Of a stretch of DNA of 46,630 nt, positions 1 to 46,630 are shown piece by piece. The position numbers and the translations under genes were made by a program. Numbering within the stretch: the first letter of the stretch is position 1; each line of letters starts with the position of its first letter. The notes under the pieces were generated by a model. It was given only the letters and a program-made list of their open reading frames with translations, searched no databases and was not told the origin of the DNA. Source of the DNA: Planctomycetia bacterium (GTDB lineage Bacteria > Planctomycetota > PLA2 > JAEUHO01). The stretch covers positions 1 to 46,630 of the forward strand of contig JANNRO010000063.1 of assembly GCA_031401505.1 (NCBI GenBank), read 5' to 3'.

Positions 1-29
1 GACTCGCTGATCGTCCTACACGTCCTACA

Positions 30-68
30 AGGTTTTCTCGGAAGTGTCAGACACTTCCGAGAAAACCT
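30..68. repeat. REP-like palindromic element, copy 1 (perfect 19-bp arms around a single A)
   Basis: Sequence is AGGTTTTCTCGGAAGTGTC A GACACTTCCGAGAAAACCT. GC is lower than the surroundings. It ends 10 nt from the stop (78-80) of the minus-strand reductase gene. A diverged second copy lies at 38397-38439. Confidence 0.85.
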
Positions 69-77
69 CGAGGGGCG

Positions 78-1076
78 TCAGGCGGGTTTCTTGTACCACT
101 CGACGCCACCCTGATCGGGCTTGCCGGTGAACTGTCTCGCGTCCTTGATCAATGCCGCACGGGCGACGGCGTCGAGAGGCTTCGCCTCGGCGGCGACGCG
201 GACCGCGACGTCGACCTCGTCGATCGTCGAGCAACCGACGATCGCCGTCGAGACGTCGAGCCCGTAGGCGAAGCGCAGACAGTCCTCGGCGGCGAGTCGC
301 GTGACACCCTTCTTCGCGTCGGCGTCGCTCTTGCGAACCAATGCACCGCTCGCGAACACCTTCATGCCCACGCGGGCGATGCCGAGTTTCACCGCGGCGG
401 GCAACGCCGTCTCGATGAACGACGACCAATGCAGGTCGGTCGCGTTCAACGGGAGCAGCACCGAGTCGAACGCGCCCGTCTCGATGGCGGCCTTCATCAC
501 CTTCGGATCTTCGTGACCCGTGACGCCGATGAATTTCGCGAGCCCCTCCTCCTTCGCCCGCCGCAGCGCGTCGAGCACGCCACCTTTGGCGAGGACGGCC
601 TTCAGGTCGTCGGCGTCGCGCACGCAGTGGACCTGGATCATGTCCACCGTGTCGGTCTGGAGGCGCTTCAAGCTGGATTCGAGTTCGCGCCGCGCGGCCG
701 AACCCTCGCGCTCGAGCGTCTTCGTCGAGAGGAACACGCCCTTGCGGTTGCCGCGTAGCCCGATGCCCACCCGTCGCTCGCTGACCCCCGAGAGATACGA
801 GGGTGCCGTGTCGAAGTACGTGCACCCGGCGTCGAGCGCACGGCGCACGACGGCGGCACCGACGCCGTCGCTCGACGCGGCGCCGACGTAGTAGCAACCG
901 AGCCCCATCACGCTGACCGTGCGCCCGGTCTTGCCGAACGGACGCGTCGGGAGCACGAGCGTCTGCACGGGGTCGGCGCCCGCGAGTCCGGAGAGGGCGA
1001 CCCCCGCGCCGGCGGCCATCGCTCCGCGAAGCACCCCTCGGCGAGTGATCGGGTCGTTCGGCTCGGGCGGAGTCAC
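78..1076 (-). CDS. aldo/keto reductase family oxidoreductase with twin-arginine (Tat) signal peptide
   Basis: 332-aa ORF. The N-terminus ITRRGVLRGAMAAGAGVALSGLAGA looks like a Tat signal. AKR-like blocks are GLGCYYVG, YFDTAPSY, DMIQVH and GVTGH. TGA stop. Confidence 0.85.
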   Translation of the reverse strand: MTPPEPNDPITRRGVLRGAMAAGAGVALSGLAGADPVQTLVLPTRPFGKTGRTVSVMGLGCYYVGAASSDGVGAAVVRRALDAGCTYFDTAPSYLSGVSERRVGIGLRGNRKGVFLSTKTLEREGSAARRELESSLKRLQTDTVDMIQVHCVRDADDLKAVLAKGGVLDALRRAKEEGLAKFIGVTGHEDPKVMKAAIETGAFDSVLLPLNATDLHWSSFIETALPAAVKLGIARVGMKVFASGALVRKSDADAKKGVTRLAAEDCLRFAYGLDVSTAIVGCSTIDEVDVAVRVAAEAKPLDAVARAALIKDARQFTGKPDQGGVEWYKKPA

Positions 1077-1134
1077 GGTCGGCGGTCCTCGACCCGAGAC
1101 GGTACCCGGGACCGGACCTGCGGGACGGGCTCGC

Positions 1135-1260
1135 CTACGGAAACGTTCCGCGGAGGCGACGGCGGGCGTTGACGATCTTGCGACCGTCCCGCGTCTTCAT
1201 CCGGGCCCGGAACCCGACGCGCTTCTTCTTCGCCTTGGAACGTCGAACGTGGAGCCGCAT
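1135..1260 (-). CDS. rpmH: 50S ribosomal protein L34
   Basis: The 41-aa product MRLHVRRSKAKKKRVGFRARMKTRDGRKIVNARRRLRGTFP matches the L34 core (GFRARM..GRK....RRR.G). I took the start at the internal ATG 1260 of the 70-aa ORF. The C-terminal tail is shorter than, and unlike, the usual GRKRL ending. TAG stop. Confidence 0.85.
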   Translation of the reverse strand: MRLHVRRSKAKKKRVGFRARMKTRDGRKIVNARRRLRGTFP

Positions 1261-1413
1261 GGGATTCTCGCGATCTTCGGATAGACGGGCTACGGAAAGT
1301 CGTGCTTCGGAAAGCCGGAAGGGCGATGGTCCCGGGAGACGGTGCAACCGTCAAGGATCAGCCGGATAGGCCCCACGGCGAAACATCAACCGAACCTCGT
1401 AGGATCAACCCCC

Positions 1414-2046
1414 ATGGACTCCGGCCGTTGCCGAAAATGCGGTCGTGCCTTCGCCGCGGGAGAAGTTGCCGGGATCGGAATCTTGCGCACACGCCCCGCC
1501 GAACGAGGCGGACCGATCGTCGAGTTTGCCTGCCCCGGCTGCCAGACGGTCATGACGCTGGTCCCCTATGGCCAAGGGCGCTACGCGCTCCCGGGGCAGC
1601 CGCCCCCGCCGCCCCCCACCGATGCCGAACGCACGATGCCGTGGAAGCAACGCAACGGCACGCCGGCAAAGGCTCCCGTCGAGGAACCACCCGCCCCACC
1701 GAGGTTCTCGACGCCCCCGCCGCCGGTGAAATCTCGGCCCCCGGCCGAGTCTCCCCCGACCCCACCGCCGCCTCCACCGCCCCGGCTGCCGGATCGCCGG
1801 ATGACGACGCTCGAGGCGTTCGCGGCGCTGGGCCTCTCCCCGGCCGCGGTGTTGGCCGATGTCGAGAAGGCGTACCGAGAGCGTGCGCTGCTCTGCCATC
1901 CCGACAAAGTTGCGCACCTCGACGCCGATTTCGCCGAGCTCGCGAATCGAAAATTCCGCCGCCTGCAAGAGGCTCGCGATCTCCTCGTCCTCATTCTCGA
2001 TCGGTCGGCTGATCCGAGCGGCGATTGCGCCCGCGGATCGCGTTGA
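1414..2046 (+). CDS. J-domain (DnaJ-like) protein with N-terminal zinc ribbon and proline-rich linker
   Basis: The N-terminus has CRKCG...CPGC. A long PPPPP-rich linker follows. The C-terminal J domain carries the HPD motif (ALLCHPDKVAHLD...FRRLQEARDLL). I took the start at ATG 1414 inside the 1342 ORF. Confidence 0.8.
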   Translation: MDSGRCRKCGRAFAAGEVAGIGILRTRPAERGGPIVEFACPGCQTVMTLVPYGQGRYALPGQPPPPPPTDAERTMPWKQRNGTPAKAPVEEPPAPPRFSTPPPPVKSRPPAESPPTPPPPPPPRLPDRRMTTLEAFAALGLSPAAVLADVEKAYRERALLCHPDKVAHLDADFAELANRKFRRLQEARDLLVLILDRSADPSGDCARGSR

Positions 2047-2073
2047 TCGGATTCATCTCCCGCGGAACCGTCG

Positions 2074-3432
2074 TTGACCGACCAGCCCGATCTCCCTCCG
2101 GCGGACCCGACCGTTCCCGAAAACGGCGGCGGCGGCGCGTCTCGCCCGAAAGCATCGCGCCGCTCGCCCTTTGATGGCCGGCTCGCGAGTCCGTTGTCCC
2201 GGGCCCCCTGGTTCGCGGTCTCGGCCGGCGTCCACGTGCTCGCCGTCACGCTGCTCATGCTCTTCGGTCCGTCGCCCGCCCGAATCCGACCGATCGATCC
2301 GTCGCGCCGGGGCGTGATCGAGGCCACGCAATCCGCCGACGCGGACGGCGGTCCCGCCCTCCCGTCCGACATGGTTTCCCCACCCGACGAAGTCGAGAGT
2401 CCCTTCGTTGCACCCGACGCGACCGAACCCGATCCATCCGACGCCACGCCGCCACTGCCCGACGCGCCACCCGACCTGCCGCCGCCGGACTCGACGCCGA
2501 TCCCGCCGCCCGAGATCGAGGGACCCGACCGCGCCGTCATTGGCTTGCGAGTCAAGCCCGTTCGCCCCCCCGACGCCCCCCCGAGTCCGACGCCCCCGCC
2601 CGACGTGCCCCTTCCCCCGCCGGCTCCCCCGAGTCCGGTCCACGTCGCTCCGAGCGTCGACGACGAGTACGCGAGCGACATCAACCGCAAGGCCGCCGCC
2701 CGCTTGAAGGCCGTGATCGGCGACAAGACGAGCGGGCTCGGTCGCGCGATCCGCGGCGTCAAATCGGAAGATCTGATCGTCGTTTCGAACGGAAAATCCC
2801 ACGACCACCTGGAGTACGTGCTCGACGCCGTTTCGATCCCCTATGGGCAGGTCTCCGTCGCCGAATTCGCGAGAGAGACCGATCTCTCCCGCACGCGCCT
2901 CGTGTTCTGGAACTGCGGCACCCCGGTCACGGATTCCGCGGTCCGCCGCCTCGCCACCGAGAAGGTGCGCCGGTTCGTCGACGCGGGCGGATACCTCTGG
3001 GGAACGGACTGGGCGCTGCGTGACGTCATCGCCGCCGCGTTCCCGGGGCGACTCGCGATCGGCAACGACAATCTCCACACGCTGCCGGAGTTGGTGGTGG
3101 ACGTGGGTCCCGTCGCGAATTCGACGGCCGATCCGCTGCTCGAGGGCGTGCTCGCGACCGGAGGCTGTCGATGGTGGCTCGAGGAGGCGTCGGTCGAGGT
3201 CAAGATCCTCGATGCCTCGAGCGTGACGGTGTTGCTCGAATCGCCGGCGCTCGCGGCCATCGCGCGGAGCAGGAGCGGCGTGATCGCCGCGACGTTCACG
3301 GCGGGCCGGGGCCGCGTGCTCCACGTGATGGGACACGCGTGGCAGGAAAAGTCCGATCTCGAGGGAACGGTCAGCATGCAACGGCTGGCATTGAACTTCG
3401 TGCGTCAGCGCGTCGAACGCGACGCCCGGTAG
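2074..3432 (+). CDS. hypothetical single-pass membrane protein (Pro/Asp-rich linker plus a ~230-aa C-terminal globular domain of unassigned family)
   Basis: 452-aa ORF with a TTG start 27 nt after the upstream stop. It has one hydrophobic helix (WFAVSAGVHVLAVTLLMLFG), a Pro-rich spacer, and an alpha/beta-looking C-terminal domain. I recognised no family. TAG stop. Confidence 0.6.
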   Translation: MTDQPDLPPADPTVPENGGGGASRPKASRRSPFDGRLASPLSRAPWFAVSAGVHVLAVTLLMLFGPSPARIRPIDPSRRGVIEATQSADADGGPALPSDMVSPPDEVESPFVAPDATEPDPSDATPPLPDAPPDLPPPDSTPIPPPEIEGPDRAVIGLRVKPVRPPDAPPSPTPPPDVPLPPPAPPSPVHVAPSVDDEYASDINRKAAARLKAVIGDKTSGLGRAIRGVKSEDLIVVSNGKSHDHLEYVLDAVSIPYGQVSVAEFARETDLSRTRLVFWNCGTPVTDSAVRRLATEKVRRFVDAGGYLWGTDWALRDVIAAAFPGRLAIGNDNLHTLPELVVDVGPVANSTADPLLEGVLATGGCRWWLEEASVEVKILDASSVTVLLESPALAAIARSRSGVIAATFTAGRGRVLHVMGHAWQEKSDLEGTVSMQRLALNFVRQRVERDAR

Positions 3433-3467
3433 CGACGTCCCGTACGCTCCGACCGTACACTCCTTCG

Positions 3468-4370
3468 ATGGACGCACGAACCGTCTCGGGCCTCGTCAGG
3501 CCCTTCACCATGCTCGGGCCGGTGACCGGGGTGCTCTGCGGGAGCGTCGCCGCGGCGGCCCGCCTCGACGTCTCCTGGCCCGTCTCTCGTGCAGGCGTCG
3601 CCGTACTGGCCGCGGTTCTCGCCAACGCGGCCAGCAACGCGTGGAACCAGGCCTTCGACGCCGACATCGATCGAGTCAACAAGCCCGAGCGGCCGATTCC
3701 CTCGGGGCGCGCGACCCTCGCACAGGCCATGAACCTCGGTCACGCGTGCGCGGGTCTCGGATTGGCCGCGGGCGCGCTCCACGCCTGGCTCGTCGGCTAT
3801 CCGTGGTTCCTCGCCTGCGTGGCGCTGGGCCTCCTGGCGACGTGGAGTTACAGCGCGCCCCCGATGCGCACCAAGCGGAGCATGCTCGGTGCATTGGCGA
3901 CGATCGCGATTCCGCGCGGGTTTCTCGTGCCGGTGGCCGCGTGGTCGGTCGTCGCGGCCCCCGACACGCTCGAGCCGCTGCTGCTCGGCCTCGTGCCCGG
4001 GCTGTTCGTGCTCGGCGCCGCGGCGACGAAGGACTTCGCCGACGTCGCGGGCGATCGCGCGCACGGCTGCCGCACGCTGCCCGTCGTCCTCGGGCCCGCG
4101 CGGGCGGCGAAGATCGTGGCGCCGTTCCTCTACGCGCCGTTCGTGCTGTATCCCGTGTTGGCTGCCTTCGGGCTGATCGCGCGGCCGTTCGTCGCATGGG
4201 CCGTCGTAGCGGCGGCGCTCGGCGGCTTCGGACTCGTGACCGCGCGCGCATTGACCCGCGACCCGGACGGCCTCGCGACCGAGCGCAACCATCCGGCCTG
4301 GCGCGGCATGTACCTGCTGCTGCTCGCCAACCAGTTCGCCGTCGCGATCACCTACGCCCTGGTCCGATAG
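3468..4370 (+). CDS. UbiA-family prenyltransferase (integral membrane)
   Basis: The first Asp-rich motif is NQAFDADIDRVNKPERPIPSG and the second is KDFADVAGD. There are multiple TM segments. I took the start at ATG 3468 inside the longer 3171 ORF, whose N-terminal part is Arg-rich non-coding-like. Confidence 0.85.
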   Translation: MDARTVSGLVRPFTMLGPVTGVLCGSVAAAARLDVSWPVSRAGVAVLAAVLANAASNAWNQAFDADIDRVNKPERPIPSGRATLAQAMNLGHACAGLGLAAGALHAWLVGYPWFLACVALGLLATWSYSAPPMRTKRSMLGALATIAIPRGFLVPVAAWSVVAAPDTLEPLLLGLVPGLFVLGAAATKDFADVAGDRAHGCRTLPVVLGPARAAKIVAPFLYAPFVLYPVLAAFGLIARPFVAWAVVAAALGGFGLVTARALTRDPDGLATERNHPAWRGMYLLLLANQFAVAITYALVR

Positions 4371-4389
4371 ACCCGCGGAATTCGACGGG

Positions 4390-5400
4390 CTACGGCAGCT
4401 TGACGCAGCGAAAGCCGATGTTCTCGAACTTGTCCTTCGGGCCCGCTTCGAGGCGACCGTCGAGGCGCAGGAGTTCGGGAAGATCGGAGAAGCAGCCGCC
4501 CTTGACGATCTGGAACGTCTCGACGTCTTCGAGCGTCGTGGACGTCCATTCCCACACGTTGCCCGCGAGATCGGCTGCACCGCAGGGCGAGGCGCCGGCC
4601 GCGTGAGCGGTCACGACGGCCGGTCCCTCGGTCTCGGGATCGCGGCCGTAGCAGGCGAGCCCGGGCTTGGCCGGATCGTTGCCCCAGGGAAAGAGACGGC
4701 CGTCGGTGCCGCGTGCAGTCTTTTCCCACTGCTCTTCGGACGGGAGTTCCTTGCCCACCCACTTGCAGTACTTGACGGCGTCGGCCGCGCTGACGCCGAC
4801 GACCGGCATCTCCGGGCCGTTGAAGCGGACCGTCTCCCAGTACTTGGGCCAGCGATACTGGGTCGCGCGACAGAACGCGCCGTACTGACGATTCGTGACC
4901 GGGTACTTGTCGACGTAGAACGCGGGAAGCGACGATGTCTCACGACGGGGCCCGAGGAGGAACGTGCCCGCCGCGACGAGCACCATCGGCCCGTGGACGT
5001 CGATTTCCTTCGCGAGCGCGGGGCCCGACGTCTCGTCGCCACCGGGGGCCGCGAGCTCGGGCCCGACGACGATTCCCTCGTCGGCGAAGAAACCGACGAT
5101 GTCGGCGAGCCGGTCGTCGACGGCGTCCCAGGGATCTTCGGAAAGCGTCTTGCTCTTCTCAAGCCACTGCTTGGCACGACGGAAGTAGTCGATCTTGCGA
5201 TCGTCGTCCTCGAAGCCGAAGCCCCGCTCGAAATAGAGGATGCCGAGGTAGCAGCACTCGGAGTCACCGGCGTTGGCAGGTTGCCGGTAGTGGTGCTCGA
5301 GCACGCGCAACGCCGACTCCTCGTCGACCACCCCGTGCTTCCCCTGATCCACGTACTTGGCGTAGATGTACTCTTGGATCTTTCGAATCTGGTCGCTCAA
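4390..5400 (-). CDS. formylglycine-generating enzyme (FGE/SUMF1) family domain protein
   Basis: The C-terminal ~200 aa carry FYVDKYPVTNRQY, GVSAADAVKYCKWVGKELPSEEQWEKTARG, GNVWEWT and FRCV. The ~140-aa N-terminal domain is unassigned. Confidence 0.85.
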   Translation of the reverse strand: MSDQIRKIQEYIYAKYVDQGKHGVVDEESALRVLEHHYRQPANAGDSECCYLGILYFERGFGFEDDDRKIDYFRRAKQWLEKSKTLSEDPWDAVDDRLADIVGFFADEGIVVGPELAAPGGDETSGPALAKEIDVHGPMVLVAAGTFLLGPRRETSSLPAFYVDKYPVTNRQYGAFCRATQYRWPKYWETVRFNGPEMPVVGVSAADAVKYCKWVGKELPSEEQWEKTARGTDGRLFPWGNDPAKPGLACYGRDPETEGPAVVTAHAAGASPCGAADLAGNVWEWTSTTLEDVETFQIVKGGCFSDLPELLRLDGRLEAGPKDKFENIGFRCVKLP

Positions 5401-5854
5401 AGGGGGGCTCGCGCGCCGAAGGTCCGGTCGGTCAGTCCGGTAGGTCAGCAGATGGGGAACGACGCACGATAGGGCCCGTCCATCGCGCCGTCAAAGCCCG
5501 CCGAGGGGAAGCGCAACCTTCGGCTGCGCCGACTCCGATTCGCGGACGGGACCTGCGTCCGACGTTCGCTCCCGCACACCCGGAGCGACAGAAGGTACGT
5601 AGTTTGTAAGTATACCCGAACCGGGATCCGCACGCGTGCGACAACGACCGGTAAACGGGGAACCGCCCCCCGGCCGGATTGCATCGGATTTTCGTCAACC
5701 GGCGGGGGGGATTGCGCGTCTAGACATAGGTAGTTTCTGGGTTTCCGACGTTTCATCCCCCCCATTTCTGCGATCCAGGTCGGTCAAAGGCGTCAGGCAA
5801 GAATTTGGCGCAGCGTTTGCTTTACGTAGGCCAGCTCCTGACTGGAGGTTTCCC

Positions 5855-6271
5855 ATGCGCGGCAAGATTTTCACCGTTTCCGAAGCCAACCGGATGGTCC
5901 CGCTCGTCGCCCGCATCGCCGACGACATCGTGACCACGTACGGCGAGGTGAACCGCTCGCTCCAGGCCTACGAAGAGACGAAGGCGCTCGCGCCGACGGA
6001 CAAGTCCCGCGACGGCGAACTGCGCCGCCGTGACGCCGACGTCGCCGACGTCCTCGAGCGTTTCCAGGGCTTGATTCAGGAAATCGAGGCCCTCGGCGGC
6101 ACGGTGAAGGACTACGAGCAGGGCTTCATCGACTTCTACGGCGACGTGGACGGCGAGATCGTCTACCTCTGCTGGTCCCGCGGCGAGTCGAACGTGTCGC
6201 ACTGGCACCGCCTCGACGAGGGGTACGGCAAGCGGCGCGACCTGCCGGCGGTCCCGGCGGCCGCCGCGTAG
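5855..6271 (+). CDS. DUF2203-family protein
   Basis: 138 aa starting MRGKIFTVSEANRMVPLV. It contains GFIDFYG..GEIVYLCW.GE..V.HWH. GGAGG sits at 5844-5848, 6 nt before the ATG. I chose the internal start of the 5636 ORF. Confidence 0.7.
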   Translation: MRGKIFTVSEANRMVPLVARIADDIVTTYGEVNRSLQAYEETKALAPTDKSRDGELRRRDADVADVLERFQGLIQEIEALGGTVKDYEQGFIDFYGDVDGEIVYLCWSRGESNVSHWHRLDEGYGKRRDLPAVPAAAA

Positions 6272-6283
6272 AGGTCGACGTCG

Positions 6284-6326
6284 CTCCCCCGCCGCGCCCT
6301 TCCCGAGGGTCGGGCACGGCGGGGAG
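6284..6326 (+). terminator. GC-rich hairpin after the DUF2203 gene (possible terminator, no U-tract)
   Basis: CTCCCCCGCCG at 6284-6294 pairs with CGGCGGGGAG at 6317-6326 with a 1-nt bulge. The hairpin begins 13 nt after the stop. Confidence 0.3.
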
Positions 6327-6458
6327 GCCAGGCAAGGCGGTTCTATACTCCGCCCCGCGCGCTCTTCCGATCCGCTCCGACGTGGGTCGGTTGCAATTCG
6401 GGAACGCGCGGATGTCTGGGTTCCCGCCATCGGCGGTTGACCTCTCGGAGGGTTTCCC

Positions 6459-7709
6459 TTGGATGCGCTGCTGACGCCGGCCAACCGGGCCTGGAAAGAA
6501 AAGGCCCGCGACATCGCCGAGCGAGTCATCCGCCCGGTCGCGGCCAAGTACGACCGTCTCCAGGAGTACCCGTGGGAGGTCAAGGCGAAGCTCGCCGAGG
6601 CCGGCTTGATGGGCGTGTGGATTCCCAAGGAGTACGGCGGCCACGGCGGGGGCGTGCTCGACCTCTGTCTCGTCGTCGAGGAACTCTCGCGCGCCTGCGG
6701 CGGGATGGGCGTCATGTACGCCGTCAACGCACTGGGTTCGTTCCCGATCATCCTCTCGGGAACGGAGGCGCAAAAGCGCACCTACCTGCCCGAGATCGCA
6801 TCGGGTCGCAAGCTGATCGCGTTCGGCCTTTCCGAGCGCAGCGCCGGCTCCGACGCGGGCGGACTCCAGACGCGCATCAGCGTCGAAGGCGACACGTGCA
6901 CGGTCGAAGGCGACAAGAAGTGGACGACCAACGGCGGGGCCGCCGACATCTACACGATCTTCGGCGTGTCCGATCCCGAGTCGAAGAGCCGGCGCATCTC
7001 GGGCGTCATCTGCGAGAAGGGTGACCCCGGCTTCGAGATCGGACGCAACGAAGACAAGATGGGCATCCGCTGCGTGCCCGTCGTCGAACTCCATTTCCGC
7101 AATTCCCGCATCCCGGCGGATCGAATCCTGGGCGGCGAGCGGGGCTACGGCTTCAAGCACGCCATGATGACGCTCGACTGTGCGCGGCCGGGCGTCGCGG
7201 CGCAGGCGGTCGGCCTCGCACAGGGCGCGCTCGAGTACGCGCTGGTCTACACGACCGGCAGACAGCAGTTCGGCGCCCCCATCTCGAGTTTCCAGATGGT
7301 GCAGCAGATGATCGCCGACATGGCGACGAAGATCGAGGCCGCGCGCCAGCTGGTCCACGCCGCCGCGCGCGCGATCGACGCAGGTGCCGGTCCGCAGACG
7401 ACGCGGCTCGCGGCCCAGGCCAAGCTCTTCGCGACCGACGTGGCGATGGAGGTCACGACCAACGCCGTCCAGCTGTTCGGCGGCTACGGCTACATGCGCG
7501 ACTATCCGGTCGAGAAGTACATGCGCGACGCGAAGATCACGCAGATCTACGAGGGGACCAACCAGGTCCAGCGCCTCGTCGTCGCGCGCGCGATGTTGAA
7601 GGAAGCGATGAACCTCGACCATTTGAAGGCGTACATGCCGCTGCCCGACCACCCCAATACGTTGAGAGACCGCGAGCGCGCCGCGAAGGCCGCCGCCGCC
7701 AAGGCGTAG
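6459..7709 (+). CDS. acyl-CoA dehydrogenase
   Basis: 416 aa. ACAD blocks are GLSERSAGSDAGG, KKWTTNGG, QQFG.PISSFQMVQQMIADMA, QLFGGYGYMRDYPVEKYMRDAKITQIYEGTNQVQR. TTG start with GGAGGG 7-12 nt upstream. Confidence 0.95.
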   Translation: MDALLTPANRAWKEKARDIAERVIRPVAAKYDRLQEYPWEVKAKLAEAGLMGVWIPKEYGGHGGGVLDLCLVVEELSRACGGMGVMYAVNALGSFPIILSGTEAQKRTYLPEIASGRKLIAFGLSERSAGSDAGGLQTRISVEGDTCTVEGDKKWTTNGGAADIYTIFGVSDPESKSRRISGVICEKGDPGFEIGRNEDKMGIRCVPVVELHFRNSRIPADRILGGERGYGFKHAMMTLDCARPGVAAQAVGLAQGALEYALVYTTGRQQFGAPISSFQMVQQMIADMATKIEAARQLVHAAARAIDAGAGPQTTRLAAQAKLFATDVAMEVTTNAVQLFGGYGYMRDYPVEKYMRDAKITQIYEGTNQVQRLVVARAMLKEAMNLDHLKAYMPLPDHPNTLRDRERAAKAAAAKA

Positions 7710-7759
7710 GGCCCGCGCCTGCGTTCCCGCAGAGTCCGCACCCCGGAGACACCGTCGCA

Positions 7760-9178
7760 ATGTCCGCCCTGAACCCGAAGAAGCCCGCCTCCGCCGTCCC
7801 GGCCCCGAGGCCGCCCAACGAGCAGAAACCCGAGATCGCACCCGGCGTGTTCACGCCGGAGAACTCGGGGAAGTGGAAACTCGCGGCGGCCGGTGTGCTG
7901 GTCGCGTTGCTCGGCGGCGGCGCGTTCGCCGTGTGGAAGAGCGTCCAGCACGGCCAGAACGCCGATCGCTGGGAGCGACTGGCGACGATCACCGACGTGC
8001 GCGACGACTCGGTCGGCGACGTCGAAACGGGCGCCGCGCTGGCGGTCGACGTGCTCGCGCGCGACGATTACATCGGAAAGCTCGAGGATTTCATCGCGAA
8101 GGAAGATCCCGACGCCGCCGCCACGATCCACGCCCACTCGATGGTCGCGAATCTCCAGATGACGCAGATCCTCGCCGCGGCCTCGTCGGCCAAGGCGCAG
8201 GACGTGGACGCGCGCTATGCCTCGGCGGAAAAGCACTGGAAGTCGGTCAAGGACGCGGGGATCGAGTTGCCGCTGACGGCGAACCGCTTCCGCCCCCTCG
8301 AAGCGGCGCGCATGGTCGACCTGCTGCTCAAGAAGCTCGAGGTCAACCGCAAGTGGGACGCCGCGCACGGCATCCGCCCGGCGACGACCGACGCCGACGT
8401 GCTGGTGCTCCTGCGCACCACGGAGGGCGATCTCCAGCTCCGACTTTTCTCGAAGGACGGCCAGAGTCCGACGCTTGCGAAGGCCTTCGCCGATCGCGCG
8501 TGCAAGGGTCTCCTCGACGGAACGTTGCTGTTCGCCAAGCGTGCCGACTCGGATGAGGGCTGGGTGCGCGGCGGCGACGTCCGAATCAAGGAGACGCCTC
8601 TCCCTGCGACCGACGAAGAGCGCCTGAAGTGGGGCGGCGCGTCGCCCGGTGATCCGATCCTTCCCGAGGCGGGGCGTCACCGCATCGCCCACTTGAAGGG
8701 AACGATCGCCGCGTGGCACGAGGACGACGATCCCTACGACGATCCGGCGCAGTTCCTGATCGAGACCAAGGACTCCCCGCATCTCGACACCGACTACACG
8801 CCGTTCGGGAAGGTCGAGGAGATTTCGTCCTCGACGCTCGAGCGGCTGGCTGCCGCCAAGACGCGCGCCGACGAGTCGACCGCGATCCGTATGGACGCGA
8901 AACTCTCCAAGCTTGCCGACCAGCTCGTCAAGCCGGTGGTGATCGTGAAGGCGTTGGTCTACGACAAGGGCGTGCTGCGCGCCTGCGGGTCGGCCACGAA
9001 GCTCGAAGACAACGAGAAGAAGCTCGAGACGGTCGTCCCCGATGCGACCCGGATCATCCCGCCGCCCCCGCCGCCCCCGCCGACAGGATCGCCGGAAGCT
9101 GCGATGGACGCCGGCATGGATGCGGGCATGAACGCGGACACGACGCCGCCCGCGATGACGGACGCGCCGCCGAAGTAG
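7760..9178 (+). CDS. membrane-anchored protein with a divergent cyclophilin-like (PPIase) domain
   Basis: N-terminal TM helix (WKLAAAGVLVALLGGGAFAVW). The central region VLLRTTEGDLQLRLF...GTLLFAKR...GGD...KGTIAAW...AQFLIETKDSPHLDTDYTPFGKV aligns with the cyclophilin fold. The FHR/Q catalytic block is not conserved. The tail is Pro-rich with DAGM repeats. Confidence 0.6.
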   Translation: MSALNPKKPASAVPAPRPPNEQKPEIAPGVFTPENSGKWKLAAAGVLVALLGGGAFAVWKSVQHGQNADRWERLATITDVRDDSVGDVETGAALAVDVLARDDYIGKLEDFIAKEDPDAAATIHAHSMVANLQMTQILAAASSAKAQDVDARYASAEKHWKSVKDAGIELPLTANRFRPLEAARMVDLLLKKLEVNRKWDAAHGIRPATTDADVLVLLRTTEGDLQLRLFSKDGQSPTLAKAFADRACKGLLDGTLLFAKRADSDEGWVRGGDVRIKETPLPATDEERLKWGGASPGDPILPEAGRHRIAHLKGTIAAWHEDDDPYDDPAQFLIETKDSPHLDTDYTPFGKVEEISSSTLERLAAAKTRADESTAIRMDAKLSKLADQLVKPVVIVKALVYDKGVLRACGSATKLEDNEKKLETVVPDATRIIPPPPPPPPTGSPEAAMDAGMDAGMNADTTPPAMTDAPPK

Positions 9179-9278
9179 CGACGTCCGGTGGTCGCATCCG
9201 CCAAGCCCACCCGCGGGCCGACCTGGGATCGCCAGGAGATCGCCAAGAGTCGGACACGGGTCCCGTCGCCCGCGCGGC

Positions 9279-9298
9279 CCTTCGTGCGCCCACGAAGG
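9279..9298. terminator. perfect 8-bp stem / 4-nt loop hairpin between convergent genes
   Basis: Sequence is CCTTCGTG CGCC CACGAAGG. It lies in the 235-nt gap between the PPIase-like gene (+) and parB (-). Confidence 0.35.
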
Positions 9299-9373
9299 AA
9301 GTACGAATTACATGCGAACGCGCTTCATTGCTCGGTCACCCGCGCTACCCAGCCGCCCGATTGTTTTCGACAT

Positions 9374-9390
9374 GTTATACAACGTATAAC
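9374..9390. repeat. AT-rich inverted repeat GTTATAC-AAC-GTATAAC
   Basis: A perfect 7+7 palindrome in a local low-GC patch, 24 nt past the parB stop codon. Confidence 0.6.
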
Positions 9391-9413
9391 CAATCAGCCT
9401 CCTGCGTGGGCCG

Positions 9414-10271
9414 CTACGACACCCCCATCTTCGACAGGATTGCATCGAGCTGCGTGGCGTCGCCGTACGTAACCGTGATCGACCCACCCTTACCCTTCTT
9501 CGCAACGGTCACCTTTGCAGAGAGTGCCAATCGGATTCGATTCTCGAGGTCCGCGAGAAACGGGTCGAGTGCCTGGGCCGCCGCCCCGCGCTTTCGGACT
9601 CCCGGCGTCAGGCGCGCGTAGCGTTCGACGTCCCGCACCGACAGCCCACGCTCAACCGTCAACTGAGCCAACTGACTCCGGCGCGTATCCCCCTGAACCT
9701 GAAGAATCGCTCTGGCCTGCCCGGCCGAGAGTTTGCCGGAGTCAATGTACTCCTGCACGTCCGACGGCAGCTCAAGAAGCCGTACGAGGTTGGCAATGGT
9801 CGCTCGGTCCTTCGAGACGCGCTCGGCCACGACGTCTTGCGTGAGCCCCTGCGTCACCATCATGGATCGCAGGGCGCGTGCCTTCTCGAGAGGGCCGAGA
9901 TCCTCCCGCTGCAGGTTCTCAACCAAGGCAAGGGTCTGCATCGCGGCGTCATCGACCACGCGAACGACCGCGGGAATCTGTTCGAGCCCTAACGCCTTCG
10001 CCGCCCGAAGACGTCGTTCACCAGCAACGAGTTCCAGCCCTTGCGGGCTCCGCCGGACGACGATGGGCTGAAGCACTCCGTGCTCCGCAATGGACGCTTT
10101 CAGCTCGGAGAGTGCGCCCTCATCGAAGTAGCGACGAGGCTGGTATGGGTTCGTTCGAATTTGCGCGACAGGAAGGGAGTCGGCTGACAGCACTTCTTGC
10201 GGTGTAGGGTCCGCAACCGTACTTTGAAGAAGTCCTCCGAGTCCGCGCCCGAGTCGTTTGCCAAGTGTCAT
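9414..10271 (-). CDS. parB: chromosome partitioning protein ParB/Spo0J
   Basis: 285 aa. Matching blocks are NPYQPRR.FDE..L.EL..SI..HGVLQPIVVR, AGERRLRAAKALG and LVENLQREDL, followed by an HTH region. No parA gene is adjacent. Confidence 0.95.
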   Translation of the reverse strand: MTLGKRLGRGLGGLLQSTVADPTPQEVLSADSLPVAQIRTNPYQPRRYFDEGALSELKASIAEHGVLQPIVVRRSPQGLELVAGERRLRAAKALGLEQIPAVVRVVDDAAMQTLALVENLQREDLGPLEKARALRSMMVTQGLTQDVVAERVSKDRATIANLVRLLELPSDVQEYIDSGKLSAGQARAILQVQGDTRRSQLAQLTVERGLSVRDVERYARLTPGVRKRGAAAQALDPFLADLENRIRLALSAKVTVAKKGKGGSITVTYGDATQLDAILSKMGVS

Positions 10272-10330
10272 GGGGGTGCTCCGATCCCTTGAGCATACGC
10301 TCGCCCGCCGACGTCACCGATCCCTACGAA

Positions 10331-10346
10331 TGTTCCACGTGGAACA
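10331..10346. promoter_or_regulatory. parS-like centromere site
   Basis: TGTTCCACGTGGAACA is a perfect 16-bp palindrome. It differs from the canonical TGTTTCACGTGAAACA only at one symmetric position pair. It lies 60 nt upstream of the parB start. Confidence 0.8.
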
Positions 10347-10427
10347 ATTCACCTAAGTCATTATATGTTGGCATGTTGTGTCGTTTCATAGAGTCGCTGA
10401 TCGGCGGCTTGCGTCAGACGTGAGTCC

Positions 10428-11123
10428 ATGGGATCGTGGCGCCCCACCCCCATGTACTCCATTGCTCGTACCTACGCGATTGTCACGCTACGCAGTCCGG
10501 GTGCCTGGTTCGTGGTGCTCGGGGCGGGGTTCCTTGCGTGGGCCGGCATCGCGCTCGACCTGTTTGGGTTCGACGGTTCCGAAGCCCGCTCCATCGGCGT
10601 GGTTGTCGGAACGATCGAGTTGGCGGTGGTGACGCTCGCGGTTCGCGCCCACACGACGGGAATCGCTTCCGCCGAGTCGGAAGGGTTCCAGGCGGCTCTC
10701 CGACACGGCGCCGGTCCAATTCCCGTCGAGCTGGGGCGCACCGTAGGTTCAGCAGCCGGGGCGTTTGCAGTGTCGATGCCCGCGACGATCCTAGTATTTG
10801 CTCTATACAAGTTATTTCCAAGTGAAGGTTGGGGAGGAGTCGGACTCCTGTGCATCGGGCTGGTCGGGGAGGCGTCGCTTGCCGCCGCCTGGGCCGGCTT
10901 CGCGTCCAAGCTCGCGGGACGAGTGGCTGCCATCGCCATCGCGGTGGGGGTGTTCATCGTGGCCCGGTGCAACATCCCCGTGTCCCTGCGGGCGATCCTC
11001 CCGGGGCCGCTACCGCTTTCGACGAGTGCGCTCACGGTGGCAGTGCTTGGCAACGCGCTCGCGACGCTCGGCCTCGTTCTCGCGACGATCGCACTCCCCG
11101 ACTCCGACACGGAACGCGCCTGA
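10428..11123 (+). CDS. hypothetical polytopic membrane protein
   Basis: 231 aa with about 6 hydrophobic segments. I recognised no family. It contains an odd AT-rich codon patch at 10790-10830. Confidence 0.55.
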   Translation: MGSWRPTPMYSIARTYAIVTLRSPGAWFVVLGAGFLAWAGIALDLFGFDGSEARSIGVVVGTIELAVVTLAVRAHTTGIASAESEGFQAALRHGAGPIPVELGRTVGSAAGAFAVSMPATILVFALYKLFPSEGWGGVGLLCIGLVGEASLAAAWAGFASKLAGRVAAIAIAVGVFIVARCNIPVSLRAILPGPLPLSTSALTVAVLGNALATLGLVLATIALPDSDTERA

Positions 11124-11213
11124 CTCCGATGCGGGTCTGCGTCCGGCCCGGGGCGCCCGCCGATGGCGCCCGTACGCTACGAAGGTTCGGCTCCACCCGG
11201 CGCGGAGGAATTC

Positions 11214-11939
11214 GTGCGGTACGCGATCCTCGGGGATATCCACAGCAACGTCGAGGCGCTCGACGCGGTCCTTGAGGCGATGGACCGCGAACACCCCGAG
11301 GCCGTGCTCTGCACCGGTGATCTGGTCGGCTACGGCGCGGCGCCGCGCGAGTGCGTTCGCCGCATCCGGGATCTCGCGCCGAAGGCGATCGTCGCCGGCA
11401 ACCACGATTGGGCCGCGGCGGGGAGGCTGGGTCTCGAGTTCTTCAATGCCTACGCGCGCGAGGCGATTCTCTGGACGCGCACGCGGCTCTCACGCGACGA
11501 CCTCGAGTATCTGGGATCGCGCGAGCCGCTCCAGATCGACGGCACCGTGACGCTCGCGCACGGGACGGTGCACGATCCCGAGCAGTTCGATTATCTCCAG
11601 AGCGCCTATGACGCGCATCTCTCTTTCGCGCGCATGACGACGCCGTTCGCGTTCGTGGGACACAGCCACGTGCCCGTCACGTTCAAGAGCGGCACCGTCA
11701 TCACCTACGTATTGGGCGACGAGATCGACGTCTCCGACGCGGCGCAGGCGCTGATCAACGTCGGCAGCGTGGGACAGCCTCGCGACGAGGACCCGCGCGC
11801 GTCCTTCGGCATCTTCGACGACGTCGAGAAACTCGTGCGCGTCCACCGCGTCGAGTACGACGTCGAGGCCTCGATCGCACGCATCCGTGAAGCGGGCCTC
11901 CCCGAATTCCTCGGAGATCGCCTCCGCATCGGCCGCTGA
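11214..11939 (+). CDS. metallophosphoesterase (YfcE/MJ0936-like calcineurin-fold phosphodiesterase)
   Basis: Motifs are ILGDIHSN, GDLVGYG and GNHD. I preferred GTG 11214 (GGAGGA 4 nt upstream) over ATG 11163 of the same frame. Confidence 0.85.
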   Translation: MRYAILGDIHSNVEALDAVLEAMDREHPEAVLCTGDLVGYGAAPRECVRRIRDLAPKAIVAGNHDWAAAGRLGLEFFNAYAREAILWTRTRLSRDDLEYLGSREPLQIDGTVTLAHGTVHDPEQFDYLQSAYDAHLSFARMTTPFAFVGHSHVPVTFKSGTVITYVLGDEIDVSDAAQALINVGSVGQPRDEDPRASFGIFDDVEKLVRVHRVEYDVEASIARIREAGLPEFLGDRLRIGR

Positions 11940-11957
11940 CGCTCGTTCCTCGTCTCT

Positions 11958-12045
11958 ATTGACTCACGCTCTGTTCCTGACTCCGTTTCACTTGCATTGA
12001 CTCACGAGCACTCGCTCGCCGCATCCCGTTCCCCTTCTGACTCCG
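11958..12045. repeat. direct-repeat array built on TGACTC
   Basis: ATTGACTCACG occurs at 11958-11968 and 11996-12006. (C/T)CTGACTCCG occurs at 11976-11985 and 12036-12045. The plus strand is strongly pyrimidine-rich. The array lies in a 233-nt convergent intergenic gap. Confidence 0.7.
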
Positions 12046-12172
12046 CTCCGTCAGTCTGCCCTCTGACGAGGTCGCCGGCGCGAGACCGCGCAAGCGAGCC
12101 GGACGCGTGGCGGCCTGCTGCGGCCGCGAGCGACCGGATCGCGCAGCCCGGTCCGCGCCCGCGACCTCGCCC

Positions 12173-12796
12173 CTACACGGAGGCGTGAGCAACCGAGACA
12201 GCCGCGCGCATCGGGATCTCGCGCAGACGATTCATGCGCCACGTCCACGCCCGCATGACCGGCTTGGGCCCGGCGCCGCGTCCCACGATCACGAAGACGT
12301 GGGGGAGTGAGTTGGGTGACGACGCGGACCCGGGTCCGAGCGACGCAGACGCGAGACCGGCGATGTCGGCGGCCGAGGGGAACGGCGCCCCGCGCAGGTG
12401 ACCGTGGAACGTGCCGAGGATCGCCATGCCCGCGTCGCGCGAGGCGCGCGCCGCCTCGAGGGCTTCGCGCGTCGAGAGCAGGAAGCCGCGGTCGGGCGTC
12501 ACGTGCGCATTGGGAATCGCGACGGCGTTGCGGATGTGCGCGGTCTCACCGGCACGCCGGCCGACGAGCAGACCGCACGGCTCGGCCTTCGTCGCGCCGT
12601 TCTGACTCGACAGCAACGCGGCCACGGCCTCGGGCTCGATCACGACATGCGTGAAGCGCGGGGGCGCCGGGCGCGGGGGACGAGGGATGAACGCCGCGAC
12701 GGGAGCGGCTGCGCCTTCGGCGGCGGGAGAAACCGGCGTCATGGACGGATCGGTCGGACGGACGGGGGGCACGGAGGCGGGAGGCTCTTGGCTCAT
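12173..12796 (-). CDS. JAMM/MPN+ (Mov34) family metalloprotease with Pro-rich N-terminal extension
   Basis: The catalytic set is E (AEPCGLLVG), HxH (GTFHGHL) and S..D (PSAADI). ATG 12796 overlaps the upstream stop as ATGA (12793-12796). I rejected the longer 333-aa ORF version. Confidence 0.8.
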   Translation of the reverse strand: MSQEPPASVPPVRPTDPSMTPVSPAAEGAAAPVAAFIPRPPRPAPPRFTHVVIEPEAVAALLSSQNGATKAEPCGLLVGRRAGETAHIRNAVAIPNAHVTPDRGFLLSTREALEAARASRDAGMAILGTFHGHLRGAPFPSAADIAGLASASLGPGSASSPNSLPHVFVIVGRGAGPKPVMRAWTWRMNRLREIPMRAAVSVAHASV

Positions 12797-14190
12797 GGGG
12801 TCGAAGTACCTCGGGAAGTCTCGCGCACGTAGGAAAGCTCGGGAGGAAGCGTGTCGAATCCGTCCTCGCCCAGACGGTGATGGAACAGCCGTGCGAGATC
12901 TGCCAGGGGACGTTGATCCCCACGGAAGCGGACCCTCGTCGCGTCGGGGTGACCCGCCGCCAGGAGGATAACGTCCATCAACTGGCGTGCATCGACGGTT
13001 TCGTCCCCCATGCCCATCTCGACGGCCAGACCGTGATGCTGGACGACGCGGACGATCAGTCCGGCGGGGCGCAGGTGGAGCTTGCGCCCGGGGGGCAGTT
13101 CGAGCGTGATCTCGGAGAGCTTCGAGTAGCGCTCGAGCAGCGTCGCCGCGACGACCCGCGCCTCGACGAGGCACCGACCTGCGTTGCCGAGCGCAAACGG
13201 GATCGCAAACGCCAGAAGCTCGCCACGATCGACCAGCGGCGCGATGCGCGCGCGCACGCGGGCACCCCGGACGTCGTCGGAGAGGCGCGCGTTGAGGCGC
13301 AGCACGTAGGCAGCTGCCTCGAAGAGATGTAAGAGGATGCTGACATAGCCACGGAAGACCTTGAGGCCCGGATCGGCCGCTTCGAGGGGCGTCGCGGCGA
13401 CGACGGCGTCGTAGGTGGACTGGATGCCGTGCATGCGCACGCGCAGTTCGTGGACCTTCGCGTCTCCCAGCGTGTCATGCGCGAACGCCGCGACCTCGGC
13501 CGTGGCGCGCGCGTCGGGAACGACCAGCGTCGTAAACTCGTCGGCCAGCGCCAGGAACGCGGTCGCGGTTTCGACGATCCGCTCGCGTTCCCCGATCGAC
13601 TCGGCCACATCGAGATCCTGCGGAAGGCGCCAGCGCGCATCCGCGACGGCCAATTCCTCGCGTGCGTACGGCACGCTCGGGAGCGAGAGGCCCAACGCGA
13701 GCGCCTCCCCCCGCACGGCCGCGAGCACGCCCGTCGTCCGCTCCGAGATGCGTCGAATCCAGAGGTCGAGCTCGGCGCGAAAATCGGCGAGGTCGTCCCG
13801 GTCGCCGAGGTACCGACGGATGCGCGCGCGCAGGTGAAGCAGGGCGTGCACGGCCTTGGCGAGCCAGCGCGCCGCGGAGACGGCCTCGGCGAAGAACGCG
13901 TGCGCGCGATTGCCGCGGGCTCCGACGTCGAGCAATCCGTACTCGAGTCGCTCGGCGACTTCGGTCAGCCTGAGGCAGAACCGGCGCGAGGGTTCGGGCA
14001 GGTTGCTCGCGCGCCAGGTGGCTTCGAGACGCAGCAATTCCTCGGCGTCGCGCGACAGTTTCTCCCGGTAGTCCACCTCGCGCAGCACGCGGTCGAGCGC
14101 GGTCGGGTCGGGCCCGTCGTCGGCGAGGGCCGACGGGACCGACGGCGCGGGGCCACCCCCTCGCGGCGCTTGCGGCTTCGGGTCGGTCAT
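12793..14190 (-). CDS. protein with ~380-aa helical N-terminal region and C-terminal HPr-like phosphocarrier domain
   Basis: The last ~85 aa (ITLELPPGRKLHLRPAGLIVRVVQHHGLAVEMGMGDETVDARQLMDVILLAAGHPDATRVRFRGDQ..LADLARLF) align with HPr, including the His15-equivalent in LHLRPA. The Ser46 position is Gln. The N-terminal region is unassigned. Confidence 0.7.
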   Translation of the reverse strand: MTDPKPQAPRGGGPAPSVPSALADDGPDPTALDRVLREVDYREKLSRDAEELLRLEATWRASNLPEPSRRFCLRLTEVAERLEYGLLDVGARGNRAHAFFAEAVSAARWLAKAVHALLHLRARIRRYLGDRDDLADFRAELDLWIRRISERTTGVLAAVRGEALALGLSLPSVPYAREELAVADARWRLPQDLDVAESIGERERIVETATAFLALADEFTTLVVPDARATAEVAAFAHDTLGDAKVHELRVRMHGIQSTYDAVVAATPLEAADPGLKVFRGYVSILLHLFEAAAYVLRLNARLSDDVRGARVRARIAPLVDRGELLAFAIPFALGNAGRCLVEARVVAATLLERYSKLSEITLELPPGRKLHLRPAGLIVRVVQHHGLAVEMGMGDETVDARQLMDVILLAAGHPDATRVRFRGDQRPLADLARLFHHRLGEDGFDTLPPELSYVRETSRGTSTP

Positions 14191-14232
14191 GGGCCGCGTA
14201 CCGTAGCAAAGACGCGGGGAGCGGAAAGCCCG

Positions 14233-14276
14233 GAGCGCGGGCAGGGTGCAGGAACTTTCTCGGACCGGCTTAGAAT
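14233..14276 (+). promoter_or_regulatory. conserved 44-nt upstream element, copy B (ends in TAGAAT)
   Basis: Sequence is GAGCGCGGGCAGGGTGCAGGAACTTTCTCGGACCGGCTTAGAAT, 33 nt upstream of ATG 14310. The first 20 nt are identical to the minus-strand copy at 22056-22075. Confidence 0.5.
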
Positions 14277-14309
14277 CCGGGGCTCTTCGCTTTCACCGAG
14301 GGTTCCGCC

Positions 14310-14819
14310 ATGACCGAGACTCCCGCCACCGTGTTCCGCTTCGCCGCCGAGGGCGTCGACCTCGAGTTTGCCGGCTCCGAAGACTTCGTCGAGAAGCAAC
14401 TCGCACGTTTTCAGTCGTTTCTTCAGACGGCGGTGGGCGGAAAAGACGTCGCGCCGACCCCGGCCGCGCCCGCCGCCGCCGCGTCGGGCACGCCGACGGC
14501 CGACACCTCCGCGCCCAAGGAAGGCCTCGCCGAGTTCTACGCCAAGCACCCGGTACGTGAGGGGCGCGGCGCGATCCAGGACCGCATCCTCCTCTTCATC
14601 TACTTCCTCCAGAACGTGCAGGGCAAGCGCGAATGCTCGGGCGACGACATCCTCTGGTGCCACCAGCAGGCGGGCGTCTCCGAGCCCAAGAATCTCCACA
14701 ACGCGCTGGGCATCCTGAAGCGCAAGGTCGGCTACCTCCAGGAGGGGACCAAGCGCGGCCTCTACGGACTCTCCCCCGAGGGCAAAGATTACATCGAGGG
14801 GCGATTTCGCGGGCGCTGA
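14310..14819 (+). CDS. hypothetical protein (Ala/Pro linker; C-terminal part possibly winged-helix-like)
   Basis: 169-aa ORF, divergent from the HPr-domain gene. Codon third positions are GC-rich. I recognised no family. Confidence 0.55.
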   Translation: MTETPATVFRFAAEGVDLEFAGSEDFVEKQLARFQSFLQTAVGGKDVAPTPAAPAAAASGTPTADTSAPKEGLAEFYAKHPVREGRGAIQDRILLFIYFLQNVQGKRECSGDDILWCHQQAGVSEPKNLHNALGILKRKVGYLQEGTKRGLYGLSPEGKDYIEGRFRGR

Positions 14820-14826
14820 CCGACCG

Positions 14827-15972
14827 TCACGCGTCGACGCGCGCCGTCGGCACGAAGTCGACCAGCACGCTGTTGAGCACGTCGATGCCGCGCGCGGTGG
14901 CGCGGAGGCGATCCCCCTGTCGGACGAGGGTCCCGTCGGCGATGTGACGCGCGATCGCGGCTTCGTGCTCGAGGCGCGGATCGACGCCGTGGCGGCGTGA
15001 GAGTTCGGCCAGGTCGACGCCTTCGTCGAGGAGCCGAAGCCCCATCATCAACGACTCGAGCAACGCCGAGCGCGCGTCCACGCGCTCTTCGTAGACGCGG
15101 GCACCGCCGCTCTTCGCGATCGCCCTCGCGTAGCCGGCCGGGTCGTCCTCGTTCTTCCAACGCGCACCGCCGACGTGGGAGTGCGCACCGGCCCCGAGCC
15201 CCAGCCATTCGCGATTGCGCCAATAGCCGAGGTTGTGGCGCGACTCTTCGCCCTCGCGCGCGTGGTTGGACACCTCGTAGCGCCGATAGCCCGCGTCCTT
15301 CAGCTGGGCGCAGGCCTCGTTCAAGTGCTTCAGGTCGCGATCGTCGTTCGGCGCCGGCAGCCGCTTCTCGGCCAGCGCCTTCGTGAACGCCGTGCCCTCC
15401 TCGAACGTCAGCACGTAGGTGGACACGTGCTCCGGCGAGAGCGCCACCGCGCGCGCGATGTCGCGCCGCTGCTCGCCGAACGACTGCCCGGGCGTCGAGA
15501 GGATCAGATCGAGCGACACGCGCCGCACGCCACCCTCGCGCAACATCGCCACGCTGCGCACGGCATCGCCCGCGTCGTGGATGCGCCCGAGCACCTTCAG
15601 TCGACGGTCGTCGAAGGACTGGACGCCCAGGCTCACGCGATCGACGCCGTTGCGCGTCAGCGCGCGGATCTTCCCGGGCGTGAACGTGCCGGGATTGGCT
15701 TCGACCGTGAACTCCTCGAGTGCGGAGAGATCGAGGATGGACGCGAGTCCGCCGAGGTAGCGATCGAGCTGGGCCTCGTTCGGATGCGTCGGGGTGCCGC
15801 CGCCCACGAACATCGTGCGGGGCCGCAGTCCGGTCGCGTGCTCGCGGGCCTCGGCGAGCAGGGCGTCCAGATACAGGTCGATCTCGCCGTCGCGTCCCGC
15901 GTGCGAATTGAAATCGCAATACGGGCACTTGCGCGCGCAGAAGGGCACGTGCACGTAGACGTGCTCGATCAC
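14827..15972 (-). CDS. hemW: radical SAM heme chaperone HemW (coproporphyrinogen III oxidase-like)
   Basis: The N-terminus is VIEHVYVHVPFCARKCPYCDF (CxxxCxxC), followed by GGGTP and the HemN_C-like tail. GTG 15972 overlaps the sigma gene stop as GTGA. Confidence 0.9.
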   Translation of the reverse strand: MIEHVYVHVPFCARKCPYCDFNSHAGRDGEIDLYLDALLAEAREHATGLRPRTMFVGGGTPTHPNEAQLDRYLGGLASILDLSALEEFTVEANPGTFTPGKIRALTRNGVDRVSLGVQSFDDRRLKVLGRIHDAGDAVRSVAMLREGGVRRVSLDLILSTPGQSFGEQRRDIARAVALSPEHVSTYVLTFEEGTAFTKALAEKRLPAPNDDRDLKHLNEACAQLKDAGYRRYEVSNHAREGEESRHNLGYWRNREWLGLGAGAHSHVGGARWKNEDDPAGYARAIAKSGGARVYEERVDARSALLESLMMGLRLLDEGVDLAELSRRHGVDPRLEHEAAIARHIADGTLVRQGDRLRATARGIDVLNSVLVDFVPTARVDA

Positions 15973-16874
15973 GCCTTCGGACGTTTCGTCGCCGCCGCGC
16001 GCGCACGGCGAGCCTTCTTGCCGTCCTGCGACGAACGCTCCTCGAGGGCCGTCTTCAACCGCTCGACGGCCGATTTCTCGAGCTGGCGAACGCGCTCCCG
16101 CGAGAGGGTCAGCGCCTTGCCGATCTCGCGCAACGTCATCGGCTCCTCGCGATCGCCGAGCCCGTAGCGCAGTCGCAGCACCTCGGCCTCGCGGGGCGGG
16201 AGCGTCGAGATCCCCTGCGCCAGTTCCTCGCGATCGGCGTCGGTGAATTCCACCAGATCGGGCCGCATGGCGTGCGGATCGGCGATCGCGGCCGCGTCCT
16301 CGAACAGCACGTCGAGCGAGACCGACGCCGAGCCCGACCCCGAGTTGGTCCTGAGCAGCCGGGACAGCAGCCGCTTGCGGGCGGGCGGGCCCTTCATCGC
16401 CTTGGCGACCTCGTCGGGATCGGGGTCGCGGCCCTCGCGCTGCGCGAACGCACGCGCCCAGTTCTTCCAACGCGTCAGTTCCTGCGACATGTGCCGCGGG
16501 ATGCGGACGGTCTTGGCCGAATTGACGATCCCGCGGCGGATCGCCTGCTCGATCCACCACGTCGCGTACGTCGAGAACCGGATGCCGCGCTCGGGATCGA
16601 AGAGCTCGGAGGCGTGGATGAGACCGAGGTTGCCGTCCTCGACGAGATCGGGCAGCACGAGTCCGCGCCCGACCCAGTGCTTGGCGACCGAAACGACCAG
16701 CCTCAAGTTGCGGCGGATCAACTGCTGACGGGCCTCGCCCTGCTCGGACAGGTCGAGCTTGGGATCGTGCATCTTTCGCGCCAGCGCGCGCTCTTCGGGG
16801 CCGGTCAGCAACCCGTCGAGTTGGATCTCGCGCAGATAGGTATCGAACGGCGTTTCGCGGCGCGTGCCCGGCAT
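15969..16874 (-). CDS. RNA polymerase sigma factor, sigma-70 family (regions 2-4, no region 1.1; group 2/3-like)
   Basis: Matching blocks are LIRRNLRLVVSVAKHW, DLVEDGNLGLIHASELFDPERGIRFSTYATWWIEQAIRR and region 4 MTLREIGKALTLSRERVRQLE. The tail is basic. Confidence 0.9.
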   Translation of the reverse strand: MPGTRRETPFDTYLREIQLDGLLTGPEERALARKMHDPKLDLSEQGEARQQLIRRNLRLVVSVAKHWVGRGLVLPDLVEDGNLGLIHASELFDPERGIRFSTYATWWIEQAIRRGIVNSAKTVRIPRHMSQELTRWKNWARAFAQREGRDPDPDEVAKAMKGPPARKRLLSRLLRTNSGSGSASVSLDVLFEDAAAIADPHAMRPDLVEFTDADREELAQGISTLPPREAEVLRLRYGLGDREEPMTLREIGKALTLSRERVRQLEKSAVERLKTALEERSSQDGKKARRARAAATKRPKA

Positions 16875-16940
16875 GGGGGTGACTGTACGCTACGGACGCT
16901 CGTCTCCAATCGCGGACGGGCGCGCGCGGCGGGCCCCTGT

Positions 16941-18068
16941 CTACGAGCCGCGTTCCACGACGCGACGATAGATGGCCTCGTACTGCGGCACGATCAGCGC
17001 GATCGAGAACCGGCGCTCGGCCGCGGCGCGGGCAGCGCGGGCCATCGCGTCGAGGCGGTCGGGATCGCCGAGCAGCGCGATCGCCTCGCGGGCGAGCGCC
17101 GCGTCGTCGAGCGGGGGGGCGAGGATGCCGTCGACCCCCGGGACGACGACCTCCGGAAGTCCGCCCGAGGCGAAGGCGAGGGGTACGGCCCCGCACGCCA
17201 TGCCTTCGAGCGCCGCGAGTCCGAACGACTCGAACTCGCTCGGGAGCAGGACGAGGTCGGCGAGCGGAAGGAGATCTTCGACCTCGGCTCGCGCGCCGAG
17301 AAAGCGCACCCGGTCGCGCACGCCGAGCGCGCGCGCCCGCTCTTCACACACCGCCCGGTCGGGGCCGTCACCGACCATCAGCATCACGGACGGACGCTCT
17401 TTCGCGATGCGCGCGAAGATCTCGACGGCCGCGACCGATCGCTTGACGGGGCGATAGTTGGACACGTGGACGAAGAGCGCGTCGGTCGCGAGCGCGTACC
17501 CGCGCCGTCTCGACGCGTCGCGCACCGGACGGAAGCGCTCGAGATCGACGAAATTGGGGACCACGTCGATCGGCTGCGTCGGTCCGAAGACCCGGTCGGT
17601 CTCCGTCCGAAGCCAATGCGACACCGCGGTCACGGCGTCCGACGTGCGCAGCGCGAAACACGTCATCGGAAAGTACGAACGGTCCTGACCGACGACGGTG
17701 ATGTCGGTGCCGTGGAGGGTCGTGACGACCGGCAGACGGCGGGGCTTGACGACGTCGCGGGCGAGAATGGCGGCCAGTGCATGGGGAATCGCGTAGTGCG
17801 CGTGGACGACGTCAAGGCCCTCTTCCGTCGCCACCTCGGTCAGGCGCGACGCCAGCGCCAACTCGTAGGGCGGATAACGGAACAACGGATAGGTGGACAC
17901 CTCCACCTCGTGAAAGCGCACGCGGTCGTCGCCCGCGCGCAAGCGCAGCGGGATCGCGTACGAGAGCACGTGCACCTCGTGGCCGCGGTCGGCGAGCGCG
18001 AGCCCGAGTTCGACGGCCACGACGCCCGAGCCACCCGGCGTCGGATGACAGACGATGCCGATCTTCAC
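16941..18068 (-). CDS. bshA: N-acetyl-alpha-D-glucosaminyl L-malate synthase (bacillithiol glycosyltransferase, GT4)
   Basis: Close block-wise match to B. subtilis BshA: KIGIVCHPTPGGSGVVAVELG, FHEVEVSTYPLFRYPPYELALASR, HAHYAIPHA, TTLHGTDITVVG and ESFGLAALEGMACG. GTG 18068 overlaps the bshB stop (GTGA). Confidence 0.9.
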   Translation of the reverse strand: MKIGIVCHPTPGGSGVVAVELGLALADRGHEVHVLSYAIPLRLRAGDDRVRFHEVEVSTYPLFRYPPYELALASRLTEVATEEGLDVVHAHYAIPHALAAILARDVVKPRRLPVVTTLHGTDITVVGQDRSYFPMTCFALRTSDAVTAVSHWLRTETDRVFGPTQPIDVVPNFVDLERFRPVRDASRRRGYALATDALFVHVSNYRPVKRSVAAVEIFARIAKERPSVMLMVGDGPDRAVCEERARALGVRDRVRFLGARAEVEDLLPLADLVLLPSEFESFGLAALEGMACGAVPLAFASGGLPEVVVPGVDGILAPPLDDAALAREAIALLGDPDRLDAMARAARAAAERRFSIALIVPQYEAIYRRVVERGS

Positions 18069-18844
18069 CGGACGAGCCCGTCGGGCGCGGAGAGGACGGC
18101 CAGCGGATCGGCGACCGAGAGCACGCGCTCGCAGAGGAACGGCTCGCCGTAGCGCGCGCCGATCCGCGAACCCCAGTACGCGTGCCGCGACTCGTAGGCG
18201 CGATGGAACTCGGGACGGGTCAGATTGGTCAGAGGGCCCTTCCTGCCGTCGAGCCCGAGCTGGGTCGCATAGCAGGACACGAGCGCGAGCTTCTCGGTCC
18301 ATACGTCGGACACGTCCACCACGAACGACGGCTCGGGCTCCTGATGCCCGTAGTAGTGGATCAGCGCGTCGGGGCGGTGCGACGGAAGTCCGCCACCCTC
18401 GGCCTTCCCGATCGTCGCGAGGTAATACGCCCGCTTCAACAACTGCGCCGCCGCGACGTGGTCGGGGTGAAGGTCGATCGGACACGGGCCCACGACGAGA
18501 CGCGGGCGCCAGCGACGGATCGCGGCCGTGACCGGCACCGTCATCGCCACCGTCACTTCGAGCCCCGCGTCGGGGAGGTCCAGGTTCTCGCGGGCGGCGA
18601 GCCCCATCTGTTCGCTCGCGGCCGCGGTCTCCGTCGCGCGCGAAGCGGGCGTGCCACGCGAACCCGCCTCGCCGCGGGTGAAGTCGACGACCACGCAGCG
18701 ATACCCCTTCTTCCTCATCGCGAGCATGAACCCGCCGGCACAGAACTCGACGTCGTCGGGATGGGGACCGAAGGCCAGAACGTCGGCGCGCTCGGGCAGC
18801 GACGAAACGGCGGGTCGGGGTTTGGGCGTCATGGGGGAGGTCAC
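18065..18844 (-). CDS. bshB: PIG-L family deacetylase (bacillithiol biosynthesis deacetylase BshB1-like)
   Basis: It has the AFGPHPDDVEFCAGG motif and HPDH. It lies between bshC and bshA. Confidence 0.8.
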   Translation of the reverse strand: MTSPMTPKPRPAVSSLPERADVLAFGPHPDDVEFCAGGFMLAMRKKGYRCVVVDFTRGEAGSRGTPASRATETAAASEQMGLAARENLDLPDAGLEVTVAMTVPVTAAIRRWRPRLVVGPCPIDLHPDHVAAAQLLKRAYYLATIGKAEGGGLPSHRPDALIHYYGHQEPEPSFVVDVSDVWTEKLALVSCYATQLGLDGRKGPLTNLTRPEFHRAYESRHAYWGSRIGARYGEPFLCERVLSVADPLAVLSAPDGLVR

Positions 18845-18884
18845 CGGCCCGAGAGGATACGGGGACGAACGGGCGGCCGAGTGG

Positions 18885-20366
18885 TCAGGCGAGCCGTACG
18901 GTCTGCGGAGGCCCCGTCGGGTCGAGCGAGGCGAGCCCCTCGCGCAGGGCGGTCACGCCGTGTCTCGCGATCAGCGAGATCGGCGAGAGCACCCGCTCCT
19001 GCGGCTCACCCAGCGGACGCAGTGCGTTCACCAATCGTTCGTACCGGGCCCTGCCGCGCCCGAGCAGGGTCTCGCGCTCGTCGCGACGGCGTGCCTTGGC
19101 CTTCTCGATGCCGCCCCGGACTGCATCGAGGTCGCGCGCGACGGCCGAGGGGCCGCCGTCGGACCCGCGCTCGGCGGCCGACCGCTCGCGCAACTCGGTC
19201 GTTCGCGCAAGAAGGTCGTCGAGCGCGTCCGAAATCGCGTCGGGGCCCGCGTCCGACGCCGGGGCGCGCGTGCGACCCTCGGCCACGTCGGTCGCGTCGA
19301 ATCCGAATGCGGCGAGGCTCTCGGCCGACTTTCCGTCGAGCCATAGCGCCGAAGCGCGGGGTACGAGCACGGGGAACGGACGATCGATCGCACGCGCGCC
19401 GGCGCCGACCTGCGCCAGATACGCGAGTTCCGTCGGCCCGGCCACGATCTCGACGACCGGCAGGAGCGCGTTCTGGACGAAGACGCGCCCGACCACGTCG
19501 CCGCTGGCGAGTTCGGGATTCGCACGCACGTGATCGGCCAGCGAGCGGCGATCGTCGGTCGGACCACGGCCCCGCACGCGAACCGACTCGCCGACGACGG
19601 ACACGCGCTCGCGCGCTTCGCCGCGGGCCGTGCGCAGGAAGAGCGGCGCCGTGCCCGGTCGGCGTTCGAGCGGCGCCACCTCGCCGCGCGCACGACTCGC
19701 GGCGCCCGCGGCGCGCACGCCCGCCTCGATCGCCTCCGCGCGCTCGACCAACGTCGCGTAGACGTCGCCGGCGAACGGCGACAATTGGTAGGGTTCGACG
19801 AAGACGAGCCCGCTGTCTCCGAGCAGTCGCGACAATACCGTCGCGAACCAGCGGCCGAGATCGGCGTCGGTCGCGGGTCGGGAGAGCTCCAGCGCCTCGA
19901 CCCCCCGTTCGGTCGCCGGCAACGCGGCCTTCAATTCGTCGAGCACGCGCGCGATCGACGCCCCGTCGAGCGACACGTCGGCGACGCTGCGCCGATCGGG
20001 CACGAGCCCGAGCGAAAGGGCGCGCGGCACGCCGGTCGCGTCGAGCACCACCGCGCGGTCGACCTCGGCGACGTCGTGATCCTCGGACGCGATCCAGAAG
20101 ACGGGGACGACCGGGCGCCCGGTCGCGGTCGACAGCGCGCGTGCCCGCGCGATCGCGCTGGCGGCCTTGTGGAGCGAGAGCAGCGGTCCTCCGAGCAGTC
20201 CCGGTTGTTGTCCCGTCGCGACCGCGAGCGTGGCGGCTTGCGAGAGGAGCGAAACGTTGCCCTCGGCCCGCGCACCCGCGCCGACGCGACGCTGGTAGGC
20301 CTCGAGCGTCGCGACCGCGGCGGCCGGCAGCCGACCGCCCGGCGCACTCGCGGCCGCGGAGATCAC
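18885..20366 (-). CDS. bshC: bacillithiol biosynthesis cysteine-adding enzyme BshC
   Basis: It has the TGQQPGLLGGPL and VFWIASEDHD signature blocks. I placed the start at GTG 20366, which overlaps the methyltransferase stop as GTGA. This gives a shorter N-terminus than B. subtilis BshC, so the start is uncertain. Confidence 0.8.
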   Translation of the reverse strand: MISAAASAPGGRLPAAAVATLEAYQRRVGAGARAEGNVSLLSQAATLAVATGQQPGLLGGPLLSLHKAASAIARARALSTATGRPVVPVFWIASEDHDVAEVDRAVVLDATGVPRALSLGLVPDRRSVADVSLDGASIARVLDELKAALPATERGVEALELSRPATDADLGRWFATVLSRLLGDSGLVFVEPYQLSPFAGDVYATLVERAEAIEAGVRAAGAASRARGEVAPLERRPGTAPLFLRTARGEARERVSVVGESVRVRGRGPTDDRRSLADHVRANPELASGDVVGRVFVQNALLPVVEIVAGPTELAYLAQVGAGARAIDRPFPVLVPRASALWLDGKSAESLAAFGFDATDVAEGRTRAPASDAGPDAISDALDDLLARTTELRERSAAERGSDGGPSAVARDLDAVRGGIEKAKARRRDERETLLGRGRARYERLVNALRPLGEPQERVLSPISLIARHGVTALREGLASLDPTGPPQTVRLA

Positions 20367-21163
20367 CGCGATCGCGCCGTCTTCGCACGCCGCGCGACCC
20401 GGATCAGACGTGGCGAGTCGGGCCCGAACAACGAGCCGTCGAAATCGCCGTGGCGTGGTCCGGAAGGCTCGAGGCCGGCGGCAAAGAGCGTCGCGTCGAG
20501 CTCGTCGGCGCCATAGAGCCGCACGCGCTCCTCGACGTCGTGGAGCACGGCACCCGTGCGATCGTCGGTGATCGCGACGCGCTTTCGGACGTAGGGGCCG
20601 CCCGGTGAGGCGTCGTCGATGCGTCGGGTCGAGCGGATCGTGCGGGACCCCTGCTTCGTCTCGCTCGCGGCGACCAGCGTTCGGCGCAGACGCGCGGCGT
20701 TGGCGACGTCGATCAGGTAGCGTCCGCCGGGAACCAACGCGCGCGCGACGCCCTCGAGCACTTTCGCGTCGTCGCTGGGCTCGTCGAAGTAGCCGAAGGA
20801 CGTGAACAGCGAGACGACGCCGTCGAACTGCGCGAAGAACGGCAGCGAGCGCATGTCGCCTCGGACGTAGGTCGGCATGCCGGGCAGCGCGGGCGACCGA
20901 TGGTAGGCCGCGTCGAGGAGCTCTTCGGAGAAGTCGAAGCCCGTCACGCGGTAGCCGGCCGACGACAATGCGCGGGAGTAGCGCCCCTCGCCGCAGGCCA
21001 GATCGAGAAGGCGCGCGTGAGGCGGCAGCGCGAGCGCGGACATGAGGAACGGCACGTGGGCGCGCGCCTCGGCATCGTCGCGGTGGCCGTAGACCGCGAC
21101 GTACTCCGACCCGAAGGCCCGGACCCACCAGGGCGCGCTACTGACGGACGGTGACGACGGCAT
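20363..21163 (-). CDS. class I SAM-dependent methyltransferase
   Basis: It has the LLDLACGEGRYS (motif I) and VSLFTSFGYF blocks. ATG 21163 overlaps the pyrF 3' end by 26 nt. The stop overlaps the bshC start. Confidence 0.8.
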   Translation of the reverse strand: MPSSPSVSSAPWWVRAFGSEYVAVYGHRDDAEARAHVPFLMSALALPPHARLLDLACGEGRYSRALSSAGYRVTGFDFSEELLDAAYHRSPALPGMPTYVRGDMRSLPFFAQFDGVVSLFTSFGYFDEPSDDAKVLEGVARALVPGGRYLIDVANAARLRRTLVAASETKQGSRTIRSTRRIDDASPGGPYVRKRVAITDDRTGAVLHDVEERVRLYGADELDATLFAAGLEPSGPRHGDFDGSLFGPDSPRLIRVARRAKTARSR

Positions 21164-22022
21164 GAAGCTCCTCTTTCGCGGCACGGGCGGCGGAACCGAC
21201 GGCATCACGCCACGAGGCGTCCTTCGACGCGAGCGACGGAAACGTGATGCTGCGTGACGCGTTGACGACGACCCCGCGCCCGTCGGACCGGAATGCGGCC
21301 GAGACGTCCTTCGCGGTCGCGCCCTGCGCGCCGTAGCCCGGCACGAGGAACGGCGTGTCCGGCAGCAACTCGCGCAAGCGACGGCTCTCGGCGGGCCAGG
21401 TCGCACCGACGACGGCTCCGACCGACGAGAGCCCTCCTCGACCCCGATGCGACGCGCCCCACGCACGCACGAGCCCCGCCATCCGTTCGAAGACGGGACC
21501 CGCGTCCGTCGCGAGGTCTTGCAGGTCCTTCGCGCCCGGGTTGCTCGTACGCACCAGCACGAAGAGCCCTTTGCCCGACTTCGCCGCGGCATCGACCAGC
21601 GGCTTCGCCGAGTCGCCGCCCATGTAGCCGTGGACCGTGATCGCGTCCGCCTCGAAGTCGGCGCCGGGCACGAGGTGCGCCTCGGCGTACGCTTCGGCGG
21701 TGGCGCCCAGATCGCCGCGCTTGACGTCGCCGATGGTCAGGAGGCCGCGGGCCCGTGCGCCCGCGAGGATGGCCTTGTAGGCCGAGAGTCCCGCGAGCCC
21801 GAACGCTTCGAAGAACGCGATGTTGGGCTTGACGCACGCGGCATGGGGCGCCACGAGATCCAGAATCTCGAGGCCGAAGCGCTCGAGCGCGTTCGCCGCG
21901 TCGCCGTTGGCGGCCGCGCGCACGTCGGCGGGGATCTTGTCGAGCCGGGGGTCGATGCCCACGCACAGCACGCTCTGCTTCGCGCGGATGGCGGCATCGA
22001 GTCGATCGGGGAAGGCGTCCAT
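21138..22022 (-). CDS. pyrF: orotidine 5'-phosphate decarboxylase (type 2)
   Basis: Matching blocks are SVLCVGIDP, CVKPNIAFFE, IGDVKRGD and PGYGAQG. Confidence 0.9.
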   Translation of the reverse strand: MDAFPDRLDAAIRAKQSVLCVGIDPRLDKIPADVRAAANGDAANALERFGLEILDLVAPHAACVKPNIAFFEAFGLAGLSAYKAILAGARARGLLTIGDVKRGDLGATAEAYAEAHLVPGADFEADAITVHGYMGGDSAKPLVDAAAKSGKGLFVLVRTSNPGAKDLQDLATDAGPVFERMAGLVRAWGASHRGRGGLSSVGAVVGATWPAESRRLRELLPDTPFLVPGYGAQGATAKDVSAAFRSDGRGVVVNASRSITFPSLASKDASWRDAVGSAARAAKEELHAVVTVRQ

Positions 22023-22031
22023 GGGCTGCGA

Positions 22032-22075
22032 ATTCTAAGCAGGTCCGGGTAAGTCCCTGCACCCTGCCCGCGCTC
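22032..22075 (-). promoter_or_regulatory. conserved 44-nt upstream element, copy A (ends in TAGAAT)
   Basis: The minus strand reads GAGCGCGGGCAGGGTGCAGGGACTTACCCGGACCTGCTTAGAAT. It ends 9 nt before the pyrF ATG (22022). It lies in the 76-nt gap after the trpG/pabA-like stop. Confidence 0.5.
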
Positions 22076-22098
22076 GGGGCGTTCCGGATACCGGCCTG

Positions 22099-22788
22099 CT
22101 AGCGAACGACGTCGGAGGCGGGGCGAGGGCGAAGGCCGCACCGGCGAAGGAACGCCGCGAGGATGTGCGGGCCCAGAGGCGTCAGGAACGACTCGGGGTG
22201 AAACTGCACGCCTTCGACCGGACGCTCGCGATGGCGCAGGGCCATCAACTCTCCGTCGTCGGACCACGCCGTCGCCTCGAGCACGTCGGGCAGCGAGCGG
22301 CGCTCGACGACGAGGCTGTGGTAGCGCGCCGCGAGAAACGGCGACGGCAGCCCCTCGAGGAGCCCCCGGCCCTCGTGCCGCACGGGAAGCGCCCGCCCGT
22401 GGACCGGCGACCTCGCACGCACGACGCGACCTCCGAACGCCTCGCCGATCGCCTGGTGGCCCAGGCACACGCCGAAGATGGGGAGGGTGCGGGGCGCACG
22501 ACGAATCAATGCGAGACAAATGCCGGCCTTCGACGGCGCGTGCGGACCCGGGGACAGCACGACGCCCCGGGGCCGCCATCGCAGGATCGCCGTGACCGAC
22601 GCACGATCGTTGCGCACGATCACCACGTCGGCGCCCAGCTGCGCCAGTCCGTCGGCCAGATTCCGCGTGAACGAGTCGTAATTGTCGACGAGCACGATGC
22701 CGCGCAACGGCCTTCGAGAAACGGGAAGGCCGTCCTCGATCGTCCCCGGGCGGGGTCGGCGCGTCGGGGTCGGTCGCACGGATCGCAT
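22099..22788 (-). CDS. anthranilate/aminodeoxychorismate synthase component II (class I glutamine amidotransferase, TrpG/PabA)
   Basis: Matching blocks are VLVDNYDSFT, GVCLGHQAI (catalytic Cys) and GVQFHPES. The start is ATG 22788 or TTG 22707. Confidence 0.85.
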   Translation of the reverse strand: MRSVRPTPTRRPRPGTIEDGLPVSRRPLRGIVLVDNYDSFTRNLADGLAQLGADVVIVRNDRASVTAILRWRPRGVVLSPGPHAPSKAGICLALIRRAPRTLPIFGVCLGHQAIGEAFGGRVVRARSPVHGRALPVRHEGRGLLEGLPSPFLAARYHSLVVERRSLPDVLEATAWSDDGELMALRHRERPVEGVQFHPESFLTPLGPHILAAFLRRCGLRPRPASDVVR

Positions 22789-22850
22789 CGCGACGAGGCA
22801 GCGTATCTTCGGCGAACCGGTTCTCGCAACGGGACCCGAGATCGAACACC

Positions 22851-23999
22851 GTGCCCGGCCGCGTCTACCTCGACCACAACGCCTCGTGCCCGCTCGACCC
22901 CGACGTCGAGGCGGCGATGGCCCGGGCGGCACGCGATGCGTCCGCGAATCCGTCCTCGCTCCACCTGGAGGGTCGGCGCGCACGAACCCTGCTCGACGAC
23001 GCACGTGACCGGGTGGCGAACGTCCTCGGATCCAAGCCCCGCGAGATCGTCTTTACGAGCGGAGGGACGGAAGCCCTGGGACTCGGATTGAAGGGCGTGG
23101 CCCTCTCGAGAAGGGCCAAGGGCCGGAGCCTCGTCCTGTCGGCCGTCGAGCATCCGGCCGTCCTCGACGAAGCGCTCGTGCTCGAGCGTCAGGGGTTCTC
23201 GGTTCATCGCGTGCCCCCGGCACCCGACGGCACGATTTCGGCGGTGCGCGTCGACGAAGCCGCGGGGCCGGGCACGATCCTCGTCGCGATGATGGGTGCC
23301 AATCACGAGACCGGAGCGATCTTGCCGGTCGCCGAGGTCGGCCGGCTGATACGCCCGCGGGGCATCGCGCTGCTTTGCGATGCAGCCCTCGTTCCCGGAT
23401 GGGGAGACTTGAAGCGACTCGTCGCCGAGGTCGATCTCCTCGCCCTCTCGGCACACAAGTTCGGCGGCCCCAAGGGGATCGGCGCGCTCTTCGTGCGACG
23501 CGGGGTACGCCTCGAACCGACGCAGCACGGCGGCCCGCAGGAAGATCAACTGCGGGGCGGCACGGAGAACGTCCTCGGCGCCGTCGGACTCGCCCTCGCC
23601 CTCGAAATGGCCGAGCGAAATCGCGACACGCGTTCGATCGCCGTCGCGTCGCGATCGAGCCGACTGCTCGGATCGCTCGAGGCGGTCCCCGGTGTGGCCC
23701 TCGTCGGTCCGCGCGAAGGGCGTCTTCCCTCCACCGTGACGGTCGAGGTCGATGGCTGTGAGGGCGAGGCGCTCCTGATCCATCTCGATCTCGCGGGCGT
23801 CGCGGTGTCGACGGGCAGCGCGTGCGCCATCGGAGCCGCGCAGCCGAGCCCCGTGCTGCTCGCGATGGGTTTCTCGAGGCGACGCGCCGCGTCCACGATT
23901 CGCTTCTCGCTCGGACACGCCACGACCGACGACGACGTCGAGCGTGCGGCTGCGATCTTCGCGACGGCGTGTGCGAGGCTCCGCGCGCTTGCCCGGTGA
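22851..23999 (+). CDS. cysteine desulfurase (class V aminotransferase, IscS/NifS-like)
   Basis: Matching blocks are YLDHNAS, FTSGGTEA, SAHKFGGPKG (PLP Lys) and STGSACA (active Cys). GTG start. Confidence 0.9.
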   Translation: MPGRVYLDHNASCPLDPDVEAAMARAARDASANPSSLHLEGRRARTLLDDARDRVANVLGSKPREIVFTSGGTEALGLGLKGVALSRRAKGRSLVLSAVEHPAVLDEALVLERQGFSVHRVPPAPDGTISAVRVDEAAGPGTILVAMMGANHETGAILPVAEVGRLIRPRGIALLCDAALVPGWGDLKRLVAEVDLLALSAHKFGGPKGIGALFVRRGVRLEPTQHGGPQEDQLRGGTENVLGAVGLALALEMAERNRDTRSIAVASRSSRLLGSLEAVPGVALVGPREGRLPSTVTVEVDGCEGEALLIHLDLAGVAVSTGSACAIGAAQPSPVLLAMGFSRRRAASTIRFSLGHATTDDDVERAAAIFATACARLRALAR

Positions 24000-24149
24000 C
24001 GAGTCGGAGTACGAGCGCGTGCGTCCGTCGAACATGGCGCGTTACTGAACACCGAGTTCGACGGGCTTTTCTTCGCGGGGCATGCGACGCACGTTGACGA
24101 ACGCTTTGCGCACCCGTAGGGTTCGCGCCCCAACGGTCCCGGACCGCTC

Positions 24150-25616
24150 ATGCCTTCGAAGATCGACGCCCCGACCGACCTGTTCCCTCGCCTTCTGGAC
24201 GGGATCCGTCGGCGCATCTCCTCGCATCAGTTCGACACGTGGTTCGGCCGTGTCGCGCTTTCGAGCGTGTCCGACGGCGAGCTCGTCATCGCGGTTCCGA
24301 ACGCCTTCCACCAGGAGTGGATGGGAAAAGAGTTCAAGGGCGCGGTCCATCGTGCGGCGGCCGACGCGCTCGGACGCACGGTCGACGTGCGTTTCACCGT
24401 CGATCCCTCCCTGCGCGCCATCCAGCCCGTTCGGCCCCCGTCGCCATCGGAGGCGGAAGTCGCGGCGGCGTTCGTTCGCCCGGTCGGCGCTCCGGTTCCG
24501 CACGTCGGACACCCGACGCCCCACGCACCGAGGTCGTCGCCGGCGAAGCCCCTGCCGGCGCTCTCCGGCAGCGACGACCTGGCGGGGCCGTTTCCGATCG
24601 TCCTCGACCCGCGCTATACGTTCGAGAACTTCATCCTCGGGCCGTCGAATCAGATCGCGTACGCGTCGGCGCGTGCGGTCGCCGACAACCCGAGCCGCTC
24701 GACGAACCCGCTGTTCATCTACGGAAGCGTGGGGCTGGGCAAGACGCACCTGCTCCAGGCCGTGTGCCACGAGCTCCTTCGGCGCCACGCGGGCTATCGC
24801 ATCGTCTACCTTTCGTGCGAAGTGTTCACGAACCAGTTCGTGTATGCGCTCCAGTGCAACCGGCTCGACGCGTTCCGGGAGCGCTATCGCAAGGCCGACA
24901 TGCTGGTCGTGGACGACATCCACTTCCTGGCCGGCAAGGAACGCACGCAGGAAGAGTTCTTCCATACGTTCAACGCGCTCCACCAACACGGGCGTCAGGT
25001 CGTGCTCTCGAGCGACGCCCCCCCCTCCGACATCCCGACGCTCGAAGAGCGGCTCATCTCGCGGTTTCGATGGGGGCTCGTCGAGCGGCTCGAACGCCCG
25101 GAAACCGAGACCCGCATGGCGATCCTGCGGCACAAGGCCGACGCCGTGGGGTTGGCGCTCCCCAGCGACGTCGTCGAGTACATCGCGGCCAACGTGCGCG
25201 ACAACGTGCGCGAGATCGAGGGCGCGCTCGCGAGCGTGCGCACCCGATCGGAAGTCGAACGCCGACCGGTCGACCTGGCGCTCGCCCGCTCGGCGCTGGA
25301 GGCCACGCTCGCCAGAGAACGTCCGATCGTCGGCCTCGACCGCATCGTCGAGGTCGTGGGCACGCACTTCGGAGTCAAACCCGGCGACCTGAAGTCGTCC
25401 AAGCGAACCAAGAGCGTCTCGTTCCCCCGCCAGGTGGTCATGCACACGGCGAGGCGGGTCACGACGCTCTCGCTCGAAGAAATCGGCGACTATTTCGGTG
25501 GCCGCGACCACACGACGGTGCTCTATGCCGTCCAGAAAGTCGATGCCATGCTCCAGCGGGACGACGAGCTCCGATCGACGGTCAACACGCTGGTCGATCG
25601 GGTCCTCGCGCGGTAG
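24150..25616 (+). CDS. dnaA: chromosomal replication initiator DnaA
   Basis: 488 aa. It has Walker A GSVGLGKTHLL, Walker B LVVDDIHFL and the box VII/sensor region. The C-terminal DNA-binding domain is SLEEIGDYFGGRDHTTVLYA. Confidence 0.97.
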   Translation: MPSKIDAPTDLFPRLLDGIRRRISSHQFDTWFGRVALSSVSDGELVIAVPNAFHQEWMGKEFKGAVHRAAADALGRTVDVRFTVDPSLRAIQPVRPPSPSEAEVAAAFVRPVGAPVPHVGHPTPHAPRSSPAKPLPALSGSDDLAGPFPIVLDPRYTFENFILGPSNQIAYASARAVADNPSRSTNPLFIYGSVGLGKTHLLQAVCHELLRRHAGYRIVYLSCEVFTNQFVYALQCNRLDAFRERYRKADMLVVDDIHFLAGKERTQEEFFHTFNALHQHGRQVVLSSDAPPSDIPTLEERLISRFRWGLVERLERPETETRMAILRHKADAVGLALPSDVVEYIAANVRDNVREIEGALASVRTRSEVERRPVDLALARSALEATLARERPIVGLDRIVEVVGTHFGVKPGDLKSSKRTKSVSFPRQVVMHTARRVTTLSLEEIGDYFGGRDHTTVLYAVQKVDAMLQRDDELRSTVNTLVDRVLAR

Positions 25617-26214
25617 GTCACGCGAGGCGAGGCGCTTTCGGCGATTTTCGAACGTCTTCGAATCGGCGCCTTGGGCGTGTTCTCGGGATCCCCACAACCC
25701 ATGCCCGGCACAACTCACGGAATCAATTCGAGTTATGGCGTCTTTCCACATCCTCTCCACAGTTGTCGTGACATCGACTCCGGTCGCTTCGTGGGGGTCG
25801 ATCGAGGGCCCGACCACCGGATGCGGGGGGTACGAGCGTGCGTTTGTCGGGGAGAATTCGGGGGGAGTCGGCGGACGACTTTCGGGGTCTCGGCGGGATT
25901 CGAAGGGGCGTCGCTGCAGTTCGTCGAAATCTCCCGAATTCGCTCGTCCGGTGTCCCCCCTCCACCTACAATTTCCCACCTTGAAACAGAGCCGCCGGCA
26001 TCCCCCCTTGAATCGCCATAAGGCTTTGTAGAAAAAAGAGATACGACGTCTACGGAAGTTCGGTTCTCCACAAACGGACACCCCTTCTTACGACGATGAA
26101 TAAGCAGATTCTTCTTCTTCTCTCGGATTGGTGCAGATCTCCCGGATCCGTCCGTTCTTTCGGATCAATCCTGGCAATCGAACCGGTTCGGAGATCGATC
26201 CGAGGTTCTTCCTC
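25617..26214. other. candidate oriC (dnaA-dnaN spacer)
   Basis: The lowest-GC long non-coding stretch in the window. It has four same-orientation DnaA-box-like 9-mers: ATCCCCACA 25688-25696, CTTTCCACA 25742-25750, CTCTCCACA 25753-25761 and TTCTCCACA 26064-26072 (consensus TTATCCACA). AT-rich tracts lie at 26024-26043 and 26095-26125. Confidence 0.6.
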
Positions 26215-27327
26215 ATGAGATTTTCCATCGCCACCGCTTCGCTGCTCGATGCCGTCGGACAGGCGGCCAGCGTCGCTGCGACCAAGAGTCCCAAACGCAT
26301 CCTCGAATGTGTCGCGCTTCGGGCGAAGAAGGGCGAAGGCGTATCGGTCGAGGCCAACGACCTCGACGTCTCCATCCGAATCGTGCTTCCCGATGCCCGT
26401 GTCGAAGGCGACGGGGTCGTCGTGGTGCCGGCGTCGCGGCTCGTGTCGGTGTAGCGCGAGGTCGCCCAGGGTGCCAGCGAATAGACGTTGGTCGCGGCCG
26501 ATCAGCGTCTCGACATCGACACCGCCGACTGCCACTTTCGAATCCACGGGGACAATCCCGACGAGTTTCCGGCGATCGCCTCCTTCCCCGCGGTGGGAGT
26601 CCAGTCGCTCCCGCTCGGCACGCTGCGTGGCATGATCGATCGCACGCTCTTCGCGACCGCGCGTGAGCCCGGGCGGTTCGCGCTCCACGGTGTCCAAGTC
26701 CGCTTCGGTGCCGCCGAGGTCGAATTCGTGGCGACCGACGGGCGACGGCTGGCGCGGGTCACGCAGCCGGCCGGCAACGGCCCGGCGGTCGACGTACGTG
26801 TCATCGTGGGCACGAAACCCCTCTCGCTCGTGTCCCGCATTTCGACGGTCGCCGACGCGAAGGTCGAACTCGCGATCGAAGAGCGGCGGATCTTCTTTCG
26901 TTGCGGCACGACACTCCTCTCGTCGCGTCTGATTGACGGGAGTTTCCCTCCCTACGAGCAGGTCATTCCCGCGACGACCGGCAAGGGCTTCGACGTCAAA
27001 GCCGGGGAATTCGCGACGGCTCTGCGCCGCGCCTCGTTGCTCGCGACCAAAGACATGCAGTCCGTCGCGATGGAGTTCGCGACCGAGAAGTTGACCATCA
27101 CCTCCCGTTCGCCCGACGTCGGCGAGGCCAAGGTCGAGATGACGATCGCCTACACGGACACCCCCGAGAAGCTGGGTTTCAATCCCGTGTTCATCCTCGA
27201 TGCGTTGAAGGTGCTCGATCCGATTCGCGCCGTGCGTTTCGAGTTCACCAATCCGAAGTCTCCGGGCAAACTCTCCGACGGACAGGGCTACGTCTACGTC
27301 GTGATGCCCGTGTCGACGGCTGATTGA
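26215..27327 (+). pseudogene. dnaN: DNA polymerase III beta subunit (sliding clamp), full length but interrupted by two in-frame TAG codons
   Basis: The 371-codon frame aligns end to end with DnaN. TAG codons lie at 26452-26454 and 26482-26484, both in frame. The ORF track therefore shows two pieces: 26128-26454 and 26488-27327. Confidence 0.85.
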
Positions 27328-27763
27328 CCCACGTGACGGCTTCCCGATTCGATTCTCGGGCCGAGTTTCGGGGCACCTCCCGTCCCGCGAGCCCCGTCCC
27401 GAAGGGTGGCAGGCCTGCGCAGGCGATCGGCGATCTCGTCAGCGGCGCGCTGCGGGGCCTGGGCGTTCCCAGTCGCGCCGTGTCGCGTCGATTGAACCAG
27501 GCGTGGGTCGACGTCGCCGATCCGGCGTGGGCCGGGCGCGCGAGGCCGCTGCGTCTCTTCGGTGGCACGTTGGTGGTCGCCGTGACGTCGGCACCGCTTC
27601 GTCTCGAGCTGACCCAGTTCCACGCCGAGCGCCTCTTGGCCGCGCTGCGCGCCCGCCTGCCCAAGGACCCGATCACATCGCTGCGTTTCTCACCGGATTC
27701 CGAATCCGCGTGCGGGACGGGCGGCGACCCCATCAAGCCCGCGAAGCCACCCGAAGGACGTTC

Positions 27764-27767
<4 letters not shown>
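27324..27767 (+). CDS. DUF721 (DciA-like) protein
   Basis: The block RRLNQAWVDVADPAWAGRARPLRLFGGTLVVAVTSAPLRLELTQFHAERLLAALRARL fits the DUF721 pattern. The position between dnaN and gyrB is typical. The start overlaps the dnaN stop and the stop overlaps the gyrB ATG. Confidence 0.7.
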
Positions 27768-30439
<2,672 letters not shown>

Positions 30440-30510
30440 GGTCGGCCCGCCCCTCGCGCCGCGTCGTCGGGCCTCCCGCGGGAGGGCATGACCTGACGAG
30501 GAACGAACGG

Positions 30511-31104
30511 GTGTCGGGGGTGGGAGTAAGGAATCCGGCGCGGACGGACGATAGGACAGGCGGAGGTTCGCGTCCCGTGGATCCTTTCGACCGGTTCACC
30601 CGCCATCCCCTGGAGGAGGTCCTCGTCGGCGAGGGCGTCATCACCCGCACCCGCGCCGAGGAACTGCTCGCGAGCGCTCGCGCGACGGGCGAGCCCCTGG
30701 CCCTCGTCCTGCTCGAGTCGGGCACGCTGACGCCGTGGGATCTCGCCAAGACGATCGCGACCCACTACCAGATGCCGGTTCATCCGTTGATCGGCTACCG
30801 TTTCGACGCGACCCTGCTCGAGGGCGTCGAGGCCGGGATTTTCCACCGCCACCAGGTGGTACCGCTCGGGAAGTTCGGCCGCACACGCACCTTCGCCGTG
30901 GTCCAGCCGCCCAACCGCGAGTTGATCGACGAGTTGACGGGGTCGTACGGCACGAGCCTCTTCTTCTTCGTCGCCGAGGGCACCGAGATCGCGCGCGTGC
31001 TGCGCGAGCAGGTGAAGGTCTTGGACGTCGAGAAGGATGCCGGCTGGTCGAAGCTGTTCGATCAGGGCGAAGCGTCGGTCACGAAGACGCTGACGAAGAA
31101 GTAG
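30511..31104 (+). CDS. stand-alone T2SSE_N / MshEN-like domain protein
   Basis: Two tandem blocks, LEEVLVGEGVITRTRAEELL and LALVLLESGTLTPWDLAKTIATHY, resemble the GspE/MshE N-terminal domain. An alternative start is GTG 30577, with GGAGG 10 nt upstream. Confidence 0.65.
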   Translation: MSGVGVRNPARTDDRTGGGSRPVDPFDRFTRHPLEEVLVGEGVITRTRAEELLASARATGEPLALVLLESGTLTPWDLAKTIATHYQMPVHPLIGYRFDATLLEGVEAGIFHRHQVVPLGKFGRTRTFAVVQPPNRELIDELTGSYGTSLFFFVAEGTEIARVLREQVKVLDVEKDAGWSKLFDQGEASVTKTLTKK

Positions 31105-31149
31105 GCGGATCGGCGCAACGGTCGTCCCGGCGCGGGCGTCATGCCGGCG

Positions 31150-31533
31150 CTACACCGGCGGTGGATCGTCGAACGCGTCCTCCCGCACCGATGGAGCGGG
31201 TGCCACGGTAACGCCCGGCATCGATCGGGCGACGGGGCCCTCGTCCGACGCCGGTGCCGCGGTCGAAGGCCCCTCGGGAACGTAGGGCACCGCGACCGGC
31301 GGGGTCGTCGGGGGGTTGGGCGGCGTCGGCTTGTACGGCGGGTTCGGCGTGCGTACGTCGAGCACCCTCGACGTCTGGCGAGTCAAATCGTCCATGCCCG
31401 TGCGGAACTTGCGGTATGCGAGGCCCATGGTGCGCATCACCTCGGGCAGGCGGCCGCCGAACAGCAGGAGCGCCACGAATCCGACGAGGACCATCTCGCC
31501 GAAGCCGATGTCGAACAGCGCGAGCAGTGTCAT
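31150..31533 (-). CDS. tatA: twin-arginine translocase TatA/TatE family protein
   Basis: The N-terminus FDIGFGEMVLVGFVALLLFGGRLPEVMRTMGLAYRKFR matches the TatA TM helix plus amphipathic helix. The tail is Pro-rich. The ATG overlaps the upstream stop (ATGA). Confidence 0.85.
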   Translation of the reverse strand: MTLLALFDIGFGEMVLVGFVALLLFGGRLPEVMRTMGLAYRKFRTGMDDLTRQTSRVLDVRTPNPPYKPTPPNPPTTPPVAVPYVPEGPSTAAPASDEGPVARSMPGVTVAPAPSVREDAFDDPPPV

Positions 31534-34500
31534 TTGGAGCTCTTCACGTCGGCACGCTTGACGCGGGCGCTGATCCGGCCGGTGGCGAGGTCGTACGTCA
31601 CATCGTAGCCCTCGAGCATGCTGCCCCGCTGCCTGACGCGCACCGTGCCGTTCACCGAGGTGATGCGCAGGACGCCCTCCGAACCGAGCGCCCCCTTTGG
31701 ACCGCCCGGGGGCAGTTCGTAGCGGATCGTGTCGCCGACGGCGGAGTCGGGGCCCGCTTCGATCGTCGTGCCGGGACCGGTTGCGACCAGGTTCTTGAGC
31801 CCCGAGTTCGGGGCTCCGAACGCGGTGGTCGTCGTGAGCGTCAGGTGAATCGTCGTGATCGTCATCGGGTCGCCGACGGGCCGGCCCTGGGCGTCGAGCA
31901 CCAAGCGCCGGACACGGACGGGTCGCGCGGCACTCCCCTCGACCGTCGCCGTGTCGCCTTCGACGGTCAACGGGCCGCCGTAGGACTCGAGAACCAGTTG
32001 ATTGAGGGTCTTGACGACGACGCCACCGGGCGCGGCGGACGCCTTCTCGTAGACGTGGAAGACGCCGCGAACGGGGGGTGCGAAGACCGTGCGCGTCATC
32101 TCTCCGTCCTTGAATGACACGTCGATGCGCGGCGAGAGGAGCCGGTCGATGGCCGGCTCGCGACCGATCGTCACGACCGCGCTCTTCTTGTCCGTCCCGA
32201 GCAGCACGCCCGTGTCGGCCCTCGCGTCGTAGTCGAACGAGATCCCCTCGAACTGACTCGGGCGGTCGTTCGAACCGTCGGTACCGGGCTTCGACGACGC
32301 GCCGTCCTTTACGGCGCGGACGTTGCCCTTCGCGTGCACGCGACGCAGCGCGCCGGCGGAGCCCGATTGCGACTCCGTGCCGATCACGAGCACCAACGTG
32401 TCGCTCTCGAGCACGAAGCGGCTCGCCGCGGCGGAGGTCTTGGGCGCGTCGGCCTTCTTCGTCGACGGCGTCGCCTTCGGCGCGCCCCGTTCCTCGGAGC
32501 GTCGACCCGAGAGCGCGAAACCGGTCTCGCCGGGGCCGGGAAGCGTCTCGATCAACGACAGTTCGATCGTCGTGGCCGTCAGCCGATCCGTGACGACGCC
32601 GTCGACGCGCGCCGACATGGCGCCTCCGTCGATCAACGTCACCGAGATGGCCTCGTCGACGTCCTTCGTGCGCCGGGTGCCCGAGATGTCGATGCGCGAA
32701 GGACTGCGCAACTCGACCACTTGTCGGCCCGGGCCCGAGGCCACGGGCGGCGGCGCCGAGTCATCGTCACCGAGGTAGACCACCGTGCGCGTGCGTCCCG
32801 TCGTTTCGAGCGTGCGCTCCTGCACACCGTTTCGCAGCCAGATCGTGGGCGCCTCGATCGTGCGGTCCCGGTTCTCGCGGCCCTCGAGCGTCAGGTGCGC
32901 GTTCTGCCCGGCCGTGGCGCGGATCTCGGCCCCCGTCGCGCGACCGTACTGCAGCGAGGCGCCCGTGAACGTGATGCCGCCTTCCCCGGCCCGAACCTGC
33001 AGCGAGCCGTTCACGTTCTCGCGCGCCGTCAATCGGTCGAGCAGCAGTTTCCTGCGCGGAGCCGTTTCGGCCGTCGGACTCGGGACCGCACGTTCGTTCG
33101 TTCGGGCGTCCTTCTTCGGCTCGGGCTCTTCGGTGATCTCGAGATGGGCGTCGGGGCCCACGGCCGTCACGTGATAGATCGGACGGTCGAGGTCGAACCC
33201 CTTCATCTCGCGCGCGGCGCCGGAGAGTCTGGGCCCGTCGAGAATCACGCCGCCGGTCGCCGAGAACGACGTCGGGATCCACTCGAACCGTGATTTCCTG
33301 CGTCCGCCGCCCGGAGCGGTCGTCAACGGACCGATCTCGGGCTCGCGCGCGAGCGGGCGCAGGTGAAGCGTGATGCGATCGGCCGCGAGGCGCTGCGGGG
33401 CCGCGTCGGTCGGCGCGCGGCCGCACTCGACTCGGGCGGCACCGACCAGATCGAGCAACGAGGCGTCGGGCGTTTCGGCGTCGGGGGCGAAGAGAATGCT
33501 CTCGGTGGCTCTCGCCGACACGATGCGGTCGGCCGGGTGCTCGCCCGGGAACTCCAGATCGCCCCGGTACGTGACGAGGCTTCGCCCTGCCAGCCGCATC
33601 GCTTGGATCCGTCTGGCACGGAAATCGACGACGAGCTTCGGGGTCTGGGCCGTCAACAACGCGCCCTTCTCGTCCTTGCCGTCGTAGCGGACCTCGCCGT
33701 CCGCCGTCATCTTCTCGAGCGCCGTCATTTTCTCGAGCAGGGGCGTGGGACCGTTGCCGTTGGTCGTGACCTTCATCTTCGCGTCGGTCGCGCGCTCTCC
33801 CAGACGCAGCGAGACGGAGTCGGCGTCGAGCTGCTGACCGCCCGCCATCTCGACGTGGACGCCGCCTTCGAAGCGCACGTCGGTCCACGGGACCTTCTCT
33901 TCCGTATGTCGAACGATCAACGTGCTGCCCTTGGCCCGGAGGCGGCGCGGGCTCATGTAGTTGGATTCGCCCGATGCGAGGCGCTTCGCCGCGTCGTCGG
34001 GTGCGTCGATCGCCTCGTACTCGGTGTTCTCGAGGATCTCGAGGCGCTGCGCCTTGCCGTCGATCCGGAACCCGAGGCCGCGCACCAGATACGTCTTCGA
34101 CTCGGCTTCGACCGGCGCGAGTCCCTCGGCCGACTCGGCCTCGTAGTCGACGATCGCGTCGGAGGTGCGCACCTCGAGGTTGTGCACGAAGTCGCGGATC
34201 ACGACGTTCTTGATGAGACGGATGACGTTGCGCTCGGTCGGGCCCACCTGACCCGCCTCGGGCCTCAGTGGCGTGCGGATCTCGAAACCTTCGTCGGCGG
34301 TGATGTCGTAGGCTTCGAGGCCCTTACGGCCCGTGGCCGGATTGGCGCGGAGCGCCTCGGCGTTCGCGCGCGTGTAGTACTTGCGGTCCTGGTAGAGCAC
34401 GATGCGGATCGCCTTCCAGCGCACGCCGGGCGAGCCCGCCGCGTCGCGCATCGGCGCCACCTCGGTCATCCTCAACCAATGTGTCGGCGCGTTGGGAATC

Positions 34501-34799
34501 TCGATCTGCGTGCCGTCCTTCGGGTCGGTGAACGTGACGGACTTCGAGAACGTCTGGTTGAACGACTTGAACGGGCTGATCTCGACGGCGGCGCCCGGCG
34601 AGCCGCCCTTCTTCCCCTGCCCCGGGAGGTCGTTGGTCGTCACGGGCGCGTGGGCACCGTCCGCGGGCGCGGCGTCGGGAATCCGCCGGATCTCCGGCGT
34701 GGGCTCCTCCGTCACCTTGCCCGCGAATCCGCCGCCGAAGACGCCCAGGGCCGTGATGCCTCCACCCGCGAGGACGAGGAAGAGGAGGATTCGCCTCAT
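31530..34799 (-). CDS. 1089-aa membrane-anchored, beta-rich exported protein (family unassigned; possible LptC/LptA-like or AsmA/TamB-like)
   Basis: N-terminal anchor MRRILLFLVLAGGGITALGVF. The protein has long alternating beta-like segments with recurring AD..(L/I/V)x(L/I/V) turns. The ATG overlaps the kdsC stop (ATGA) and the stop overlaps the tatA ATG. Confidence 0.75.
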   Translation of the reverse strand: MRRILLFLVLAGGGITALGVFGGGFAGKVTEEPTPEIRRIPDAAPADGAHAPVTTNDLPGQGKKGGSPGAAVEISPFKSFNQTFSKSVTFTDPKDGTQIEIPNAPTHWLRMTEVAPMRDAAGSPGVRWKAIRIVLYQDRKYYTRANAEALRANPATGRKGLEAYDITADEGFEIRTPLRPEAGQVGPTERNVIRLIKNVVIRDFVHNLEVRTSDAIVDYEAESAEGLAPVEAESKTYLVRGLGFRIDGKAQRLEILENTEYEAIDAPDDAAKRLASGESNYMSPRRLRAKGSTLIVRHTEEKVPWTDVRFEGGVHVEMAGGQQLDADSVSLRLGERATDAKMKVTTNGNGPTPLLEKMTALEKMTADGEVRYDGKDEKGALLTAQTPKLVVDFRARRIQAMRLAGRSLVTYRGDLEFPGEHPADRIVSARATESILFAPDAETPDASLLDLVGAARVECGRAPTDAAPQRLAADRITLHLRPLAREPEIGPLTTAPGGGRRKSRFEWIPTSFSATGGVILDGPRLSGAAREMKGFDLDRPIYHVTAVGPDAHLEITEEPEPKKDARTNERAVPSPTAETAPRRKLLLDRLTARENVNGSLQVRAGEGGITFTGASLQYGRATGAEIRATAGQNAHLTLEGRENRDRTIEAPTIWLRNGVQERTLETTGRTRTVVYLGDDDSAPPPVASGPGRQVVELRSPSRIDISGTRRTKDVDEAISVTLIDGGAMSARVDGVVTDRLTATTIELSLIETLPGPGETGFALSGRRSEERGAPKATPSTKKADAPKTSAAASRFVLESDTLVLVIGTESQSGSAGALRRVHAKGNVRAVKDGASSKPGTDGSNDRPSQFEGISFDYDARADTGVLLGTDKKSAVVTIGREPAIDRLLSPRIDVSFKDGEMTRTVFAPPVRGVFHVYEKASAAPGGVVVKTLNQLVLESYGGPLTVEGDTATVEGSAARPVRVRRLVLDAQGRPVGDPMTITTIHLTLTTTTAFGAPNSGLKNLVATGPGTTIEAGPDSAVGDTIRYELPPGGPKGALGSEGVLRITSVNGTVRVRQRGSMLEGYDVTYDLATGRISARVKRADVKSSK

Positions 34800-35377
34800 C
34801 GAGAGACCGGGCCCGACGCGCCGTACGACGCGAGCACCTGCTCCCAGCGGCCCTCGCGCTTCAAGAGCGCTTCGATCGCCTCGCGCACGGCGCCGCGTCC
34901 ACCCTCCTTCGAGCAGACGAACGTGACCGCACGCTTGACCTCGGAGGCTGCATCGGCGGGCGCCGCCGAGAACGCCGCCTCACGCATCGCGGGAAGGTCG
35001 GAGAGGTCGTCGCCGACGTACGCGACCGCGTCGGCGCCCAGATTCCTGTGATAGCGCAGCGAGCGCACGGCCATCGCCTTGTCCTTGACGCCTTGAACGA
35101 CTTCCTTGATGCCCAGCTCGGCGGCTCGGCGCGAGACGGCGACGCTCGAGCGCCCGGTCACGATCGCAGCTTCGATGCCCGCGACCTTCAAGAAGTGAAT
35201 CCCCGCGCCATCGCGGGCGTGGAACGACTTCGTCTCGCCGCCGTCGTCGCCGTAGGTGATGGTCCCGTCGGTCAATGTCCCGTCCACGTCCATGACGAAC
35301 AGGCGGACGCCCTTCGCGGTCGGGGCATTGGGGGCGACCGGGGAAGAGGGGGAGTCGTGAGCGTGCGTGTGAATCAA
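34796..35377 (-). CDS. kdsC: 3-deoxy-D-manno-octulosonate 8-phosphate phosphatase (HAD-IIIA)
   Basis: Matching blocks are LFVMDVDGTLTDG, FHARDGAGI, IVTGR and YVGDDLSDLP. The assumed start is TTG 35377. Confidence 0.8.
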   Translation of the reverse strand: MIHTHAHDSPSSPVAPNAPTAKGVRLFVMDVDGTLTDGTITYGDDGGETKSFHARDGAGIHFLKVAGIEAAIVTGRSSVAVSRRAAELGIKEVVQGVKDKAMAVRSLRYHRNLGADAVAYVGDDLSDLPAMREAAFSAAPADAASEVKRAVTFVCSKEGGRGAVREAIEALLKREGRWEQVLASYGASGPVSR

Positions 35378-35486
35378 GGGGGGTCCCGCAAGCCGATGTT
35401 CGATCGCGCCCTATCCTAGGTCGATCGCAGCGGACGCCCCGGGGAACACCGGCTCAACCGGGGGGCCGACGAGTAGGCTACGGAGC

Positions 35487-36152
35487 ATGTCCTGGGTCGA
35501 CGCCGCACTCTTGGTCGGGGCGTTCCTCGTGTCGCTCTCCGTTCACGAGTGCGCCCACGCCTGGACGGCGCTTCGGCTCGGTGACTCGACCGGTCACGCG
35601 CTCGGGCGCGTGTCGTTGAACCCCATCCGGCACATCGACCCGGTCGGAACCGTCCTGCTTCCCCTCGTGCTGGTGTTGGGCACCTACAGTGCGACGGGGC
35701 GGTACGGAACGCCGTTCGGCTATGCCAAACCGGTGCCTTACAACCCCTACGTGCTCAGGAACCCGGCGGTCGGGATGGCGCTCATCTCCGGCGCGGGGCC
35801 GCTGTCGAATGTCGCCCTGGCCGTCGGCTCGGCCGGGCTGCTCGGCATCCTTTCGCGGTCGGGAGGGTACGAGTCCACGCTCGGTCTGCGATTCTTCGAG
35901 GTCCTCGTGCTCGTCAACGTGCAACTCGCCATCTTCAATCTGATCCCGATCGCGCCGCTCGACGGCGCCGGCATCCTCGCGGGCCTGCTCCCGCGGGGGG
36001 CGGCGAACGTGATGCGCGGGGTCGAGCGGTACGGGTTCCTCCTCCTGATCGCATTGATGGCGACCGGGCTCCTCGGTCGGGTCGTCGGTCCCGTCCAGTC
36101 GGCGTTGCTCGACCCGCTTTCCATCCTGGCTGGGAGACCGCTCGGTGGCTGA
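35487..36152 (+). CDS. site-2 protease family (peptidase M50) membrane metalloprotease
   Basis: It has HECAHAW (HExxH), NLIPIAPLDG and multiple TM helices. Confidence 0.85.
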   Translation: MSWVDAALLVGAFLVSLSVHECAHAWTALRLGDSTGHALGRVSLNPIRHIDPVGTVLLPLVLVLGTYSATGRYGTPFGYAKPVPYNPYVLRNPAVGMALISGAGPLSNVALAVGSAGLLGILSRSGGYESTLGLRFFEVLVLVNVQLAIFNLIPIAPLDGAGILAGLLPRGAANVMRGVERYGFLLLIALMATGLLGRVVGPVQSALLDPLSILAGRPLGG

Positions 36153-37917
36153 CCTCGAAGCGAGCGGATTGCGCGTCGACCTCGACGCCTTCCAGGGCCC
36201 CCTCGACCTCCTCCTGCACCTCGTGCAGCAGGCCGAGGTCGAGATTCAGGAACTTCCGCTCGCGCGGATCGCCGACCAGTTCGTCAAGTACCTGGAGTCG
36301 GGGATCTCCTCGCTCGACGTCGACAAGGCCGGTGAATTCCTCGTCATGGCGAGCCATCTGCTCGTGATGAAGAGCCGCTCGCTCTTGCCGCGTGACGTGC
36401 CGGTCGAGGAAGACGAACTCGATCCGCGGCTCGACCTCGTGAAGCAACTTCTCGCCTACAAGCGCTTCAAGGATGCAGCCGGCGAGCTCGGCGGCTACGC
36501 ACGCGTGCAGGAGGGGCGGTTCTCCGTGCGGGCGTCGACCGCCGACGTCGAGACGCACGACGAACTGATCGAAGCCGACCTCTACGGGCTCGTGGCCGCG
36601 TTTCGAAAGCTCCTGCGCGAGACCGGCGACGAGGCGATCGTCGCGGTGTCGCGCGATCGACTCCCGATCACGCACTTCGTCGGGGTGATCTTCGAACGGC
36701 TGGTTTCGTCGGGGGGCTCGCTCGCGTTCGTCGATCTGGTGGGAGCCAGACCCGACCGCTCCTACATCATCGGCGCGTTCCTCGCGTTGCTCGAACTGAT
36801 CAAGTTGCGCAAGGTCCGCGTCGTCCAGGAGCAGGACGCCGACGGCATCCTCATCCAGGTGCGCGAGGAAGCGCTCCAGCCCGAGTCGGCCGTCGACCGC
36901 GATCTCGCTTCCGACCCGTTGACCGCGCCCAGGGAGGCACCCGGTGCCACGGGCCCTCGCATCGTGTTCATGGGCAGCCCGGAGTTCGCGGTGCCGGCGC
37001 TGCGCTCGCTGGCCGGCGCCGGCATGACGCCGGTGCTCGTCGTGACGCAGCCCGATCGCGAATCCGGCCGCGGGCGACGAACGAAGGCGACGGCCGTCGC
37101 CGACGCGGCGGCGGAGTTGAATCTTCCGGTCCTGAAGTCGGCCGACGTCAACAGCCGTGACGCGCGCGACGAGATCGGTGCCGCGACGCCCGACGTGATC
37201 GTGACGGCGGGCTTCGGCCAGAAGCTCGGAGGCGCGCTGCTCTCGCTGCCCGCGTTCGGGTGCATCAATCTGCACACGAGCCTCCTGCCCCGTTGGCGTG
37301 GGGCGAGCCCGGTCTCGGCCGCGATCCGCGAGGGCGAGCGCGAGACGGGCATCACGATCTTCCAGATGGACGCCGAACTCGACCGCGGGCCGATCCTTGC
37401 GCAGGCGGCGGCGCCCATCGGCCCCGACGACACGGTCGAAGACCTGACCACGCGTCTCGCCGAGGTTGCGGCCGACCTGCTCGTGCGTTCGTTGCCCAAG
37501 TTCGTGGCCGGGGAGTTGGTCCCTGTCGAGCAGGATCACGCCCGGGCGACGTACGTGCCCAAGCTCTCGAAGGACGACGGCGCGATCGCGTTCGACCGCC
37601 CCGTCGAGCGGGTCAAGGACCACATCCGGGCGATGTCGCCCTGGCCGCTCGCCTCCACGCGTTGGATGTCGCCGAGCGGACGCGAGCCCCTGCCGTTGAT
37701 CATCCATCGGGCGATCGTCATGGAAGGCGAACCGCTGCTGCCGCTCCCGGGATCGGGCCCGGGCTACGTGCTTCGCGCGACGAAGGACGGCATCGACGTC
37801 GCGTGTGCGGACGGCGTGCTCCGCGTCGTCAAGCTCCAGGCTCCGGGCGGCAAGCCGATGTCGGCGCGCGAGTTCTTGAACGGGCGTCCGATCACGACAG
37901 GGGACCGTTTCGGCTAG
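36145..37917 (+). CDS. scpA-fmt: single ORF encoding segregation/condensation protein ScpA (aa 1-~250) followed by methionyl-tRNA formyltransferase (aa ~270-590)
   Basis: ScpA blocks are FQGPLDLLLHLV, LPLARIADQF, EFLVMASHLL and AFLALLELIK. A ~30-aa linker follows. Fmt blocks are RIVFMGSPEFAVPAL, TQPDR.SGRG, NLHTSLLPRWRGASP and the C-terminal domain. There is no in-frame stop between the two. Confidence 0.85.
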   Translation: MADLEASGLRVDLDAFQGPLDLLLHLVQQAEVEIQELPLARIADQFVKYLESGISSLDVDKAGEFLVMASHLLVMKSRSLLPRDVPVEEDELDPRLDLVKQLLAYKRFKDAAGELGGYARVQEGRFSVRASTADVETHDELIEADLYGLVAAFRKLLRETGDEAIVAVSRDRLPITHFVGVIFERLVSSGGSLAFVDLVGARPDRSYIIGAFLALLELIKLRKVRVVQEQDADGILIQVREEALQPESAVDRDLASDPLTAPREAPGATGPRIVFMGSPEFAVPALRSLAGAGMTPVLVVTQPDRESGRGRRTKATAVADAAAELNLPVLKSADVNSRDARDEIGAATPDVIVTAGFGQKLGGALLSLPAFGCINLHTSLLPRWRGASPVSAAIREGERETGITIFQMDAELDRGPILAQAAAPIGPDDTVEDLTTRLAEVAADLLVRSLPKFVAGELVPVEQDHARATYVPKLSKDDGAIAFDRPVERVKDHIRAMSPWPLASTRWMSPSGREPLPLIIHRAIVMEGEPLLPLPGSGPGYVLRATKDGIDVACADGVLRVVKLQAPGGKPMSAREFLNGRPITTGDRFG

Positions 37918-37956
37918 TCTGGCGCGTCCCTCCGGCTCCCTCGGAGTTCCACACCT

Positions 37957-38385
37957 GTGAGCGGTTACTCCGACGTCGTCGTCGCGCTCGATTTCTCGCC
38001 CGCATCGCGGCGCGTGCTCGAGAACGCGCTGCGGGTCGTCGACCCCGCGGGGACGCTTCATCTGGTGCACGTGGTCGAGTGGGTGCCGACGATGGTCGAG
38101 GGGGCGTTCGCGGGCTACACGAATCCTCGCGAGATGCGCACGCTGCATGAGGCGTCGGTCACGAAGCTCGCCGACTACGCGCGCCTGTGCGGAACCGTCC
38201 GCACGACCACCGACGCCGTCGAGGGCAACGCGGCGCTCTCGATTCTCGAGGTGGCCGAGCGGTTCAAAGCCGACCTGCTGGTGATCGGCACGCAGGGCCG
38301 CACGCTCACGTCGCGCCTCCTCGTGGGCCGCGTGATGGAGCGCATCCTGCGTCAGGCGCAGTGCCCCGTCCTCGTCGTCCGCTGA
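37957..38385 (+). CDS. universal stress protein (UspA family)
   Basis: 142 aa. Matching blocks are VVVALDFS, LHLVHV, DLLVIGTQGR and VMERILRQAQCPVLVV. GTG start. Confidence 0.85.
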   Translation: MSGYSDVVVALDFSPASRRVLENALRVVDPAGTLHLVHVVEWVPTMVEGAFAGYTNPREMRTLHEASVTKLADYARLCGTVRTTTDAVEGNAALSILEVAERFKADLLVIGTQGRTLTSRLLVGRVMERILRQAQCPVLVVR

Positions 38386-38396
38386 CGCCACCGCGC

Positions 38397-38439
38397 CAAG
38401 GTTTTCTCGAAAGTGTCAGACACTTCCTGGAAAACCTTG
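38397..38439. repeat. REP-like palindromic element, copy 2 (diverged)
   Basis: Sequence is CAAGGTTTTCTCGAAAGTGTC A GACACTTCCTGGAAAACCTTG. It is the same family as 30-68, with an internal mismatch block. It sits between the convergent usp stop (38385) and the ECF-fusion stop (38446). Confidence 0.85.
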
Positions 38440-38445
38440 CGTGAA

Positions 38446-40863
38446 CTACTTCGGCTTGAGCTCGAGTTCGACGCGGGTCTCGACTCCGCCGTCGAGCACC
38501 TCGATGACGCGGGGCTTTCCGTCGGCGCCCGGCGCCAGCGGCGCCATGCTCACGACGGTGTACGTGCCTGGTGCCATGTACTCGAATTGAAACGTGCCGT
38601 CGTCGGCGATGTTGGTGCAGAGGTCGGTCTGGAACGCCACACCACCGACGAGTTGGAGGCAGAGCTGCCACGCGCTACGGGGGCCCTGCTCGCGCGGGCG
38701 AGGCAGTCGCGTTGCGGAATCGATCACGCGACCTCTCACGCGGCCCGACGGGAGCGTCAGATCCTTCGTCGAGACACCCGGGGCCACGACGACGGGTGCG
38801 TCGAGCAAGACCGAGCGAGTCGGTACTGGAAACTGGACTCGGACGAGATACGTACCCGCGGGGAGCCGGACTGAGTAGGCCCCTTCGGCGTCATAAGACG
38901 TGCTCTCCATCGATTTCGCGTCCGTGCTCGAGAACATCAGGTACCCGGGCCCGGGAACGGTCCCACCGATTCGGCGTACGACACCAGAGAGCACCGGTTC
39001 CGGTGTCGGCGAGCCCAGGTCGCATGGGGCTGGGGTGATGCCGACGACCTCGACGAGACGTTGTCTGGGATCGCTCTTTCCGATCAGGGTGTGAAGTTCG
39101 TACCGCCCCGGGAGGAGGTGGTCGGCACGATAGCGACCGTCCGCATCGGTCGTGGCCACGACGATGTTGTCGGCATACGAGGCGGAGAGCCGAGGACCTC
39201 TCCACATGACGCGAACGGCGGCGCCGACGACCGCACGTCCGTCCCGATCGAAGACCCGGCCCTCGATGATGGAGCGACCCACCACGAGAATGACGCGACG
39301 ACGGGCCCCCGTCGGTGTGGGAGCGAGGAACAGTTCGCGGGGTGACATTCCGGCGGGCGTCACTTCGACTCGAGCCAACTCACCCGCCTCGATTCGTTCG
39401 AAACGAAAGCGTCCGTCGGCGCCGATCGCCGCCGTGCGTCGCTTCGACGCGGTCCCAACGCGTGCCTCCCCTCCCGGGAAGGGAAGATCGCCGAGGAGCA
39501 CGACCCCTTCGAACGTGTCGGCCGCGGTCTCGCCCTGGTAGGCACGAAGCGCGCCCGCCGACGGCGTCTCGTTGCCTGTCGTCGCGTCCGACGCGATGAG
39601 TTGAACCGACGCGAGGATGGCTCGATACGTGGACTCGAGTCCGGCAAACTGGTCCTTCGTCGAAATGGCCAGGAACTCAAGCTCACGACCGTCGCCGAAC
39701 GGTCGATCGAGCTTCACGACGAGACCCTTCAACGCGAGGCGCTGCGGGCCGCTCTTGGGCTCGAGGATGCGGAGCGTGGCCGTTTGATTCGCGATCTGCA
39801 CGCGTTCGGCGGGTGACACGATCGAGTCGGCGAGCAGTCCCTCGTCGTGGGAAGAAACGCTTCGATGGAGTCGGAACGTCGCATGGGGAAAGGGTCGCTC
39901 GGCGGTGGACCAACTGCGCATGTCGGTCGCCGCTGGGTGGCCCTGGCTCTCCCACGCCTCGGGGACGTCGATCCGGATCGACCCGACCGTCCAGCGCTTC
40001 CAACCCGCGGCCGGGCCCGACACCGGAGCGGCGGCGGGATTTTCGTCCGACGCGGGTGCTGCCTTCCCGGGCGCGATCGAGCTTGCTCGAGGGGAGGGTG
40101 CGAGTTCGGGCGGGCGGGCGTCGGATGCGGGTCCCGTTGCGTGATCGGGTGCCGAAGCGACGACGGCCGGCGTCGCGCCCGGTCGCGTCGATGCCTTCCA
40201 CACGACCACGAATCCGATGCACGCGGCGACCAAGGCCCCGGCGACGATACCCACCGTCTTGGTTGTCACGGCGATTCCCCCCAAGGTGGTTGCATCCGTC
40301 GGCCCGGGTCCGCGCCCGGGCTCGAATCCGACCAGCAGCGCGAGCGACGAGCGCCAGCCCTCGACATTTCCCCTCCGGCCCTCGTCAAGGGCCTCGCGGA
40401 GGCGTTCGTGGGCGCGCTTCAACCGACTCTTGACCGTCTCCACCGGAACGCCGAGACGTGTCGCGATCTTCCGGGGAGGCAGTCCCTCGTAGTGCCGAAG
40501 CAGAACGACGACGCGTTGCGGTTCGTCGAGCGCGAGGACCGCCGCCCCCACGGTCCTCAAGATCTGCTCCCTCGCGGCGAACTCCGCGGCGCTCGGTGAT
40601 CGCTCGGGCGCCGCGACCTCGGCTTCGCGACGATTGCGCCGGACGGAGTCGCGAGCGCCCCGGCGAACGACGTTTCGGAGCACCCCCGACAACCATGGTC
40701 GGACCGGCCCCTCACGTCCCGGCGGCCGCGCGATCGCTCGCGCGAGCGTCTCCTGGGTCGCGTCGTCAGCGTCGGCGTCGTGACGCAGCAAGTGATACGC
40801 CAGCGACCGTACGAACCCCGCGTGGGCGACCAGTTCATCGGGGGGGATGCGAGTCGTGTCCAC
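38446..40863 (-). CDS. ECF-type sigma-70 factor fused to a transmembrane helix and a ~580-aa extracytoplasmic region with carboxypeptidase-regulatory-like repeats
   Basis: The N-terminal ~170 aa carry sigma2 (DADDATQETLARA) and sigma4 (LLRHYEGLPPRKIATRLGVPVETVKSRLKRA). A TM helix (IVAGALVAACIGFVVVW) follows. The C-terminal part has repeated GRV.D..GR...GA.V and GTY.V modules. Confidence 0.8.
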   Translation of the reverse strand: MDTTRIPPDELVAHAGFVRSLAYHLLRHDADADDATQETLARAIARPPGREGPVRPWLSGVLRNVVRRGARDSVRRNRREAEVAAPERSPSAAEFAAREQILRTVGAAVLALDEPQRVVVLLRHYEGLPPRKIATRLGVPVETVKSRLKRAHERLREALDEGRRGNVEGWRSSLALLVGFEPGRGPGPTDATTLGGIAVTTKTVGIVAGALVAACIGFVVVWKASTRPGATPAVVASAPDHATGPASDARPPELAPSPRASSIAPGKAAPASDENPAAAPVSGPAAGWKRWTVGSIRIDVPEAWESQGHPAATDMRSWSTAERPFPHATFRLHRSVSSHDEGLLADSIVSPAERVQIANQTATLRILEPKSGPQRLALKGLVVKLDRPFGDGRELEFLAISTKDQFAGLESTYRAILASVQLIASDATTGNETPSAGALRAYQGETAADTFEGVVLLGDLPFPGGEARVGTASKRRTAAIGADGRFRFERIEAGELARVEVTPAGMSPRELFLAPTPTGARRRVILVVGRSIIEGRVFDRDGRAVVGAAVRVMWRGPRLSASYADNIVVATTDADGRYRADHLLPGRYELHTLIGKSDPRQRLVEVVGITPAPCDLGSPTPEPVLSGVVRRIGGTVPGPGYLMFSSTDAKSMESTSYDAEGAYSVRLPAGTYLVRVQFPVPTRSVLLDAPVVVAPGVSTKDLTLPSGRVRGRVIDSATRLPRPREQGPRSAWQLCLQLVGGVAFQTDLCTNIADDGTFQFEYMAPGTYTVVSMAPLAPGADGKPRVIEVLDGGVETRVELELKPK

Positions 40864-40995
40864 TGTGCCCCCCTACCTTCCCACGCACGCCCTTTCGGGT
40901 TCGGTGTGATGCAAAAAGCAGGGCCGAGCACTTGCGTGCCCGGCCCCGTCCCGAACCTCTGTCCCTCGGTCTTCTCGGCCACAGGGCCACGAACC

Positions 40996-41016
40996 TTGCG
41001 GGGAACCACCCCGCAA
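40996..41016 (-). terminator. perfect 8-bp hairpin downstream of the beta-helix gene
   Basis: Sequence is TTGCGGGG AACCA CCCCGCAA, about 85 nt past the stop at 41099. No U-tract. Confidence 0.35.
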
Positions 41017-41098
41017 CCACCCACCACGGTGGAGGAGTCACCGCCCGGAACGTCCCTCGAACCACCAGGTCGAGAAGCCGCCCAGACGGATCTGGAGA

Positions 41099-42466
41099 TC
41101 AGTCGATGCGATTGGCCTCGAGCGTCGTGCCGGTGCCGGCGTCCTCGAAACCACGACCACCGCACTGGAGAATCAAATTCGATGAGACCCGATTGTTGGC
41201 GCCCGCGATGATGCGGATGCCGGCCGCCCCGGTCCCGATCAACTGGTTTCCCTGGAGCGTGTTCGCGTCGCCATCGATGAGCAGGCCCTCGAGGCGCGCG
41301 TCGTCGGTGCGATTCCCGACGATCACGTTGTGCGAACCTCGGACGTCGACGCCCGCGCCCGATGCCCCGGGGCAATCGTTCATCGCGATCACGCAGCCGG
41401 CGCCGATCACGCGCACCGCGGTCAGGGCGGACGACGCGATCTGATTGGCCTCGACCGTGTTGCCGTCACCCTCGAGGCGCACGCCCTCGGCGCCCGAGCG
41501 GTTGATCGTGTTGTCGGTGACGCGCAGCGACGTGCCGTGACCGACGACGCCCGCGCCCTTAGAACCCGTGATCACGTTGCCCTCGACGATGTGCCAGGAG
41601 CCCGCGAGCCGGACCGCGTCGGATGCGGTGACGTCGGTGCGATTGCCTTCGATCGTCGCGAAGATCGAGCCCTGGTCGGCGATCGCGAGCGTCGAGCAGG
41701 CACGAACGTCGCAGCGCGAGAGCGTCGACGAGTCGCTTCCCGCGACGAAGCGAGCCACGACCGCGACGTTGCGCATCGTCGCGCGGAACGCGCGGCAGCG
41801 CAGCCCCGCGAACCGCACGCCCTCGGGGGCGGAGTCGAACGAGGCGTCGGTCAACTCGATGTCCTCTCCCGCGAGCCGTGCCGACGTGCCGCCGTTACCG
41901 CGGAAGCCGAGTCCCGTCAGCCGCGCGCGCGTAGCCGTGAGGTCGAGCCCGCCGCCGACGTTGCCATCGAAGGTCACGCGATCGAGCGAAACATCGGCCG
42001 AGAGGGCGATGCGCACACCCACGTTCGTCGAGGTTGCGATCGCCATGCGGCGCAGCGCGAGCCGGTCGTTGCCGCCACGAGCCGCGACGCCGTCGGTCGC
42101 GCCGACGATGCCGACGCCCTCGATCGCGACGTCGGTCACACCCGCCAGGATCTCGATGGCCGGACGGCCGAGCGTCGTCGCGTCGAACGTGGTCCCCGCG
42201 GGAGAAGCGACGAGCGTCATCGGGCGATCGATCACGACCGCGGTCCGAAACGCGCCGAGCGGCAAGTGCGCGATGCCACCGGTGGGTGTCGTCCGAATCA
42301 GTTGCTGAATCGCCTCGTCCGACTTGACGCCCGGACTTCCGAAGAGCGAGAACGTCGGAGCGCGGACGCCGCCGCGGGTCCGACGACGTGCACCGGCCTC
42401 GGCGATCGAGGGGATGGCGACGACGGCGAGCGACAGCGCGAGGAAGCGGACGACGGACGGGCGCAC
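41099..42466 (-). CDS. secreted right-handed parallel beta-helix repeat protein (pectate-lyase/NosD-like fold)
   Basis: The signal peptide is VRPSVVRFLALSLAVVAIPSIAEA (GTG start). The protein has ~20-25-aa repeats with N/G..I/V..N patterns, for example GNRTD...IDGDANTLQGNQLIG...GIRIIAGANNRVSSN. Confidence 0.75.
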   Translation of the reverse strand: MRPSVVRFLALSLAVVAIPSIAEAGARRRTRGGVRAPTFSLFGSPGVKSDEAIQQLIRTTPTGGIAHLPLGAFRTAVVIDRPMTLVASPAGTTFDATTLGRPAIEILAGVTDVAIEGVGIVGATDGVAARGGNDRLALRRMAIATSTNVGVRIALSADVSLDRVTFDGNVGGGLDLTATRARLTGLGFRGNGGTSARLAGEDIELTDASFDSAPEGVRFAGLRCRAFRATMRNVAVVARFVAGSDSSTLSRCDVRACSTLAIADQGSIFATIEGNRTDVTASDAVRLAGSWHIVEGNVITGSKGAGVVGHGTSLRVTDNTINRSGAEGVRLEGDGNTVEANQIASSALTAVRVIGAGCVIAMNDCPGASGAGVDVRGSHNVIVGNRTDDARLEGLLIDGDANTLQGNQLIGTGAAGIRIIAGANNRVSSNLILQCGGRGFEDAGTGTTLEANRID

Positions 42467-42647
42467 GATGAACTCCGGGAGGCGCTTGACGGCGGGGATC
42501 CGCGGTCGTTGCGTGCCTCCCCTTTCACACTCGCCGTGCCGGTTCCGGGCCGAGCCGACGCAAGTCGTTGTGGATCAACGAGCTGCGCCGAATTCGCCGC
42601 TTCGACCGCATCGGGGGTACGTCCATTTTCCGAAACGCACAGCCCGC

Positions 42648-42676
42648 GTCAATCCCCTAGGGAACCTAGGATTGAC
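42648..42676. repeat. low-GC inverted repeat GTCAATCC(CC)TAGG-GAA-CCTAGGATTGAC
   Basis: 12-bp arms with a 2-nt bulge. It lies 7 nt past the TAA stop of the small ORF and ~180 nt upstream of the beta-helix gene start. Confidence 0.6.
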
Positions 42677-42682
42677 AAAGAC

Positions 42683-43051
42683 TTACGCTGCTTTCGGACT
42701 CGGGGGGGCGGCGGGGGCCGAGGGTTCGTCGGTGTCCATCGACATGGACGCCTTGTGGCGCAAGGGAAGGACACGGGGCCCGAGCCGCCGTCGGACCCTC
42801 TCCTCGAACTCGGTCCAGGCGAACGAAGGGGCGGGGTTCGCCCGGTCGTAGTCCCGGCGGACGAACGCGAGAAGCAGATCGAGTCGCTGCCGCGAGATTG
42901 CGGGAGCGCAACGAGGCCGGGCAAGCGCCGCCGAGGTCCTGGGAAGGATCGGGGCCCGATCGAGACCAACGGACAGCGCCTGCCCGAGCCAAGAGAGGAG
43001 GCACGACAGCGCGATTGCCGAGCGATCGAGCGGACGGGTGTGGTGAACCAT
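42683..43051 (-). CDS. hypothetical 122-aa protein
   Basis: GGAGG sits 6 nt upstream of ATG 43051. Third codon positions are GC-rich. It carries the only TAA stop among the CDSs called in the window. Competing overlapping ORFs in other frames lack an SD. No family recognised. Confidence 0.45.
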   Translation of the reverse strand: MVHHTRPLDRSAIALSCLLSWLGQALSVGLDRAPILPRTSAALARPRCAPAISRQRLDLLLAFVRRDYDRANPAPSFAWTEFEERVRRRLGPRVLPLRHKASMSMDTDEPSAPAAPPSPKAA

Positions 43052-43073
43052 GTCGAGCCTCCACCCCCGTAGC

Positions 43074-43088
43074 GCATGGCCCGTGCCC
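43074..43088 (-). promoter_or_regulatory. candidate sigma-54 (-24/-12) promoter
   Basis: The minus strand reads GGGCACGGGCCATGC, that is GGCAC-N6-ATGC with canonical GG-N10-GC spacing. It lies 22 nt upstream of ATG 43051. The predicted TSS falls on the SD, which weakens the call. Confidence 0.3.
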
Positions 43089-43154
43089 GAGTCGCCATTG
43101 TGGGGAAATCAACGCAGTTCGCGGCGAGTCATCGAGTTATGACTGCCCACCGAA

Positions 43155-43171
43155 TGTGGATATGTGGACAA
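43155..43171. repeat. tandem TGTGGA repeat (TGTGGATA TGTGGACA) in a low-GC patch
   Basis: TGTGGATAT and TGTGGACAA are each 8/9 to the DnaA-box complement TGTGGATAA. They lie ~70-95 nt upstream (minus-strand sense) of the candidate -24/-12 element. Confidence 0.5.
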
Positions 43172-43272
43172 CTCGGAAAACCGGGACCCACGACGGCCAA
43201 TCCCGACGAATTGCGACGCCGATCGACGAACGGGACCTTCGTCCGACCGCCCCGTGGATTCCCGCGCCAGCG

Positions 43273-46200
43273 TCAGCTCGCGGCGGGACCGCTTCGGTAG
43301 CGACGTGCGCGCGCTTCACCGGCCGAGCGAACTCGGCCCGTCGAGAGGAGATCGGACAGATCGCGGTTGACCGTACGGGCCGAGACACCGAGTTGGTCGG
43401 CGAGCTCTCCGGCGGAGATCCAGCGACCATCGGTCGCGCGGACGAGCGCATCGAGGCGGGGGGCGGCGATCGACGCCACGGGCGGCGGCGGTGCGATGTC
43501 GCCGCCACGGCGATGTCGGCGGCGTTGCGCGACGACGGCTTCGACCATGCGCGGGCCGATCTCGCCGCCCTCGGCGAAGACCGCCGACGCGCGGATCACG
43601 TTGTCGAGTTCGCGCACGTTGCCGGGCCAGTCGTGGGCCAGGAGCGCGGTGACGGCGTCGGGGTGAAGGCGAGCCTTTTCGGGCATACGGGCGGCAAGGT
43701 ATGCGGCAAGGAGGGGAATGTCCTCGCGGCGCTCACGTAGCGGTGGGAGATCGATGCGGACGACGCAGATGCGGTGGTAGAGGTCCTCGCGGAACCGACC
43801 GGCCGCGACTTCGAGGTCGAGGTCGCGCGAGCAGGCGGCGACGATGCGGACGTCCACGGCCCGGCTCTCCGAGGAGCCGAGCGGACGGACCGATTTGTCC
43901 TCGATGACGCGGAGCAGCGCGACTTGGAGCTCGACCGGCATGTCGGCGACTTCGTCGAGGAACAGCGTTCCTCGGTGGGCCTGCACGAACACGCCGTCTC
44001 GGGAGCGATCGGCGCCCGTAAACGCGCCGCGCACGTGACCGAACAGTTCGGAGCTCAGCAGACTCGGCGTCAACGCCCCGCAATTGACGGCCAAGAGCCG
44101 TCCGCGGTGCCGAAGGGAAGCGGCGTGGAGTGCCCCAACGACCATTTCCTTTCCCGTCCCGGTCTCGCCGACGAACAGGACGTTGACGGTCGTCTCGGCA
44201 ACTCGAGCGATCTGCGAGAGCACATCGCGCCAAACCTGGCTCTCGCCGACGAGGCCTTCGCCCGGGAGGCGCGCGGGCACGCGCCGGGACACGATGGATG
44301 CGAACGGGGAACGTGAAGGGGCGCCAGCGAGGGCGTCGGGTGCCTGCAGGTGGGGGATCGGAAGGGGGTCGGGGGAGGGCAGGGGGGACTTCTTCGCCTC
44401 CTCGATCGACGCGAGTCGTGCCGCGAGGAAGCGCAGCACGGTCCGAACGGCCTCGACCTCGCGCGAGGACAGCGGAACACGCTTGGCGATGCAGATGACT
44501 CCGTCGCCGAACGGGACCGCGAGAATTCCGCCGGGACGACGTTGCTCGGGCCGCCAGAACTCGGGACGTGCGCGGACCCTGATCGTGCGGAACTCGCGCA
44601 GCTTCCCGAGTCGTCGAATGCTCCACGTCGAAAGAGTGTGCTCCGCCTGAGGGCGCACGGACAGCCACTTCCTCCCTCGCTTGTGGAGAAGAACCCATCC
44701 ACCGACGAGTGCTGCCAACTCGCGGCCGACGCGGCGCTCGAACTGACTTGTGGCCGACGACCGTCCGAGGGTCACGAGCGCGTCGAGGGCGGAGATGGCG
44801 CGATCGGGCCGCGGGGTGCGTCGGACTCGCAGGCCCGCTGCGACCTCTGCGAGCGACGTGACGGGATCGCGGGTGGTGCGGGCCTTCGGATCGAGGGTGG
44901 CGAGGGCCTTGGCACAGCTCTTCGGGAACTCGGTGACGACGTCCGGCAGCGGCCCATCCCCCCGACGCCTGAGCCATCGCATCATGCCCCGGTACGCCGC
45001 GACGGCCCTGTCGAGGTCGAGCACGGCCTCGGCCGGGCGCCCGATGCGCAGCCACCCGTCAGCGAGGATTTGGTTGAAGACGAGCAACCGGGGCCAGGCC
45101 CGCTCACGCAGCAAGAGTGCTTGCTGAATTGTCAAAGCCTCGGCCAGATTGGAGGAATCCATCAGCGATACCGCAACCGCTTGGTCTTGGCGCGCGCGCA
45201 AGTGCTCAAGCGAAGTGTCTAACGCGAAGTGCGCTCGAGAGTTGGGGTCACGATGTGCTCGCCAGAGATCCAAGAATGCGCTATGGCTACCGAAGTACTC
45301 TCTATGATAGGTGAGAACGCTCGGCACATTGATGATTCCTCGCGAGTCGGCCCGTGCGCTATCCACCTGCAGGTACGACACCACCCGTCTGATATGGAAA
45401 ATCGCAAACGTGATCGGAAAACCTTGCCGCTGACATGCCGCATCCGCCAGTGGAGTGAACACCAAACGAGTCAGTTCCGCGAAGCGGTTCTCTCGATACA
45501 GGGCCAGAATGCGCCGGGTCACTAGGGCGTCTCGGCTCAACGATCGTGGCGATGCATCAGCTAGAAACTTGAATTGGACATCCGACGTGCTGCTGGTGTC
45601 CAAGAGGTGTATGCGCGCAATAGAGGCCATTGCTGTCGGTCCACCCAGACGGACGGCCGACGAAACCAATCGAGCGGCCACGCTCGAACTCATGTCCCCA
45701 CGAGGCGCGAGGCATGTTGTCACCCGAAGTGCCCAGTCTGACGCCCCAAGACTGTCGCCACGCAGCGCACTCCCTCGAAGCGCACGCATGGCGATCATGG
45801 CGCGATCGCCGCCGGTTCTCGCCCGATTGCAAATCGAGTGAAATAGTCTCACCTGGTACCGCCACGATGGGCTCACTTGGCGTTCCCAAGGTCCTCCTAT
45901 CCGGAGTAGTGCAGCAAACGACGAGTGATCGTGATTGCAAACCGCTGCGAGAAAGACGCGCACGAGCGGACTTATGACGCGCCGCCACGCGTCGACTCCA
46001 CACTCCGCTGTCGTTGCCCGCCGATGAACCGAAACGGGACGAAATTGGGGGCGACTGCGACTTTGGCCAATGAAGAGAATCAGCGCCGCCAGCGCCGGAC
46101 GAGACTCTTGAATTCGAGCTGCCGCCTTCGCGAGAACAGCGGCAAAGGCGGATGGGTGCGAACTACACATTCGAGCGCAGCGCGTCAACTTGGCCAAAAC

Positions 46201-46620
46201 CGCCGACGCAGTCGACGTGCCCGCACGTCGATCGCAGATACCCTGCAATCGCCCGAGTGCGCCCAACAGGTTGCCGCGCTCCAGCAGATCGCCAAAGCGA
46301 GTTGGGCGCTTAGTAATCAGGCGTCGCCGAACTAGTGCACCCTCTCTGACGCTCGCAGCGCCCAAGACCGCGCGGGCTAGGTGGCCGAGCGCGATGTCGT
46401 CTGGTGATCCGATTACTCGAATCCGTCCAGTCAGTTTGGATCGCTCCGTAGATAGCCAGATATCGGCAGCAAGTGCTACCCAAGCGTGGCCGTCTGGGGG
46501 TTGAGTTACCGCCAAGTTGTCTCGGATCTGCCGGTGAGCCCCGCGCATCCAGAACGTTCGTTCGCGCGGTGTTAGGCGACCGACGCGCTCGCCGCTACCA
46601 ATGGTGCTCTGATCAATCAA
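43273..46620 (-). CDS. sigma-54-dependent transcriptional activator (bacterial enhancer-binding protein) with a large uncharacterised N-terminal region
   Basis: AAA+ sigma-54 interaction domain has GETGTGKE, the GAFTGA loop (RGAFTGADR), FLDEV and PLRERREDIPLL. The C-terminal HTH is ISAGELADQLGVSARTVNRDLSDL. The ~700-aa N-terminal region is unassigned. The ORF reaches the window edge with no upstream stop seen, so the 5' end may be incomplete. Confidence 0.9.
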   Translation of the reverse strand: MIDQSTIGSGERVGRLTPRERTFWMRGAHRQIRDNLAVTQPPDGHAWVALAADIWLSTERSKLTGRIRVIGSPDDIALGHLARAVLGAASVREGALVRRRLITKRPTRFGDLLERGNLLGALGRLQGICDRRAGTSTASAVLAKLTRCARMCSSHPSAFAAVLAKAAARIQESRPALAALILFIGQSRSRPQFRPVSVHRRATTAECGVDAWRRVISPLVRVFLAAVCNHDHSSFAALLRIGGPWERQVSPSWRYQVRLFHSICNRARTGGDRAMIAMRALRGSALRGDSLGASDWALRVTTCLAPRGDMSSSVAARLVSSAVRLGGPTAMASIARIHLLDTSSTSDVQFKFLADASPRSLSRDALVTRRILALYRENRFAELTRLVFTPLADAACQRQGFPITFAIFHIRRVVSYLQVDSARADSRGIINVPSVLTYHREYFGSHSAFLDLWRAHRDPNSRAHFALDTSLEHLRARQDQAVAVSLMDSSNLAEALTIQQALLLRERAWPRLLVFNQILADGWLRIGRPAEAVLDLDRAVAAYRGMMRWLRRRGDGPLPDVVTEFPKSCAKALATLDPKARTTRDPVTSLAEVAAGLRVRRTPRPDRAISALDALVTLGRSSATSQFERRVGRELAALVGGWVLLHKRGRKWLSVRPQAEHTLSTWSIRRLGKLREFRTIRVRARPEFWRPEQRRPGGILAVPFGDGVICIAKRVPLSSREVEAVRTVLRFLAARLASIEEAKKSPLPSPDPLPIPHLQAPDALAGAPSRSPFASIVSRRVPARLPGEGLVGESQVWRDVLSQIARVAETTVNVLFVGETGTGKEMVVGALHAASLRHRGRLLAVNCGALTPSLLSSELFGHVRGAFTGADRSRDGVFVQAHRGTLFLDEVADMPVELQVALLRVIEDKSVRPLGSSESRAVDVRIVAACSRDLDLEVAAGRFREDLYHRICVVRIDLPPLRERREDIPLLAAYLAARMPEKARLHPDAVTALLAHDWPGNVRELDNVIRASAVFAEGGEIGPRMVEAVVAQRRRHRRGGDIAPPPPVASIAAPRLDALVRATDGRWISAGELADQLGVSARTVNRDLSDLLSTGRVRSAGEARARRYRSGPAAS

Positions 46621-46630
46621 ATTATTGACC

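Follow-up and report, generated by a model that had tools for sequence, protein, structure and literature searches.

Two in-frame TAG codons in the dnaN gene of a planctomycete contig are probably an error or a non-representative variant of the deposited sequence

Introduction

Leucine-inserting amber suppressor tRNAs of the E. coli supP/leuX type arise from tRNA-Leu(CAA), which reads TTG. In pyrrolysine decoding (pylTSBCD), UAG sites are found in methylamine methyltransferases and in a few other proteins. Reassigned stop codons are known from uncultivated bacteria and phages, for example from lineages that read UGA as Gly or Trp and from phages that read UAG as Gln; such a reassignment leaves its mark on the majority of genes and removes the codon from true termini. 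Apparent pseudogenes in metagenome-assembled genomes (MAGs) can also stem from minor variants or from errors in the consensus, and the usual errors there are homopolymer frameshifts.

We analyzed a stretch of 46,630 nucleotides from a Planctomycetia bacterium (assembly GCA_031401505.1, contig JANNRO010000063.1), which makes up a complete NCBI metagenome contig and is referred to here as the window, in which the sliding-clamp gene dnaN contains two in-frame TAG codons 30 nt apart. The locus resembles the MAG consensus-error and minor-variant pseudogenes in that one deposited assembly alone breaks a single-copy essential gene that is perfect elsewhere in its sequence, and in that near-identical DNA assembled independently has the gene intact. 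Unlike the usual MAG errors, the changes in dnaN are substitutions, and two such changes, alike in kind and 30 nt apart, that each give TAG point to a non-random process. As in supP/leuX suppression, the UAG codons replace TTG Leu codons of the wild-type allele; unlike that case, no suppressor tRNA was found in the window, and suppression would be far costlier here, where TAG ends 14 of 30 well-supported genes. With pyrrolysine decoding the locus shares a UAG within an otherwise intact open reading frame, but the dnaN sites are buried, conserved Leu positions, and the sister allele has TTG. With stop reassignment it shares in-frame stops in a conserved gene of an uncultivated organism; it differs in that dnaN alone is affected in the window and in the frequent use of TAG at gene ends.

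If the TAG codons were functional, they would be a rare natural instance of an essential replication gene subject to amber suppression, and possibly a snapshot of incipient codon reassignment. Our analysis does not support these exciting readings. The practical value of the case lies in pointing to a public MAG record that is probably wrong, in which the TAG codons would make dnaN appear in the annotation as a pseudogene or in two fragments and would lower marker-gene completeness. The approach works without reads: a contig is set against assemblies made independently from its own population, and the odd changes are judged by whether they fit the silent, transition-dominated variation seen there.

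Results and discussion

The dnaN gene is complete except for two TAG codons

The initial annotation described TAG at codons 80 and 90 of a dnaN frame without a frameshift. Translation bore this out and gave a frame of 370 residues followed by TGA (Table 1); the description held in all details open to a check. With both stops masked, the product matched three Pfam families above the gathering score, PF00712 at residues 1-121, PF02767 at 134-245 and PF02768 at 249-366, and residues 1-366 of the repaired protein aligned with solved beta clamps (best E-values 1e-39 to 1e-31). The gene has the three tandem clamp domains in about 370 aa and the chromosomal site beside dnaA that are expected of DnaN. 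The one feature of a clamp gene that the deposited contig lacks is an uninterrupted reading frame, which is found in the 99.86% identical Logan contig described below. The locus has the canonical order dnaA-dnaN-dciA-gyrB, as assigned by Pfam, and relatives keep this order.

Table 1 Features of the dnaN locus in the window
Feature	Position	Strand	Description
dnaA	24150..25616	+	DnaA_N, Bac_DnaA and Bac_DnaA_C domains; natural TAG stop at 25614-25616; synteny with relatives
dnaA-dnaN spacer	25617..26214	.	598 bp; at 25730 a silent G/A difference to the Logan contig
dnaN (beta sliding clamp)	26215..27327	+	370 codons plus TGA, broken by two TAG codons; three clamp domains
In-frame TAG, dnaN codon 80	26452..26454	+	A at 26453; T in the near-identical Logan contig (TTG, Leu)
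In-frame TAG, dnaN codon 90	26482..26484	+	A at 26483; T in the near-identical Logan contig (TTG, Leu)
dciA	27333..27767	+	PF05258; 144-aa product identical in Logan contig L008
gyrB	27764..30439	+	gyrB ATG overlaps the dciA TGA (ATGA)

The closest DnaN proteins in a large protein collection were 93, 92, 86, 84, 82 and 80% identical to the window protein, all of them uninterrupted and 370 residues long. Alignment with these 370-aa orthologues is free of gaps around codons 80 and 90 and shows equal length, in agreement with the earlier view that the frame matches DnaN end to end at the expected length. That view also placed both stops at hydrophobic positions, and this too holds: positions 80 and 90 are Leu in close orthologues and Leu, Ile, Val or Ala in distant ones, with the last three residues confined to a few of these. 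A comparison of the codon pair in related genomes had been proposed as a check. At the DNA level, all 11 related dnaN sequences encode Leu at both sites; codon 80 is TTG, CTT, CTG or CTC among them, and codon 90 is TTG in ten and CTC in the most distant one. Relative to the 86% identical orthologue, dnaN shows 123 synonymous and 25 non-synonymous codon differences and is therefore under purifying selection throughout. No close genome for this species was present among the GTDB representative genomes, where the best match was 69% identical, and an exact 46-mer with N at both TAG sites had no match in the JGI metagenome contigs.

A near-identical independent assembly has TTG at both sites

An exact-sequence look-up of the two DnaN fragments, of 79 and 279 aa, recorded them from NCBI only. 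Their 90% cluster includes a 370-aa Logan protein (P0131) that differs from the window DnaN only by Leu80 and Leu90. At the nucleotide level, Logan contig SRR20217205_2762801 (run SRR20217205, 2830 bp) aligns with window positions 24954-27783 without gaps, and 2826 of the 2830 bases are equal (99.86%). Its four mismatches are T for A at 26453, T for A at 26483, an intergenic transition at 25730 and a synonymous transition at 26664. This independent assembly consequently reads TTG at both sites, and the T>A changes are the single transversions from TTG that the initial annotation had pointed out. Within dnaN, the divergence from the intact sister allele amounts to 3 of 1113 bases. Besides the two mutated bases, 722 bases on the 5' side and 210 bases on the 3' side match the TTG allele exactly.

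We extended the comparison to six Logan contigs (L008-L013, from runs SRR20217205 and SRR20217196) against window positions 12103-37376. At identities of 99.85-100%, they contribute 17,043 aligned bases with 13 differences and no indels. Ten of the differences are synonymous, one is intergenic and two are T>A nonsense changes. The 11 silent differences are transitions in ten cases and a G/T transversion in one; the sole non-silent differences are the two transversions that make the dnaN TAG codons. Since all other differences are silent, the two TAGs lie outside the selected standing variation. Apart from them, the window DnaN is identical at the protein level to the intact allele, which agrees with the earlier impression that the pattern is unlike random decay. 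The silent-site differences between the contig and the Logan population amount to 0.065%, a very clean strain-level signature of purifying selection.

An intact dnaN allele is therefore present in near-identical DNA of public reads, and the two TAG codons are private to the deposited NCBI contig. The Logan reads and the contig very probably come from the same study. The Logan haplotype differs from that of the contig at 11 silent sites, so the Logan sequences prove an intact allele in the population or study, not a T in the contig's own reads. The initial annotation held that reads supporting sense codons at both sites would reveal an assembly error; the Logan assembly comes close to this, although it does not cover the reads of the contig itself.

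These data argue that the deposited sequence is likely in error at the two TAGs or shows a variant there that is not representative, and the likelihood becomes high once a real variant that is a dead end is counted as well. The dnaN gene of the organism itself is probably an ordinary, intact essential gene that has TTG (Leu) as its codons 80 and 90, and the TAG codons a non-functional state. The initial annotation had listed three options without choosing among them. We favor its artefact or clonal variant, for which the 99.86% identical assembly with TTG twice speaks; a second dnaN and amber suppression both lack support, as detailed below.

Both substitutions fall on the 3' T of a TT dinucleotide

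Under the favored explanation, two T>A substitutions would have got into the consensus either through an artefact or through a variant molecule that does not propagate. They could stem from a single read with both changes, duplicated or in a region of low coverage, from damage to a template that was then copied in library preparation, or from the assembler's choice of a minor haplotype that was a dead end. A point against an artefact is that the contig otherwise seems accurate, with no indels in 17 kb. Moreover, two random errors 30 nt apart are as improbable as two random mutations, and we therefore assume a non-random process of error or damage.

We observed that both T>A changes fall on the 3' T of a TT dinucleotide. 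Between positions 26440 and 26500 the coding strand has three TT dinucleotides, all of them in TTG codons, and a 3' T>A change gives a stop at each of the three; across the whole of dnaN, such a change at TT/AA sites yields a stop at 21 of 78. Bypass of cis-syn thymine dimers gives 3' T>A changes. A TT-directed A:T>T:A process, for example thymine dimer bypass, would yield TAG almost automatically in a G+C-rich stretch. Because the only coding-strand TT dinucleotides nearby are TTG codons, a process of this type would account for the fact that both changes are stops and that they are closely spaced. We infer an artefact or damage origin, with a TT-directed process as one candidate cause of both TAGs.

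Several more specific sources of error were considered and rejected. The two sites have the context TTGN5GGTC in common, which could suggest a motif-linked miscall or methylation; eight further occurrences of this motif are unaltered. A mis-join via paralogous or repeated sequence would need similar stretches elsewhere, and no similar 15-mers or 21-mers occur in the rest of the window. A 12-bp hairpin, AGACGUUGGUCG/CGAUCAGCGUCU, with two G-U pairs, lies at 26483-26518 on the plus strand; its first base is the mutated A of the second TAG, and this A extends the stem by one pair. At the second TAG, not at the first, a change templated by the quasi-palindrome is conceivable; as a cause of both TAGs the hairpin is rejected, since it accounts for one site only, and its position could be due to chance.

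The same substitutions could be a real, lethal or near-lethal double mutation present in a few molecules, which reached the consensus through low local depth or the path taken by the assembler. We regard this as unlikely, though it is the strongest of the alternatives. A single clustered event might lie behind it, for example when a damaged cell bypassed two thymine dimers in an error-prone manner, or the molecules might be relic DNA. The occurrence of one type of change twice within 30 nt, each time at the 3' T of a TT, fits it well, clustered changes of the same type being what one patch of error-prone synthesis typically leaves, and so does the remaining variation, which is all selected and silent. 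The length of the contig (46 kb) speaks against a very low depth. In the assembled sequence, a mutation of this kind and an in vitro artefact look the same when judged without reads, and their consequences overlap, as the gene state is non-functional in both.

TAG is an ordinary terminator in the window

The initial annotation regarded TAG as a normal terminator in this DNA, dnaA included, and counted it at 17 of 39 gene ends. That count is about right. The window has a G+C content of 64-73%, and 39 crude gene calls based on codon-position G+C end in TAG (16), TGA (22) and TAA (1). In 30 well-supported genes the terminators are TAG in 14, dnaA among them, TGA in 16 and TAA in none. This is a very high frequency of TAG termini for a genome of 68% G+C; in E. 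coli, TAG ends roughly 7-8% of genes. Read-through at the 14 well-supported TAG ends would add between 9 and 750 residues, with extensions beyond 90 residues for 8 of them. The 14 genes have no back-up stops nearby, and relatives share their termini.

We tested every stop codon in the window for a coding signal that goes on in the same frame on either side. The scan returned the two dnaN TAGs, two junctions at 11121 (TGA) and 37915 (TAG), and an antisense-frame artefact inside gyrB. By Pfam, both junctions are ordinary boundaries between separate genes and were discarded as in-frame stops. By this coding-signal scan, no other gene in the 46.6-kb window has an in-frame TAG. The 46.6-kb window contains no tRNA genes, hence no tRNA with a CUA anticodon, and it yielded no match to an Rfam family. 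The predicted RNA fold around the two dnaN TAGs is not unusual (z = -1.2).

These results bear on the possibility that the TAG allele is real and that UAG is partly read as Leu by a suppressor tRNA, for example a tRNA-Leu(CAA) changed to CUA, whose gene would lie on a mobile element or in another part of the genome. Both stops stand at TTG Leu codons, exactly the codons that a CAA>CUA Leu suppressor would rescue; if TAG stood for Leu, the 13 differences between the window and the sister haplotypes would all be silent, and the remainder of dnaN is pristine. However, the window offers neither a tRNA or Rfam RNA nor a special structure, no further in-frame TAG occurs in 46 kb, and a suppressor able to pass two ambers in dnaN would harm much of the proteome by extending proteins at the frequent TAG ends. 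In addition, the sister strain at ~99.9% identity has TTG, which leaves no time for evolution around the sites, and the TAG allele is recorded from a single NCBI contig only. We consider such decoding very improbable. The chance is just as slim that we are looking at a wild planctomycete with a Leu-inserting amber suppressor that tolerates two TTG>TAG changes in dnaN, with partial decoding of UAG as Leu at its very beginning. The proposal of amber suppression or programmed read-through in the initial annotation thus finds no positive evidence in the window, where TAG ends nearly half of the genes.

Other forms of decoding can be treated more briefly. Reassignment of UAG was rejected, as it would need in-frame UAG in many conserved genes, of which dnaN alone is affected in the window, and a UAG that is rare or absent at true gene ends, where TAG is in fact common. 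A programmed read-through element was rejected on the unremarkable fold and on flanks that are the same as in the TTG allele. As to pyrrolysine, which would call for pylT, pylS/pylBCD and UAG at Pyl-specific sites, the tRNA and Rfam searches of the window had no match, Pfam covered nine window proteins, and the two dnaN sites are conserved Leu positions.

A second clamp gene and a split clamp find no support

A decaying dnaN copy complemented by a second one had also been proposed. Here the TAG allele would be real, with dnaN freshly inactivated and its role taken over by another clamp gene, either a paralogue or a gene borne on a plasmid or prophage. Internal stops without further lesions would fit a very recent pseudogene. 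The affected copy, however, is the one at the canonical locus, intact in every relative compared, and it carries no other lesion. With 3 of 1113 bases diverged, the probability that at least two of three random substitutions in dnaN are nonsense is ~5e-4 to 1e-3, and it is far lower for two TTG>TAG changes; for neutral changes after inactivation it is likewise ~1e-3 or less. Random neutral decay of dnaN is very unlikely on these figures. Moreover, no second close DnaN type occurs among the matches in the protein collection, which carry no genomic context. We judge a takeover by a second clamp gene to be highly doubtful.

A functional split clamp had been thought unlikely, and we infer that a re-initiated clamp (residues 1-79 plus 92-370) can be rejected, as it would lack residues 80-91, which belong to the domain I core, and the restart would depend on a lone TTG without a Shine-Dalgarno (SD) sequence: the sole in-frame start shortly after the second TAG is the TTG at 26488, and the letters upstream of it, GGTGCCAGCGAATAGACG, contain no SD-like purine run.

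Further features of the locus and the window

The dnaA-dnaN spacer is unusually long and belongs to the parts of the window with the lowest G+C (~0.64). In three relatives (L001, L004 and L014) the spacer measures ~560-580 bp. We counted six DnaA-box-like 9-mers (TTATCCACA, at most one mismatch) in the window, against 1.15 expected. Only one of them lies inside the spacer, at 26064; four lie at 42569-44690, including an abutting pair at 43155-43171, and represent candidate boxes.

The stop codon of dciA and the start codon of gyrB overlap as ATGA at 27764-27767, and the same arrangement is found in relatives. The longest-ORF call of gyrB, which begins with a GTG at 27503, is therefore ~87 codons too long. 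Downstream of this locus, a single 590-aa open reading frame at 36145-37917 on the plus strand combines a ScpA domain (residues 26-238) with Formyl_trans_N and Formyl_trans_C domains (residues 272-581). This fusion of ScpA with a methionyl-tRNA formyltransferase is also called in a 78% identical relative (L004), where it has 587 aa.
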